The notes: generated from the sequence alone by a model not told the origin. Shown: positions 1 through 64,000, counted from the stretch's first letter. The stretch is DNA of 64,000 nucleotides from an uncultured Bacilli bacterium (GCA_947629025.1 CANRCC010000002.1:5041-69040); one strand, 5' to 3'. Numbers and translations: made by a program.

Positions 1-155
1 TTATTTAGATAATTAATAATATTATCAAATCTTTCATGCGATATATCTCCTGTGTTTTTATCTAAAACAAGTAATTTAGAATGATCTCTTTCTTTTAGGG
101 GTGTTTGCGCAATTAATTCTTCTGGTAAATAGTAGTCAAAATCACTTGTTTTCAT
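1..155 (-). CDS. queA: S-adenosylmethionine:tRNA ribosyltransferase-isomerase, N-terminal part (runs off window)
   Basis: Manual translation from ATG at 155: [33 protein letters not shown], the canonical QueA N-terminus. ATGA overlap with the upstream ORF; ruvAB-queA synteny. Confidence 0.93.
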
Positions 156-1090
156 AATTTCATACCTCCATTATTTTCATCTTTCTTATATATTTTTTCT
201 AAATCATCTATATCTATATTATTAATATTTTTAAATAATAACATAGATTCCATAGTTTCTTTATCAATTTTTTCTAAATCATCAGAAAAAGAAAAAATTA
301 TATCTACTAAATCTGATAACAATGATATTTCTTTAATTAATGTATTACTTATACTTCTTATTTTTATAACTAATTGTATAAATTTGTATTTTATATCATC
401 ACTATATGTTTTTATTAGTAAAATTGAATCAATATTATCAACTATATGTTGATCAATCTTATCAAAAAAGAATGCGATTTGATTTAAATAATAATTATGA
501 ATATTATCTATTGTATAAATTGATAACTCCATATCATCTTTATTATCATCATTATATATTAAATATATATCAAGTATATTTTTACCATTATTTAATGCAT
601 CTATTATATCAACCATTAAAACTTTCTTATCTTTTTTTTCATTATTAATTATTTTTTTAATTCCAGTATTTGATAAAGTATTAGCTATATCTAAATATGA
701 TTTTGGATTTATTTCATCCATTTCACAAAAAGATTTTAGTATAACTGATAAATATTCATCATCATTTATAAATATCTTTCCTTTTGATTTAAATGCTAAG
801 TAAAAATATTCAAGCATCAAATAATATTTATTTGAATCATCTTCATCATATGTTACTTTATCAAAATTACTAATAAATCTATCAATTAATTTACTAGATA
901 ATAATCTTTTATTTTCATTCAAATATAATTCTTTTAAAAAGTCATATAATATTTTAAAATTATCATCAAGTAATTCTTTATTTTTAGTTTCAAACTTTTT
1001 TATGTCATTATATGATTTTTTTATTAATTCATCTAATTTTTCATTTTTACTATTCTTTTTAAGTTCATTAAAATCAACTATATTACCCAT
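152..1090 (-). CDS. hypothetical protein (312 aa, acidic/helical) inserted between ruvB and queA
   Basis: Long ORF translationally coupled to queA; no recognisable motif. Confidence 0.75.
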
Positions 1091-1111
1091 AACAACACTT
1101 CCAATATATAT

Positions 1112-2116
1112 TTAATCAAATAATCCCTCTTGATGTACAATACCTAAATGTTCATATGCTTTTTTAGTAACAACTCTACCTCTATTAGTTCTTTTTAAAT
1201 ATCCATTTTGAAGAAGATAAGGTTCATATACATCTTCAATTGTACTTGCTTCTTCTCCTATTGATGATGCAAGTGCATCAATACCAACAGGTCCACCATT
1301 AAATTTATATATTATAGCTTTAAGCAAATTATGATCTGTATCATCAAGTCCCTCTGAATCAACTTTTAATCTATCAAGAGATGTTTTAGTTATATCTATA
1401 TCAATAATTCCATTACCATTAACAAGAGCAAAATCTCTTACTCTTTTTAATAAACGATTAGCAATTCTAGGAGTACCTCTTGCTCTTTTAGCAAGTTCAA
1501 GTGCTGCTTCTTCTTCTATTTCTACATCAAATACATTAGCAGTTCTCTTTATAATTGTTGTTAAATCTTTAATTGTATAATATTCAAGTTTTGATATTAT
1601 TCCAAATCTATCTCTTAACGGTGATGTTAAATCACCTACTCTTGTAGTTGCACCAACAAGTGTAAAAGGAGGTAAATCTATTTTAATACTTCTACTTGAT
1701 CCATCATTTCCAATTATTATATCTAAAGTAAAATCTTCCATAGCAGAATAAAGTACTTCTTCTATTACCCTAGGCATTCTATGTATTTCATCAATAAAAA
1801 GTACATCCCCCTCTTCTAAGGATGATAAAATTGCTGCTAAATCACCTGTTTTTTCTATTGCTGGACCACTAGATGTTTTAATATTTTTACCAAGTTCATT
1901 TGAAATTATATAAGCAAGTGTTGTTTTTCCAAGTCCAGGTGGACCATATAACAATGTATGATCTAATGGTTCATCTCTTAATTTAGCTGCTTCAATAAAT
2001 ATTTTCATATTTTCTTTAACATCATCTTGACCAATATATTCTTTTAAATATTGTGGTCTTAATGAAAGCTCATAATCATCTTCAATTTGTTTTTCTTCAT
2101 CTAATAATCTTTCCAT
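1112..2116 (-). CDS. ruvB: Holliday junction branch migration helicase RuvB
   Basis: SLRPQ, Walker [28 protein letters not shown]. Confidence 0.99.
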
Positions 2117-2124
2117 ACTGCCTC

Positions 2125-2676
2125 CTATTTTAACATTAATTTTAATGCTTCTTTTATTTTTTGTTCAATTGGAATATCTTTTGGTACATTTTTAATAACT
2201 TTATTTATATCATTAGTCTTATATCCAAGAGCCTTTAGGGCACCAACAAGTTCATCATCTACTATATTAACATCATCTTTCTTACTAACTAATTTTCCTT
2301 TTAAATCTAGTATTATTTGTCTTGCTACTTTATCTCCAATTTTAGGAAATTTTTTTAAATATAAAATATTTTCTCTTTCAATTGCATCTATAATTGATGA
2401 AAAAGATGATGTTGCAAACATAGGTATAGCCATTTTAGGACCTAGACCTTTAACACTAATTAATTTTAAAAATAAGTCTCTTTCTTCTTTAGTTTTAAAT
2501 CCAAATAATGAATCTTCATCTTCTCTTATATTTTCATATACATATACTTTATATTCTTCACCAATTTCAAAAGAATATGGATTTGCTACATATATCTTAT
2601 AACCTATATTTGAAACATTTACTACTATATATCCTGCATCTACATCATCTATAATACCTTTTATAAATTCGAACAT
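2125..2676 (-). CDS. ruvA: Holliday junction branch migration protein RuvA
   Basis: [16 protein letters not shown] HhH, ALKALGY; adjacent to ruvB. Confidence 0.97.
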
Positions 2677-2705
2677 ATGTTATCACTCCTAAACTAATTA
2701 TAACA

Positions 2706-2735
2706 TAAAAAAACTATAATTTGTTAATTATAGTT
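2706..2735 (-). terminator. intrinsic terminator after small pilin-like gene
   Basis: AACTATAATT-tgtt-AATTATAGTT inverted repeat followed by a U-run on the minus strand. Confidence 0.6.
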
Positions 2736-2747
2736 AATATTTTTAAT

Positions 2748-2939
2748 TTAATTATTAACGCAAGTACCCTCACCTGGTTTAATACCATCTTTATATACTT
2801 TATCTACTGCTTTACATGATGCTTTTGTTACAAAATCTGTTAAATAACCACCAAACATTTTAATAATAAATATTGAAAAAATAGTTATTAAAGTTATTAT
2901 TAAAATATACTCAACAAATGTTTTTGTCTTTTTATTCAT
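2748..2939 (-). CDS. small membrane protein, Flp/type IV pilin-like
   Basis: Basic N-terminus, then TFVEYILIITLI (E+5/Y+6 pattern), one hydrophobic helix and two Cys; the -1 Gly is absent. Confidence 0.5.
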   Translation of the reverse strand: MNKKTKTFVEYILIITLITIFSIFIIKMFGGYLTDFVTKASCKAVDKVYKDGIKPGEGTCVNN

Positions 2940-3025
2940 TTAATCAGCTCCATTATCAAAGAAAAGTATACATTCTTTTTTTATATTTGTCAATTTATAA
3001 ATCAACTTAAATCTTTGATAATGTT

Positions 3026-3838
3026 TTAAATATTATGTTTCTTATTTATATTATCATTATATTCAAAATCTATTCTATCTTTATTAACTCCAAATCTAGC
3101 ACGAAGATATTTTTCCATACCAGGTGTATTCATCATACTTTTATATTCTTCTATTGATGGTTTTTCAATAGGTTTAACAAAATAATCTATATTAGAGAAA
3201 TCAGTACCTATATTAAAACCTGGCAAATTTCTTTCATTATTTTTGTATGGAATACTTATATATACATATAAATCTGGATATATATTTGAATTATTTGTAA
3301 CTTTCATAACATCTGGATAAACTCTTTCTTTAACGATTTTATCAGTATTCTCACTACCATCTTCCCATTTTTCTTGTTTTTCATAATATTCAATACCATT
3401 TAAGTCATATTTTTTTAATATTCTAATATATTCTGTTTTACTATAATTATCATTAGATTTTGTAGTAACATTACTTAATCCCTCATAATAAGAACTAAAA
3501 TCAATACCAAGATCTGTCATTTTTATACTAGTAGTTATAGTATTTTTCTTACTATCTTTACTAATATCATCTACAATTTTATCTAAAGTATCAGTTATTT
3601 GTATTTTCTTACTATCTTCTAATGTTAGTTTATAATAAATTTTATCTGAAGATTCTTTATTACTACTAACAATAATACTATTTTTATCTATATTTAAAGA
3701 GCAATCTTTAAAACTATTTATTCTAGATATAATATCATTAATAATTTCTTTAAAACTATTATTTTCTAACATACTCCTATCAATATTATTTTTAATAAAA
3801 AACCCTATTAATTGTTCGCTTTTAATTGACATAACCAC
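3026..3838 (-). CDS. hypothetical protein
   Basis: 270-aa ORF with AAGGAG RBS and upstream TTGACA; no motif recognised. Confidence 0.7.
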   Translation of the reverse strand: MVMSIKSEQLIGFFIKNNIDRSMLENNSFKEIINDIISRINSFKDCSLNIDKNSIIVSSNKESSDKIYYKLTLEDSKKIQITDTLDKIVDDISKDSKKNTITTSIKMTDLGIDFSSYYEGLSNVTTKSNDNYSKTEYIRILKKYDLNGIEYYEKQEKWEDGSENTDKIVKERVYPDVMKVTNNSNIYPDLYVYISIPYKNNERNLPGFNIGTDFSNIDYFVKPIEKPSIEEYKSMMNTPGMEKYLRARFGVNKDRIDFEYNDNINKKHNI

Positions 3839-3928
3839 TTCTCCTTATTATCTATATTTAAAATAGCATTTAATTTATATATTGTCAATGTTTTTGTAAA
3901 CTAGTATGTAAATAAAAAGAATAGATAA

Positions 3929-5197
3929 CTATTCTTTAAACTCAAATTCAAAATCAAGGATTCTAACAATATCTCCCTCTTTAATTCCCATTTCTTTTAA
4001 CTTATCATCTATTCCCATTTTTCTTAATTTATTAGAAAATCTTCTTACACCCTCATCAGTAAATTTAGTCATTCTTAATAATTTTTCTACTTTTTCTCCC
4101 TTAACTACATAAATATTATTTTCTTTTGTAATTTCAAATGGTTTTTCTTCTTTAAATTTATATAGAACATGACTTTCAAACTGATCTTCTTCATATATAG
4201 GATAACTTTCTTCTTCATCTAATTTATCTGCAATTGCACATAATACATCAGGTATACCATCACCGTTTATAGCAGATATTTCATATACTTTATCAGATAC
4301 TTTTTCTTTAAATTTCTTTAAATTTTCTTTTGCTGATTCCATATCCATTTTATTTGCAATTATTATTTGTGGTTTTTTTAATATTTTTGGATTAAATTCT
4401 TCAAGTTCTTTATTAATTTTAACGTAATCTTCATAAGGATCTCTACCCTCAATAGCACTCATATCTATAATATGCGCAATTACTCTTGTTCTTTCAATGT
4501 GTTTTAAAAATTGATCTCCAAGTCCATCTCCTTTTGATGCACCCTCAATAAGTCCAGGAAGATCTGCTGCGACAAAAACACGATTATCTTTAGTCTTAAC
4601 AACACCTAAATTAGGTGATAATGTTGTAAAATGATAAGCAGCTATTTTAGGTTTTGCTCTTGATATTTTTGATATTAATGTTGATTTACCTACACTTGGC
4701 ATTCCAACAAATCCAACATCTGCAAGTAATTTTAATTCTACTTTTAATTTTCTTTCTTCACCAGGTTCTCCATTTTCTGAAAAATTAGGTGCAGGATTAG
4801 TTGCAGTTGCAAATGCAGTATTTCCTCTTCCACCTCTTCCACCTTTAGCTACTACTACTTCATCATTTTCTTTTGTTAAATCTGCTAATATTAAGCCTGT
4901 ATCCATATCGGTTACTGTTGTTCCTTGAGGTACTTTAATTATTATGTTTTCTGCATTTTTTCCATTTTTATTACTACCAAGACCATTTGCGCCTTTATTT
5001 CCTTTTATTAATTTTTTATATCTTAAATCAAGTAGTGTCTTAAGTCCTAAATCAACTTTAAAAATAATATCTGCACCCTTTCCTCCATTACCTCCAAAAG
5101 GGCCACCCATAGGAATATATTTTTCTCTTCTAAATGCAGTACAGCCATCTCCACCATTACCTGCTTTTACATCTACTATTACCTCATCTACAAACAT
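3929..5197 (-). CDS. obgE: GTPase ObgE
   Basis: MFVDE..AGNGGDG..FRREKY.P.GGP, G1 GMPSVGKST, DLPG, NKMD, OCT C-terminal domain. Start placed at ATG 5197 after a GGAGGTGA RBS. Confidence 0.99.
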   Translation of the reverse strand: MFVDEVIVDVKAGNGGDGCTAFRREKYIPMGGPFGGNGGKGADIIFKVDLGLKTLLDLRYKKLIKGNKGANGLGSNKNGKNAENIIIKVPQGTTVTDMDTGLILADLTKENDEVVVAKGGRGGRGNTAFATATNPAPNFSENGEPGEERKLKVELKLLADVGFVGMPSVGKSTLISKISRAKPKIAAYHFTTLSPNLGVVKTKDNRVFVAADLPGLIEGASKGDGLGDQFLKHIERTRVIAHIIDMSAIEGRDPYEDYVKINKELEEFNPKILKKPQIIIANKMDMESAKENLKKFKEKVSDKVYEISAINGDGIPDVLCAIADKLDEEESYPIYEEDQFESHVLYKFKEEKPFEITKENNIYVVKGEKVEKLLRMTKFTDEGVRRFSNKLRKMGIDDKLKEMGIKEGDIVRILDFEFEFKE

Positions 5198-5221
5198 ATA
5201 ATTCACCTCCCTTTAGATAAA

Positions 5222-5860
5222 TTAATTTTTAAAGAATGCATCTACATAATATACTGGTCTATGTTCTTTAAAATATTGTTTTTCAAAATCAGTCATAACA
5301 TTTTCTATTTTTCTTTCATCTTTATGTAAATCTAAACTAACTTTATTAAAAGAATACCAATAATTACTTAAACTTTCAAGTGAAGATGCAAATAATATTT
5401 TATTATCAGTCTTTAAAATTATGTGCTTATCTTTTTTAAATATTCTATCATATAATTTTAGATAACTTTCATGAGTAAATCTTTTCTTTTCATCTTGTTT
5501 TTTAGGCCAAGGTTCTGAAAATGTTAGATATATAGTATCAATTTCTTTACCAAAATAATTAATAATATTTCTAGCATCTGCACAAATAATCTTTAAATTT
5601 TTTAAATTTTGACCTTTAATATTATTAATTGCAGTAGCAGTTTGTGACTTATCTAATTCTAGACCAATATAATTAATATTTGGATTATTTTTAGCCATTT
5701 GAATTATAAAACTACCTCTTCCCATACCAAGTTCTAAACATATCTTATTATTATTATTAAATAAACTAGACCATTTTCCTTTATAACTTTCAGGATTTTT
5801 AACAAGATAAGAACTATTTTCTATAATTTTTTCAGCATTTTTTACAACATTATAACGCAT
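5222..5860 (-). CDS. trmB: tRNA (guanine-N7)-methyltransferase TrmB family (divergent)
   Basis: LELGMGRGSF SAM motif, FSEPWPKK, KTDN. Start at ATG 5860 after GGAGTG. Confidence 0.85.
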   Translation of the reverse strand: MRYNVVKNAEKIIENSSYLVKNPESYKGKWSSLFNNNNKICLELGMGRGSFIIQMAKNNPNINYIGLELDKSQTATAINNIKGQNLKNLKIICADARNIINYFGKEIDTIYLTFSEPWPKKQDEKKRFTHESYLKLYDRIFKKDKHIILKTDNKILFASSLESLSNYWYSFNKVSLDLHKDERKIENVMTDFEKQYFKEHRPVYYVDAFFKN

Positions 5861-5910
5861 AATTTCACACTCCAATTTATATATAAAAAATATCATCACA
5901 TAGATGATAT

Positions 5911-6198
5911 TTAAATTTCTTCATATACACTAACTTGTTTTTTATCTCTACCTTTACGTTCAAATTTAACATAACCATCAATTTTAGCAAATAAAGTGTG
6001 ATCTACACCCATACCAACATTTTTACCAGGATAAATTCTTGTTCCTCTTTGACGATATATAATTGAACCAGCTTGGATAAATTGTCCATCAGCTGCTTTT
6101 GCACCTAATCTTCTACCTGCTGAATCACGACCATTATGTGTTGATCCTTGTGCCTTAACGTGGGCAAATTTTTGTATATTTAAAATCAATTTAATCAT
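5911..6198 (-). CDS. rpmA: 50S ribosomal protein L27 with Prp-cleaved N-terminal extension
   Basis: GST.NGRDS.GRRLGAK..DGQ, RQRGT; extension LNIQKF|AH. Confidence 0.98.
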
Positions 6199-6203
6199 AT
6201 AGT

Positions 6204-6497
6204 TTACCTCCTTAATATTTTAATATTTTTAGGATAATCTTTTTCAAGACTTTCTAACATGAATACCATATTATTTATAAGTTTCTTGACAATTTCATTT
6301 TCATTTAATAATTCAACTATTATTTTATTATCTAAATCTTCATAATTAATTGAATCACTATCAATTTCTAATATAGCATTAATTGTAGTTATTACTATCG
6401 AACTAACTGATGCACACACAATATCTTTTCCAATTTCATCATAATAAGCATGCCCAGATATCTCTATTTTATTATTATCTAACTTTACTTTAATCAT
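6204..6497 (-). CDS. prp: ribosomal-processing cysteine protease Prp
   Basis: SGHA...[10 protein letters not shown]; located between rplU and rpmA. Confidence 0.95.
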
Positions 6498-6503
6498 AAC
6501 TAA

Positions 6504-6800
6504 TTATTTTATTGATTTGATAACTACCTTAGTATATGGTTGTCTATGACCTTGTGTTTTATGATAGTTTTTCTTTTGATTATATTTAAATATAACTACT
6601 TTTCTTTGCTTTCCTTGCTTAACAATTTCACCAACAACTTTTGCATCACTAACATAAGGGTTACCAACTTTACCATCTAAGTAAACAACTTTATCAAATG
6701 TTACTTTATCTTTAGGCATTCCAGGAACTTTTTCAATATAAATCTCCATTCCTTCTTCTACAGAATATTGTTTACCACCAGTTTCAATAATTGCTTTCAC
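6504..6800 (-). CDS. rplU: 50S ribosomal protein L21
   Basis: [20 protein letters not shown]. Confidence 0.98.
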
Positions 6801-6825
6801 TAAGTATACCTCCTTTATTAATTAT

Positions 6826-6890
6826 TCTAAGACTCGCCATTAAGGTGCATATAAATGCTTATAACCTTTTCAGTGCGGTTGTAGAGCCAA
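6826..6890 (-). promoter_or_regulatory. L21 leader RNA (ribosomal protein leader)
   Basis: Minus strand reads TACAACCGCAC...AAGGT...ACCTT.ATGGCGAGTCT, typical of the Firmicutes L21 leader, directly upstream of rplU. Confidence 0.8.
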
Positions 6891-6916
6891 ACTAAGAAGG
6901 CTTTACAAACATTAAG

Positions 6917-6946
6917 ATTTTACCATAAATTACATATAAATGTCAA
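6917..6946 (-). promoter_or_regulatory. sigma-A promoter of rplU operon
   Basis: TTGACA-N18-TAAAAT with extended TG. Confidence 0.65.
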
Positions 6947-7135
6947 TTGCTTTTGCATTATTTAACAAAATAAATAAAAAAATCAAATTATTGATTTTTT
7001 TTATTATCTTTAAGTATATATTTTGGTACATATGTATTTTGATTTACTTTTCCAATACTTAATTTTTTATTAAAATATTTTCATTGCTATTATCTAATAT
7101 AAATTATAACATACATAATAAAGAATATAAATTAC

Positions 7136-7744
7136 CTATAAATATTTGATTATCTCACTAATTTTCTTATAATCATTATATATAGGATCTTCAAAATACT
7201 GATCTAATGTATTACTTGGAATATCATTATTTATTTTAACTACTCTTGCTGGTATTCCAACAACAGTTGCATTTTTTGGTACCTCATTTAAAACTACTGC
7301 ACCTGCGCCTATTTTTGCATTTTCATTTACAGTAAATGAACCAAGTACTTTAGCACCTGCTGATATCATAACATTATCTTTAATAGTTGGATGTCTTTTT
7401 CCTTTTTCTTTTAATGTTCCGCCAAGTGTTACTCCTTGATATATAACAACGTTATTCCCTATTTGAGCAGTCTCTCCAATTACAACGCCAATACCATGAT
7501 CTATAAATAATCTTTTACCTATTTGTGCTCCTGGATGTATTTCAATTCCAGTTTTTCTTTTTGATTTTTCTGATATTAATCTTGCTAAAAAATAATGTTT
7601 TTTTATATATAAATAATGAGATATCTTATAATAAATCATTGCTTTAAAACTAGGATATAATATTGCTTCAAAACTAGATTTTATAGATGGATCTTTTTCT
7701 TTAATAACATCTATTTGTTCTTTTATAAATTTTATTACTTTCAT
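7136..7744 (-). CDS. cysE: serine O-acetyltransferase
   Basis: TGIEIHPGAQIG..LFIDHG.GVVIGET, GKRHPTI, VVGIPARVV. Start at ATG 7744 after AAGGGG. Confidence 0.93.
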   Translation of the reverse strand: MKVIKFIKEQIDVIKEKDPSIKSSFEAILYPSFKAMIYYKISHYLYIKKHYFLARLISEKSKRKTGIEIHPGAQIGKRLFIDHGIGVVIGETAQIGNNVVIYQGVTLGGTLKEKGKRHPTIKDNVMISAGAKVLGSFTVNENAKIGAGAVVLNEVPKNATVVGIPARVVKINNDIPSNTLDQYFEDPIYNDYKKISEIIKYL

Positions 7745-7795
7745 AAATAATTCCCCTTTATTTATATATATTCTTAAAATAAATATATTCATAAT

Positions 7796-7814
7796 AAAAA
7801 GGACTACTAGTCCT
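7796..7814 (-). terminator. intrinsic terminator of corA-family gene
   Basis: AGGACT-act-AGTCCT hairpin plus U-run on the minus strand. Confidence 0.6.
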
Positions 7815-8748
7815 AAAGTAATTTTTTCTTTTTTAAATAAATTGCAACTAAAAGTGATAATAGGCCTGAGAATGCTAATATTATTATAAATGCAGAACTC
7901 ATAGTAGATAATTTACCTAATTTTACATTCATTCCCATAAAAGATGCTATCATAGTTGGAACAGAAAATACAATTGTTATACTAGTTAATATTTTCATAG
8001 CTTGGTTTAAATTATTAGATATAATTGTTGCATATGCATCAGATACACTACTTAATATTTCTCTATATATATTAGCCATTTCTTGAGCTTGTTTATTTTC
8101 TATTTGGGCATCTTCTAGTAAATCTAAATCATCTTCATACATAGAAATAACATTACCTTTTGATATTTTTTCTATTAAAATATCATTTTCTTTTAGTGAT
8201 GTTATAAAGTATACTAAACTTTTTTCTATATTAAGTACACTTACAAGTTCATGATTCTCAGTAGAATTATATAATTTTTTTTCGCTTTTATCTATATTGT
8301 GATTAATCATTTTTAAGTATTTTAAATATAATTTTGCATTTTGATATAATATTTGTATTATAAATCTAGTTTTTAATTGTGTATTTACATCTTTTACAAT
8401 TCCTCTTTTAAAAAGTCTTAATACTTCTTGTTTTTTAGATGATATAGTTACTAAATAATTATTTTTACTAACTATAATACCAAGTGGTAAAGTAGCATAT
8501 CTATTATCTTTACCTTCAATATAAGGACAATCAACTACTATTAATGTTGAATTATCTTCAAATTCAACCCTTGGTATTTCTTCTTCATCTAGTAATTTTA
8601 AAATTAGATTTTTTTCTATTTTAGTATTTTCTACAACCTCTTCTATTTCTTCCATTGTAGGAGATACTAAATCTATCCAACAATTTTTTTCTATTTTATC
8701 TATTCTTACAATATTTTTTTCTTCATTAGTCTTATATATTTTAATCAC
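7813..8748 (-). CDS. corA: CorA-family magnesium transporter
   Basis: WIDLVSPT, N..MK.LT, PT.IASFMGMN signature, two C-terminal TM helices. Confidence 0.92.
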   Translation of the reverse strand: MIKIYKTNEEKNIVRIDKIEKNCWIDLVSPTMEEIEEVVENTKIEKNLILKLLDEEEIPRVEFEDNSTLIVVDCPYIEGKDNRYATLPLGIIVSKNNYLVTISSKKQEVLRLFKRGIVKDVNTQLKTRFIIQILYQNAKLYLKYLKMINHNIDKSEKKLYNSTENHELVSVLNIEKSLVYFITSLKENDILIEKISKGNVISMYEDDLDLLEDAQIENKQAQEMANIYREILSSVSDAYATIISNNLNQAMKILTSITIVFSVPTMIASFMGMNVKLGKLSTMSSAFIIILAFSGLLSLLVAIYLKKKKLL

Positions 8749-8863
8749 AATATCATCTCCAATACCCGTATTATAAATTTATTATAATACTTAATTTTAA
8801 AAATTGATACAAAAACCTTTAGATATATTACATATTTTTTATATAATGTCAAGTAAAAATTAG

Positions 8864-8885
8864 AAAAAGGACTAATATAGTCCTA
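8864..8885 (-). terminator. intrinsic terminator of spoIVB
   Basis: AGGACTA-ata-TAGTCCT hairpin plus U-run. Confidence 0.6.
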
Positions 8886-9863
8886 ATTCTCTGCTTCTTC
8901 TAGCATATTAGTTATAAATATACCATATCCTTTTGTGCAGTCATTTACTATTACATGAGTTACTGCACCAATTATTTTACCATTTTGAAGAATTGGTGAA
9001 CCACTCATACCTTGAATAATTCCACCTGCTTTTTCTAATAATTTTTCATCTGTTATAGTAAATACTATATTCTTAGTTGGATCTTTTTCATTTATATCAT
9101 CAATATTAATAGAATAAGATGTGATTTCTTCACCATCTAATACTGTAAATATATTTGCAGGTCCTCTTTTTATTTCACTAGGACTTGAAACTTCATATAA
9201 ATTACTATCATCTAAATTATTTGTATATGTACCAAATATTCCTCTAATTGTATTTTCATCTATTGTTCCATAATTTTTACTAGAATCTATTGTTGCTTGT
9301 TTTTCTCCAGGAGTACCATTGATTGATTTTGTTATTCCTGTTATATATGAATAATATATCGAACCATCCTCAGAGTTTAAAATATCACCTGTATTTTTAT
9401 CTAGTATTTCATGACCTAGCGCACCAAATTTTTTAGTTTCAGGATCAATAAAAGTTAAGGTTCCAATACCATTAATTGAATCTTTAACATATAGTCCGGT
9501 CTTAAGTTCACCATCTACTTGTGAAATATTTAATGTTGAATTATAAGTTTTATTTTTTCTAGTATATACTATATCAACACTTACCTTATCATCATCATTA
9601 TTTATTTCTTTTGTAAAATCTTCAACATTTCTTACAAAATCACCATTTACTTTTGTTATATAATCACCTGGTTTTAATCCTGATGATTCACCTATTAATT
9701 CATTGTTAACTTTATATAGTCCTACAACTAATATTCCGTTTGTTTTTACTTCTATACCTATATTTTGACCACCTACAATTAATTTGTTTGAATAAGCTAG
9801 TGTATTTATTGGTATAATAAGTAATGAAAGTAGAAGCATTAAAAAAATTTTTTTAAATTTCAT
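8883..9863 (-). CDS. spoIVB: SpoIVB peptidase (S55, PDZ domain)
   Basis: Signal peptide, PDZ (GLKPGDYITKVNG), GIGTLTF, ALGH, GGIIQGMSGSPILQNGKIIGAVTHV. Start at ATG 9863 after AAAGGAG. Confidence 0.95.
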   Translation of the reverse strand: MKFKKIFLMLLLSLLIIPINTLAYSNKLIVGGQNIGIEVKTNGILVVGLYKVNNELIGESSGLKPGDYITKVNGDFVRNVEDFTKEINNDDDKVSVDIVYTRKNKTYNSTLNISQVDGELKTGLYVKDSINGIGTLTFIDPETKKFGALGHEILDKNTGDILNSEDGSIYYSYITGITKSINGTPGEKQATIDSSKNYGTIDENTIRGIFGTYTNNLDDSNLYEVSSPSEIKRGPANIFTVLDGEEITSYSINIDDINEKDPTKNIVFTITDEKLLEKAGGIIQGMSGSPILQNGKIIGAVTHVIVNDCTKGYGIFITNMLEEAEN

Positions 9864-9971
9864 AATACTCTCCTTTGTAATTCGAATTACATTATTATTA
9901 TAAGTAAATATAACAAATATATAGCAATAAAAAAATACCAATTTTTTTACCATTTTATGGAATTTAAAAAA

Positions 9972-10517
9972 TTACTTTAATTGTAATTTTTTAATCATTC
10001 CAAATTTATCAAATGATCTTTTTTTAGTATTACTTAAATAATTATATACACACTCTATGCATGTTTGATAATTACAACATTCACTATTTACACAAATATG
10101 TTCTCTTAATATTTCATCAGCTTTTTCATCTATTGTTAACTTATTGTTAGAATGTATCTCATCTATTTCTTCATCAGTATATTTATAACCATATAATTTT
10201 TTACATTTTTCTTTTATCATTTTTCTTATTTGTAAATCACATCTATATGATATTTCACTATAATCTAAATTTTTATCTGTATTATAAAATGATGATAATG
10301 ATACTAATGATGATTTATTTAAATAAATTTCTACATTTGTTTTTGCAGATTTACCATCATTTTTTAAAGGATAAAAATTATTATTATTAAATACATAATA
10401 AGTATTATTATCTTTATTATAATAAATCTTTTTATATTCTACCTTTTTACCAACTATTTTACCATTTTTTCTATAAATTTTACTTATTTCTCCAACATAT
10501 ACATTTTTTACATCCAT
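9972..10517 (-). CDS. hypothetical protein with C-terminal Cys cluster
   Basis: 181-aa ORF with GGAGG RBS; motif HICVNSECCNYQTCIEC. Confidence 0.7.
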   Translation of the reverse strand: MDVKNVYVGEISKIYRKNGKIVGKKVEYKKIYYNKDNNTYYVFNNNNFYPLKNDGKSAKTNVEIYLNKSSLVSLSSFYNTDKNLDYSEISYRCDLQIRKMIKEKCKKLYGYKYTDEEIDEIHSNNKLTIDEKADEILREHICVNSECCNYQTCIECVYNYLSNTKKRSFDKFGMIKKLQLK

Positions 10518-10542
10518 ACTACTACAAAACCTCCATATTTTT

Positions 10543-10767
10543 TTAATCTTCTGATTTAAAATCTTCTAAAGTTCCATCTTCATTTAATACTTTATTAACT
10601 GCTTTTTGTGCATCATCTAGTTTCTTTGAACATTCTTTAGCTAATTTCATTGCTTCAGTATATTTATTAATTGCATTATCTAAATCTACATTACCTGTTT
10701 CTAATTCCTTTACTATATTTTCTAATTCATTTAATTTTTCTTCAAAATTTTTTTCAGTTTTTGCCAT
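10543..10767 (-). CDS. xseB: exodeoxyribonuclease VII small subunit
   Basis: FEEKLNELENIVKELETG...LD.AI..Y; follows xseA. Confidence 0.96.
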   Translation of the reverse strand: MAKTEKNFEEKLNELENIVKELETGNVDLDNAINKYTEAMKLAKECSKKLDDAQKAVNKVLNEDGTLEDFKSED

Positions 10768-10768
10768 A

Positions 10769-12037
10769 TTAATTCTCCTTTACATCTATTACCTTTGTTT
10801 TTATTAAACCATCTTTAAATGTTATATCTAAATTTTCATTTATTTTAGTATCTTTTACTGAGTTTAATACTTTATTATCTTTTTTAGTTATTGTATAACC
10901 TCTTTTTAAAGTATTAAGTGGATTTAATACATCTAATTTATTTATAAGATTATTATAACTATTTATTTTATTTTCAAATATTTTTGATGGATTTATAAAT
11001 ACAAAGCTATTTATTACATTTTCATATTTTATCTTATTAGAATTTATTATATTAAAGCATACATTTTTTAATCTTTCTATATAATTAGATAATTTTTCTT
11101 CTTTTACTTCATATATATTCATAGGGCTTTTTAATATATAACTATCTAGTACTTTTTTTAAATAACTTTTATTATTTTCTACTTTAGTTAGTATATTTTT
11201 GCTTAATCGTATTTTATATTGATTAATCATCTTTTTAAGTTCTATCTTAGACGGCACTGCAATTTCTGCTGCACCTGTTGGAGTAGCTGCTCTAAGATCA
11301 GAAACAAAATCAGATATTGTAAAATCTATTTCATGTCCAACTGCACTTATAATAGGAGTTTTACAATCATAAATAGCTCTTGCGACAACCTCTTCATTAA
11401 ATGCCCATAAATCCTCAATTGATCCACCACCTCTTCCTACAATAATTGTATCTAGATTATATGAATCAGCAAGTTTTATATTTTTAACTATATCATCTTT
11501 TGCTTCAATTCCTTGTACTAAAGATGGAAATAATATAACCTCACATAATGGATATCTTCTATTTATTGTAGATATAATATCTTTAATAGCGGCACCTGTT
11601 TTTGCAGTTACAACACCTATTTTTTTAGGTATTTTAGGTATTGGTTTTTTATGACTTTCATCAAATAATCCTTCATTAGATAATTTTTGTTTTAGTTTTT
11701 CATATAATGCATATAAATTACCTATTCCATCTTCTTGCATTTCAGTAACATATATTTGATAATTACCAGTACTTTCAAATACACTTATTCTACCTTTTAC
11801 TAAAACTTTCATTCCATCTTGTGGTTCAAAATTTATATTTTTTGTATTAGATGCAAACATTATTGCATTTATTCTTGATTCTTCATCTTTAATAGTAAAA
11901 TAAAAGTGTCCTCTTGTATGATGCTTAAAATTGGATATTTCTCCCTTTATATATACATCTTGCAAATTAGAATCATTATCTAATTTATACTTTATATACC
12001 TTGTTAATGCTGCGACAGTTATATAATTATTATTCAT
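10769..12037 (-). CDS. xseA: exodeoxyribonuclease VII large subunit
   Basis: GEISNFK, GHFYFTIKD, GRGGGSIEDLWAFNEE, SAVGHEIDFTISDFVSD.RAATPT. Confidence 0.98.
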   Translation of the reverse strand: MNNNYITVAALTRYIKYKLDNDSNLQDVYIKGEISNFKHHTRGHFYFTIKDEESRINAIMFASNTKNINFEPQDGMKVLVKGRISVFESTGNYQIYVTEMQEDGIGNLYALYEKLKQKLSNEGLFDESHKKPIPKIPKKIGVVTAKTGAAIKDIISTINRRYPLCEVILFPSLVQGIEAKDDIVKNIKLADSYNLDTIIVGRGGGSIEDLWAFNEEVVARAIYDCKTPIISAVGHEIDFTISDFVSDLRAATPTGAAEIAVPSKIELKKMINQYKIRLSKNILTKVENNKSYLKKVLDSYILKSPMNIYEVKEEKLSNYIERLKNVCFNIINSNKIKYENVINSFVFINPSKIFENKINSYNNLINKLDVLNPLNTLKRGYTITKKDNKVLNSVKDTKINENLDITFKDGLIKTKVIDVKEN

Positions 12038-12431
12038 TCATCTCACCATGATAAATACTATCTAATACTGCATTTATCATATTTTTAACTTTTTCATCAG
12101 AATATTCTTTAGCAAGTTCTACTGATTCATTAATCGCAACTATTTCTGGTGTATCTGTATATACAAGTTCATATATTCCCATTCTAAGTATTGCTTGATC
12201 TGTTTTACTAAATCTATCTATTGTCCAATCTTTTAAATGTTTATTAGCAATCTTGTCGATATCATTTTTATATTCAATGACACCATTAACAATAGTATTT
12301 ACAAATTCATTTTCAATTGGAACTGACTCTTTAATAACATCTTTTACATCATAATCAATATTATTTGATTCATATAAAAAGATCTGATATAAAATAGTCA
12401 TAATCTTTTTTCTTAACTCTGCCCTATTCAT
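12030..12431 (-). CDS. nusB: transcription antitermination factor NusB
   Basis: WTIDR...D.AILRMGIYEL, AINESVELAKEY, INAVLD. Confidence 0.96.
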   Translation of the reverse strand: MNRAELRKKIMTILYQIFLYESNNIDYDVKDVIKESVPIENEFVNTIVNGVIEYKNDIDKIANKHLKDWTIDRFSKTDQAILRMGIYELVYTDTPEIVAINESVELAKEYSDEKVKNMINAVLDSIYHGEMNE

Positions 12432-12484
12432 ATTCTATCACCTAAAAATATTTTATCATATAATAAATAAAAAAGCCATTTGTA

Positions 12485-13072
12485 TTATGCTTTTTTCTTC
12501 TTTTTTATATGTTTTTTATATTTTCTAGTTCTCTTAGGACTTATAAAATAAATTATATCTAATATAGAAAATACAAATAATAATGTAATTAATATTATAG
12601 ATACCATTAATTTTGATTTAATATATATTTCATCTATTATATAATCTACATTAGAAAAACAAATATCAATTATTTTTCTTTCTGATTCATTTTTTAACGT
12701 TTCTTTTATTTCTAATTCTTCATTAACAGGTTTTATAAGTTTACCTTTTACTTTATTTGTAAGCGCTGTATTTTCACTTAAAAATATAATAACATCATAA
12801 TTATCATACGTAACTTTATATGTATTTATTTTTGATTTTTCATTTTCAATAGATAAACGCATTAATTTAGCATTTGTTAAATCAAGAGTAACAAACCTTT
12901 TATCATTATCTATCGCATCATTCATCATTTCTTCATTTGTAATTACTTTATCCATTAAAAATATTTGTTTATAATCATCAGAATTTATTATAATTGTTAT
13001 TGAAAGTATTATTATAATAAGTACATTTAATATTAAACTCTCCATCTTTTTATTCTTTATAATTTCAATCAT
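12485..13072 (-). CDS. hypothetical membrane protein (2 TM)
   Basis: N- and C-terminal hydrophobic helices, Lys-rich tail, AGGAG RBS. Confidence 0.7.
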   Translation of the reverse strand: MIEIIKNKKMESLILNVLIIIILSITIIINSDDYKQIFLMDKVITNEEMMNDAIDNDKRFVTLDLTNAKLMRLSIENEKSKINTYKVTYDNYDVIIFLSENTALTNKVKGKLIKPVNEELEIKETLKNESERKIIDICFSNVDYIIDEIYIKSKLMVSIILITLLFVFSILDIIYFISPKRTRKYKKHIKKKKKA

Positions 13073-13190
13073 AATACTATTCTCCTACTAAAATTATACC
13101 ATTTAAAACTTAATAAGTAAATGATATAAATAAGATGCAAGTTAAAATTAGTTAACTTATCTTTAAATATTGTATTTTTAAGTATTACCA

Positions 13191-13219
13191 TTGATATCTT
13201 TACTTAATTATGATATATT
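13191..13219 (+). promoter_or_regulatory. sigma-A promoter with no downstream ORF
   Basis: TTGATA-N17-TATATT with extended -10 TG; predicted +1 near 13225-13226. Confidence 0.6.
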
Positions 13220-13224
13220 AGTGC

Positions 13225-13280
13225 TAGAAGAACCAGTAGGTCGATTCGGTGAAACATCCGATATACCGCTGGTTTTTCTA
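13225..13280 (+). ncRNA. candidate small structured RNA (56-nt long hairpin)
   Basis: GC-enriched island. TAGAAGAACCAGT pairs with GCTGGTTTTTCTA, including two G-U pairs valid only on the + strand; inner GGT/ACC and TCGG/CCGA stems; begins at the predicted TSS. Confidence 0.5.
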
Positions 13281-13409
13281 ATTAAATTAATTTTATATAA
13301 AAAACAACTATTATTTAGTTCTTCCTCTCATACATTATAATTAATATTTTTTCATTTTCAAGTATTTTATTAGAAAGAATCTAAGCTACTTGTTATAAAT
13401 AAAAAAGAA

Positions 13410-13700
13410 TTATTTAACTAATTCTATTTCGCTTTTACTTAAACCTGTATATTTTGATATTAAATTTATATCTAAATTATCTTTAAGCATATTCCTTATT
13501 ATTTCATTTTCTTTTCTGCTAATTCCTATTTGTATTCCTTCTTGTCTTCCCTCTTCTAATCCTTGAATTCTCCCTTTTTTAATACCCTCATTTTCTCCTT
13601 CTTCTTTCGCACACATCAAATATAACTCTTCTTTACTATATGATGATAAATTTCTTTTTTCTTTGCTCAATTTTATTAACTCATCATATATTCTTTCCAT
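13410..13700 (-). CDS. stand-alone Rpn C-terminal module (RpnS-like antitoxin candidate)
   Basis: Open frame retained. AGGGGTGA SD 7 nt before ATG 13700 (MERIYDEL...ISKYTGLSKSEIELVK). The ORF track extends it to 13775. Confidence 0.55.
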   Translation of the reverse strand: MERIYDELIKLSKEKRNLSSYSKEELYLMCAKEEGENEGIKKGRIQGLEEGRQEGIQIGISRKENEIIRNMLKDNLDINLISKYTGLSKSEIELVK

Positions 13701-13888
13701 TAATTCATCACCCCTTGATAAATTATATAATTCTTTCTTGTTTACTAACTTTAACATTAAAAATATTTTTTCCATCCTTGTTAACTTTTCTTTATTATAA
13801 TACTTTTTATAAATTACTTCAAGGTTAACATGATATTTTTTTATAAAACTTTTATCTATTATTCCTTTTTCACTTTTTAATTCAAATT
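13410..13888 (-). repeat. direct duplication of the 3' ~half of the adjacent Rpn gene
   Basis: Near-identical to ~13921-14423; differs by synonymous changes and an 8-codon indel in the EG.. repeats. Confidence 0.9.
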
Positions 13889-13920
13889 ATATTATTTTTA
13901 CCTAAGAAACAAAAAAAGAA

Positions 13921-14829
13921 TTATTTAACTAATTCTATTTCGCTTTTACTTAAACCTGTATATTTTGATATTAAATTTATATCTAAATTATCTTTAAGCA
14001 TATTTCTTATTATTTCATTTTCTTTTCTTGCGATTCCAATTTCTATTCCTTCTTTTATTCCTTCATGTATTCCTTCTTGTCTTCCCTCTTCTAATCCTTG
14101 AATTCTTCCTTTTTTAATACCCTCATTTTCTCCCTCTTCTTTTGCACACATCAAATATAATTCTTCTTTACTATATGATAGTAAATTTCTTTTATCATTG
14201 CTTAATTTTATTAACTCATCATATATTCTTTCCATTAATTCATCACCCCTTGATAAATTATATAATTCTTTCTTATTGACTAACTTTAACATTAAAAATA
14301 TTTTCTCCATCCTTGTTAACTTTTCTTTATTATAATACTTTTTATAAATTACTTCAAGGTTAACATGGTATTTTTTTATAAAACTTTTATCTATTATTCC
14401 TTTTTCACTTCTTAATTCAAATTTTACTATCTCTCCCTCTTCTTTATACAATGTATAATTATCTATATTTATTTGTATTACTATTTTATCTTCATATAAA
14501 CTTTGTATCTTTGTTATATATGAATTATTTTTCTTTATTATCTTTTTATAATACTTTTTATTCATTTCTATATTTATTATTTTATTTTCTATTTCTATTA
14601 CTAAATCACTTATTTTTCCTTTTTCTTCTATATTTTCTTTGGGCAATTCATTTGATATTATTTTCATCTCTCTTAAATCTTCCATTTTTATATCTTCTAC
14701 TACATACACTATTACCTCTTTTACTAATTTATCTATAGTGGTGAATAATTTTTTAAATATTGTATCTGACGTTCCTGGAATTATTTCTCTTTTTCTTCTT
14801 TCCAAATCGTCAATATATGTTTTTAACAA
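13921..14829 (-). CDS. Rpn family recombination-promoting nuclease / putative transposase (PD-(D/E)XK)
   Basis: SDTIFKKLF, ISDLVIE...INIEMN, EG.EEG repeats, C-terminal HTH ISKYTGLS. TTG start at 14829 after GGAGGT. Confidence 0.85.
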   Translation of the reverse strand: MLKTYIDDLERRKREIIPGTSDTIFKKLFTTIDKLVKEVIVYVVEDIKMEDLREMKIISNELPKENIEEKGKISDLVIEIENKIINIEMNKKYYKKIIKKNNSYITKIQSLYEDKIVIQINIDNYTLYKEEGEIVKFELRSEKGIIDKSFIKKYHVNLEVIYKKYYNKEKLTRMEKIFLMLKLVNKKELYNLSRGDELMERIYDELIKLSNDKRNLLSYSKEELYLMCAKEEGENEGIKKGRIQGLEEGRQEGIHEGIKEGIEIGIARKENEIIRNMLKDNLDINLISKYTGLSKSEIELVK

Positions 14830-14887
14830 TCTACCACCTCCTATAATATATTTCACTACTTACTTATTATTTTCCCCTAAAAAAATA

Positions 14888-14910
14888 AAAAAAGTACTAA
14901 ATTAGTACTT
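14888..14910. terminator. hairpin between divergent genes (terminator-like)
   Basis: AAGTACTAA-a-TTAGTACTT with adjacent A-run. Confidence 0.4.
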
Positions 14911-14920
14911 ATAAACTATT

Positions 14921-14947
14921 ACACAAATAAAACATTTACATACTATA
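14921..14947 (+). promoter_or_regulatory. putative mother-cell sigma-K/E type promoter
   Basis: AC-N16-CATActaTA upstream of a coat-like gene. Confidence 0.4.
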
Positions 14948-14966
14948 ATATGAAAGGAGTATTTTT

Positions 14967-15230
14967 ATGAATTCAAACTATAGACCATATACATATACTA
15001 GTTACTCTACAAACAATTTACCATCAAATTTAAATTCACAATATAAAATAACAAATCAAAATGATGAAAGACTTGTTGGTGGATTCCTTGGACCATTTAT
15101 ATTAGGTGGAATTACTGGAGGATTAGTATCACCATTCTTTTATGGAGGATACAATAATAGACCACCAGTATATTATTATCAACCAGGACCTTATAGACCA
15201 CCATATTATGGACCAGGCGGTATATATTAA
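14967..15230 (+). CDS. small Gly/Pro/Tyr-rich protein, spore-coat-like
   Basis: DERLVGGFLGPFILGGITGGL followed by a YYQPGPYRPPYY tail; AAAGGAG RBS. Confidence 0.65.
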   Translation: MNSNYRPYTYTSYSTNNLPSNLNSQYKITNQNDERLVGGFLGPFILGGITGGLVSPFFYGGYNNRPPVYYYQPGPYRPPYYGPGGIY

Positions 15231-15258
15231 AAAATTCTTATTTTTTTAAGAATTTTTT
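15228..15258. terminator. bidirectional terminator
   Basis: AAAAAATTCTTA...TAAGAATTTTTT between convergent genes. Confidence 0.65.
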
Positions 15259-15940
15259 AATTTAAAATTAAATCTATTTCTTCATCACTTAAATATTTTT
15301 TAAATTTACTAATTGACTTATTAATAAATGAATAATCACTTTTATTACGGTGAATATCACTGCCTACAAAATCAACTAATTTACTTTTCAATATTTTTTT
15401 AACTGTCTTTTGTGGTTTCTTTCCATATTTACCTAAAATACTTTCTAAATTAATTTGAAATAAAACTCCACTATTATGAATTTCAACTAATTCGTCAAAA
15501 TGATCATGGAAATAAATATATCTTTCAGGATGCGCTAATACAACTTTATAATCTTTCTGAATTAACTCATAAAATATATCCATGTAACCATTAAATATAC
15601 CACTCATAGGAAGCTCTATAAGTAAGTAATTAGATTTACCAAGAGTACTTATTTCTTTCTTTTCTAATAAATCAAGAATATTTTCACTTATATAAATCTC
15701 ATTACCTAAAAATATTTTTATATTAATATTATTCTCTTTTAATTTTTTTTCAATTTGTTTTATCTTAGATAAATTATTCTTTCTATTACTTGTATAAGAA
15801 CTATATTCAATATAATGTGGAGTTAAAAATACATCAGTAACACCATTTTTACTCATATTTTTTAATATTTCTATGCTTTCATCTATATTTTTAACACCAT
15901 CATCAACATCATAAAGAATATGGGTATGAAGATCAACCAT
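15257..15940 (-). CDS. cpsB: CpsB/CapC family tyrosine-protein phosphatase (PHP)
   Basis: MVDLHTHIL..VDDG, TPH, AHPERY, GSDIH. Confidence 0.93.
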   Translation of the reverse strand: MVDLHTHILYDVDDGVKNIDESIEILKNMSKNGVTDVFLTPHYIEYSSYTSNRKNNLSKIKQIEKKLKENNINIKIFLGNEIYISENILDLLEKKEISTLGKSNYLLIELPMSGIFNGYMDIFYELIQKDYKVVLAHPERYIYFHDHFDELVEIHNSGVLFQINLESILGKYGKKPQKTVKKILKSKLVDFVGSDIHRNKSDYSFINKSISKFKKYLSDEEIDLILN

Positions 15941-17309
15941 TTTTCTTATCTCCATAATAAGAATAATATTTACCATAAACTCTTCCAGCATTCATATCAA
16001 TTTTATTTAATACATCACCTGCTATATTAGCATTAACACTTTCTAATGCTTTTTTAGTGCTATCAAGAAGAGCTTTTGTAGTTTTACCTTCAGCACTAAC
16101 TATTAAAGTTTTATCAACTAATCTAGACATTATAATTGAATCAGATAAACCATTACATGGAACACCATCAAATATAACTAAATCATATTTTACTTTTAAT
16201 TTTGTTATTAATTCTTTATTTTTTTCTGAATTAAGTAATTCACTAGGATTAGGAGGTATAGTTCCGCAAGTTAATAAATATAAATTTTTGACACTTGTTT
16301 TCTTTATATACCCTGAATTTAAGTTGTTTAAATCATCTATAAGTAAATTAGATAATCCCTCTTTATTAGACACATTAAATATCTTATGTTGTCTTCCCTT
16401 TCTCATATCACAATCAACTACAAGAACCTTTATACCTGTTTGAGCAAAAGCTATTGCTAAATTAGCAGATATAAAACTTTTACCTTCACCAGGAATGGAA
16501 CTAGTAATTAAAAGTGTATCTAGTTTTTTATCTACTGAAGAAAATTGTAAATTAGTTCTTAAAGTTTTAATACCCTCACTTATAAGTGATTTAGGATATT
16601 TACTAACAATAAGTTCAGTATGAGCAATATTATCTCTTCTTTTTATATCATTAAGTCCTATTTTACCAACAATAGGTATTTTTAATTCTTCTTCTAAATT
16701 ATCAGTATATTTAATAGTATCATCAAAATAATAAATTATAAATAATATTGATATAATAATAATAAGACCTAACATAAATGAAATCATTGCGTCCTTTTGA
16801 GTAGTATTATTAGCTACTGTTTTTGGGGTTATTGCTTCATCAACTATCTTAATATTATTTATTCCATATATTTCAGATACTGCAATGCTAAATGATTCAG
16901 CAGTTTTATTTGCAATACTTTTAGATAACTCTGCATCTGGATTTCTAACAGATATTTTTAACATTTCAGTATTAGATACTAACTGAATATTTATATTTTT
17001 AGCCAAATCTGAAACACTATAGTTTATATCTAAACTTTCAATTACATCATTTAAAACTCTTCTGCTTTTAATAAGTTCACTATAAGTTGATACTAAACTT
17101 TTATTTAAATTTATATCATTAGAATTTATTGATGTTTCATCAGTTGTAACTTTAGTTAAAAGAAGTGTTGTATTTGCTTCATATAATGGTTCTTTTATAT
17201 ACTTTGAATATATAAATGATATCATTAAAAAAGCAAAAGATACAATTAAAATTGCAGCAATATTTTCAAGTAAGAACTTAAAGAAATCCTTTATATTTAT
17301 TTCTTCCAT
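15933..17309 (-). CDS. fused polysaccharide co-polymerase / BY tyrosine kinase (CpsC-CpsD, Wzc-like)
   Basis: N-terminal Wzz-type 2 TM region; ITSSIPGEGKS Walker A, VVDCDMRK, C-terminal Tyr cluster YGKYYSYY. Confidence 0.92.
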   Translation of the reverse strand: MEEINIKDFFKFLLENIAAILIVSFAFLMISFIYSKYIKEPLYEANTTLLLTKVTTDETSINSNDINLNKSLVSTYSELIKSRRVLNDVIESLDINYSVSDLAKNINIQLVSNTEMLKISVRNPDAELSKSIANKTAESFSIAVSEIYGINNIKIVDEAITPKTVANNTTQKDAMISFMLGLIIIISILFIIYYFDDTIKYTDNLEEELKIPIVGKIGLNDIKRRDNIAHTELIVSKYPKSLISEGIKTLRTNLQFSSVDKKLDTLLITSSIPGEGKSFISANLAIAFAQTGIKVLVVDCDMRKGRQHKIFNVSNKEGLSNLLIDDLNNLNSGYIKKTSVKNLYLLTCGTIPPNPSELLNSEKNKELITKLKVKYDLVIFDGVPCNGLSDSIIMSRLVDKTLIVSAEGKTTKALLDSTKKALESVNANIAGDVLNKIDMNAGRVYGKYYSYYGDKKNG

Positions 17310-17389
17310 TATAAAGCCCCTTTCACCTATTTTTATTATATCATATCAATGTGTATTTTTTTTACAAATAATGAGCATTTTACACATTA

Positions 17390-18826
17390 TTAGTCATATA
17401 AAACAGCATTAATCTTATCTTTTGCATTTTCTATAGTTTCTTCATTTGGATATGTAACATAAAGTTTAATATTACCCATACTATATGTATAATCATTTCC
17501 AGCAGTTCCACCAACTGATGTAGATTCAATATTCCAATTACTAACACTTGATAATTGTGATTTAACTAATGAAGTTATTTCATCATAAGTCATATTTGTT
17601 TCAAATGAACCATCAATAGCATTCAATATATCATTATATTTGGTTAACACAGATGGATTGCTTAATTTATTTATCATAGCAGTTATAACTTTTTGTTGGT
17701 TTTCTCCTCTTGAATAATCTCCAGCTGCTAATGACTTTCTTTCTCTTGCAAATGCAAGTGCACAGTTACCATTTAGATGCTGAGTTTCCCTTTTTATATA
17801 ACATTTTTCTTTATTTATAGTCATACTGAATGATGCATCTGATGTAATATCTATTCCACCCATTACATCAACACTATTAACTAGTGTTGGAAAACTAACT
17901 TTTGCATAATAATTAATATTTGTATCAAATAAATCTTCTAAAGTTCCTACACTCATATTAACACCATATATACCAGCATGAGTAAGTTTATCTTTAGTAC
18001 CTGTTGTACCATGTAATTGAACATAATAATCTCTTGGAATATTTACAAGTTGTATCTTATGATTTTTTGGATTAACAGCAGCAAGTATATTAACGTCACT
18101 TCTATCATTGTCAGATAACTCATCTCTTGTATCTGAACCACTTATATAAAATACAAATGGATCTTTAGTTACGTCAACTTTTTTACTCTTATTTCTATTA
18201 GTTATATATACTGTATATGTATAAATAACCTTTGTATTTTCAATAAATTCTTTTTGATTATCTTCTATCAACTTAATAACAGAACTATCTAACATAATCG
18301 CATCAAGAGATTTACTATTTAAATCAACAATAAGATTAGTTATATCCTCATCTTTTTCATTATAAGTTAAATTAGTTATTTTATTAAATCTTTCTTTTGC
18401 TTTTTGTAAATTCGGATTAGTTACTAAAAATCCAATATTTTTATTATTTAAATCATTTATTTTAGTATAAGCACTATCTTTTAATACAAGAACTGAATAA
18501 GTCTGTTTTTCTTTTGAATCACCAGTCATATTTTCAACAAATTTAATAGTAGTATAAAGATAATTGATAGCAAAGAAATATACAACTATTAATACTATTG
18601 ATAACATATAAAAGAATATTTTTGAAAATTTCCTAGTTTTCTTTCTAAACAATTTAAATAATATGAATGCATATATTAATATTAATATTGCACCCACAAT
18701 AGTTAATAAATTTGTATCTAAAACATTTAGTTTATTTATAAAATAAAATAATAATAAAGATGATAATACTAAAAGTATACTTATTATTATTTTAAAAGCC
18801 TTATTTTCTTTTTTTTTCTTTCTCAC
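17390..18826 (-). CDS. LCP family phosphotransferase (CpsA-like)
   Basis: 3 N-terminal TM; SGSDTR, RSDVNI, IPRDYYV, DKLTHAG, FARER, RGENQQKVI. Confidence 0.93.
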   Translation of the reverse strand: MRKKKKENKAFKIIISILLVLSSLLLFYFINKLNVLDTNLLTIVGAILILIYAFILFKLFRKKTRKFSKIFFYMLSIVLIVVYFFAINYLYTTIKFVENMTGDSKEKQTYSVLVLKDSAYTKINDLNNKNIGFLVTNPNLQKAKERFNKITNLTYNEKDEDITNLIVDLNSKSLDAIMLDSSVIKLIEDNQKEFIENTKVIYTYTVYITNRNKSKKVDVTKDPFVFYISGSDTRDELSDNDRSDVNILAAVNPKNHKIQLVNIPRDYYVQLHGTTGTKDKLTHAGIYGVNMSVGTLEDLFDTNINYYAKVSFPTLVNSVDVMGGIDITSDASFSMTINKEKCYIKRETQHLNGNCALAFARERKSLAAGDYSRGENQQKVITAMINKLSNPSVLTKYNDILNAIDGSFETNMTYDEITSLVKSQLSSVSNWNIESTSVGGTAGNDYTYSMGNIKLYVTYPNEETIENAKDKINAVLYD

Positions 18827-18948
18827 ATTTATCCCTCTTTCACTACTATACCATTATATATTTTTTTTTAAACTTTTGCAATAGTAGTTAACAATTTATG
18901 TATATATTAAATAACTGATATATTATATAAGTAATTAAGAATTTTCAT

Positions 18949-19962
18949 CTAAATTGTGTAATTTATTTTTTCTATTTTATCATCTATTATTCTTTTCATA
19001 AACATTCTTCTTATCTGTTCTATAACTACACAAATAATATATATACAAATACAAGTAATAATCAAATGTAAAACTAAATATTTATTATTCCAATAATAAT
19101 TTGTATGAAAGATATTTTGATATATTGTTTTGGTAATTAAAGGATTCTCATGAATAATATATGTACTAAATGTAAATGACGCCAAATTATTTATATATTT
19201 ATTATTTTTAATATTAATTGATTTAAAAGTTTTAAACAATGCAATAGAACTTATAAGATTAAAAATGGAATTATAAGCAATAGCTCGTGTTGAAAACAAA
19301 TAAAATATAGTAGTTATAATTGTGCATAAAAAATATGTTAATATACTTTGTTTTATGGATTTTTTATTATCACAATAAATTTTAATATATGAACCTATTA
19401 AGTACAATGTTACAAAATTAATTATTCCATAACCACTATCCTTAATTGTTGTTTTTGACCAAAAAGTTGGCCATATATAAAAGAAAATAATAAGAATTAA
19501 TAATAATATTTTATATTGTTTTTTATTTATATTATTAATTATTTTATTTATAAATGGTATAAGTAAATATAAAATAATATATATAATTACAAACCACCTA
19601 TCTATAATTGAAAATATAATTGATTTCAATAAATGTATATTTATATTATTAAAATTAAATATAATATAAAATAGACTTATAATTATTCCATAAAACATCA
19701 TTAAATATGCTAAATGTATTACCTTAGCTATTCTTATTTTTTCCTTGTTATTCATAAAATAACCTGTAATTAATACAAATACATTGCATGATATTATACA
19801 TGCACTTTCAATAAAGCGAATAAAATAGTAATTTGCATTATCTTTTGAAACAAAAGATAATGCTCCACCCATACCGCCATTATTGTAATGCAACACAATT
19901 ATCATAAATATAGCTAAAATTCTTAATAATTCAAAATTAGAATTTCTTTCTTTAATTTCCAT
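18949..19962 (-). CDS. acyltransferase family 3 membrane protein
   Basis: RNSNFELLRILAIFMIIVLH, FVLITGYF, YIIHE; about 10 TM. Confidence 0.9.
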   Translation of the reverse strand: MEIKERNSNFELLRILAIFMIIVLHYNNGGMGGALSFVSKDNANYYFIRFIESACIISCNVFVLITGYFMNNKEKIRIAKVIHLAYLMMFYGIIISLFYIIFNFNNINIHLLKSIIFSIIDRWFVIIYIILYLLIPFINKIINNINKKQYKILLLILIIFFYIWPTFWSKTTIKDSGYGIINFVTLYLIGSYIKIYCDNKKSIKQSILTYFLCTIITTIFYLFSTRAIAYNSIFNLISSIALFKTFKSINIKNNKYINNLASFTFSTYIIHENPLITKTIYQNIFHTNYYWNNKYLVLHLIITCICIYIICVVIEQIRRMFMKRIIDDKIEKINYTI

Positions 19963-20069
19963 TGTTTTTTCTCCCTCAAACTATAATATTTAAATGACTT
20001 ATTTTAAATACAATAATAAACCGTAATATCAAATTTATAAAGTATAATTACTTAATAATTATTAATTTA

Positions 20070-21110
20070 TTAATTATTCATATTATTTTCCAATAATGAA
20101 TCAAAATTTTTCCCGGATAATTTTTTAAAATTTACTTTAAGTTGATTATATTCTTCTTCCCATGATAAATAGTTTTTATCTTTTCTATGATCTGGTAATT
20201 CATAATTTTTACTTAAATAATCAGAAAAATACAGAGTAAACTTGGTTGCACCATATACATTTAAGTGAGCAAAATCTAAAAAATCTTTAGAATAATCAAC
20301 ATCAAAATCGTTAACCAAATTAAAATTCAATACATTATATTTATTATCTTCAATAATTGAAATTGCATCATTTATTTTTTTATTTTCTTCTAATTTATAT
20401 AATCTTTTTGGTACTATGAACAATACATTTAAATTTTCTTTTTTTATATAATTAAGTAATTTCTGAAGTACTATTTTATTTTCTTCAGGTAATTCTATTA
20501 TATCATTTGAATAGTCACTCTTTATTTGTTTTTGTCTAACAAGATTATCATATGACATTTTGTAACCCTTGTAATAACTTTTATCTAATCCTAAATTAAA
20601 CGAAATTACCCATGGTTGTTTCCAAATATCATGATATAAAAATTGACTAAAATAATAATTTATATAATCTTCTTTTTTTATGTTTGAATAGTTTAAATGA
20701 GCATTTATTGCATCAAGCTTATTTTTTGAAAATTTCATAGTATCTGTAACTTTTCTTATTGCTCCTTCTTCTATTTTTGAATATGAATCTGCAACCCTAG
20801 ATATATCTATGATATATAAATTAGGTGTTTGTCTTTTTTCTGATTCTTTTATTAAATATTGAACAGCAATAAAAGGTTGTGCACTAGAAGATAGACATCC
20901 AGTTGTAAAACCATATTTATTATAAGCGAGTACAGTATTAAAATGTGAATGAACATTGCTACCACCTATATAAATAACATCTAAAGAATCTTTTGGTTCA
21001 TCGTAAAAATATGATATAGGATTTTTTTCTATCCATAATATTTTAAAAACAAAACAATATAAAATTATAAAAATAATTATAAAAATAATAAATTTGAAAA
21101 AATTTTTCAA
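20070..21110 (-). CDS. membrane-anchored SGNH-like acyl transfer protein (PatB/AlgJ/DltD-like)
   Basis: N-terminal TM, IYIGGSN block I, DFAHLN (DxxH); next to an MBOAT. Confidence 0.75.
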   Translation of the reverse strand: MKNFFKFIIFIIIFIILYCFVFKILWIEKNPISYFYDEPKDSLDVIYIGGSNVHSHFNTVLAYNKYGFTTGCLSSSAQPFIAVQYLIKESEKRQTPNLYIIDISRVADSYSKIEEGAIRKVTDTMKFSKNKLDAINAHLNYSNIKKEDYINYYFSQFLYHDIWKQPWVISFNLGLDKSYYKGYKMSYDNLVRQKQIKSDYSNDIIELPEENKIVLQKLLNYIKKENLNVLFIVPKRLYKLEENKKINDAISIIEDNKYNVLNFNLVNDFDVDYSKDFLDFAHLNVYGATKFTLYFSDYLSKNYELPDHRKDKNYLSWEEEYNQLKVNFKKLSGKNFDSLLENNMNN

Positions 21111-21122
21111 GATATCACCTTC

Positions 21123-22649
21123 TTAAAATTGTCTATATATAAATGTAGCTGGATCATAACCTGGACCATAACAACCAAAAATTATTATTAAAAATAATAT
21201 AGCATAAATAATAAACCAACGAACAACAATATTTTGTTTTAAAATTTTTTCCCTAACATTTCCCTTTTTTTCTAATACTTCTATTATAAATACTAGAAAT
21301 ATAGCAATTATGAAAATTAGAAATTCTAACATTCCACCCTTACTGGCTAAGTCGAACAATTTATTTCCAGTTGTTACATGATTTTTAAAAATACTCTTTA
21401 TTATTTGAATAGCATTAGAAACAGAACTAGCTCTAAAGAAAATCATTGAAAATGAAAATAAAAGATAAGTTCTTATATTCTGATATAATCTATATATAAA
21501 AGAATTAGTATTGATTTTTAATTTATTATTAATTTTTAATGCTACTGGTTGCAATATATCTTCAAGGAAAATATAGATAAATTGCAGTAATCCAGTACCA
21601 ATTATAAATGTATATGCACCTCCATGCCAAATACCTATCAAAATCCACATGATGAACATTGATAAATATAGAGGTATTTTCTTACCTATCTTCTTTCCAA
21701 ATATTTTTTTACATCTTACATTCAAAGATTGCATAAAATTAGACTTTAATAGTGGATAAAATATATAATCTTTAAGCCATGCTCCTAATGTTATATGCCA
21801 ATTTCTCCAAAATTCTGTTATAGTTTTTGAAAGTAGTGGTGATGTAAAGTTTTCTGGTAATTTTATTCCTATTATTTCTGATATTCCCATTATTATATCT
21901 ATTGAACCAGAAAAATTGGAATACAACTGTAAAGTAAATAACAATACTGCTATTAATATGTATATTCCACTATATGATGATAAATTTCCATAAATTGTAT
22001 CGACGATTACCGCAAATCGTTGCGAAATTACCATTATTTTAACAAATCCAAAGCATATTCTAAGTAATCCACTACAAAATGAATAGTAATTAAATTTATG
22101 ACCTTCATATAGATCATTTTTAGTATCATTATATCTAATAAAAGGACCAGAATTTAAAATTGGAAAATATGACATAAATAACATACATTTAAAAATATTT
22201 TTTTGTGCTTTGCATGTACCTCTTTTAATATCTACTAAATAACTAATCATTATTAAGGAATAATAGCTAATTCCTATGAGTGAATTTCTATAAACTAAAT
22301 TAAATGTATAATTAATATTAAATAAATTACAAAAATGATTTAATGTAGTTAAAAATAGATTAGTATATTTTAAATATAATAAAAGACACAAAATTATCCC
22401 AATTCCAAGCAAAAAAAATAAATTACCCTTTTTTGTAGTCTTATATTTATCTATTAAAAGACCAAAAATATATGATGACAAAAGAACTACTAAGGCCTGT
22501 ATTATAGTATATAATGAAAAATTATCATAAAACAAGAAAAAAATACTTGATATTAGTAAAACCATCCACTTAAATCTCTTAGGTGTAATAAAGTAAATTA
22601 CTATAACAATTATGCTAAATAATGCAAAAATTATTGACGTTAAACCCAT
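21123..22649 (-). CDS. MBOAT family O-acyltransferase (AlgI/DltB-like)
   Basis: GISYY, SGPFIRY, ENF.SP, EFWRNWHITLG.WLKDYIFYPL, IGIWHG; C-terminal FIYRQF. Confidence 0.95.
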   Translation of the reverse strand: MGLTSIIFALFSIIVIVIYFITPKRFKWMVLLISSIFFLFYDNFSLYTIIQALVVLLSSYIFGLLIDKYKTTKKGNLFFLLGIGIILCLLLYLKYTNLFLTTLNHFCNLFNINYTFNLVYRNSLIGISYYSLIMISYLVDIKRGTCKAQKNIFKCMLFMSYFPILNSGPFIRYNDTKNDLYEGHKFNYYSFCSGLLRICFGFVKIMVISQRFAVIVDTIYGNLSSYSGIYILIAVLLFTLQLYSNFSGSIDIIMGISEIIGIKLPENFTSPLLSKTITEFWRNWHITLGAWLKDYIFYPLLKSNFMQSLNVRCKKIFGKKIGKKIPLYLSMFIMWILIGIWHGGAYTFIIGTGLLQFIYIFLEDILQPVALKINNKLKINTNSFIYRLYQNIRTYLLFSFSMIFFRASSVSNAIQIIKSIFKNHVTTGNKLFDLASKGGMLEFLIFIIAIFLVFIIEVLEKKGNVREKILKQNIVVRWFIIYAILFLIIIFGCYGPGYDPATFIYRQF

Positions 22650-22687
22650 ATTACTTCTCCTTAACTTCATATATGACTAATAAACAA

Positions 22688-22712
22688 ATTCAGTATTTAG
22701 TAAAATACTGAA
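22688..22712. terminator. inverted repeat between SDR and MBOAT genes
   Basis: TTCAGTATTT...AAATACTGAA. Confidence 0.4.
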
Positions 22713-22752
22713 TAAAATTATAATATATAAAAATAAATTGGTCAAATATTTT

Positions 22753-23487
22753 TTAAATCAAATTTCCATTTGTAATAGCAATATTTTGTCCTGTAATACT
22801 ATTTGATTTGTCAGATAATAAAAATTCAAACATTGGTATTACATCTTCTATTTTTAAATTTTCTCCGGTTGTACTATTCATTGCATTTTGTTTTACAATT
22901 AATTCTGGAATATTTTCTAAAAATTTTGTTTCTATCATTGTTGGTGAAATTCCATTTATCCTAATTCCCTTATCAGAATATTCTGCAGATATTGCTTTAA
23001 CAAAACCCAATAAAGCATATTTTGAAGTTACATAACTAGCTAAATATTTTGGAGGAATATTTGTTGTGCATGATGTTAGCATCACAATAATTTTTCCAAA
23101 TTTATTTTTAGACATTATTGGTATAATTCCATTTAATATTATTACAAGTGAACGAAGTGCTATATTTATGTCTGTTTGAAATTTTTCCCAAGTAATTTTA
23201 TTGAATTTAATGTTTTCAAATTTTCCAGCTGGAAGATGTACAATATGTGTAGGAATCTTATTCATATTTTTGATTTCTTCTACAAATTTATAAGTATCTT
23301 CTTCATCTAAAAAGTTCCCTTTTAATAAAATTAGTTTATCTCCTATTTCATTTTTTAATTCTTGTAATTTACTATCGTCACCGATATGATGAGCAATAAT
23401 ATAATCATAATCTTTATAGATTTTTTTTATTAAATTTGTTCCTATATCACTTGATGCACCTGTCACTAATAATATTTTCTCATTCAT
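22753..23487 (-). CDS. short-chain dehydrogenase/reductase (FabG-like)
   Basis: LVTGASSDIG, YVTSK (YxxxK), NGISP, ITGQNI. Confidence 0.9.
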   Translation of the reverse strand: MNEKILLVTGASSDIGTNLIKKIYKDYDYIIAHHIGDDSKLQELKNEIGDKLILLKGNFLDEEDTYKFVEEIKNMNKIPTHIVHLPAGKFENIKFNKITWEKFQTDINIALRSLVIILNGIIPIMSKNKFGKIIVMLTSCTTNIPPKYLASYVTSKYALLGFVKAISAEYSDKGIRINGISPTMIETKFLENIPELIVKQNAMNSTTGENLKIEDVIPMFEFLLSDKSNSITGQNIAITNGNLI

Positions 23488-23902
23488 CTAGAACACCTAC
23501 TTTCATTGTTCCTCTTACTACTTTTTTATTTTCTTTGTTTAATATATCAAATTTTATTGTAAATTGTTTAAATAAATCATTTTTTTCTACAACTTCACCT
23601 CTAATAGTTAAAGGACTATCAGAGATAAAGACAGGTTTTTTATATAATATATCTACCTCATGAATCAAACTATACTTTCCAGGAAGATATACACCTGCTA
23701 ATGTAGATAAAAAGGATGACGTTAACATTCCATACACTACCTTTTCTTTAAAACCTTTAGATTTAGCATAAGCTAAATCAATATGTAATGGATTTATATC
23801 ACCTGTAATTTTACAAAAATCATCTACCATATTTTCAGTTAAATTAACATTAAATTGTTCAATCATCCCAATTTTAATATCTTCATATTTGTAATTATTC
23901 AT
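23480..23902 (-). CDS. MaoC/hot-dog acyl dehydratase
   Basis: FCKITGDINPLHID..YAK..GF...VVYGML...LAG..LPG. Confidence 0.92.
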   Translation of the reverse strand: MNNYKYEDIKIGMIEQFNVNLTENMVDDFCKITGDINPLHIDLAYAKSKGFKEKVVYGMLTSSFLSTLAGVYLPGKYSLIHEVDILYKKPVFISDSPLTIRGEVVEKNDLFKQFTIKFDILNKENKKVVRGTMKVGVLDE

Positions 23903-23940
23903 ATTGACCAATCACCTACATATAATAATATTTAACAAAG

Positions 23941-24180
23941 TTAAATTCTTGATTTAATTATATCAACCATTTCACCAACATTTTTCATTGTAGTAACCTC
24001 ATTCATATTAAATTTCATACCAAACTCTTGTTCAACAGCTACCACTAAATTGATATGTTCTAGACTATCCCAATCTTCTATATCATCTGATGTTGTGTTT
24101 TCATTAACAGTTATACTCTCATCATCAAACACATCTCTAAATACATTATTTAATCTTTCATATATTTCTTTATTTTCCAT
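23941..24180 (-). CDS. acyl carrier protein
   Basis: WDSLEHINL phosphopantetheine-attachment Ser; 79 aa, acidic. Confidence 0.93.
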   Translation of the reverse strand: MENKEIYERLNNVFRDVFDDESITVNENTTSDDIEDWDSLEHINLVVAVEQEFGMKFNMNEVTTMKNVGEMVDIIKSRI

Positions 24181-25961
24181 TATTCACTCACCTCTATAAC
24201 ATTATTTTTATTTATATATTCTTTTGATATATCTAATTTATATATTTTATTTCCTTTTTCATCACAAGAAATTTCTTCAAATCCCTGTAAATCATAGAAA
24301 TCACTAACCATTTTATTTTTCATTGTTGGATAATAATATCCATATATTTCTTTTATATTCTTTTCTTTAGCTTTTTTGACTAACATATCCATCATTGCAA
24401 ATTCCATATTTCTTTTTAAGACTCTGCAACTCATAATCCATAAATCTATGTGCAATTCATTTTTGTTTTTTATATTTCCTATTACTACAGTGATGACACC
24501 ATTATCACCAAAAATATCTTCTAATTTACCATATAATTTTATATAATTATCATCTTTACTTACTTTTTCTATATCCGCTAATGAATATCTTTTTGTTGTA
24601 AGATTAAATTGATTACTTTTATTAGTTAACTGAGAAATTCTCTCTAAATAAATTGGTTTAAAGTTAGTTATTTCAGCTTTCATATTTAGTGACTTTAGAT
24701 AATCATCATAATCATCAAATGTTGCCATCATTTGACTTCTCTTAGCATTATCTTTATACATTTCACTTTTCTTTAAATCTTCTTTTGATAAATTAGTAAC
24801 TTCAAAATATCCATTTCTATCAATTATTCTTATATAATTTTCTGGAACATCTATTTCTGGAACTGCAATTCCATCAATATAACTTTCAACGATTTTACGT
24901 TCAGCAGGATTATCATCTATAAAAACGAAACTATCTGCTCCCAAATTTAATTCTTCTGATATATCTTTCATATTCATATTTTTTGGATTCCAATTAGCTT
25001 TAATTATAATAAAATCGTCAGGTTTTAAAGCCCCACCCGGATGATTTAAACCAGCAATTGCATTTTCATAATCATTTTTAGAATTAACATTTAATATAAT
25101 TCCTAGACTTTTTTGCTCCTTTAAATAATTTTGAAATTCATAATAAACTTGTCCACTAGGTACTTCTGGTCCTATTGATAAATTTTCTACACCATCATCA
25201 CCAACTATTCCACCCCATAATGTGTTATCTAAATCTAAAACAATTGCTTTTTTATTTTTACCATAAATAGACTTAATTATCTTCGCTATATTAAATGATA
25301 AATATGGTATAGCTGGAACTTCCATAGCATATTTATACATATGCCAGTAAAATCCACTTTCCCATTTATCTAATCCATAACAAGCAGAAACATAATTAAT
25401 ATCATTTATAAAGAAATTATTTGTCTTATTTTGATAATCATAAAACATCTGGTTAAGTCTTGTTATATAATTTATTTTTCCATGAATATCAGAAGCATCA
25501 CGATTTCCAAATAATCTATACGCTGGATACTCAAAATTGTTTTGAATTATTGTTGCATTATATTTTTTAAATAAACTTTCCCATATTTTTTCAAATTTCA
25601 AATATTCATTATCTAATAATTTTGATATATCTTCATCACTATCATAAATAGTAGGATAATTTATTATATTTCTATTAGTCGTATGAATATATATAATATC
25701 TGGATTAAATTCATCTAATTCTTTGTTGTCAAATACAGCATCTTCATAAAATTTGTTATATTCAGATTCATAGAATGTTGGCTTTATTCCGTAATTTAAT
25801 AAAAATATTTCTAACATATTTTTAATTTCACTAGTTGTAGAACCACCTAATATTGCTATCTTTTTTTCTAACAAATTTTCTTTATTAAGTAATTCTCGTT
25901 TTATCTTCTTTTTATTTTTAATCAAATACTCAACATTAAAAGGATATTCTAACTCTTTCAT
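24180..25961 (-). CDS. FkbH-like HAD-IIIC phosphatase / glyceryl transferase
   Basis: KAIVLDLDNTLWGGIVGDDG, SKND, FIDDNPAER, KSNQFNLTT, MSCRVLKR (catalytic Cys). Confidence 0.93.
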   Translation of the reverse strand: MKELEYPFNVEYLIKNKKKIKRELLNKENLLEKKIAILGGSTTSEIKNMLEIFLLNYGIKPTFYESEYNKFYEDAVFDNKELDEFNPDIIYIHTTNRNIINYPTIYDSDEDISKLLDNEYLKFEKIWESLFKKYNATIIQNNFEYPAYRLFGNRDASDIHGKINYITRLNQMFYDYQNKTNNFFINDINYVSACYGLDKWESGFYWHMYKYAMEVPAIPYLSFNIAKIIKSIYGKNKKAIVLDLDNTLWGGIVGDDGVENLSIGPEVPSGQVYYEFQNYLKEQKSLGIILNVNSKNDYENAIAGLNHPGGALKPDDFIIIKANWNPKNMNMKDISEELNLGADSFVFIDDNPAERKIVESYIDGIAVPEIDVPENYIRIIDRNGYFEVTNLSKEDLKKSEMYKDNAKRSQMMATFDDYDDYLKSLNMKAEITNFKPIYLERISQLTNKSNQFNLTTKRYSLADIEKVSKDDNYIKLYGKLEDIFGDNGVITVVIGNIKNKNELHIDLWIMSCRVLKRNMEFAMMDMLVKKAKEKNIKEIYGYYYPTMKNKMVSDFYDLQGFEEISCDEKGNKIYKLDISKEYINKNNVIEVSE

Positions 25962-26035
25962 ACTTTATCTCCTTCAATAAAATTATATCATTTATTTGTT
26001 TTTATTTCAATAAAATTATTGTATAATAAATCTAG

Positions 26036-26368
26036 GTGAAAAAAATGAATATTGGAATAGATATAGTTGAAAATAAAAGACTCAAAAATAAGAAAAAAGA
26101 ATTTATTGATTACGTTTTAACAAAAAAGGAACAAGATGAATTTAATAAAAAAGGATATTTATATCTTTGTGGTAGATTTGCAGTTAAAGAAGCAATTATG
26201 AAAGCACTACCAAACACAAAAGAATATAATTTTTTAGATTTTGAAATATTGACAAAGGATGATGGTAGTCCATACGTTGTAAAAAACGATAATATTAAAA
26301 TTTCAATATCACATGAAAAAAACTATACAGTAGCTACTGCACTATTATTATCAAAAAAACAGAAGTAA
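26036..26368 (+). CDS. acpS: holo-ACP synthase (4'-phosphopantetheinyl transferase)
   Basis: IGIDIVE, GRFAVKEA.MKAL, ISISHEKNY; divergent from the FkbH-ACP cassette. Confidence 0.92.
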   Translation: MKKMNIGIDIVENKRLKNKKKEFIDYVLTKKEQDEFNKKGYLYLCGRFAVKEAIMKALPNTKEYNFLDFEILTKDDGSPYVVKNDNIKISISHEKNYTVATALLLSKKQK

Positions 26369-26371
26369 AAT

Positions 26372-26925
26372 TTATACTTTATTATTAATATAAAATTTAG
26401 TAGCTTCTTCGTTATGTATAACCTTGGCTGGATTTCCTATTACTATAGAGTTATTTTCAACATCAAAATTAACATACGAATTTGGGGCTATTAGTACATT
26501 ATTCCCAATTTTTATGTTTCCAACAATAACTGCATTTGTACCTATCCAAACTTCATTTCCTATTTTTGGAGTACCAGCTTTTTTTCCTCTACTCTCCTGT
26601 CCTATCGTTACACCGGTTGCAATATTACAATTTTTTCCTATAGAAACATTTTCATTTATAATTATTCTTCCAAAATGTCCTATGTAAAAACCTTCACCAA
26701 TTTTTGTATTAATTCCAATTTGAAAATGATATTTATGTGAAAAAAATCGTAATTTAATTTTATATAAGATAATAAATATCTTTTTATTATTTTTAATATA
26801 GTATTGTAATTTTCTAAAATTTATAAAATATCTAACTTGGGGATAAAATATATTTTTAGAGATTACCCCCCCCTACAATATCTAAATAAATCTTTTTTTA
26901 TTATTTTTTTTAATTCATTTTTCAT
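26372..26925 (-). pseudogene. hexapeptide-repeat (serine acetyltransferase-like) O-acetyltransferase, frameshifted in a G8 tract (phase-variable candidate)
   Basis: AGGAG RBS + ATG 26925 gives MKNELKKIIKKDLFRYCRGG*. The shifted frame continues VISKN...TKIGEGFYIGHFGRIIINENVSIGKNCNIATGVTIGQ...PKIGNEVWIGTNAVIVGNIKIGNNVLIAPNSYVNFDV...IGNPAK to TAA at 26372. Confidence 0.85.
26866..26873 (-). repeat. G8 homopolymer tract
   Basis: CCCCCCCC on the + strand in a very AT-rich context, located at the frameshift. Confidence 0.9.
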
Positions 26926-26955
26926 TTTTTACTCCTTTTTTTATAATTCAATAAT

Positions 26956-28509
26956 TTATATTTTAGTTTTTTTCTTTTTCATCATTGTTTTAAATTTACA
27001 TATAATATTTTTTAACATATCCAAATAATAATTAAATTCTTCTTTATTATGAAAAATTAATACTACAATAATATTTGGAATTATTAATGTTAATAATACA
27101 TTAAATAAAATTTGAACTAAATCGTTTCTAAATACTATATTAATACTAGTAATATATGTTATAAAACAAGCAATTACTGTAGTAAATAAATATATATATA
27201 TATCTTTAAAATATTGAATATATTTTTTGTCAAATATTTTCTTATATACTATTTTAGGATAAGTATATATGTGTGTTATTAGATATGTCATGATTGTACC
27301 CATAAAAACACCTGCAAGACCAAATAATTTTAAAAATATAATTGAAAATGATATATTTACAACTGATTCAATAATTGGAACTATTCTATCTTCATAAAAT
27401 ATTCCTGCTGCCTCTTTAAAACTACTTATACATAATTTTGTTATATAAACATAATTATTGATTGTTAACGCTAATAATACATATTTTGATAAAATATATT
27501 GTTCTCCTACCCAAACTTTAATAAAACTTTCCATAACAACAAATATTCCTACTGAGGATATCATTGCTAACCAAAAATTCAAAAACTGCATTTTTTTATA
27601 TATATCATATACTTTGTCTTTGGACGAAGTTACTATCAAATTACCAACACTTGACTTGAATGAAGCAAAAATTTGACCGATTAATGTATTTAATGAATTA
27701 ATTATCATAAAATAATTTGAATATAAACCAACGTAATTAACTCCTAAAAAAGTAGATATTATTAAATTATCAGTCCCTGCAACTAAAAATACTCCTATTT
27801 TATGAATGAACAAACCTTTAACTTTTTTTATTATATTATTTACTAAATCTTTTTCTATTTTACAAACTTGTTTATCCATTAAATATGGATATTTCTTATT
27901 AGCAATAAATGTTAATATCAAATTTTCAAGTAATCTCATTAATATTTTAAAACTTAAATAAAGTAAGTAATTTTTTGAATTTAATAAAATAACTATTTGG
28001 ATTGAATTTAAAAATACTAGATAAAAAATATGTACTATATCTATTATATAATTTTTTTGATTTGCATATAAAATTGATCTCTTATATGTCAACAAATAAG
28101 AACAAACAATGTCTATCATAAATAACAAATAAATTATTATAATTATCTTATTAGATATTGTAGTTTTTCCAACTATTACTGTTAAGAAAGGTATAAGTAT
28201 TAAACTAAGTAAAAAAATTATTATAGCAATTGCTCTATAGCATTTTTTATAGAATTGCATTAATGACTTTATTTGTTCGTTGTCATTTTTTGCAACTGGT
28301 TTATACAAATTATATATTATGGCAGAACCAATACCAAGTTCAACTACAGAAAGCATTGAAAATATATTATTGAATAAACCATTTATTCCAAGATATTCAG
28401 TTCCTAAAGTTCGAACAAATATCGCTTGTGATATAAATCCCAAACCCATACTTAAAAAATGAACTATCAAAGCGCTTATCATATTTTTAAATGCATTATT
28501 TTTTCTCAC
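26956..28509 (-). CDS. wzx: polysaccharide flippase (Wzx/MOP family)
   Basis: About 12-14 TM; LG.EYLGINGLF.NI.SMLS..ELGIGSAI.Y.LYKP; within the polysaccharide locus. Confidence 0.88.
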   Translation of the reverse strand: MRKNNAFKNMISALIVHFLSMGLGFISQAIFVRTLGTEYLGINGLFNNIFSMLSVVELGIGSAIIYNLYKPVAKNDNEQIKSLMQFYKKCYRAIAIIIFLLSLILIPFLTVIVGKTTISNKIIIIIYLLFMIDIVCSYLLTYKRSILYANQKNYIIDIVHIFYLVFLNSIQIVILLNSKNYLLYLSFKILMRLLENLILTFIANKKYPYLMDKQVCKIEKDLVNNIIKKVKGLFIHKIGVFLVAGTDNLIISTFLGVNYVGLYSNYFMIINSLNTLIGQIFASFKSSVGNLIVTSSKDKVYDIYKKMQFLNFWLAMISSVGIFVVMESFIKVWVGEQYILSKYVLLALTINNYVYITKLCISSFKEAAGIFYEDRIVPIIESVVNISFSIIFLKLFGLAGVFMGTIMTYLITHIYTYPKIVYKKIFDKKYIQYFKDIYIYLFTTVIACFITYITSINIVFRNDLVQILFNVLLTLIIPNIIVVLIFHNKEEFNYYLDMLKNIICKFKTMMKKKKTKI

Positions 28510-29401
28510 TATTAATCTCTCCTAAATTACATATAATAGATTTATCATATTCATAATCTTCTACATCCATTTTACTAGTTTTTTCTGCTTCATTAACATA
28601 CTTACCATCTATAGGAATTTTTCTAGTTGCTTTTTGAAGATACCATTCATATTCAATATCTATATGACCTACATCTATTGCTTGATAACCAAGTTTTGCA
28701 AGATCTGCTGCCAAAACCGTTGCAGTTGGACCAATTGCCAATAGTATCAATTTATCTTTATCAATTTTTTTAGCTTCTTGTAAAATTTTTGTATATATAT
28801 CAAAAGCATTTATAGCGGGAACTAAAATTCTTTCTATATTTTTACAATTATCAAATAAATCATTACCAACACCCATTCTTGTTAGTTGACCTTCAATTAT
28901 AACAATATTTCTATCATTCCAAATTTCTTTAATTTTATCTAATCTTCCACGTGCATTTGTCTTATCTTTATATTCAATATACCATCTAGTAAAATTTGTA
29001 TCACCATATTCATAATTACTATCTATTAATTTTTTTATTTTTTTGCCATACCATCTAACAAAATTTTTCCAAAATCGTTTTGAACTTTTTGTATATTCAC
29101 TAACATTATTAAGACCTCTTGGTATACAAATAAGTAAATTATCATTTCTATTTTTTAGTGTCTTTAACAATTTTTCAGATAATTCTGTACTATTTTTTTG
29201 AAAAGAGTGTTGTTCTATATTTAATATCCATTTAAATTCACCATCACCAAACCTTGAAACAGATTTCTTTTCGCTTATTATTTTATCTATTGTATCATTT
29301 TCAGATAAAATATTAAATTTATTTTTTTTTGTAAAATTATAATAAAAATAATTATTATAAATATCTTTTATAAATTGTGGAATTTTATTCTTTATATTCA
29401 T
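28496..29401 (-). CDS. GT-D fold (DUF1792) glycosyltransferase
   Basis: SVSRFGDGEF, IIEG..TRMGVGNDLF, ALGPTATVLA-like AIGPTATVLA, QAIDVGHIDIEYEW. Confidence 0.9.
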   Translation of the reverse strand: MNIKNKIPQFIKDIYNNYFYYNFTKKNKFNILSENDTIDKIISEKKSVSRFGDGEFKWILNIEQHSFQKNSTELSEKLLKTLKNRNDNLLICIPRGLNNVSEYTKSSKRFWKNFVRWYGKKIKKLIDSNYEYGDTNFTRWYIEYKDKTNARGRLDKIKEIWNDRNIVIIEGQLTRMGVGNDLFDNCKNIERILVPAINAFDIYTKILQEAKKIDKDKLILLAIGPTATVLAADLAKLGYQAIDVGHIDIEYEWYLQKATRKIPIDGKYVNEAEKTSKMDVEDYEYDKSIICNLGEINSEKK

Positions 29402-30291
29402 AGTTCATTTCTCCCATTTAACCATTTAAAGTAAATTTTAGTAAATAAAAGTTTAAGAAAAGAAAGATATGATATTTTTGAAAATGGTTTTCTAATTAAA
29501 ATATTTTTATACTCTATATATGCTTTTTTCTTCATATTATTTATTAAATACAAAGATATCAATTGTTTACTAAAATTACATTCAACATCATCAATTTGTT
29601 TTTTTGAATCTAGTCTATCATAATTATTTCTACACCAATCGCGATAAACTAATATACCTCTAATATTGCTTAACTTTGTTCCACTAATCCCACTTTCACT
29701 ATTGTGCGAATTAAATATTACAAGTTTTTCTGGAACTTTAATTACATTGTACCCTTGAAGAAGAATTTTTAAGACAACTATTGAATCTTGCTTTGATGGT
29801 GAATCTTCAAAATAGTTTATTTCTTCAAAAACTTTTTTTGGAACTAACCAAAATGATGTTGGTGCAATACAACCAAGCATTTGTTGATATATTAAATTTT
29901 GATTATAATCAACACTTTTCTCATTGCAAAATACAAGTCCAATATTTTCCTTTTCATGTTGTTTATACAACTTATATTGTTTTTCTATTTTATCATTTGT
30001 ATATTCATCATCGTCATCCAAAAATGCAATAAATTTTCCCTTTGCTCTTTTTATTCCTTCATTTCTAGCAAGTGCACCACCAAGATTTTTTTTATTTTTT
30101 ATATAAATAATATTATTGTATTTTTTTACTATACTTTCTGTTTTTCTTCTCTCATCAACATTATCAGCATTATCATCTACAACTATTATTTCAATATTCT
30201 TATATGTTTGATTTATAATACTTTTAATAGCATTTTCTATAAGATTTGATCTCTTATACGTTGTTATAATAATTGTAATTAAATCATTCAA
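29398..30291 (-). CDS. glycosyltransferase family 2
   Basis: ITIIITTYKR, IIVVDD, ARNEG, AFLDDDD. Confidence 0.92.
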   Translation of the reverse strand: MNDLITIIITTYKRSNLIENAIKSIINQTYKNIEIIVVDDNADNVDERRKTESIVKKYNNIIYIKNKKNLGGALARNEGIKRAKGKFIAFLDDDDEYTNDKIEKQYKLYKQHEKENIGLVFCNEKSVDYNQNLIYQQMLGCIAPTSFWLVPKKVFEEINYFEDSPSKQDSIVVLKILLQGYNVIKVPEKLVIFNSHNSESGISGTKLSNIRGILVYRDWCRNNYDRLDSKKQIDDVECNFSKQLISLYLINNMKKKAYIEYKNILIRKPFSKISYLSFLKLLFTKIYFKWLNGRNEL

Positions 30292-30322
30292 ATTTCATCC
30301 CACCTTATTTTTTTCATTATAA

Positions 30323-31210
30323 TTATTTAAATATATTAAAGAAAAACTTTGGTATTTTCATTATATAAAATATAAGTGCGATTGGTGATAAAATAATATA
30401 TAAAATCTTATTTTTATAACACTTAAACTTATTATGTATGTGCATTTTATTGCACCAAATTATATATAATATTGTCCATCCAACTTTCTTTTTAATATTT
30501 ATTGCAGTTTCTGAAGCAGATTTTAGTGATAATGAATATCCAATTGGATTATTTAATTTAAGAGTATTTGAATTATTACTATAACCATTTTTCTGATACT
30601 CACAGTAATAAAGTTTTTCCTTAATTAATAAAAATTTATATTTTTGGTCTATTTTATCAAAAACAACATTTTCATAAATAAATTTTTCATTTAGAATTTC
30701 TGGAAAAAGGTATTCCTTTAAAATTTTTGTTTTATATAATCTTAATGTATCACCTTTGAAATTGTATTTTTGATATAATTCAATTCCACTACAATATTTA
30801 ATGTTAGGTAAATTATTCCCTATAACCCTAGAAGTCTTCATATCAAATTTATTTCCTATAATTCCACATACAGTGTCTAAATTATCGATTTGTTTAATAT
30901 ATTTTTCTAAAGTAGATATAGTCTCATTTGATAAACAATCATCAGAATCTAGTATAAAAAAATAATCAGTTGTACATAACTTTACTGCTGCATTATAAGC
31001 ACGATGTTTTCCTCCATTTTGTTGATAATGATAAATGATTTCAAATGGCGATATATCCTTAATTTTATTAATCCATTTTTTTGTTGTATCTGTTGATCCA
31101 TCATCTACAACAAGCCACTTGAATTTTTTATTTGTTTGATTGCACAATGACTCATAAAGTCTTTTCAATAATTTTTCTCTATTATATGTCGGGGTAAAAA
31201 TTGTTATCAT
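30323..31210 (-). CDS. glycosyltransferase family 2
   Basis: MITIFTPTYNR, VVDDGSTD, NGGKHRA, LDSDD. Start at ATG 31210 after AGGAGG. Confidence 0.92.
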   Translation of the reverse strand: MITIFTPTYNREKLLKRLYESLCNQTNKKFKWLVVDDGSTDTTKKWINKIKDISPFEIIYHYQQNGGKHRAYNAAVKLCTTDYFFILDSDDCLSNETISTLEKYIKQIDNLDTVCGIIGNKFDMKTSRVIGNNLPNIKYCSGIELYQKYNFKGDTLRLYKTKILKEYLFPEILNEKFIYENVVFDKIDQKYKFLLIKEKLYYCEYQKNGYSNNSNTLKLNNPIGYSLSLKSASETAINIKKKVGWTILYIIWCNKMHIHNKFKCYKNKILYIILSPIALIFYIMKIPKFFFNIFK

Positions 31211-32307
31211 GTTATTTTTTCCTCCTTTATATATCGACCCATTATCATAAATATATATATATATATTTGCGTTTCTGCCCATAAACCAATATTTTCAAAA
31301 AATCCAATTGTAAAAACTGCCATTAATCCATATACTATTTCTTTTCGATTTAACACTATAATATTGTTTATTAAATATTTAAAATATAATATAAATGTTA
31401 TAATACCAAAATTATAATAGATTCCCATAAACCAATTATGGCAATTATTAATTAATCCTATATTAGTTGCATAATTTGTCCCTAAGCCAAACAAATAGCC
31501 AGATTTTGTAGTTTTAAATGCCTCTAAAATTGAATACCATAATTTTTCTCTTCCAGTATATAATCTTTTTTCCATAAATGGTATTGTAAAATTAATGTTA
31601 TTAATATACATATATACAATAATTAAAGGAACAAGTGCACCAATTATAGTCAATATATACAATATACTTTTTCTATATCTAAAAATTAATTTGCTAATGA
31701 TAGGAATATAACATAAAATTATATAAATTAGCATAGCTATCAATGCAGATCTACAATTAGTCATGTTTATACCATATATTGTTATAATAATTAAAATTAC
31801 TGATAAAATTCTCTTCTTATTGTCTTTCAACCAACTATGAATTACTACAAAGTTTATAAACAAAAATATTCCAACAGAATTTGGATTTACCTTAAACGTC
31901 ATATCTAAATATTGATTCCAAACATCAAAAGATAGCCAAAAATTATATAGATATATAATTGTACAAATAAGATATATAAATTTTATATGTTGCTTATTTG
32001 GTATTAATGTAGTAAATATAAGTATTCCCATTATAAAATTAAGAGAATTAATTAAACTTCCTAAACCACCTTTTGCAAAAATAATTGACAAAAGTAATAA
32101 TGATGATATGATAATTGAAAATGTAAAATTTTTAGAATTCAGTTTTAAATCTTTATAATTATTAAAAAATAAAATTAAAAACACGATAAAACTTACCAAT
32201 ATATTTAATAATAAACTAGAAATTGTAGGAATAATTATTGAAAATAATAACAATAAAAAATATAAATAAAACAAAACACTATTTATTTTTTCTTTTTTTA
32301 AACTCAT
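31207..32307 (-). CDS. wzy: polysaccharide polymerase (Wzy / O-antigen ligase family)
   Basis: About 10 TM; NPN, TNCRSA, YTGRE.LW, FGLG, HN.F...G motifs. Confidence 0.8.
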   Translation of the reverse strand: MSLKKEKINSVLFYLYFLLLLFSIIIPTISSLLLNILVSFIVFLILFFNNYKDLKLNSKNFTFSIIISSLLLLSIIFAKGGLGSLINSLNFIMGILIFTTLIPNKQHIKFIYLICTIIYLYNFWLSFDVWNQYLDMTFKVNPNSVGIFLFINFVVIHSWLKDNKKRILSVILIIITIYGINMTNCRSALIAMLIYIILCYIPIISKLIFRYRKSILYILTIIGALVPLIIVYMYINNINFTIPFMEKRLYTGREKLWYSILEAFKTTKSGYLFGLGTNYATNIGLINNCHNWFMGIYYNFGIITFILYFKYLINNIIVLNRKEIVYGLMAVFTIGFFENIGLWAETQIYIYIFMIMGRYIKEEKIT

Positions 32308-32311
32308 ATAA

Positions 32312-33277
32312 TCAGTCCCTTTCTATTTTTTTTAATAGTTGTAAGCTTCTATTTTCCCATGAACATATTGATTTATCATATGTAATATTGCTTTTATTTT
32401 TTATTTTTAGTTTTATTTTGTTAGCAATCTCATCTACATCTTCAACGTTTTTTATTATATCATTATAACCCACATTTTTCAAAATACTTAAAGCTCCAAT
32501 ATTTTTTGATATTAATATATCGCAGCCACAACTCAAAGCTTCAACAACTGAAAGTCCAAATGTTTCAAAAAAACTATTTTGAATATATAAATCTGACTGG
32601 CACATTTTACTTAGTACTTCATCATGGGATAATGATTCATAATAATCAACAAACGAATAATTTCTTATTTTATTACCATATTCCTCATCTTTTCCAATAA
32701 CAATAAATTTTAAATTTTTCTTATTTATTTTTTTTATTGCTTCACATAATATCAAATTATTTTTATTTTTAGAACCCCCACCTATAGAAATAATTGTAAA
32801 ATAATTAGAATCTTTTAGTATCTTGTTTGATATATTTCCAATTTGAACACCATTATTAACATATTCAAATTTTAATTTCAAATCAGGTAATTTAACTTTC
32901 ATGTATTTACAAAACATTTTTGAAACACATATTACTTTATTTACTTTACTTAATAGTTTATATTCAATTACTGATTTTTCAGTTGAATTGATTCCTTTTT
33001 TTTCTAATTCTTCTTTAACATATCCATGCATTATATAAATAGTCTTTTTATGAAAAATATTTGAAATTTTAATCATATAATAGTTTAATTTTGAAAAACC
33101 TGATACAACAATTATATTTCTAAATGGTAAATTTAAAATAAAATTGATTATTCTAGGAATTTTTTTATTATTAAAATAAAATACAGCTTTATCTTTTAAA
33201 TAAGGATAATATGACTTATTAACAATTGCTGGTCCAGTATTATTTATCATATCACCTATCCAATATATTTTTTTCAT
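32312..33277 (-). CDS. glycosyltransferase family 4
   Basis: ICVS, VNNGV, DLYIQNSFFETFGLSVVEALSCG (EX7E). Confidence 0.9.
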   Translation of the reverse strand: MKKIYWIGDMINNTGPAIVNKSYYPYLKDKAVFYFNNKKIPRIINFILNLPFRNIIVVSGFSKLNYYMIKISNIFHKKTIYIMHGYVKEELEKKGINSTEKSVIEYKLLSKVNKVICVSKMFCKYMKVKLPDLKLKFEYVNNGVQIGNISNKILKDSNYFTIISIGGGSKNKNNLILCEAIKKINKKNLKFIVIGKDEEYGNKIRNYSFVDYYESLSHDEVLSKMCQSDLYIQNSFFETFGLSVVEALSCGCDILISKNIGALSILKNVGYNDIIKNVEDVDEIANKIKLKIKNKSNITYDKSICSWENRSLQLLKKIERD

Positions 33278-34061
33278 TTTTTATATACTCCTTATAATCC
33301 TTAACACCATTAAACATATATTTAATAGCATTTAAAGTTGTAACATTATTAATATACAATGATTTTTTTCTAAAAGCAAATAGCAAAATTAATAATGGAT
33401 ATATTAAATTTGATATTCGATAAAAAACAGCTCCTTTTGAAAGAAAATATTCATAATTATAACCCTTAAACCATTTGGAATTATTCAGAAAATGTAGTTC
33501 TCCAATCTCGATAGGGACAAAATAAATTTTCATTTTTTTACGTAAGCAATCAGATAAAAATATATTTTCTTCTCCCATAAAATACTTACTACCAGAGCCA
33601 AAATTTTCATCAAATAATATGTTATTATTCTTTATGCTAGATGACTTTACTGTTAATTGAACAGATGATATTTTTAATGATTGAAAAAAATTAATTTTAG
33701 ATACTTTATATTTAATTTTCCTATTAATGTTTTTTACTATAAATGCAATTGCATCTGCATCATCATATTTTTCATATGCTGATATTATTTTACTTTCCAA
33801 ATCATCAACATATGACATATCATCATCTGAAAATAATAAAATTTCATCTGTACTATTTTTTAATGCTAAATTTCTACTTTTGCTTAAACCTCTGTCATTT
33901 ACAGAAATAATCTTGGAATTTTTATAAGAATCATTAGTAAGTTTTATTTTTTTATTTAATACCTGATTAACAATGACATAATTACATTTAATATTCATTT
34001 TTTCAATTTTTTTTATTGGATTAGAATCATTCATTATTGAAAGCAAAACTTGTAATCTCAT
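33252..34061 (-). CDS. glycosyltransferase family 2 / family A
   Basis: RGLSKSRNLAL, LFSDDD, FDENFGSG...GEE.IFL.D. Confidence 0.88.
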   Translation of the reverse strand: MRLQVLLSIMNDSNPIKKIEKMNIKCNYVIVNQVLNKKIKLTNDSYKNSKIISVNDRGLSKSRNLALKNSTDEILLFSDDDMSYVDDLESKIISAYEKYDDADAIAFIVKNINRKIKYKVSKINFFQSLKISSVQLTVKSSSIKNNNILFDENFGSGSKYFMGEENIFLSDCLRKKMKIYFVPIEIGELHFLNNSKWFKGYNYEYFLSKGAVFYRISNLIYPLLILLFAFRKKSLYINNVTTLNAIKYMFNGVKDYKEYIKNEKNILDR

Positions 34062-34092
34062 ATTATCACTTTCCTTTATAATTTTAAAATTA

Positions 34093-35034
34093 TTAAATTA
34101 AATCTCTTAAATTTATCAAATTTCCTAATTCAAGAGCAAAATCATCTGGTGTGATTTTTTGATAACCTGAAGCATGATAAAATGTTATTTCTCCAAAATA
34201 AATTTTGTTATCAAAACAATAAAAATCAATCCTTGCATGTGGATAACCTGCTGATAATTTTTCTGCATATTTTATCATTTTTGATATATTTTTTCCTCTT
34301 TCCTCAGTAATTGATTTCTTAATTGGATAATTAATTTGTACATTTCTTCTATAACCATCTCGTGTATATATATTTCTTTTATAACTTGAATTTTTTATAC
34401 CATTAACAACAGAATCATAGTCTACTGAAAAGCAGTGTACTTTTCCATTAAAGCAAAAAAATCTATAATCTACAGGTGGCACACCATTTGATGGTTTCAA
34501 TAATTCTTCACAAATTATCCTATTTTTTACTCCCTTGTATGCCCATTCTTTACCATATTTATAATAATCTGTCTTCATCCATAATTTAAATCTTCTTTTC
34601 ATTTTTCTTATTTCTTTTTTAGTTTTTGAAGTACATATATAATTAAAAGAACTACCATTTGTCAATTTTAAGATGAATTCGTTTGGCAATTTTGAAAAAT
34701 CAATATCATCAAAATTTTCCCATACACCATAATTTTTAGTTAATATATTATTTCCTATTTTTTGTTCAACAGTTTTTCTTACTTCATATTTATCAACATC
34801 TTTATGCATTTGATCATTATGATAATACAATTTAAGCCATTGAATCTTTTCATTAAATGTCTTTGGATTTTCAATATTTAACGATTTTCCAGTTCTTTTC
34901 TTATATTGTTTTTTTATATATTCCTCATCTGAATAAAAATTTGATACAAATGCATCAATGCGCATATGAAGAACTTTTAATTTTATACCTAGCCAATCCC
35001 ATTTTTTTATTATTTTTTTAATTTTTTTTATCAT
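34093..35034 (-). CDS. TupA-like ATP-grasp amidoligase
   Basis: NPKTFNEKIQWLKLY, DKYEVR, LPNEFILK..NGS, DYRFFCFNG, RIDFY, FGEITF. Confidence 0.92.
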   Translation of the reverse strand: MIKKIKKIIKKWDWLGIKLKVLHMRIDAFVSNFYSDEEYIKKQYKKRTGKSLNIENPKTFNEKIQWLKLYYHNDQMHKDVDKYEVRKTVEQKIGNNILTKNYGVWENFDDIDFSKLPNEFILKLTNGSSFNYICTSKTKKEIRKMKRRFKLWMKTDYYKYGKEWAYKGVKNRIICEELLKPSNGVPPVDYRFFCFNGKVHCFSVDYDSVVNGIKNSSYKRNIYTRDGYRRNVQINYPIKKSITEERGKNISKMIKYAEKLSAGYPHARIDFYCFDNKIYFGEITFYHASGYQKITPDDFALELGNLINLRDLI

Positions 35035-35035
35035 T

Positions 35036-35809
35036 TTATATCCTCCTTCTTAAAGCATTTATACAATAAAAGCAAAAATTATAAAAACTATAAAAAATAT
35101 TTAAATTTTCTACATTTCTATACAAATTCCATGTTCTTTTTAATGCTATTAATTTGTTAGATGATAGTGTTTTTTCTGATCTTCGATAAAAAGAAAGTAT
35201 TTCATTTATTCCATAAGCATAATCCACCTTTTTTAATACTTTCCACCAAGTTGCCGTGTCCTGACCTCGTCTTATATTGGGCATATAAATGTCTTTTTTT
35301 TCTATTTTATTCATATCAAACATAACAGTACTTGTCCAAATAGTTGTATTTTTTAAAGCTTGCTTATAATTAATCTTTTGTGGAACATAGACTTTTTTAC
35401 CTTTAGGGATTCCATTTTCGTCTGTAAACTCATAACCTGTAAATGAGAAAATACAATTATTTTTTTTCATAAAACTAAATTGTTTTTTTAATTTTTCTTT
35501 ATCCCATAAATCATCTGCATCTAAAAAACATATATATCTGCCATTAGCATTTTTTATTCCATTATTTCTAGTAATCGCAGCTCCTGAATTTTCTTTATTT
35601 AATAATAACTTAATCCTATCATCTTTACTTGCATATTTTTTTATAATATTGACACTATTATCATCCGAACAATCATCAATTAATAATAATTCCCAATTTT
35701 TGTATGTTTGGTTAACTACAGTTTTTATTGTATCTAATATATATTTTTCTGCATTATACACTGGAACAATTATGCTTATTAAATCCTTTTCTATAAATCT
35801 TTTCTCCAT
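35036..35809 (-). CDS. glycosyltransferase family 2 (TuaG-like)
   Basis: ISIIVPVYNA, IDDCS.D, FLDADDLW..EKL..Q, QD..W, LSSNK. Confidence 0.9.
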   Translation of the reverse strand: MEKRFIEKDLISIIVPVYNAEKYILDTIKTVVNQTYKNWELLLIDDCSDDNSVNIIKKYASKDDRIKLLLNKENSGAAITRNNGIKNANGRYICFLDADDLWDKEKLKKQFSFMKKNNCIFSFTGYEFTDENGIPKGKKVYVPQKINYKQALKNTTIWTSTVMFDMNKIEKKDIYMPNIRRGQDTATWWKVLKKVDYAYGINEILSFYRRSEKTLSSNKLIALKRTWNLYRNVENLNIFYSFYNFCFYCINALRRRI

Positions 35810-35826
35810 AATTTTTCTCCCACAAA

Positions 35827-35858
35827 AAAAATAAAATCTATCTTCAGATTTTATTTTA
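35827..35858 (-). terminator. terminator-like hairpin after priming transferase
   Basis: AAATAAAATCT-atcttc-AGATTTTATTT with flanking A/T runs. Confidence 0.5.
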
Positions 35859-35888
35859 TCATATATTGTGACATTTTTCTACATTAAT

Positions 35889-36602
35889 TCATTTATTTTG
35901 TTTTTTTAATGCCTCTATTTCTTCTTTGATACCCATTTTATTTATATAGGCATGTTCTTTTCTAAATACTGTTTTAATCGTTCTATATATTATTTTCATA
36001 TCAAGTATTAATGATATATCTCTAACATACATTAAATCAATATTTATTTTATCAATTATTGATATACCATTTCTTCCATTTACTTGAGCTAATCCAGTAA
36101 CACCAGGAAGAACATCACATCTATGTTTTTGAATTTCATTCATATTTTCATAATACTCTGGTATCCAAGGTCTTGGACCAACAAATGTCATCTCACCTTT
36201 AAATATATTTATTAATTGTGGTAATTCATCTAATGAAGTTTTTCTTAAAAATTTACCTACTTTAGTAAATTCATCTTCTTTACTAAAATCTCTAACATCA
36301 TTATTTATTTTCATTGATCTAAATTTAATCAATTTAAAGTTTTTACCATTTTTACCCGTTCTCTCTTGTTTAAAAAATATTGTATCCTTATCTCCTGATA
36401 ATATAAATAAAATTTTAATAATTATTGAAATTGGTAATAATAATATAAGCCCAATTGCACTTATTATAATATCGCAAAATCTTTTAAATATATTATAAAT
36501 ACTTTTTGATAACTTTTTTAAACTAACACCCTTAGAGTAACCTTTGTTATATAAATCTACATATGTATTATCATTAACTAATACTGCTTCATTATTATCC
36601 AT
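35889..36602 (-). CDS. priming (initiating) sugar transferase, Bac_transf family
   Basis: KRFCDI, FFKQERTG, KFRSM, LRKTSLDELPQLIN..KGEM.FVGPRP, PGVTGLAQVNGR. Confidence 0.94.
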   Translation of the reverse strand: MDNNEAVLVNDNTYVDLYNKGYSKGVSLKKLSKSIYNIFKRFCDIIISAIGLILLLPISIIIKILFILSGDKDTIFFKQERTGKNGKNFKLIKFRSMKINNDVRDFSKEDEFTKVGKFLRKTSLDELPQLINIFKGEMTFVGPRPWIPEYYENMNEIQKHRCDVLPGVTGLAQVNGRNGISIIDKINIDLMYVRDISLILDMKIIYRTIKTVFRKEHAYINKMGIKEEIEALKKQNK

Positions 36603-36782
36603 ATTTATAACTCCCCTCAAATTCGAGTTCATATTATAACATTAAAAATTATATTTTGCAAATATTTATATATAGAAAAAAATTCCAGTATGCACATAAA
36701 ACTATTTTTCTATCATATACACTAATAGTATATACTTTTTATAGGCAAAATGTCAATAAAAAATAATAATCAGTTTACACTA

Positions 36783-37949
36783 TTAATCCCTAACAAAAAT
36801 ATCTCTAGTGTATATTTTATCAATACTATCTTTTATTTCATCTTCTATTCTATTTGCAACAATTACATCACTCATCATTTTAAATTTTTCTAGATCATTT
36901 ACGATTTCAAAATTTTTATATGTATTTGAATTTAAAGTTGGTTCATATATTATTACTTTAAAATTCTTTTCATAAAGTATATTCATTATATCTTGTATTG
37001 CGCTTGCTCTAAAATTATCTGAATCTGATTTCATAGTTAATCTATATATTCCTATAGTATTAGGATTATTTTTAATAATCATATTAGCAATATGTTTTTT
37101 TCTAGTATCATTTGAACTAACAATAGCACTTATTATATCATTTGGTATATCTTTATAGTTTGCTAATAATTGTTTTGTATCTTTTGGTAAACAATATCCT
37201 CCATAACCAAAAGATGGATTATTATAATAATTACCTATTCTTGGATCTAAACAAATACCATCAATTATATCTTTAGTATTTAAATTATTAACTTCTGCAT
37301 ATGTATCTAATTCATTAAAAAATGCTACTCTAAGTGCAAGAAAAGTATTAGCAAATAATTTTATTGCTTCTGCTTCAGTAGAATCAGTAAACTTAATTTC
37401 AATATCTTTTTTTATTGCTCCTTCTTTAAGTAAATTTGCAAATTCTATTGCTCTATCACTTTTTTCTCCTACTATTATTCTAGATGGATATAAATTATCA
37501 TATAATGCTTTTCCTTCTCTTAAAAATTCTGGAGAAAACATTATATTATCAATATTATATTTTTCTTTTATATTTTTGATAAATCCAACAGGTATTGTTG
37601 ATTTTATAACAATTGTAGTATCTATTTTCATATCAATTATGTTTTTTATAACTTCTTCAACACTAGATGTGTCAAAAGAATTAGTAACATCATCATAATT
37701 AGTTGGTGTACTTACTATGATATATTTTGCATTAGTAAAAGCTTCCTTATAATCTAATGTTGCTCTTAAATTTAATTTTTTATTTTTAAGATAATCTTCT
37801 ATTTCTTTGTCCTTTATTGGTGAAATGTGATTATTAATCATATTTATTTTTTCTTCTACTATATCAAAGGCAACTACTTCATTATTTTGTGCTAATAATG
37901 TTGCTATCGATAATCCGACATATCCTGTTCCAGCTACTGCTACTTTCAT
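36783..37949 (-). CDS. ugd: UDP-glucose 6-dehydrogenase
   Basis: [27 protein letters not shown]. Confidence 0.95.
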
Positions 37950-38006
37950 AAAAAAACACCTCACAGTAGTTTATTATAGCATTAAATATTAACTGTATCA
38001 ATAAAA

Positions 38007-38615
38007 TTAATTACTTATTTTACAAGCATCAATAAATGCTTCTATTATTTTTTTACTATTTATATCATCTTGTATATCTTCTGGGTGCCATTGTAATCCT
38101 ATAAAAAATGTTTTTGATTTATCTTCAACTGATTCAATTATATTATCCTCGCTTAATGAACTTATACTTAAATTAGTATTTAAAACTTTATATCTATGCT
38201 TACTATTTACTAAAATACTATCTTTTTTTAATATATCTTTTAACTTTGTATTACTAATTATATTTATTTTATGTACATATTTCATTACACTTTTATGATT
38301 ATCATTTTCTATTTTTTCTATATTACCTGATATCATAGACATTTGCTGCATACCTAAACATATTCCTAGTGTTGGTTTATTTATATCTCTTAAATATTTT
38401 AATATATCTATATCATATTCATTTTCTATTTCTCCTCCTTGAAATATAAATCCATCTATATCATCAATAATATATTTTATATTATCAACTTTATCTGGCA
38501 TTATTCCAAGTATTAATACATTATATTTTTTTATATAATTTATTATATCTTCATCTATTTTATAAAAATCTTTATATTTTCTTAATATTATTCCTATTTT
38601 TAACACATTAATCAC
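38007..38615 (-). CDS. class I glutamine amidotransferase-like / peptidase C26 (PuuD-like)
   Basis: LGICLGMQ, VNS.H, GLQWHPE triad. Confidence 0.88.
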   Translation of the reverse strand: MINVLKIGIILRKYKDFYKIDEDIINYIKKYNVLILGIMPDKVDNIKYIIDDIDGFIFQGGEIENEYDIDILKYLRDINKPTLGICLGMQQMSMISGNIEKIENDNHKSVMKYVHKINIISNTKLKDILKKDSILVNSKHRYKVLNTNLSISSLSEDNIIESVEDKSKTFFIGLQWHPEDIQDDINSKKIIEAFIDACKISN

Positions 38616-38635
38616 CAGTATAATATATACTTACT

Positions 38636-38663
38636 TCATATTTTTTATTATTTTTAATATATT
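38636..38663 (+). promoter_or_regulatory. putative sigma-E type promoter
   Basis: TCATATT-N13-AATATATT upstream of the ylbJ-like gene. Confidence 0.35.
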
Positions 38664-38669
38664 TTAATA

Positions 38670-39581
38670 GTGATTAGAATGAAAAAATATATTAATTTAA
38701 TATTAGTATTATTATTTTTAACTCTTGAAATTTATTTACTTTGTGATTCTACTAAAGTAATTGATAGTTTTAATAAAACTCTTAATATATGTTTATATAC
38801 TCTTCTTCCTACTATGTTTGCATCTATTATATTTACTAGTATGCTTATTGAACTTGAGTTTGATAAATATATTCCTAAAGTAATAATTAATTTCTTTTCT
38901 AGAATATTTAATATATCTAATAAAGATGTAATTATATTTATATTATCTATTTTTAGTGGATACCCTAATAATTCTAGAATGCTTAATGGTAATAAAAACT
39001 TAAATAATTTAATTAATTTTACTTGTTTTATTAATCCTATATTTTTAATATGTACAATTGGTTATGTTTATCTAAAAGATATTAAGGTTACAATTATTAT
39101 AATGTTATGTCATTATATATCTTCTATTATAGTAGGTATTTTAATTAGGGATAAAGAAATAAAAAGTGATGATAATGTAGTAAATGACATAAAGAATACT
39201 AATTATTTAGATTCATATTTTAATATATTAAGAAATTCTATTAAGGCATTATGTAATATTTTTTCTAATATATTATTTTTCTCTTTATTATCTTCTCTTA
39301 TTTCTAATATAACTAACTTTAATAGTATTATAAATAGTATTGTTTTAGGTATATTAGAGTTTTCTAATGGTACTTATTTAATATCTTCTTTAGATTTAGA
39401 TATTTTTTATAGAGGTATGCTTATACTTATTATTATAACTTTTGGTAGTTTTAGTATACATATGCAGATGATTAGTGTTAATGAAAAAATAAAATACACT
39501 AGATTCTTAAAATATAGAATTCTTAGTGTATTTATATCTATTAGTTTTTATTTACTTTTTAGTGTACTATATATTCAATAA
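38670..39581 (+). CDS. sporulation integral membrane protein YlbJ/SpoVV-like
   Basis: LLPTMF, SIFSGYP, NPIFL..TIG, HY.S, GILEFSNG, FGSFSIHMQ match the YlbJ nucleoside-gate motifs. Confidence 0.8.
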   Translation: MIRMKKYINLILVLLFLTLEIYLLCDSTKVIDSFNKTLNICLYTLLPTMFASIIFTSMLIELEFDKYIPKVIINFFSRIFNISNKDVIIFILSIFSGYPNNSRMLNGNKNLNNLINFTCFINPIFLICTIGYVYLKDIKVTIIIMLCHYISSIIVGILIRDKEIKSDDNVVNDIKNTNYLDSYFNILRNSIKALCNIFSNILFFSLLSSLISNITNFNSIINSIVLGILEFSNGTYLISSLDLDIFYRGMLILIIITFGSFSIHMQMISVNEKIKYTRFLKYRILSVFISISFYLLFSVLYIQ

Positions 39582-40380
39582 TAGTATTAAAGTCTATTTG
39601 GGTTAAATATATAATCATTGTTGATAGTGCTAAATATGGTGCGAACGCTAATAGATTTGTTTTTTTAGTATGCATATTTATTATTGATAATGGAAGTGAT
39701 ATAAATGAAGATACAAATACAATTACTATTGATAATTTATATCCTACTATCATTGATACATAAAACATCATTTTTATGTCTCCTCCACCCATTGTATCTT
39801 CTTTAAATATTAAATTACCTATTAATCTTATAACATACATTATTGCAAACATAATTAAACCATCTAATACCATAAATAATAATTCATATCCTAAATCCAT
39901 ATATGTAAGAGATGTATCTAATTTATATGTTATATATATTTTTAATGGAATAAGTATTATAGAAAATAATATAAGTATTTCATTTGGAATAATCATATAT
40001 TTTATATCACATAACATTATTATTAATAAAGATGATATAAATAAACAAGAAAATATAATATTTAATAATTCTGGATATTTATCTTTAAATATTAAATAAC
40101 AAAGTACAAATAATATTGCAGTAAATATTTCAAATACTGGATATATAATAGATATTTTTTCCTTACAATATTTACATTTTCCTTTATTAATAATATAAAA
40201 TAATATTGGTGTTGTATCTATAATACCAAGTTCATGACCACAATTAGTACATTTTGATTTACTAAAAAATAATTCTTCTTTTTTAACAAGTCTATTTCCT
40301 ATTTTTGTAAAAAAAGAACCTAAATATAAACCTAGTATAAATAAAAATATTATATAAAATATATCAATCACTTTAATCAC
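39559..40380 (-). CDS. prepilin peptidase (A24A, ComC/PilD-like)
   Basis: GSF, SKCTNCGH, KGKCKYC, D...M.IP, MGGGDIK, AFAPYL. Confidence 0.92.
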   Translation of the reverse strand: MIKVIDIFYIIFLFILGLYLGSFFTKIGNRLVKKEELFFSKSKCTNCGHELGIIDTTPILFYIINKGKCKYCKEKISIIYPVFEIFTAILFVLCYLIFKDKYPELLNIIFSCLFISSLLIIMLCDIKYMIIPNEILILFSIILIPLKIYITYKLDTSLTYMDLGYELLFMVLDGLIMFAIMYVIRLIGNLIFKEDTMGGGDIKMMFYVSMIVGYKLSIVIVFVSSFISLPLSIINMHTKKTNLLAFAPYLALSTMIIYLTQIDFNTIIEYIVH

Positions 40381-40432
40381 CTAAAACTTCTGTATTATTA
40401 TCAAATAAATTATAACATATTTATATCATTTT

Positions 40433-40462
40433 ATAAACTTTTTTTTGGTATTTCATATAATA
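40433..40462 (+). promoter_or_regulatory. putative sigma-E/K type promoter
   Basis: ATAAAC...CATAtaaTA upstream of the yqfQ-like gene; AAGGAGG RBS. Confidence 0.4.
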
Positions 40463-40481
40463 TCAACAAGGAGGTATACCT

Positions 40482-40814
40482 ATGTTTAATCCAAATGCTG
40501 CATTTATACCACTTAGAACTTTAGCACCTGTCGCTAAAAAAACTTTTGACTGGGCAGCACTACTTACAAATACTCAAAAAACACTTAATATTGTTAATCA
40601 AGCAATACCAATTGTATACCAAGCAAAACCTATTATTAAAAATGCAAGAACTATGTTTAGAATTGCTAGTGAATTTACAAAGAGTAGTAATTCAAATAAT
40701 AGTTCTATTAATCAAAATACTACTAATAATAGTAATATTAACACTAATATATCTAATACTAATAGTAACTATAATTATGAATATGAAGATAATCAACCTA
40801 GTTTCTTTATATAA
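40482..40814 (+). CDS. VrrA/YqfQ family protein
   Basis: W..LLTNTQKTLNIVNQAIPIVYQAKPIIKNARTMFRI; low-complexity Asn tail ending P.FFI. Confidence 0.8.
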   Translation: MFNPNAAFIPLRTLAPVAKKTFDWAALLTNTQKTLNIVNQAIPIVYQAKPIIKNARTMFRIASEFTKSSNSNNSSINQNTTNNSNINTNISNTNSNYNYEYEDNQPSFFI

Positions 40815-40855
40815 AAAAAACACATAGTGTTTTTTAATTTTTAATTATTATATTT

Positions 40856-42160
40856 TTAATCTATATTCAAATTATTTATATATTCGATAAAATATAATGG
40901 TATATTTATAATTTTTCCATCTTTACTTAAATTTTTTAGTGAAAATCTAAATGATATTTCATTATCGTTATTAGAATTATATTTTGTTAAGCTATTATGA
41001 TTTATGTTTTTATCTGATTTTACTTCAACTGGAATAATTTTATTTTTTCTTTGAATAACAAAATCAATCTCATTTCTATCAAATGTATAATAATTTGGAG
41101 ATTCATCTAATAAGTAGTTTAAAACATTTGCTACATAGTTTTCTGTAAATGATCCTTTAAATTCTTCTAATAATTTATTACCTTCTAATATTATACTACT
41201 ATCTAAATTAGACATTCTTCTAAGTAATCCTACATCCATCATATAAATTTTATATGCTGATAAATCTACATATGCTTTTAATGGAAATGAACATTTACTT
41301 ACTAAAAAACATTTTGAAATTAAATTAGCATCTTTTAACCAGTTTAATGCATTTTCATATTCTCTTGCTCTTGCACCTTCTTTAACAACTTGATAAACAA
41401 ATTTTTTATTTTCTCTAGACAATTGAGATGGAATACCATTCCAAATTAGAGAAATTTTGTTTGCTTCACTAGCATCAACATGTTTTGAAAAATCTTCTTC
41501 ATAAGAGTTTAATATATTTTTTTGAATTTTATTAACTTTTTCTATATTCTTATCATTAATCCAACTATATACAGCTTCTGGCATTCCACCAATAATATAG
41601 TATGTTTTTAGTTTTTCAATAAGTTCTGATTCAAACAATTTTGGTATTTCTTTTATTTCTTTTGTTTGTCTCATTACTTCAACTAAATTTTCTTTATTAT
41701 CAGCAATTAAAAATTCACTAAAAGTCATAGGATATAAATTTAAGAAATCCACTTTTCCTACTGGAAATGAGGTTTTAGATAGACGAATTCCTAATAATGA
41801 ACCTGCGCATGCAATATGATAATCATTAGCTTCTTCACAAAAATATTTTAATGAATTTAATGCATCAGAACATTCTTGGATTTCATCAAATATAATTAAT
41901 GTTGATATTGGACTTATTTTTTTACCACTTGCAAGAGATAATTGTTCTATTATTCTTTTTGGATCTTTTGTATTTAAAAATAATTCAGATAATCCTTTAT
42001 CATAGTCAAAGTTAAAATATGCAACATTATCATAATACTTTTCACCAAATTCTTGTAATATATATGTTTTTCCTACCTGTCTTGCACCTTTTAAAATCAA
42101 AGGTTTTCTATCTTTACTATTTTTCCATTCTATAAGTTTTTCAGTTATAAATCTTTTCAT
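40856..42160 (-). CDS. AAA_14 ATPase with DUF4143 domain
   Basis: KPLILKGARQVGKT, IFDEIQ, FPVGKV, GGMPEAV, K.Y..DVGLL, EIDF...IPVEVKS. Confidence 0.9.
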   Translation of the reverse strand: MKRFITEKLIEWKNSKDRKPLILKGARQVGKTYILQEFGEKYYDNVAYFNFDYDKGLSELFLNTKDPKRIIEQLSLASGKKISPISTLIIFDEIQECSDALNSLKYFCEEANDYHIACAGSLLGIRLSKTSFPVGKVDFLNLYPMTFSEFLIADNKENLVEVMRQTKEIKEIPKLFESELIEKLKTYYIIGGMPEAVYSWINDKNIEKVNKIQKNILNSYEEDFSKHVDASEANKISLIWNGIPSQLSRENKKFVYQVVKEGARAREYENALNWLKDANLISKCFLVSKCSFPLKAYVDLSAYKIYMMDVGLLRRMSNLDSSIILEGNKLLEEFKGSFTENYVANVLNYLLDESPNYYTFDRNEIDFVIQRKNKIIPVEVKSDKNINHNSLTKYNSNNDNEISFRFSLKNLSKDGKIINIPLYFIEYINNLNID

Positions 42161-42184
42161 CTTTATCACCTCTAATGACATTAT

Positions 42185-42262
42185 ATCACATTTTTGTATG
42201 GAATATTCACATTTTAATCACACTTTTGCGCATTTTTTTGTATTTTTAATCACACTTTTGCA
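42185..42262. repeat. three direct repeats ATCACAYTTTTGY at exact 32-bp period
   Basis: Copies begin at 42185, 42217 and 42249, upstream of the AAA_14/DUF4143 gene. Confidence 0.75.
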
Positions 42263-42271
42263 TAAATAATA

Positions 42272-43366
42272 CTATTTATACTCATACCATAAGCCACTTG
42301 ATTTTAATTCATTTATTATTTTATTATGTTCTGAATCTGTTTTTGTAAAATATACTTTCATATTTTTATCTGCTACAAAATATAAATAATCATTACTCGT
42401 ATAATTAATTACTGCCTCTATTGCTTCACTACTTGGATTACAAATAGGTCCTATTGGTAATTTACCAATATTATTTTGTGATCTTGTATTATATGGATTA
42501 TCACTATTTATTTCTGATTTATATAAATCTCTTTCTCCAAGTTCTATTTTAGCTGCATAATATGTAGTTACATCACTTCCAAGACTCATACCATTATTTA
42601 ATCTATTTATAAATACTCCAGCAATATTCTTTCTATCATCAAGAGTTACTCCCTCTCCTTCTACCATTGATGCAAGTGTTATTATTTGATGAATAGTAAA
42701 TGTAGTATTTTGAATTTGATCTTTAAATTTACTAAGTACTATATCTGTTTGATCAAGTAGTTTTTCAAATATATCTTTTACATTAGCATCTGCTTTAAAT
42801 TCATAAGTATTAGGTGATAAATATCCCTCAAGTGGATAATATATATTTTCATTTAATATAGTTTCATCTAAAAACCAATATTTATTTATTAATGATTGTA
42901 TATATTCTTTATCACTTAATGTATTAAATACATCATCATAGGTATTTAGTGTATTTTTTTCTATTATTTTTGCCATACCTCTCATTGTTTTTCCCTCATT
43001 AAAGGTTATAGTAATAGTTTCTTCTTTAATATTTGAACCATCTTTTAAAATAGATAATATTTGTTTTAAACTCATATTTTTATTTAATGAATAATTACCT
43101 GCTTTTAATCCATTTATATTATTTATTTTAATATAAGCAAGCATAAATAATCTATTTCTTATAAGTTTTTTTTCTTTTAGTATATCTGATACATCTCTAA
43201 TTGTACTTCCCTCTTTTATTTTTAAAATTACTTTACTATCTTTATTTGAAATAGGCATAGTATTAACAAAACAAAATACAATTCCTATAATCATAATAAT
43301 TGATATGAATATTGGAACTATATATATTAATTTTTTCTTTTTATTCTTTTTTTTATTTTTTTTCAT
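42272..43366 (-). CDS. mltG: endolytic transglycosylase MltG
   Basis: N-terminal TM, LKAG.Y, LEGYL.PNTY, LASMVE.E, F.NRL..GM.LGSD.T, NPYNT, LPIGPICNPS. Confidence 0.95.
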   Translation of the reverse strand: MKKNKKKNKKKKLIYIVPIFISIIMIIGIVFCFVNTMPISNKDSKVILKIKEGSTIRDVSDILKEKKLIRNRLFMLAYIKINNINGLKAGNYSLNKNMSLKQILSILKDGSNIKEETITITFNEGKTMRGMAKIIEKNTLNTYDDVFNTLSDKEYIQSLINKYWFLDETILNENIYYPLEGYLSPNTYEFKADANVKDIFEKLLDQTDIVLSKFKDQIQNTTFTIHQIITLASMVEGEGVTLDDRKNIAGVFINRLNNGMSLGSDVTTYYAAKIELGERDLYKSEINSDNPYNTRSQNNIGKLPIGPICNPSSEAIEAVINYTSNDYLYFVADKNMKVYFTKTDSEHNKIINELKSSGLWYEYK

Positions 43367-43375
43367 ATTTATCTC

Positions 43376-45127
43376 CTATTCTAATATTGCCTTTATTCTT
43401 CTTACTCCTGATGATGATGCTTCTTCTTTTATTATTTTAAATGTACCAAGTTCACTAGTATTTTTAACATGTGGTCCACCACATAATTCTTTAGATACAT
43501 CTCCTATACTATAAACTGTAACTATATCTGGATATTTTTCTATAAACATACATTCAGCACCTGATTTAATTGCATCTTCTTTTTTCATTTCTGTTTTTGT
43601 TACATCTAATTTTTCTTTAATCCATTTATTTACTAAATCTTCTGTTTTCTTTTTTTCTTCTTCTGTTAATTTATGATCACAAGAAAAATCAAATCTCATT
43701 CTTTCACTTGTTATATTTGAACCTTTTTGATGAACATCTTTATTAATAACTTGTTTTAATGCTGCATTTAATAAATGTGTTGCTGTATGATATTTTACTT
43801 CCATTTCTCCAGTTGCTGCTAATCCTCCTTTAAATTTACCAGATGAAGCACTTCTAGATAATTCTTGATGTGCCTTAAATTTTTCATAAAAACCATTTAT
43901 ATCTACACTAAATCCTTGTTCTTTTGCTAATTCTTCTGTTAATTCTATTGGAAATCCATAAGTATCGTAAAGTTTAAATGCTAAATCTTTATTTATTTTA
44001 TTATCAGTAATATTTTTTGTAATCTTTTCAAATTTTCTTAATCCTTTTTCTAGTGTTTTATTAAATTTTATTTTTTCATTTTTTAATACTTCATAAACTA
44101 CATTTTCATTTTCACTTAATTCACTATAATATTTTTTATACTGATTTATTACTACTCTAGCTATTTTTTCTTCAAAATTACTATTTATATCTATATCTAA
44201 TTTTCTAGCATGTCTAATTGCTCTTCTTATTAATCTTCTAAGTATATATCCTTGATCAGTATTAGATGGTTTTATTAATGATTTATCAGCTGCTATAAAT
44301 ACTGCAGTTCTTATATGGTCTGCAATTATCCTCATACTTCTTTCATTACCATCATATTTTTTATTTGATACATCTTCTATTGTACTAATTATGTCTTTAA
44401 ATAAACTAGACTGATAATTATCATCTTTATTTTCAAGTAGTGCTACTACTCTTTCAACTCCCATTCCTGTATCTACATTTTTAACAGGTAATTTTGTATA
44501 AGTACCATCTTCATTTTTATAATATTCCATAAATACATTATTCCATATTTCTACCCATCTATCATCATCTTTATCATATACTTTTGGAATTTCATCATTG
44601 CTTCTAAAGTAAAATATTTCTGTATCACATCCGCAAGGACCACTTTCTCCTGCTATCCAAAAATTATCATCTTTTCCTAGATATGCAATTTTTTCTTTTT
44701 TTATTCCAAGACTTTCCCATATACCTGCACTTATTTCATCTTTAGGTATATTCTCATCTCCCTTAAATACTGTTACTGCTAATTTTTCTACTGGAATATT
44801 TAAAACTTTAGTTAAAAATTCAAAACTATAGTTTATACTTTCTTCTTTAAAATAATCTCCTAAAGACCAATTTCCAAGCATTTCAAAAAATGTATGATGT
44901 GTTTTATCTCCAACCTCATCTAAATCATTAGTTCTAATACATTTTTGATAATCACATAATCTTTTTCCATAAGGATGTTTTTCTCCCATTAAATATGGAA
45001 TAAGAGGTTGCATACCTGCAGTATTAAATAGTACTGATGGATCATTTTCTGGTACTACAGGAGCACTAGGTATTTGTTTATGTCCTTTACTTACAAAATA
45101 ATTTATATATAAATCTTTTAAATTCAT
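43376..45127 (-). CDS. alaS: alanine--tRNA ligase (short form without C-Ala domain)
   Basis: DPSVLFNTAGMQP, HHTFFEMLGNWS.GDYFK, EIWNNVF, DTGMG.ER, HTATHLL, ELCGGPH, GVRRI.A. Confidence 0.96.
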   Translation of the reverse strand: MNLKDLYINYFVSKGHKQIPSAPVVPENDPSVLFNTAGMQPLIPYLMGEKHPYGKRLCDYQKCIRTNDLDEVGDKTHHTFFEMLGNWSLGDYFKEESINYSFEFLTKVLNIPVEKLAVTVFKGDENIPKDEISAGIWESLGIKKEKIAYLGKDDNFWIAGESGPCGCDTEIFYFRSNDEIPKVYDKDDDRWVEIWNNVFMEYYKNEDGTYTKLPVKNVDTGMGVERVVALLENKDDNYQSSLFKDIISTIEDVSNKKYDGNERSMRIIADHIRTAVFIAADKSLIKPSNTDQGYILRRLIRRAIRHARKLDIDINSNFEEKIARVVINQYKKYYSELSENENVVYEVLKNEKIKFNKTLEKGLRKFEKITKNITDNKINKDLAFKLYDTYGFPIELTEELAKEQGFSVDINGFYEKFKAHQELSRSASSGKFKGGLAATGEMEVKYHTATHLLNAALKQVINKDVHQKGSNITSERMRFDFSCDHKLTEEEKKKTEDLVNKWIKEKLDVTKTEMKKEDAIKSGAECMFIEKYPDIVTVYSIGDVSKELCGGPHVKNTSELGTFKIIKEEASSSGVRRIKAILE

Positions 45128-45131
45128 AATT

Positions 45132-45785
45132 TTAATTCCTTTCTATAATATCTTTTATTTTATTAACAACATCATCTATATGCATATTAGTAGTATCTAT
45201 ATATATTTGATCATCAGTTCTTATTAGTGCCCCTACTTTTTTATGCATATCATTATAATCTCTTTTTTTTATGTTTTCATAAACCTCTTCATATGTCATA
45301 TCAATATTTTTTTCTTTATTTTGCTTAATTCTTCTTTTTACTCTTTCATCTAATGATGCATCTAGATAAAACTTATAAGTTGCATTTTTAAATACTACTG
45401 TTGTTATATCTCTACCTTCCATTACTACATCATGATTTTCTGCCATTTTTCTTTGAATATTTACCATATTTTCTCTAACTTTTTCAATACTAGATACTTC
45501 AGATACTATATTACTTACTTCTTTTCCTCTAATTATATTAGTTACATCTTCATTATCTAAATATACTTTACCATCTGTAGATAATTTAATATCTATATTT
45601 TTAGATAATTCTATTATTTTTTCTTCATCATCTAGTGGAATATTGTTTTTTAATACACTAAGTGCAACACATCTATAAGTTGCTCCTGTATCAATATTTA
45701 CTAAATTAAATATTTTTGCTAGCTTTTCAGCTACTGTACCTTTACCACTTCCACAAGGTCCATCAATTGCGATTATCTTATTCAT
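45132..45785 (-). CDS. cmk: cytidylate kinase
   Basis: IAIDGPCGSGKGT, IDTGATYR, VMEGRDI.TVVF. Start at ATG 45785 after GGAGG. Confidence 0.95.
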   Translation of the reverse strand: MNKIIAIDGPCGSGKGTVAEKLAKIFNLVNIDTGATYRCVALSVLKNNIPLDDEEKIIELSKNIDIKLSTDGKVYLDNEDVTNIIRGKEVSNIVSEVSSIEKVRENMVNIQRKMAENHDVVMEGRDITTVVFKNATYKFYLDASLDERVKRRIKQNKEKNIDMTYEEVYENIKKRDYNDMHKKVGALIRTDDQIYIDTTNMHIDDVVNKIKDIIERN

Positions 45786-45799
45786 AATATTATCCTCCA

Positions 45800-46005
45800 A
45801 AATAACAAAAGGATAGTACGTTAAGGAGCCTATAACAAGGCGGTACCATCCTTTTATTTACTTAATTTGATAACGGTTTTTATATTCCGGCTTATTATAA
45901 GCAACTTCAGGCACTAGCATTTTCATTAAAATTTATTATCAGTTTTCACCAAATACTGACTCTCTACTAATAAATAATTAATTACTTTTTGCCATCATTA
46001 GTCTT
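45800..46005 (-). promoter_or_regulatory. T-box riboswitch, probably tRNA-Ala
   Basis: Minus strand shows AGTA, AGAGA and GGTGAAA stem-I motifs; candidate specifier GAAAAT-GCT-AG; T-box AAAAGGATGGTACCGC; alternative hairpin with GTACTATCCTTTT. Confidence 0.85.
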
Positions 46006-46053
46006 TAATATATAATTTGATAATTTTAAATAATTATCAAAAATATCAAGTTT

Positions 46054-46082
46054 ATTATATCAAAACTCATATTAAATATCAA
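46054..46082 (-). promoter_or_regulatory. sigma-A promoter for T-box-cmk-alaS
   Basis: TTGATA-N17-TATAAT with extended TG. Confidence 0.7.
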
Positions 46083-46098
46083 TTGAAATTAATATTAT

Positions 46099-46959
46099 TT
46101 ACATTAATTTTAATGATTCAATTTCCTTTATTGATAAGCCAGTATATTCACTAATTAAATTTATATTAAGACCCTTTTTAAGCATATTTTGTACTATTTG
46201 TAATCTTTCTTTTTCAGTACCCTCTTTAATTCCTTCATTGATGCCTTCTTTTATTCCTTTTTCAATTCCATCTTCTTCTGCTTTCTTTAATCTTGAGTTT
46301 AATATCTTTCTTTGGTCTTCTTCATAGCTCATATATTCTCTAAATTCTGGATCTTCATTTAATCTATCTAACTCTTTCATATATTTTTCGACCGCCTTAT
46401 CTTTCTTTGATAGAATTTGTAAGTCTTCTTTCTCTAAGTTTAACATCACTAATGCTTTGTTTCTTCTTATTAATTCTTCTTTTTTATTATCCCATATTTT
46501 CTTATAAAAATCCATATTATATTCATATATTTTTAAATTTTCTATAAATTTCTTTCCTTCTTCATCTTGTACATAATATACTCTATATGCTTTATTATCT
46601 TTTATTCCATATGATAAGTTTATTTGTATATGCATTATATCTTCTGTATATATTTCTCCTACTAATGTATTATGTGAATATATATCTGATATATATGCCA
46701 TATTCCTTGGATGTACATAATATTCATTACTTGTATTTACTTCTATTTGTACTTTTCCTATATCTGTTTCTAATAAGGCATCTACTGTCTTTCCTTTTAC
46801 ATTTATATTTCCTACATTTCTTTCTTGTCTTTTTATTTGTATATTATTTATCTTTATTTCTAATATACTTTCTAATAAGAATTTTAATATATCTTTATTT
46901 TTTTCATTAAGCATTATTTCTTTAAATGCTCTATCATATTTGCCGGTATAATATTTCAT
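46099..46959 (-). CDS. Rpn family recombination-promoting nuclease / putative transposase
   Basis: YDRAFKEIM, KTVDALL...QIEVN, RN.AY, EGI.EG repeats, ISEYTGLS..EI. Confidence 0.88.
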   Translation of the reverse strand: MKYYTGKYDRAFKEIMLNEKNKDILKFLLESILEIKINNIQIKRQERNVGNINVKGKTVDALLETDIGKVQIEVNTSNEYYVHPRNMAYISDIYSHNTLVGEIYTEDIMHIQINLSYGIKDNKAYRVYYVQDEEGKKFIENLKIYEYNMDFYKKIWDNKKEELIRRNKALVMLNLEKEDLQILSKKDKAVEKYMKELDRLNEDPEFREYMSYEEDQRKILNSRLKKAEEDGIEKGIKEGINEGIKEGTEKERLQIVQNMLKKGLNINLISEYTGLSIKEIESLKLM

Positions 46960-47019
46960 AACTTATACCTCCTTTCACTAATTATTTTCTCTTTTTATTT
47001 TCTAAATCCCCTAAAAATA

Positions 47020-47042
47020 AAAAAAACAACTTTTTAGTTGTT
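47020..47042 (-). terminator. intrinsic terminator
   Basis: AACAACT-tttt-AGTTGTT plus U-run on the minus strand. Confidence 0.55.
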
Positions 47043-47790
47043 ATTCAAGATTACTTCTAAACTCTTTTAAAGAGGTTAAAAATTCTAAATTTTTTGTTTC
47101 TTCTATCTCATCATTTTTCTTATCAAACTTAAATTCTTCTAAATCTATAAAAGACTCTAATACTTCATCTTTCTCTTCTTTTTCTTTTTGAATACCAAAT
47201 ATTGGTGAAATAACTTTTGATGCTTTAAACTTTTTTGGTTCTTCTTCAATTTTTTCTATTTGCTCTATTTGTTCTTCTTTTTCTGGTTCTAATTCATTTA
47301 ATACTTCTACTTCTTCACATTTATAAACAATTTTTTGACTTCCTGCTCTTTTAACAAGTTCATCATAGCTAATAATTGCATTTTCTTCTTGATCTTCTTC
47401 AAATTCAGTTAAATTTATTGGTTCTTTTTCTAAAGTATCTTCTATTAATTTTGTTATATCATCAATTGAAGTTTTTTTAGGAACAACTTTTACAACTTCT
47501 TCTACTTCTTGTTTTTTTACTTCCTTTATTGGGACTTCTTTATTTTCTTTCTTTAGATTTACTAATGGTTTTATATCTTTATTAGCAGTATCTATTTTTT
47601 GACTTATAGTAGATATTTTCTTTTTTACACTTATTCCTTTAAGTATTTTATCATTTTTCTTTTTTGTAATATAATTAATAACCAAAATACTAATAAGCAT
47701 AAGTGATACTAATATAATTAAAAATAATAACACTTGACTACTACTATCCATATTTGAAAACATATATAAAATTGAATTAAAATTTATCAT
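47041..47790 (-). CDS. hypothetical single-pass membrane protein, acidic cytoplasmic tail
   Basis: TM near N-terminus; LTEFEEDQEENAIISYDEL, F..S.VISPIFG, EFL.SLKEFR.NLE. Confidence 0.75.
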   Translation of the reverse strand: MINFNSILYMFSNMDSSSQVLLFLIILVSLMLISILVINYITKKKNDKILKGISVKKKISTISQKIDTANKDIKPLVNLKKENKEVPIKEVKKQEVEEVVKVVPKKTSIDDITKLIEDTLEKEPINLTEFEEDQEENAIISYDELVKRAGSQKIVYKCEEVEVLNELEPEKEEQIEQIEKIEEEPKKFKASKVISPIFGIQKEKEEKDEVLESFIDLEEFKFDKKNDEIEETKNLEFLTSLKEFRSNLE

Positions 47791-47794
47791 TACT

Positions 47795-48502
47795 TCACCT
47801 CATTAACTCATACTTTAAAATGCTCATTGCAAATATGGGAGCAGTTTCTGTTCTTAATATTGTATTACCAAATGATGTACCTATAAACCCACTTTCAATA
47901 AACAATTTTTCTTCTTCACTATCAAATCCACCCTCGGGACCGACGACTATAATAATTCTATCACAAATATTAGCATTTTGTAATACATTTTTTATAGATT
48001 TTTGATTTTCTTTTGTACTTGCTAAAATTTTTAAATCATAATCCAATTTACATATGTCATTTATATTCATAACATTACTAACATTTGGGCATATATTTCT
48101 ATATGATTGCTCTGCTGCTTCCTTTGTTATCATATTCCATCTATCTATTTTTTTCTTTTCTTTTTTATCTATTTTTACTTTACATCTATTTGCACAATAT
48201 GGAATAAAATTATATGCTCCAAGCTCTGTACATTTTTGAAGGATGAAATCTGTTTTTGTTTCATTTACTAATGAGAATACTATAGTTATCTTCTTATCTA
48301 ATTCATTATTTATATCTAACTTTTTTTCCTTTTTAATTAATACATCGTTATTTTTTATACTTTGTATTTTACATAAATATACATTTTTATCATAAACTAC
48401 TTCTATTAAATCATTTTCTTTCATTCTCATAACCTTTGATATATGAAACTTATCTTGACTAGTTAAATTTAATTTTTCATCTACAGCAAAATATCTTTGC
48501 AT
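47795..48502 (-). CDS. rsmE: 16S rRNA m3U1498 methyltransferase RsmE
   Basis: MQRYF, HI..VMRM, QKCTELG, EAAEQS.R, VGPEGGF, ILRTETAP. Confidence 0.96.
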   Translation of the reverse strand: MQRYFAVDEKLNLTSQDKFHISKVMRMKENDLIEVVYDKNVYLCKIQSIKNNDVLIKKEKKLDINNELDKKITIVFSLVNETKTDFILQKCTELGAYNFIPYCANRCKVKIDKKEKKKIDRWNMITKEAAEQSYRNICPNVSNVMNINDICKLDYDLKILASTKENQKSIKNVLQNANICDRIIIVVGPEGGFDSEEEKLFIESGFIGTSFGNTILRTETAPIFAMSILKYELMR

Positions 48503-48638
48503 TTTAATCACCAAGTATATTATAAAATATTAATATTCCTATTACAACAAATTTCTACTAAATAAATAAATTTTAACAATACATTACTAGTAAAATTGTT
48601 TATTTTTTGGTATACTAACTATAGTAAGGAGAATTATT

Positions 48639-49616
48639 ATGGATATGGATAATGATATAATTAAATATACACCAAATGAAGATAGTAATAATAATGCTTT
48701 AGATAATAAATTTAGTGTTCTTAAAAACTATGCAGAAGATTTAACAAATAAGACTTATATAACAAATCCTGCGATAGAAAGAGATGAAGAAATAAAAAAT
48801 TTAATACTTATACTACTTAGCCCAGAAAAGTCTGCAGTACTTACTGGTAAAGCTGGTATTGGTAAAACATCTATTGTTGAAGGACTTAGTTATAGAATTC
48901 AAAGAAAAGAAGTACCAAACGCTTTACTTGATAGTAAAATATATAAAATTGCTACTTCATCTTTACTTGGTAGTTATGAAAGTAATGGAAATGAAGAATC
49001 AAAACTTCAACTTCTTATTAATGAAGTTTTAGGTAAAAAAAATATTATCTTATTTATAGATGAAATACATACATTAGTAACTGCATCAAGAACTGGAGAT
49101 ATTGACTTTTTAAATATGCTTAAACCTGGACTTGATCGTGGTGATATTAAGATTATTGGTGCGACTACAACTGCTGAATACGAACAGTATTTACTTAAAG
49201 ATAAAGCTTTCTTAAGACGTTTTGAAAAAATTGAAGTTGAAGAACCAGATCAAGAAACAACAGTTAAAATACTAATGGGAACTGTTAAAAAAATAGAAGC
49301 TGCTACTAATGTTAAGTGGCCTTATACAAATTGGGTTCTTGAACTTGTTTGCAAATTCATTGTTAATATGACTAGTGAATATAAAAGAATATATGAAACT
49401 GGTTCTAGATATCCTGATGTATCACTTGCACTTTTATCAAAATGTTTTACATATGCAAGATTTGAAAACTCAGAATATGTTACATTTAAACATATATATC
49501 AAGCAATAATCAATTGTAATAGCGTTTATGATGATGTTATAATAAAAGAACTTGCAGTATTTAAAGAAACATTTAATGAATTTCTTGTAAAAGAAAATGT
49601 AGAGATGTCTATCTAA
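48639..49616 (+). CDS. ClpA/ClpB NBD1-like single-domain AAA+ ATPase
   Basis: P.I.RDEEI, LTGKAGIGKTSIVEGL, ILFIDEIHTLV, N.LKP.L.RG, IGATT..EY, D.AF.RRF, RYPD. Confidence 0.88.
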   Translation: MDMDNDIIKYTPNEDSNNNALDNKFSVLKNYAEDLTNKTYITNPAIERDEEIKNLILILLSPEKSAVLTGKAGIGKTSIVEGLSYRIQRKEVPNALLDSKIYKIATSSLLGSYESNGNEESKLQLLINEVLGKKNIILFIDEIHTLVTASRTGDIDFLNMLKPGLDRGDIKIIGATTTAEYEQYLLKDKAFLRRFEKIEVEEPDQETTVKILMGTVKKIEAATNVKWPYTNWVLELVCKFIVNMTSEYKRIYETGSRYPDVSLALLSKCFTYARFENSEYVTFKHIYQAIINCNSVYDDVIIKELAVFKETFNEFLVKENVEMSI

Positions 49617-49631
49617 TATCTCTACATTTTT
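49594..49631. terminator. bidirectional terminator between ATPase and dnaJ
   Basis: AAAATGTAGAGAT...ATCTCTACATTTT. Confidence 0.7.
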
Positions 49632-50766
49632 ATTTTCTAAAAAATTTTTTAAATCTATTTATAAAGTCATCGTTATCATCTAAATTAGTTTTTCCTAATT
49701 CTTTAAATAATTCTTTTTGCTTTTTATCTAGTTTGGTTGGAATAACTACATTAATTACTATATATAAATCTCCTACTTTACTTGAGTTAAGATATGGCAC
49801 ACCTTTTCCTTTAATTTTATGTTTTTCTCCATTTTGGGTTCCTTCTGGTATATTTAATATAATACTTTCTTTCATAAGAGGTACTTCTTTTTTACATCCA
49901 AGTGTAGCTTCTATTATATTAATTGGAATGGTCATATAAATATCATTACCTTCTCTTTTAAATATTTCATGTTCACGTACATTAAACTCTACATATAAAT
50001 CTCCACTAGGTCCGCCATTTATTCCAGCTTCACCTTTTTCTTTTAATCTTATTTGGTTACCTGTATCTACACCTGCTGGAATTGTAACTGATAGAGTTTT
50101 TCTTTTTCTTACTCTACCTGTTCCTTTACAATTACTACATACTTCTTTATATGTCACTCCACTTCCATTACATTCTGGACAAGTTGTTTTTGACATAAAT
50201 GATCCAAACATAGTTCTTGATTCTTCAGTTACTGTACCACTTCCATGGCATCTTTGACAAGTTGCCTGTTTATGTCCACCTTTTCCTTTACATTCACTAC
50301 ATGTTTCATATACATCAATAGTTAAATCTTTTGTGCATCCATATACTGCTTCCATAAAAGACAAATCCATTTTATATAAAACATCATTTCCTTTTCTTGC
50401 TCTATTACCTCTTGATGATGAAGATGAAAATCCAAATCCACTTCCAAAAACACCAGATAATATATCAGATAAATCTATATCGTCAAAACCAAATGAAGAT
50501 GAGAATCCTCCAAATCCACCATATCCTTGACCACCAGCATTATTTTCAAATGCAGCATGACCAAATTGATCATATGTTTTTCTCTTATTTGGATCAGATA
50601 ATACTTCATATGCTTCTTGTACTTCTTTAAATTTTTCTGGTGCATCTTTGTCTTTATTTATATCTGGATGATACATTTTAGCTAATTTTCTAAAAGCACT
50701 TTTAATTTCTTTTTCATCGGCAGTTTTAGAAACACCTAAAACCTCATAATAATCTCTTTTTGCCAT
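49630..50766 (-). CDS. dnaJ: chaperone DnaJ
   Basis: J domain HPD, G/F region, four CxxCxGxG repeats. Confidence 0.98.
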
Positions 50767-50781
50767 ATACTTCACCTTCCA

Positions 50782-52590
50782 TTATTTTATACTATTATAT
50801 GTTTTTTCTAATTCATCTAATAGTTTATTAAAAAACTCTATTGTATTTAATATAAAATCATTTTTATTTACATCAATATCAACTAGCAATAATGCTTCAT
50901 TAGGATATTTACTAGATCCTACTTTTAAAAAATCTATATATTTAGATATAAACTTTTTATCTTTGCTTAGTATTTTTGTTGCACAATATGTTGCACATGA
51001 TATACCAATAGCGTATTTATATAAATAAAAATCTGTATATAAATGTGAATAAATTTCCCATCTATATTTTATTTGCTTATCAACTACTACATCTTTTCCA
51101 TAATATTCTTTATATAAATCAAGGCATAAGTTTGAAAAATATTCTCCATTTACTGGATTATTATTTTCTACCATATTATGAACATCTAACTCAAATTTTG
51201 CAAATAATGTTGAATCAAAGAAATTTGATATATATAATCTTAATAAATCATTTATTAAGTATAATTTAGTATTCAAATCCTTTTCTTTTTCTATCATAGT
51301 AACATTAAATATAATTTCATTTGTAAGTGATGCGACCTCTGCTAAAACAAGTGGGTAATCATAATATTGATATGGATTACTATTTTTAGATAAATATGTA
51401 TTAACAGAATGTCCAAGTTCATGGGCTAATGCACTTATATCATTAATTTTACCTTCAAAGTTAATAAGCACATATGGATTAGAATCATATACACCTGAAG
51501 AAAATGCTCCACTATACTTACCAACATTATTATATACATCTATCCATCTTTCATCAAAAGCTCTTTTTAAGATATCTGTATATTCACTTGAATATACATC
51601 ATTAAATGTATCTAATATAATATCTTTTGCCTCAGAAAACGAATATGTTTTATCACTATCTGATACAATTGGTGCATTTACATCATATATATGAAATTCA
51701 TCATAATTTAACATTTCTTTTTTTATTTTATAATATCTATGTAATGAAGATATATTTGAATATACAGTATTTATCAAATTATCATATAAATCTTTAGATA
51801 AATTATCACTTATTAAATCTGATTCAAGCATACTATTATACTTTCTAATACTAGTTATAGTATTATTTATCTGAAGATGTGCTTCATATAAAGTTCCAAT
51901 TGTATTACTATATTTTCCATATTCACCAAAGTATTTTTTAAATGCTTTTTCTCTAACTTTTCTATTTTTTGATTTTATAAAAATAGAATAATTTGAATCA
52001 GTAAGTTCTACCATATTTTGATTTTCATCTTTTATATTACCAAATTTCATATCAGAGTTAACTAACATATCATATGCATCTGATGGTAATAAAATTGCTT
52101 TTGATAGATTAGATAATAATTTTTCTTCTGAATCACTAAGTGAATGTTTTTTATCTTTAAACATAACTTCAAACATAAATTCATACTCTTTTAATTTTTC
52201 ATTTTTACTTATGAATTTTTTTATTTTCTCATAATCTAATCTTAGTATTTTATTATTTACAAAAGATGTTTGCGCTACAATACTTTGAATAGTATTTAAA
52301 ACTCTATTATATAATAATTGATTAGAAGAATTTGTTTGATCTTCTGATACTTTTAAATTAATATAAACCATTAATTTATCTAATAATCTACTTAATGATA
52401 AATCTAAATTAACAAGTTCATATAAAGTATTTTCATCTAATTCTTTATCCTTATATTCAACTATTTGTTTTTCTTTATCTTTTGCAAGTTTTATATCATT
52501 ATCTAATTCATTAGCATCTTTATATAAATTTTCTAAATCCCATTTATACTTACTTTCTACTTCTTCTCTTTTTCTTTGATTGATTTTCAT
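50782..52590 (-). CDS. pepF: oligoendopeptidase F (M3B)
   Basis: R.EV..KY.WDL..LY, WIDVY.N.GK.SGAFS, AHELGHS (HExxH), AEVAS..NE. Confidence 0.9.
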   Translation of the reverse strand: MKINQRKREEVESKYKWDLENLYKDANELDNDIKLAKDKEKQIVEYKDKELDENTLYELVNLDLSLSRLLDKLMVYINLKVSEDQTNSSNQLLYNRVLNTIQSIVAQTSFVNNKILRLDYEKIKKFISKNEKLKEYEFMFEVMFKDKKHSLSDSEEKLLSNLSKAILLPSDAYDMLVNSDMKFGNIKDENQNMVELTDSNYSIFIKSKNRKVREKAFKKYFGEYGKYSNTIGTLYEAHLQINNTITSIRKYNSMLESDLISDNLSKDLYDNLINTVYSNISSLHRYYKIKKEMLNYDEFHIYDVNAPIVSDSDKTYSFSEAKDIILDTFNDVYSSEYTDILKRAFDERWIDVYNNVGKYSGAFSSGVYDSNPYVLINFEGKINDISALAHELGHSVNTYLSKNSNPYQYYDYPLVLAEVASLTNEIIFNVTMIEKEKDLNTKLYLINDLLRLYISNFFDSTLFAKFELDVHNMVENNNPVNGEYFSNLCLDLYKEYYGKDVVVDKQIKYRWEIYSHLYTDFYLYKYAIGISCATYCATKILSKDKKFISKYIDFLKVGSSKYPNEALLLVDIDVNKNDFILNTIEFFNKLLDELEKTYNSIK

Positions 52591-52616
52591 AAAATAGCCC
52601 TTTCATATAAACAAGA

Positions 52617-52645
52617 TAGAAAGTTCTAGTTACCTAGAACTTCTA
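52617..52645 (-). terminator. terminator after dnaK
   Basis: AAGTTCTAG-ttac-CTAGAACTT hairpin. Confidence 0.65.
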
Positions 52646-52648
52646 ATA

Positions 52649-55032
<2,384 letters not shown>

Positions 55033-55033
55033 A

Positions 55034-56023
55034 CTACTCCCTTTCTATGCAAGATTTTAAGACCTCAAGAAGACTTACAACTTTATCATATTCCATTCTT
55101 TTTGGTCCTATAATTGCAAGAGTTCCTTCTTCATTATCTGCATTATATTTTGTTTTTATTATAGTAAGGTCATCATCTATATTATTTTCTGCACCAATAT
55201 ATATATTTATTCCATTTGAATCTTCTTTAATAGATGATACTAAATTTTCATCATCAAGTTTATTTACTAAATCTTTTATTTTTTTAGCATTTGATGAAAA
55301 CTCTTCAAATTCAAGCATATTATTTTTACCTTTAACAGTCATCTCTGATGAATTTTTTAAATCACTAAATGCTGAGTAAAATGCATTATATATAACTTCA
55401 TGATTTGTTACATATTGTCCAATAATAGGCTTAATTTCAAATTCTAGTTTTTCTGATACTTCACTAATTGGAGTACCTACTATAAGTTTATTAATAAGTT
55501 CAACAATTTTTGCTATTTCTTCTAAATTAGTATCTTTTATATCAATTTTTTTATTTTCTACATGTCCATTATCTGTAATAACAATTGCAATTACACTATC
55601 TTTATTTATTGGAATTGTTTCAACTTTTTTTAATCTGCTATCATCATTATTACCAAGTACAACAGCAGTATAATGAGTCATTTCTGAAATAATTTCCAAA
55701 CTTTTTGATATTGCATCTGATAATATTAGTGATTTATTTTGAAATACTCGTTGAAGATTTAAAACCTCTTCGCCTGTCATATTTTTTGGTTTCATTAAAT
55801 TATCAACGTAATATCTATAACCATTCTCACTAGGTATCCTACCAGATGAAATATGTGTTTTTTCTAAGTATCCCATCTCTTCTAATTTTGCCATTTCACT
55901 TCTTACAGTTGCAGGTGATACTCCTAAAGTATTACAAATTGCTGTAGATCCAACTGGAACTGGTGCTTTACCATACTCTTCAATTATCAGTTTTAATATC
56001 TCATTTTGTCTTGTACTTAACAA
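55034..56023 (-). CDS. hrcA: heat-inducible transcription repressor HrcA
   Basis: LS.RQ.EIL..I, PVGS, SPATVR.EM..LE..GYL.K.H.SSGRIPS..GYRYYVD, IIGPKRM.Y; TTG start. Confidence 0.97.
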   Translation of the reverse strand: MLSTRQNEILKLIIEEYGKAPVPVGSTAICNTLGVSPATVRSEMAKLEEMGYLEKTHISSGRIPSENGYRYYVDNLMKPKNMTGEEVLNLQRVFQNKSLILSDAISKSLEIISEMTHYTAVVLGNNDDSRLKKVETIPINKDSVIAIVITDNGHVENKKIDIKDTNLEEIAKIVELINKLIVGTPISEVSEKLEFEIKPIIGQYVTNHEVIYNAFYSAFSDLKNSSEMTVKGKNNMLEFEEFSSNAKKIKDLVNKLDDENLVSSIKEDSNGINIYIGAENNIDDDLTIIKTKYNADNEEGTLAIIGPKRMEYDKVVSLLEVLKSCIERE

Positions 56024-56056
56024 AATTATCACCTCTAATCCAAGTATTCGAATAAT

Positions 56057-56098
56057 ATTATACCATTTATTTTAGCAATGTCAATACGTGAGTGCTAA
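56057..56098 (-). promoter_or_regulatory. CIRCE operator overlapping the sigma-A -35 of the hrcA promoter
   Basis: TTAGCACTC-N9-CATTGCTAA (56098-56072); TTGACA-N16-TATAAT. Confidence 0.9.
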
Positions 56099-56102
56099 AA
56101 AA

Positions 56103-56134
56103 TAAAATAAACGTATTTTACAACGTTTATTTTA
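56103..56134 (-). terminator. terminator of poly-HTH gene
   Basis: TAAAATAAACGT-N8-ACGTTTATTTTA plus U-run. Confidence 0.7.
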
Positions 56135-56137
56135 CAC

Positions 56138-59100
56138 TTAAAATGAACTGTTTTTATATTCATATTTATATTTTGACTCAAATGAGCTTTTATATACATG
56201 CAAAGATTTTTTAAATATACTAAGTATTTCACTTTTTGATAAAGAAGTTATTTTATGTATTTCATCAACTGAATAATATTTCTTATTTATCTTTCCAAAT
56301 AAAAGTTGGATTACAGAAAATTCAAGTTCATTAATATTATAATTTTTTAATAATTCATTTAATGTATTTATATTTACTAATTTACTTATTTTAAATATTT
56401 TTTCTTGAATATCATCTGATGATTCATATTTTTCTTCTTTCTTTTCTTTATCACTTTCAACGATTTCTTTTTCATTCTCAATGATTTCTTTATCACTTTT
56501 CATGATTTCTTTAACATTTTTCATGATTTCTTTTTCACATAATTCTTTTAATTCTTCATAACTATTTACATTAAAATAATTTAATATTCTAATTAATAAT
56601 TTAAGTGATATTCCATAGTTTAACCATTTATTTAGTGTTGATTTTGAAACTCCTAATTCTTCTGCAAATTTTGTTTGTGGTATACCTTTTATTTTTAAAT
56701 AATCACTTAAAAACGATATATCATATATTTTACATATATTAGATGAAATTTTTTCTATTTCTTTTTCGCATAATTCTTTTAATTCTTCATAACTATTTAT
56801 ATTAAAATAATTTAATATTTTAGGTAATTGTCTAAATGGTATTCCATGGTTTAACCATCTACCTAGTGTTGCTTCTGTAATTTCTAGTTCTTTTGCTAAT
56901 TCTTTTTGTGTTATACCTATTTTTTTTAAATAATATTTTAAAAATGATATATTATAGGTCTCATCTATACTAGGTGAATTTTCTTTTATCTCTTCTTCAC
57001 ATAATTCTTTTAATTCTTCATAACTATCTACATTAAAATAATTTAATATTTTAGGTAAGTCTTTAAATGATATTCCATGGTTTAACCATCTACCTAGTGT
57101 TGATTTTGTAATTTCTAGTTCTTCTGCTAATTTTTCTTGTGTTATACCTTTTATTTTTAAATAGTCAATTAAAAATGATATATCATATTTTTCATCTATA
57201 TTATATGGATTTTTTTCTATCTCTTTTTCACATAATTCTTTTAACTCTTCATAACTATTTACATTAAAATAATTTAATATTTTAGCTAAGTATTTAAATG
57301 GTATTCCATCTCTTATCCATTTGCCTAGTGTTGATGGTGAAAATCCTAGTTCTTTTGCTAATTTTGCTTGTGATGGACCTTTTATTTTTAAATAATCAAT
57401 TAAAAACGATATATCATATTTTTCATCTATATTGTATGAATTTTCTTCTATCTCCTTTTCGCATAATTCTTTTAATTCTTCATAACTATTTACATTAAAA
57501 TAATTTAATATCATAGGTAATTTTTTAAATGGTACTCCATCTTTTGACCATTTTCTTAGTGTTGATTCTGAAATTCCTAGTTCTTTTGCTAATTTTGCTT
57601 GTGATGGACCTTTTATTTTTAAATAATCAATTAAAAACGATATATCATATTTTTCACTTGTATTAGATAAATTTTCTTCTATCTCCTTTTCGCATAATTC
57701 TTTTAATTCTTCATAACTATTTACATTAAAATACTTTAATATTTTAGGTAAGTTGATAAATAAAATTCCATATTTTAACCATCTACCTAATGTTGATTCT
57801 GTAATTTCTAGTTGTTGTGCAAATTCTTTTTGTGATATACGTTTTATTTTTAAATAATATTTTAAAAATGATATATCATATTTTTCACTTATGTTATATG
57901 AAATTTTTCCTATCTCTTTTTCACATAATTCTTTTAACTCTTCATAACTATCTACATTAAAATAATTTAATATTCTAGGTAATTCATAAGATGATACTCC
58001 GCATTTTAACCATTTACTTAGTGTTGATTCTGAAATTCCTATTTCTTTTGCAAATTCTCTTTGTAATATATTTTTTGTTTTTAAATAATATTTTAAAAAT
58101 GATATATCATATATTTTACCTATATTAGATAAAACATTTTCTTTCTCTTCTTTGCAAAATTCTTTTAATTCTTCATAACTATTTACATTAAACCAATTTA
58201 ATATTCTATATAATTGTTTAAATGGTATTCCATTTTTTAACCAATTTCTTAATGTTTGAGCTGTAACTCCTATTTCTTTTGCAAATTCTATTTGTGGTAT
58301 ACGTTTTATTTTTAAATAATATTTTAAAAACGATATATCATATATTTCACTTATGTTAGATGAAATTTTTTCTATTTCTTTTTCACATAATTCTTTTAAC
58401 TCTTCATAACTATTTACATTAAAATAATTTAATATTTTAGGTAATTGTTTAAATGGTATTCCATCTTTTAACCAAGTTACTAATGTTTGTTTTGAAATTC
58501 CTATTTCTTTTACAAAGTCTTTTTGTAATATACCTTTTATTTTTAAATAGTCATTTAAAAACGATATATCATATTTTTTGTGTATATTAGATGTTTTTTG
58601 CTTTATTTCTTTTTCGCATAATTCTTTTAACTCTTCATAACTATTTACATTAAAATAATTTAGTATTTTAGTTAATTGTCTAAATAGTACCCCATCATTC
58701 AACCATGAATTTAATGTTGAAAATGAAATTCCTATTTCTCTTGCAAATTCTTTTTGAAATATACCTTTTATTTTTAAATAATCTCTCAAAAATGATATAT
58801 CATATTTTTCTCTTATGTTATATGAAATTTTTTTTAGATCTTTTTTGCATAATTCTTTTAATTCTTCATAACTATTTACATTAAAATACTTTAATATTCT
58901 AGGTAATTGGTTAAATGGTACTCCATTTTTTAACCAATTACTTAATGTTGGTTTTGCAATTCCTATTTTATCTGCAAATTCTGTTTGTGATATATCATTT
59001 ATTTTTAAATAATCACTTAAAAACGATATATCATATTTTTTATTTATATTAGATAAATTTTCTTCTATCTCTTTTTCACATAATTCTTTTAACTCTTCAT

Positions 59101-60304
59101 AACTATTTACATTAAAGTAATTTAGTATTTTAGGTAATTCATAAGATGGTACCCCACTTTTAAACCATTTGCCTAGTGTTGATAGTGCAATTTCTATTTT
59201 ATCTGCAAATTCTGTTTGTGATATACCTTTTATTTTTAAATAATCTTTTATAAATGATATATCATATCTTTTATTATTATAATTTTTCTTATTATAATTT
59301 TTATGAGAAGCACTTTTTATATATTTGCCTTTTAATTCTGCATAACTTTTACTTTTATATAAAAATAGTAATTTATCTAAATAATAACCTGGCATCTTTT
59401 TTTGATTTGATAGCCAAAGTTCTACTGATTGTAAATTTGCTTCTAAATCACGAGAAAATTTTATCATATCACTTTTTGTTTTTATTTCATTTGATAAAAA
59501 TGAAATATCATAACTTTTATTTTTTTCATTAGTTTTTTGTTGTTGTATTTTATTTTTTTCATTCATTTTTTGTTGTTGTATTTCATTTTTTTTATCAGCT
59601 AAAATCATCTTTTTTACATTATCTAAATTATCATATAACTCTTCTATTGTAGTACAATTACATTTTGATAATATTTTGTTTAAAGTATATTGAGGTACCT
59701 CTCTTCCTAAAACTAAATAATCATATAAAATAGATTGATTAATGTCAACAAATTTTGAAAAAGTATATAAACTAATATTATTTTTAATAATAAAACTATT
59801 TAAAAATTTAAGATTATCTAATTTTTTTTCTTTTATTTCCTTTTTATTATATATATTACTACTACGTACGTTTATTACGATTTGTTTATTTCCTGTAGTT
59901 TTTTTCTTTTCTGTAGTATCATTTCCATATAATTCTTTATATGCTGATCTTATATTTGCAATTAAAGTATCTCTACTATTATATTTATTAATTACTTTTG
60001 TAAAAACATTTTCATAACATTCATCTATATCAGATGCTTTTATTTTATATCTATATGCCATTTGATTAGAAATATATGATAATTTATCCATTAGTATTTT
60101 TTTAAAATTTTCATCTTTTTTTGCTAAAGAAACAGTATAATGATCTATATAAAATCTTGCGCGTTCTATTAAAGGAAGAGATTTTCTTCTGCATTTATTT
60201 TCTGCATAATCTATCGCATCTTCATACACACTATCATCTAATTGTAAATATTTATATTCTCTTTTTAAATTATCTAATAAACGTTCATACGTGAATTTAT
60301 CCAT
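56138..60304 (-). CDS. large multi-XRE-HTH repeat protein with sigma70 region-2-like N-terminus and region-4-like C-terminus
   Basis: 12 x 77-aa repeats YDISFL..YLK.KGI.Q.E.A.E.GI...TL..W...G...L..IL.YFNVNSYEELKELC, plus 2 degenerate N-terminal HTHs; C-terminal E..VIQLLFG....YSVDEI.....SK.EI..IFKKSL. Confidence 0.85.
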   Translation of the reverse strand: MDKFTYERLLDNLKREYKYLQLDDSVYEDAIDYAENKCRRKSLPLIERARFYIDHYTVSLAKKDENFKKILMDKLSYISNQMAYRYKIKASDIDECYENVFTKVINKYNSRDTLIANIRSAYKELYGNDTTEKKKTTGNKQIVINVRSSNIYNKKEIKEKKLDNLKFLNSFIIKNNISLYTFSKFVDINQSILYDYLVLGREVPQYTLNKILSKCNCTTIEELYDNLDNVKKMILADKKNEIQQQKMNEKNKIQQQKTNEKNKSYDISFLSNEIKTKSDMIKFSRDLEANLQSVELWLSNQKKMPGYYLDKLLFLYKSKSYAELKGKYIKSASHKNYNKKNYNNKRYDISFIKDYLKIKGISQTEFADKIEIALSTLGKWFKSGVPSYELPKILNYFNVNSYEELKELCEKEIEENLSNINKKYDISFLSDYLKINDISQTEFADKIGIAKPTLSNWLKNGVPFNQLPRILKYFNVNSYEELKELCKKDLKKISYNIREKYDISFLRDYLKIKGIFQKEFAREIGISFSTLNSWLNDGVLFRQLTKILNYFNVNSYEELKELCEKEIKQKTSNIHKKYDISFLNDYLKIKGILQKDFVKEIGISKQTLVTWLKDGIPFKQLPKILNYFNVNSYEELKELCEKEIEKISSNISEIYDISFLKYYLKIKRIPQIEFAKEIGVTAQTLRNWLKNGIPFKQLYRILNWFNVNSYEELKEFCKEEKENVLSNIGKIYDISFLKYYLKTKNILQREFAKEIGISESTLSKWLKCGVSSYELPRILNYFNVDSYEELKELCEKEIGKISYNISEKYDISFLKYYLKIKRISQKEFAQQLEITESTLGRWLKYGILFINLPKILKYFNVNSYEELKELCEKEIEENLSNTSEKYDISFLIDYLKIKGPSQAKLAKELGISESTLRKWSKDGVPFKKLPMILNYFNVNSYEELKELCEKEIEENSYNIDEKYDISFLIDYLKIKGPSQAKLAKELGFSPSTLGKWIRDGIPFKYLAKILNYFNVNSYEELKELCEKEIEKNPYNIDEKYDISFLIDYLKIKGITQEKLAEELEITKSTLGRWLNHGISFKDLPKILNYFNVDSYEELKELCEEEIKENSPSIDETYNISFLKYYLKKIGITQKELAKELEITEATLGRWLNHGIPFRQLPKILNYFNINSYEELKELCEKEIEKISSNICKIYDISFLSDYLKIKGIPQTKFAEELGVSKSTLNKWLNYGISLKLLIRILNYFNVNSYEELKELCEKEIMKNVKEIMKSDKEIIENEKEIVESDKEKKEEKYESSDDIQEKIFKISKLVNINTLNELLKNYNINELEFSVIQLLFGKINKKYYSVDEIHKITSLSKSEILSIFKKSLHVYKSSFESKYKYEYKNSSF
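56495..59266 (-). repeat. 12 tandem in-frame 231-bp repeats
   Basis: Unit starts at 59266, 59035 ... 56725 (exact 231-bp period verified at the first, second and last units). Confidence 0.95.
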
Positions 60305-60327
60305 AGTACTACCTACCTATTCTTATG

Positions 60328-61392
60328 TTATTTAAATTGTAATTTTTTTGCTTCTTCAAAATTTTTAAATAAGTATTCTTTACAAATATATAGATACTTT
60401 TTATAAATTTTTATAACTTCATTTTTATTCTTTTTAAATCTTTTACATACTACTCTAATAGAGTTTTTATCAAGATTATGATTATATAATAGTATTATTA
60501 TTTGTCTTTCTTCAATGCTAGCATTTTCATTTTCAAAAATAAAATTTAAGATATCTTCATTAATATAATCTGTTATATTTATCTTTTTTTCTTCTTGATT
60601 TTTAAAGTTTTCATATGCGTTATATAATGAGCTTTCTAGTTTTAATTGCTGTAACATTTCATTTTTATCTATATTGTTTTTAAATGCATCAAATAATTCT
60701 TCCTTATTTGTAACATTAAATAAATCAAATATATTTTCTATTTCATCTTCTATAAAATCATCTTCATTATTTAAACAACTGCATAACACTTCTATATCCA
60801 TATTTATATATTTTGAAAAAACATAATAGTTTATATTAAAGTCATCTAAAAATTTCTTTAAGTTTACAGCAATATCAAAATATTCATATGGTTCTTCATT
60901 ATTTTGATCATCTTCTATAACTTCTTTAATTTCATTAGATTCTTTTTTAGGTTCATATAAATTATATTTATTTTTAATATCAATAAGCATATACTTTAAT
61001 ATATTTTCTCTTAATGTTTTATTAGAATCATAATCATTTAAGCATTTTTCAAATGCATCTTCATATATCTTATTTACTTCGTCATTTAAAAAAGGAAATT
61101 TATGCGTAACTAAAACTATTATATTTTTATGTTTCTCAAGTAATAATATTTGAAAATCAATATCATCTATGCATTTTTTTATTAACATACTTTCTATATA
61201 TTTTCTTGAACAAAATATAATATCAATATATGAATCTAATTGTTTACTTTTTGCAAAAGAAAGCGCATCATCAATTAGCTTATCATCTATTTGATAAACT
61301 AAATCTTTTGATAAAATATTGTTATTATAATCCTTAATAATATTATAATATGTATAATTTTTTTTAAGATTTTCACGTATTATTTTATACAT
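60328..61392 (-). CDS. paralog of the repeat protein: sigma-r2-like + single XRE-HTH + sigma-r4-like
   Basis: LLEKHKNII..V..KF......IYEDAF.KCLNDYDS.KTL..NI; LKKFLDDFNINYYVFSKYINMD.EVL...LN; SIEERQIIILLY...KN.NEVIKIYKKYL. Confidence 0.7.
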   Translation of the reverse strand: MYKIIRENLKKNYTYYNIIKDYNNNILSKDLVYQIDDKLIDDALSFAKSKQLDSYIDIIFCSRKYIESMLIKKCIDDIDFQILLLEKHKNIIVLVTHKFPFLNDEVNKIYEDAFEKCLNDYDSNKTLRENILKYMLIDIKNKYNLYEPKKESNEIKEVIEDDQNNEEPYEYFDIAVNLKKFLDDFNINYYVFSKYINMDIEVLCSCLNNEDDFIEDEIENIFDLFNVTNKEELFDAFKNNIDKNEMLQQLKLESSLYNAYENFKNQEEKKINITDYINEDILNFIFENENASIEERQIIILLYNHNLDKNSIRVVCKRFKKNKNEVIKIYKKYLYICKEYLFKNFEEAKKLQFK

Positions 61393-61419
61393 ATTCTACC
61401 CCCTAAAATAGTCTAGTAT

Positions 61420-61449
61420 AATGTACCATTTTTTGTTTTTTTTTGTCAA
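61420..61449 (-). promoter_or_regulatory. sigma-A promoter of the two-gene sigma-like operon
   Basis: TTGACA-N18 (A-tract)-TACATT with extended TG. Confidence 0.55.
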
Positions 61450-61472
61450 TAAATGCAAAAAAAAAAGATATA

Positions 61473-61766
61473 CTAATCTATTTTAATATATGGTTCTAAA
61501 AAATCATATCCAAAGAAGTATATCAAAACTGCTGATATAACTAAGAATATTATTAATCCAATTTGAATTCTTTCAATTAGTTTATCATTTGATTTTTTCT
61601 CTTTTTTTAAAGTATTATCGTTAATAGCAGAACTTATATCAATAATATTTTCATTAGGAGAATCACTTACATCTATCATTTCAAAATCTTGTTCAAAATC
61701 TTCTTCATTATCATCATTATTTTTAAATATATTTGATAATTCTATTATATTACTTTCTTCATTCAT
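61473..61766 (-). CDS. hypothetical acidic protein with C-terminal TM helix
   Basis: GAGGGG RBS; tail-anchored hydrophobic segment. Confidence 0.7.
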   Translation of the reverse strand: MNEESNIIELSNIFKNNDDNEEDFEQDFEMIDVSDSPNENIIDISSAINDNTLKKEKKSNDKLIERIQIGLIIFLVISAVLIYFFGYDFLEPYIKID

Positions 61767-61823
61767 AGATATCCCCTCCTATTTTTTATTATTATACTAC
61801 TAATTTTATTTTTTTTAAATACA

Positions 61824-62903
61824 TTAGACAAAATTAGTCAAAATTTGATTAGATACATAAATATATTCTTCATTTATATATACTCTTTTATCATCACAAA
61901 ATAGTATACCTTTATTTATAAAATCTTTAATAATTTTATCATCTTCTAATCTTTTATTATATTTTTTATAAAAATCTTTTTTATTTATACCATCTAATTT
62001 TCTAAATCCAAGTATTATTTCATATTTCATTTTATCTTCTTTTGATACTTTTTCAATATTCCTATCATATATATTTAAAATATATTTAGATAAATTTTTA
62101 GTATTTGTATATCTTATATTATTAATATAACCACTTGCTGATAAACCAAAGCCATAATATTCATTATTATTCCAATATGATAAGTTATGTTTTGATTCAT
62201 ATCCTTTCTTTGCAAAATTACTAATTTCATAATGATTATACTTTTCTTTTAATTTTCCGCATATTAAATCATACATATTTCTATCTAAATCTTCATCAAT
62301 ATACTTTTCATTATTATTAAATAATATAGTATTATTTTCTATCATTAATGAATAACAAGATATATGTGATATATCTAATTTTAAAAATCTATCTATATCA
62401 TCTTTTAAATCTTTAATAGTTTGATTTTTAACTGCATATATTAAATCTATATTTATATTATCAAAATATTTTTTTGCTAATTTAATCTTTTTATCAATAA
62501 TATCTGAATTATAATTTCTTCCTAAATATTTTAATATTTTATTATTAAAGCTTTGAATTCCTATACTTAATCTATTTACTTTATTTAAAGAAAAAAGTTT
62601 TAATTTTTCTTCTGTTATATCTTCTATATTACATTCAATTGTAAATTCATAATTATTATCTAAATTTATTTTATCTATTATTTTAAATAATTTTTTTAAA
62701 TATATAACTTGTAAACAAGATGGAGTTCCTCCTCCTAAATATAACGTACTTATTTTTTCATTTTTATAATTTTCTTTAATTTCATTATCTAAAGATTCTA
62801 AGTACTTATCTATCCAATTTTCATTATAATACATCTTACAAAAATCACAATATGTACAAATATTTTTACAAAAAGGGATATGAATATATACTGATTTAAC
62901 CAT
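61824..62903 (-). CDS. hemW: radical SAM heme chaperone HemW (HemN-like)
   Basis: YIHIPFCKNICTYCDF, GGGTPS, NRLSIGIQSF, HYEISNFA, HN..YW. Confidence 0.95.
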   Translation of the reverse strand: MVKSVYIHIPFCKNICTYCDFCKMYYNENWIDKYLESLDNEIKENYKNEKISTLYLGGGTPSCLQVIYLKKLFKIIDKINLDNNYEFTIECNIEDITEEKLKLFSLNKVNRLSIGIQSFNNKILKYLGRNYNSDIIDKKIKLAKKYFDNINIDLIYAVKNQTIKDLKDDIDRFLKLDISHISCYSLMIENNTILFNNNEKYIDEDLDRNMYDLICGKLKEKYNHYEISNFAKKGYESKHNLSYWNNNEYYGFGLSASGYINNIRYTNTKNLSKYILNIYDRNIEKVSKEDKMKYEIILGFRKLDGINKKDFYKKYNKRLEDDKIIKDFINKGILFCDDKRVYINEEYIYVSNQILTNFV

Positions 62904-62923
62904 AATATAAATTTTCCTTAATC

Positions 62924-63280
62924 TTAAAGTTTTCTAGGTGCACAACCATTAAACTTTGAATCATCATTTTTTATAATTTCATTTTTCTTATAGGAATTTA
63001 TTCCACCTTTTTGTTTTGCTTTACTTAAATTTTCTTTTCTTTTTCTTCTAATAAACTCTATATTTTCTTTTTGTTTATCAGTTAATTCTAAACTATTATT
63101 TACCTGCATATATAATCTTTTAATATTTTCTGTTAAATCTCTTTGAACAGTTGAACTTGAACTTTTTATTCCTAAAAATGCAAGCGTTCTAGCAATTTTT
63201 TCATCTGATATTTCACCATTATTATCTAAAAAGATTTTTATTGTATTATTTATTCTTATTAACATTTCACTATTTAACAC
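62924..63280 (-). CDS. SpoIIID-like helix-turn-helix protein
   Basis: IA...GI.SSSSTVQRDLTE and later KGG resemble SpoIIID IAKEFGVSKSTVHKDLTE...RGG. Confidence 0.55.
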   Translation of the reverse strand: MLNSEMLIRINNTIKIFLDNNGEISDEKIARTLAFLGIKSSSSTVQRDLTENIKRLYMQVNNSLELTDKQKENIEFIRRKRKENLSKAKQKGGINSYKKNEIIKNDDSKFNGCAPRKL

Positions 63281-63281
63281 T

Positions 63282-64000
63282 TTATTCTTCCTCCATACTT
63301 AATACTGATAAAAATGCTTCTGGTGGAAGTTCTACGCTTCCTATCATTTTCATCTTTTTCTTTCCCTCTTTTTGTTTTTCTAATAGTTTTCTTTTTCTTG
63401 ATATATCTCCACCATAACATTTAGCAAGTACATTTTTTCTATTTGCTTTTATATCACATCTTGCGATTGCTTTTCCTGATATACAAGCTTGAATTGGTAC
63501 TTCAAATAATTGTCTTGGTATTATTTCTTTTAATTTTTCTACTACTGCCTTACCTCTTTTATAAGCAAAGTCTTTATGAACTATTACTGAAAATGCATCT
63601 ACTATCTCTCCATTTAATAATATATCCATTTTTACTAAGTTACTTTCTTTATATCCTATATATTCATAATCAAATGATGCATAACCCTTACTATAAGACT
63701 TTAATTTATCAAAAAAATCATAAACTATTTCTGATAATGGAAGTTCATAATGAAGATTTGCTCTTTCTTTATCAATATAATCTATTGATATAAATGTTCC
63801 TCTTTTATTTTGAGCAAGTTCCATAACAGGACCAATATAATTACTTGGAAGTAATATATTTGTTTTTACATATGGTTCTTCAATCTTATTAATTAACTTT
63901 CTATCTGGTAATTTGCTTGGATTATCTATCATTATAACCTCTTTATTTGTTAACTCTACTTTATATACAACAGATGGACTAGTAAGTATAAGCTCAATAT
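63282..64000 (-). CDS. lepA: elongation factor 4 LepA, C-terminal part (runs off window)
   Basis: [66 protein letters not shown]. Confidence 0.98.

Follow-up and report, generated by a model that had tools for sequence, protein, structure and literature searches.

A fourteen-module chain of XRE/HTH_3 domains with a sigma-4-like C-terminus in an uncultured gut Bacilli bacterium

Introduction

What kind of regulator is encoded by a gene that carries twelve tandem copies of one 77-residue helix-turn-helix (HTH) unit, and what would such a chain bind? The gene lies in a 64,000-nucleotide stretch of DNA (hereafter the window; 19-27% G+C) from an uncultured Bacilli bacterium, a small-genome gut bacterium of 1.12 Mb. 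The original prediction proposed a sigma-derived factor in which the linker had given way to an expandable, TALE-like array of DNA-reading modules.

Results

The array gene is an intact open reading frame with an ATG start, and its product, P0001, divides into the parts listed here together with two upstream features of the locus.

56138..60304, minus strand: whole gene of the 1388-residue array protein P0001, including the stop codon (ORF list, translation)
59900..60304, minus strand: N-terminal domain of P0001, residues 1-135 (N-domain HMM, E 5e-29)
59600..59812, minus strand: degenerate HTH-like module A, residues 165-235 (aligned to the single module of P0002; broadened module HMM)
59267..59512, minus strand: degenerate module B, residues 265-346, 82 residues with a YDISF start (anchor scan; module HMM match at residues 265-325)
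56495..59266, minus strand: twelve exact-period 77-residue XRE/HTH_3 repeats, residues 347-1270 (TRF, anchor scan, Pfam HTH_3)
56408..56494, minus strand: acidic K/E-rich linker, residues 1271-1299 (inside a short 21/42-bp repeat array, TRF 56443-56538)
56141..56407, minus strand: C-terminal domain of P0001, residues 1300-1388 (C-domain HMM match at residues 1300-1384; hhalign)
60328..61392, minus strand: tandem paralogue P0002, 354 residues (BLASTP and domain HMMs)
61420..61449, minus strand: promoter-like site upstream of P0002 (consensus scan only)

TRF run on the window returns a repeat at 56529-59272 with a period of 231, 11.9 copies, 83% matches and 0% indels, and a scan for the anchor Y[DN]ISF finds 13 starts, the last 12 of which are exactly 77 residues apart, bearing out the twelve head-to-tail repeats first proposed. 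The array is the top-scoring tandem repeat of the genome (TRF score 3367; runner-up 1165), and a chance pattern is excluded because this score lies far above that of any other. A broadened module HMM brings the total to 14, with two degenerate modules ahead of twelve near-identical ones; module A is without the glutamine at the start of helix 2 in the translation. Residues Q17, T30, L31, W34 and G38 are invariant across the repeats, helix 1 and helices 4-5 are almost invariant, and no two of the 12 repeats carry the same set of residues at positions 27, 28, 29, 32 and 33. The recognition-helix strings listed in the original prediction are all present exactly as written, and its description of fixed T, L and W residues within a variable helix stands, but change is not limited to the four helix positions that it named: the variable zone (columns 14-46) runs from helix 2 through the recognition helix to the loop that follows, and the 12-residue linker varies as well, so not all of the variation represents functional tuning.

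The modules are true XRE/HTH_3 domains, as had been supposed, P0001 matching Pfam HTH_3 (PF01381) in 11 separate stretches with an E-value of 7.1e-79 and 260.2 bits against a gathering cut-off of 23. Taken singly, a repeat matches XRE-type regulators of phages in PHROGs as well, and the nearest solved sequences are XRE-type or POU-specific-like DNA binders (2kpj, E 1.4e-5; HNF-1alpha, 0.007). All 12 repeats are full HTH_3 domains, keeping the helix 2 glutamine, the 'S/T-L..W/..G' recognition-helix pattern and the fourth and fifth helices of XRE/Cro-C1 regulators; the module folds and the geometry between modules are predicted from these similarities. Known members of the family have a single HTH_3 domain or, in the case of the phage WO regulators, a pair of them. 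Known HTH_3 regulators work as dimers on palindromes, whereas P0001 joins 14 modules in one chain with a family-specific N-domain and a sigma-4-like C-domain. The top NCBIfam match, the AimR family (NF038310), was rejected, as only profile positions 2-69 of 365 are covered, 12 times, and the score is high because it is summed over the repeats; the modules are similar to the AimR N-terminal HTH in 12 stretches, but P0001 is without a TPR-like peptide-binding domain.

A TALE repeat, 33-35 residues long, is part of a rigid superhelix and reads a single base, and both TALE and KRAB zinc-finger arrays combine a conserved scaffold with hypervariable contact residues and a module number that shifts between lineages. 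The array likewise has a conserved scaffold and variable contacts, but by analogy only: it is not homologous to either, and it consists of independent 77-residue HTH units with a variable linker. A TALE-like repeat protein (33-35 residues, two-residue RVD) was accordingly rejected, the unit being a complete HTH_3 domain, and the TALE-like modular reader of the original prediction holds as a conceptual likeness and not as a one-base repeat. The logic of the array is closer to the beads on a string of poly-zinc-finger or POU/HNF-1 proteins.

Amino-acid change between repeats is concentrated on the HTH face, as opposed to the uniform variability that would have spoken against diversifying modules. 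Across 6 disjoint nearest repeat pairs, pN/pS was 2.24 on the HTH face (columns 14-46; Fisher p=0.002) and 0.28 in the scaffold (helix 1 and helices 4-5; p=0.0002), with a face-versus-scaffold contrast of p=0.0004. An all-pairs analysis was concordant (3.6 at the five exposed helix 3 positions and 0.15 in helices 4-5); these dN/dS estimates are pairwise counts among paralogous repeats, diverged to a dS of ~0.2, that may undergo gene conversion, and dS in helix 2 is strangely low at 0.03-0.04. A young second array in genome G003 follows the same trend (face, 5 nonsynonymous to 0 synonymous; scaffold, 1 to 3; p=0.048), and among the 5 arrays tested besides that of P0001, 4 gave no significant contrast, most of their pairs being saturated. 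The scaffold is under purifying selection and the HTH face carries a surplus of amino-acid replacements. The variable positions are presumably the base readers of 434 repressor and POU domains, a mapping made with an alignment to HNF-1.

These patterns also bear on whether the array is a runaway repeat expansion without function or the product of mis-assembly. The gene is known from a single MAG, on whose assembly the array copy number rests; the Logan contigs of 4 runs are fragmentary, with no contig reaching across the array, the exact protein was not found in a collection of 5.8 billion proteins, and a 113-bp piece of the array recurs with 100% identity inside another contig. Nonetheless, such an origin is very improbable: the 4.2-kb ORF stays open in a gene of 20% G+C, there are zero indels across 12 x 231 bp at ~18% nucleotide divergence, the scaffold is under the purifying selection just described, and family members with at least 5 modules exist in other genomes. 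Run X1 contains fragments of every one of the 30 bins of the stretch, and an assembly artefact is unlikely because the longest exact internal repeat of the array is only 82 bp and only 6 distinct 77-mers recur.

The resemblance of the C-terminus to sigma70 region 4, another part of the original prediction, was upheld. Comparison of the C-domain with sigma alignments by hhalign gave a probability of 96.3% (E 1.6e-9; reversed control 0.2%), and the C-domain HMM finds region 4 of genuine sigma factors, verified by Pfam, at 1e-4 to 1e-8. The best PDB match is RpoD region 4 (1tty), and RpoD region 4 makes up 6 of the 15 PDB profile matches; the Pfam region 4 model (PF04545) has no match in the P0001 C-terminus at E<=10. 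On profile similarity, the C-domain is well supported as a remote homologue of the sigma-70 region 4 HTH. Its closest kin outside the family are extra C-terminal region-4-like domains of SigK/SigE-like sigmas (P0064, P0077 and others), which match it with domain E-values of 1e-9 to 1e-12 in a representative search and one of which, in P0147, is a Pfam Sigma70_r4 domain above cut-off (30.8 bits). In contrast to the array family, these SigK/SigE-like proteins have complete canonical sigma-2 and sigma-4 regions and no XRE modules.

The N-terminus, which had been likened to sigma region 2, gave a divided result. The N-domain is family-specific, with almost invariant Y97 and Y108, and three alignments of it all map to sigma region 2.1-2.2, with HHalign probabilities of 70%, 14% and 11% and E-values of 3.9e-5, 0.002 and 0.0028; none of 60 block-shuffles reached the hhalign score of 25.9 (maximum 16.9). 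Against this, the probability drops to 11-14% with richer alignments, no Pfam model matches the N-domain at E<=10, region 2 (PF04542) having no match in residues 1-160, and the N-domain HMM finds no sigma in its own genome (best non-family match E 0.16) or in the PDB. The domain therefore resembles region 2.1-2.2 weakly as judged from these profiles.

Like two-domain sigma-70 factors (SigH, ECF-like), P0001 thus has region 4 homology at its C-terminus and a weakly region 2.1-2.2-like N-domain in the same N-to-C order, but it differs from them in having no Pfam or NCBIfam sigma match and up to 1,100 residues of folded modules between the ends. It might be a working alternative sigma or polymerase-tethered factor, in which the N-domain, as a degenerate sigma-2, would contact the beta-prime clamp helices, the C-domain, as sigma-4, would contact the beta flap or a -35-like element, and the XRE array would read upstream DNA to recruit or block polymerase. 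The homology and order of the two ends and the shuffle result are in line with this, as are the module-free family members, which at 247-296 residues are as long as a two-domain sigma and arranged like one, and one genome search in which SigH orthologues were 3 of the 5 matches outside genome G000. We nevertheless consider it quite unlikely. A six-frame genome search placed Pfam Sigma70_r2 at 6 sites and Sigma70_r4 at 11, none in the array locus; among the best 25 of the 64 families matched by 36 members scanned singly there is no sigma model; and one genome-search match with a similar E-value to the SigH matches is a protein that we take, from its G1 motif, to be an Era-like GTPase and hence a false positive. 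Moreover, an aromatic region 2.3/2.4-like motif is not evident in the N-domain consensus, the C-domain is missing from some family members (G008 and both G001 genes), the genome already has SigA, H, F, E, G and K, and we know of no precedent for a folded insert of 1,100 residues in place of the sigma 3.2 linker. Replacement of a sigma linker by the module array may still describe how the protein arose.

The array family is fast-evolving, belongs to uncultured, small-genome, AT-rich gut Bacilli and is without an existing Pfam or NCBIfam model, so that its members are currently annotated as generic HTH proteins only. Searches at E<=1e-3 returned 307 cluster representatives, and the stricter E<=1e-10 left 67. 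The usual plan is an N-domain of ~130 residues, 0-4 XRE/Cro-C1 HTH modules and a sigma-4-like C-domain, and the 28 proteins with both end domains have 0 (6 proteins), 1 (2), 2 (10), 3 (8), 4 (1) or 14 (1) modules. Relatives as a whole have 0, 1, 2, 3, 4, 5, 14 or at least 15, in agreement with the expandable array originally envisaged; P0001 and the 1639-residue P0003, which has at least 15 modules and a C-domain in common with P0001, are the outliers.

At the locus itself, P0002 consists of an N-domain, one degenerate module and a C-domain (HMM matches to both domains; BLASTP against P0001 aligns the N part at E 2e-10 and the C part at 0.006), belongs to no Pfam, NCBIfam, PHROG or PADLOC family, and has its stop 23 bp upstream of the array gene start. 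In one of these two tandem paralogues the 231-bp module unit has been amplified 12-fold, for a total of 14 modules. A consensus scan places a promoter-like site (TTGACA, 18-nt spacer, TACATT, TG extension) upstream, a likely start of a P0002-P0001 transcript; promoter-like sites in the region are no more numerous than in shuffles. The neighbours of the locus are lepA, hemW, hrcA, grpE and dnaK, and tandem paralogues occupy the position hemW-TM-[family genes]-hrcA in G001, G002, G003 and G004, with G008 sharing hemW-TM-family gene next to another downstream neighbour. In a close relative, whose HrcA is 80% identical, the corresponding locus has no family gene, which indicates that the family is accessory.

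HTH_3 domains can also act as protein-binding modules, for example in antitoxins, and the array could be a decoy or sensor directed at phages and mobile elements, its XRE domains mimicking repressors or antitoxins so as to soak up anti-repressors or sense invader proteins, with DNA not the main ligand. Such a role would be in keeping with positive selection on a single surface, with differences in presence and copy number among close species and with tandem paralogues at a hot spot, and the best NCBIfam, PHROG and PADLOC matches of the modules are phage or defence HTH regulators (AimR N-terminal HTH, phage transcriptional regulators, mad1, PDC models). These matches, however, reflect generic HTH similarity, their scores being totals over 12 copies; the locus is not flanked by defence, toxin or phage genes, and no relative was found in phage records, plasmid records or viral contigs. 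With the glutamine at the start of helix 2 conserved in 12/12 repeats and a net charge of 0 to +4 on the HTH face of all 12, which fit DNA contact, we regard a decoy as decidedly improbable.

If DNA is the ligand, the heads could instead be weakly specific and bridge or coat AT-rich DNA as part of a nucleoid-associated or chromosome-organising protein, module number tuning avidity and not specificity. P0001 is basic (pI 8.7, net charge +22), has many putative DNA-binding heads on flexible linkers, and is encoded in a window whose G+C content implies abundant AT-rich sites; whole-genome TRF found no candidate DNA-site array, the repeats, which were not checked singly, being mostly coding-looking. 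Yet diversifying change at the presumed 434/POU base-reading positions is unexpected for a non-specific binder, and the N-domain occurs in only 6 of the 12 genomes of the genus while the gene is absent from 395 of the 401 genomes searched in the order, a patchy presence that argues against a core nucleoid protein. We give this role little credence.

Discussion

We lean, with a little more than even confidence, towards P0001 being a multi-site, sequence-specific DNA-binding regulator of sigma-like scaffold origin whose reading modules are diversifying. Each module would act as a competent DNA-binding head and prefer a half-site of its own, and a flexible 12-residue linker would connect it to the next, as beads on a string and not as a rigid solenoid; separate heads of this kind would therefore give high-avidity binding, either to one long composite site or to a variety of operators. 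One more contact, to DNA or to the RNA polymerase flap, would come from the sigma-4-like C-domain, and the N-domain, common to the adjacent paralogue, would mediate partner binding, through dimerisation or RNA polymerase. Diversification of the modules implies that the recognised sequences would change quickly, with mobile-element operators and lineage-specific regulons as candidate targets. A more ambitious version, which we think unlikely, holds that the XRE arrays are expandable, that their base-contacting residues are positively selected to track fast-changing phage or mobile-element operators, and that ends descended from sigma 2 and 4 tether them to RNA polymerase, steering or blocking it at the sites read.

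The usual picture of a bacterial HTH regulator is a one-domain protein whose specificity comes from dimerisation, and a 14-headed XRE chain would show the modular-array solution of zinc fingers and TALEs in bacteria. The array looks like a naturally expandable DNA reader; its copy number differs between species, and its presumed DNA-facing surface shows positive selection. If this is true, 12 kindred modules with different contact residues would offer a ready series for deciphering an XRE recognition code, and might serve the design of DNA binders. The end related to sigma-4, and possibly a sigma-2-like one, point to sigma factors having been recycled into other regulators.

Architecture of the array protein

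The gene family described here is represented in the window by two adjacent genes:

60328-61392, minus strand: P0002, a 354-aa tandem paralogue that shares the N- and C-domains of P0001 and has one degenerate module
56138-60304, minus strand: P0001, the array protein, encoded by one uninterrupted frame of 1388 codons with an ATG start
56529-59272: the tandem repeat array within the P0001 gene

The region around P0001 has a G+C content of 19-27%. Tandem Repeats Finder (TRF) identified a single array with a period of 231 bp, 11.9 copies, 83% matches and zero indels, and in the protein a Y[DN]ISF anchor recurs 12 times at a spacing of exactly 77 residues (aa 347-1270). These regular repeats are preceded by a looser unit recognized by the same anchor (aa 265-346) and by a degenerate HTH-like module (~aa 165-235) that aligns with the only module of P0002, and a broadened module HMM gives a total of 14 modules. 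The modules belong to HTH_3, whose Pfam model matches P0001 over 11 separate stretches (E 7.1e-79). All 12 recognition-helix strings quoted in the original prediction were found exactly, confirming the repeat array. P0001 is not a TALE, the likeness to TALE proteins being an analogy. Neither is it an AimR.

In a whole-genome TRF run, no tandem repeat of the genome (1.12 Mb, 91% complete) scored higher than the P0001 array. Exact repeats inside the array reach 82 bp at most and short-read assembly should therefore be able to resolve it, the copy number being based on one assembly with zero independent contigs spanning the array. The sequencing data listed as matching comprised seven DNA entries from three studies (rabbit gut and gut metagenomes) and no RNA entry, and the Logan contigs of the four runs examined were short and ended within the array, neither confirming nor refuting the copy number. 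One contig from another rabbit-gut sample (run X3) joins 56533 to 58374, skipping 1840 bases or approximately eight repeat units; with 13 other letters between the two sides and just 30 letters on the shorter one, this join is too weak to be called a copy-number variant and may hint at a shorter array in some strain or be a repeat-induced mis-join. A 113-bp stretch that straddles repeats 9 and 10 (57118-57230) also occurs on another contig of the genome (C7, 53315-53427), 100% identical and in frame, within an unrelated 261-aa ORF, and a Logan contig of run X1 switches to unrelated sequence exactly at 57118. The second copy represents a genuine piece of a module transplanted there, or else a chimeric join.

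Divergence and selection among repeats

Averaged over pairs, the 12 repeats are 82% identical in DNA but only 65% in protein sequence. Among the invariant columns are Y1, I3-F5, Y9-K11, Q17, T30, L31, W34, G38 and nearly all of 47-63. Nei-Gojobori counts over all repeat pairs gave dN/dS ratios of 0.15 for helices 4-5, 0.41 for helix 1, 0.7 for the linker, 2.2 for the loop after helix 3 and 3.6 for the exposed recognition-helix positions (27, 28, 29, 32 and 33); the ratio for helix 2 was very high, but its dS was oddly small. The count was repeated on six disjoint nearest repeat pairs so that shared history would not be counted many times. In these, the HTH face (columns 14-46: helix 2, recognition helix and following loop) had 101 nonsynonymous versus 13 synonymous differences (pN/pS 2.24; Fisher p=0.002 against site numbers) and the scaffold (helix 1 and helices 4-5) a pN/pS of 0.28 (p=0.0002), with a significant contrast between the two (p=0.0004). 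That P0001 is an assembly artefact or a decaying gene is a very improbable explanation, at odds with an open frame free of indels and with the purifying selection acting on the scaffold. The same trend was seen in a second, very young array in the congeneric genome G003 (pairs 95-100% identical; face 5:0 versus scaffold 1:3, p=0.048), albeit with tiny numbers, and the contrast was not significant in four older arrays. Among 40 of the 52 strain differences, 39 fall in the gene, 26 in the array and 19 in the HTH face, of which 15 are nonsynonymous and four synonymous (binomial p=0.002); we did not count these differences as evidence because short contigs cross-placed between repeats would give the same pattern.

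In profile alignments, the repeats match solved XRE-type domains as well as the POU-specific-like domain found in HNF-1alpha. Gln17 and positions 28, 29 and 33 would be the counterparts of DNA-contacting residues in the 434 repressor and POU-DNA structures. Gln17 is retained in 12 of 12 repeats, the five-residue contact sets are all distinct (12/12), and the net charge of the HTH face is 0 to +4 in every repeat, helices 4-5 and the linker being mostly acidic. Variability had been predicted to sit at the base-reading positions; it is indeed concentrated on the HTH face, but is broader than proposed, extending over helix 2, helix 3 and the next loop, and the linker varies too. Judged by these alignments and substitution patterns, P0001 is a chain of XRE domains in which the putative DNA-facing surface diversifies and the fold is preserved, closed by a terminal HTH of apparent sigma-4 type.

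Family distribution

When 1.84 billion representatives were searched by profile, 307 proteins passed E<=1e-3, with 67 reaching 1e-10 and 29 reaching 1e-30. Parsing the best 150 of the 307 together with relatives from genomes identified 28 proteins with both end domains, containing 0 (n=6), 1 (n=2), 2 (n=10), 3 (n=8), 4 (n=1) or, in P0001, 14 modules. Another protein, P0003 (1639 aa, 28% identity), has at least 15 diverged modules and the same C-domain as P0001. The N-domain was found in six of the 12 genomes of the genus, always on the downstream side of hemW and of a gene for a small membrane protein, with hrcA following wherever the contig reaches that far.

Family genes in other genomes of the genus
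G001: two genes, each N-domain and 5 modules, without C-domain
G002: one gene, N-domain, 2 modules and C-domain
G003: three genes, the last with at least 5 near-identical modules, cut by the contig end
G004: a tandem pair (N-domain, 3 modules and C-domain; N- and C-domains) and a third gene elsewhere (N-domain, 4 modules and C-domain)
G008: one gene, N-domain and 2 modules

An expandable array had been proposed, and family members with 0-4, 5 (or more), 14 and at least 15 modules bear this out; module number shifts quickly between species. A relative with an 80% identical HrcA has the gene order lepA-hemW-membrane protein-hrcA and zero family genes, indicating that the membrane protein is the resident gene and the family an accessory, fast-changing insert. 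Across the order, the N-domain was detected in six of 401 genomes searched (three of 145 genera). An hrcA-anchored scan of named MAGs (titled uncultured gut Bacilli, 'Tenericutes'/'Mollicutes', Candidatus Fimihabitans or CAG:321) found N-domain ORFs in none of 80 loci, 60 of which had at least 3 kb upstream, and three matches to the C-domain alone in ORFs of 261-366 aa, which are probably sigma factors.

Close array relatives were not found in a genome-contig search with P0001, nor relatives in viral and metagenome contigs searched with the repeat alignment, in phage records searched with P0001 and a module-free family member (G004-303), or in plasmid records searched with P0001. That P0001 is a protein-binding decoy in mobile-element conflict we consider quite unlikely.

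Terminal domains and sigma factors

The ends of P0001 had been likened to sigma regions 2 and 4. Pfam sigma models had zero matches at E<=10 to aa 1-160 or to the last 120 aa, and a six-frame search of the genome placed Sigma70_r2 in six places and Sigma70_r4 in 11, none at the P0001 locus. Remote-homology methods nonetheless show the C-domain to be homologous to region 4. Its alignment (41 family sequences) matched region 4 of a sigma-factor alignment with an hhalign probability of 96.3% (E 1.6e-9; reversed control 0.2%), and for a six-sequence profile the best PDB match was region 4 of Thermotoga RpoD (1tty; E 0.027), RpoD region-4 fragments making up six of 15 PDB matches. The C-domain HMM scored 1e-4 to 1e-8 against the Pfam-verified region 4 in SigK/E-like proteins and 1e-9 to 1e-12 against extra region-4-like domains that these proteins have at the C-terminus, and its best non-family matches in its own genome were SigA (7e-5) and SigE (1e-4).

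For the N-domain, region 2 was not supported by Pfam and was weakly similar by profile. Alignments of 3, 7 and 39 sequences all fell on sigma region 2.1-2.2, with hhalign probabilities of 70%, 14% and 11% (E 3.9e-5, 0.002 and 0.0028), and the motif 'IN.IYE.AIE....Y(D/N)' lies opposite the SigH segment 'YNDLYQEAL.GF.DAI..F'. The observed score of 25.9 exceeded all 60 block-shuffles (mean 12.0, sd 1.8, max 16.9). In the genome search, three of the five matches outside the home genome were SigH orthologues adjoining rlmB and nusG; the score of an Era-like GTPase was as good (these neighbours and the GTPase being named from sequence reading rather than family search), and matches at that score thus include false positives. 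The N-domain HMM found no sigma factor in its own genome and nothing in PDB. On sequence grounds, the odds that the N-domain derives from sigma-2 are roughly even, and the whole protein, with region 4 recovered by remote homology only and region 2 not recovered, is not a demonstrable sigma-70 family member. A true sigma-like factor bound to polymerase, to which the C-domain homology would lend itself, is an unlikely identity for P0001.

The representative search also returned SigK/SigE-like proteins of 360-530 aa (P0064, P0077, P0091, P0102, P0104 and others) with one or two extra region-4-like domains past the canonical region 4; by eye, the two extra copies in P0064 are nearly identical to each other. 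We know of no description of sigma factors with such C-terminal extensions. The 1.12-Mb genome itself encodes SigA and best matches to five sporulation sigmas, SigH, SigF-type, SigE, SigG and SigK (loci L017-L022 on contigs C4, C6, C16 and C19, by genome search and NCBIfam), although only the SigK match passed its NCBIfam cut-off (a subfamily model), SigE and SigG falling narrowly and SigH and SigF well below. Best matches to all five are unexpected in so reduced a gut lineage.

Locus neighbours and genome features

P0002, directly upstream of P0001, had no match in Pfam, NCBIfam, PHROG or PADLOC. P0001 starts 23 bp past the end of P0002, behind a purine-rich stretch that may be a ribosome-binding site. 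A consensus promoter-like site lies upstream of P0002, in a promoter scan that was overall no better than shuffles; this site and the 23-bp gap suggest that the two genes may be co-transcribed. Neighbouring features are:

56055-56098, minus strand: hrcA promoter region, with a perfect match to the extended sigma-A type (TTGACA, 16-nt spacer, TG-TATAAT; 12/12)
61473-61766, minus strand: 97-aa protein whose N-terminal part is acidic, with a single membrane helix towards the C-terminus and the conserved motif FFGYDF/L.EPYIKID at its end
62924-63280, minus strand: 118-aa ORF flanked by lepA and hemW that contains the stretch 'SSSTVQRDLTE'

The hrcA promoter is overlapped by a CIRCE-like inverted repeat, TTAGCACTC-N9-CATTGCTAA. 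The 97-aa membrane protein, without family match in Pfam, NCBIfam, PHROG or PADLOC, adjoins hemW in relatives with and without the array family; a role as dedicated anti-sigma-like partner was rejected, as one relative has it beside hemW with the family gene absent. The stretch in the 118-aa ORF resembles DeoR/SpoIIID-type HTHs, and a SpoIIID-like identity was likewise set aside, neither the best Pfam (E 0.031) nor the best NCBIfam match (E 0.016) being significant. Elsewhere, contig C31 (5222-5821) has approximately three copies of a 125-bp unit that includes a palindrome rich in G+C (…CCATTTTGGCGGCGCCGCCAAAATGG…), the rest of the genome being very AT-rich.

Proposed function

HTH_XRE regulators with two domains have already been published for phage WO (bioRxiv 10.1101/2021.11.04.467296). 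In the passages covered, neither that preprint nor PMC8195603 describes long tandem XRE arrays or a sigma-XRE fusion, and a full-text literature search, covering titles and abstract openings, found no description of either.

The whole-genome TRF run identified no tandem array of candidate binding sites. A chain of XRE domains might also serve as a nucleoid organiser, which we regard as improbable. Our preferred reading, which as a whole we hold to be somewhat better than an even bet, is that P0001 is a multi-head DNA-binding regulator, most simply a repressor. Each module would act as a separate DNA-binding head, joined through a 12-residue linker that is flexible and variable, allowing the protein to bind many operators, or one long composite site, at high avidity, and the N-domain common to the family would mediate contact with a partner.
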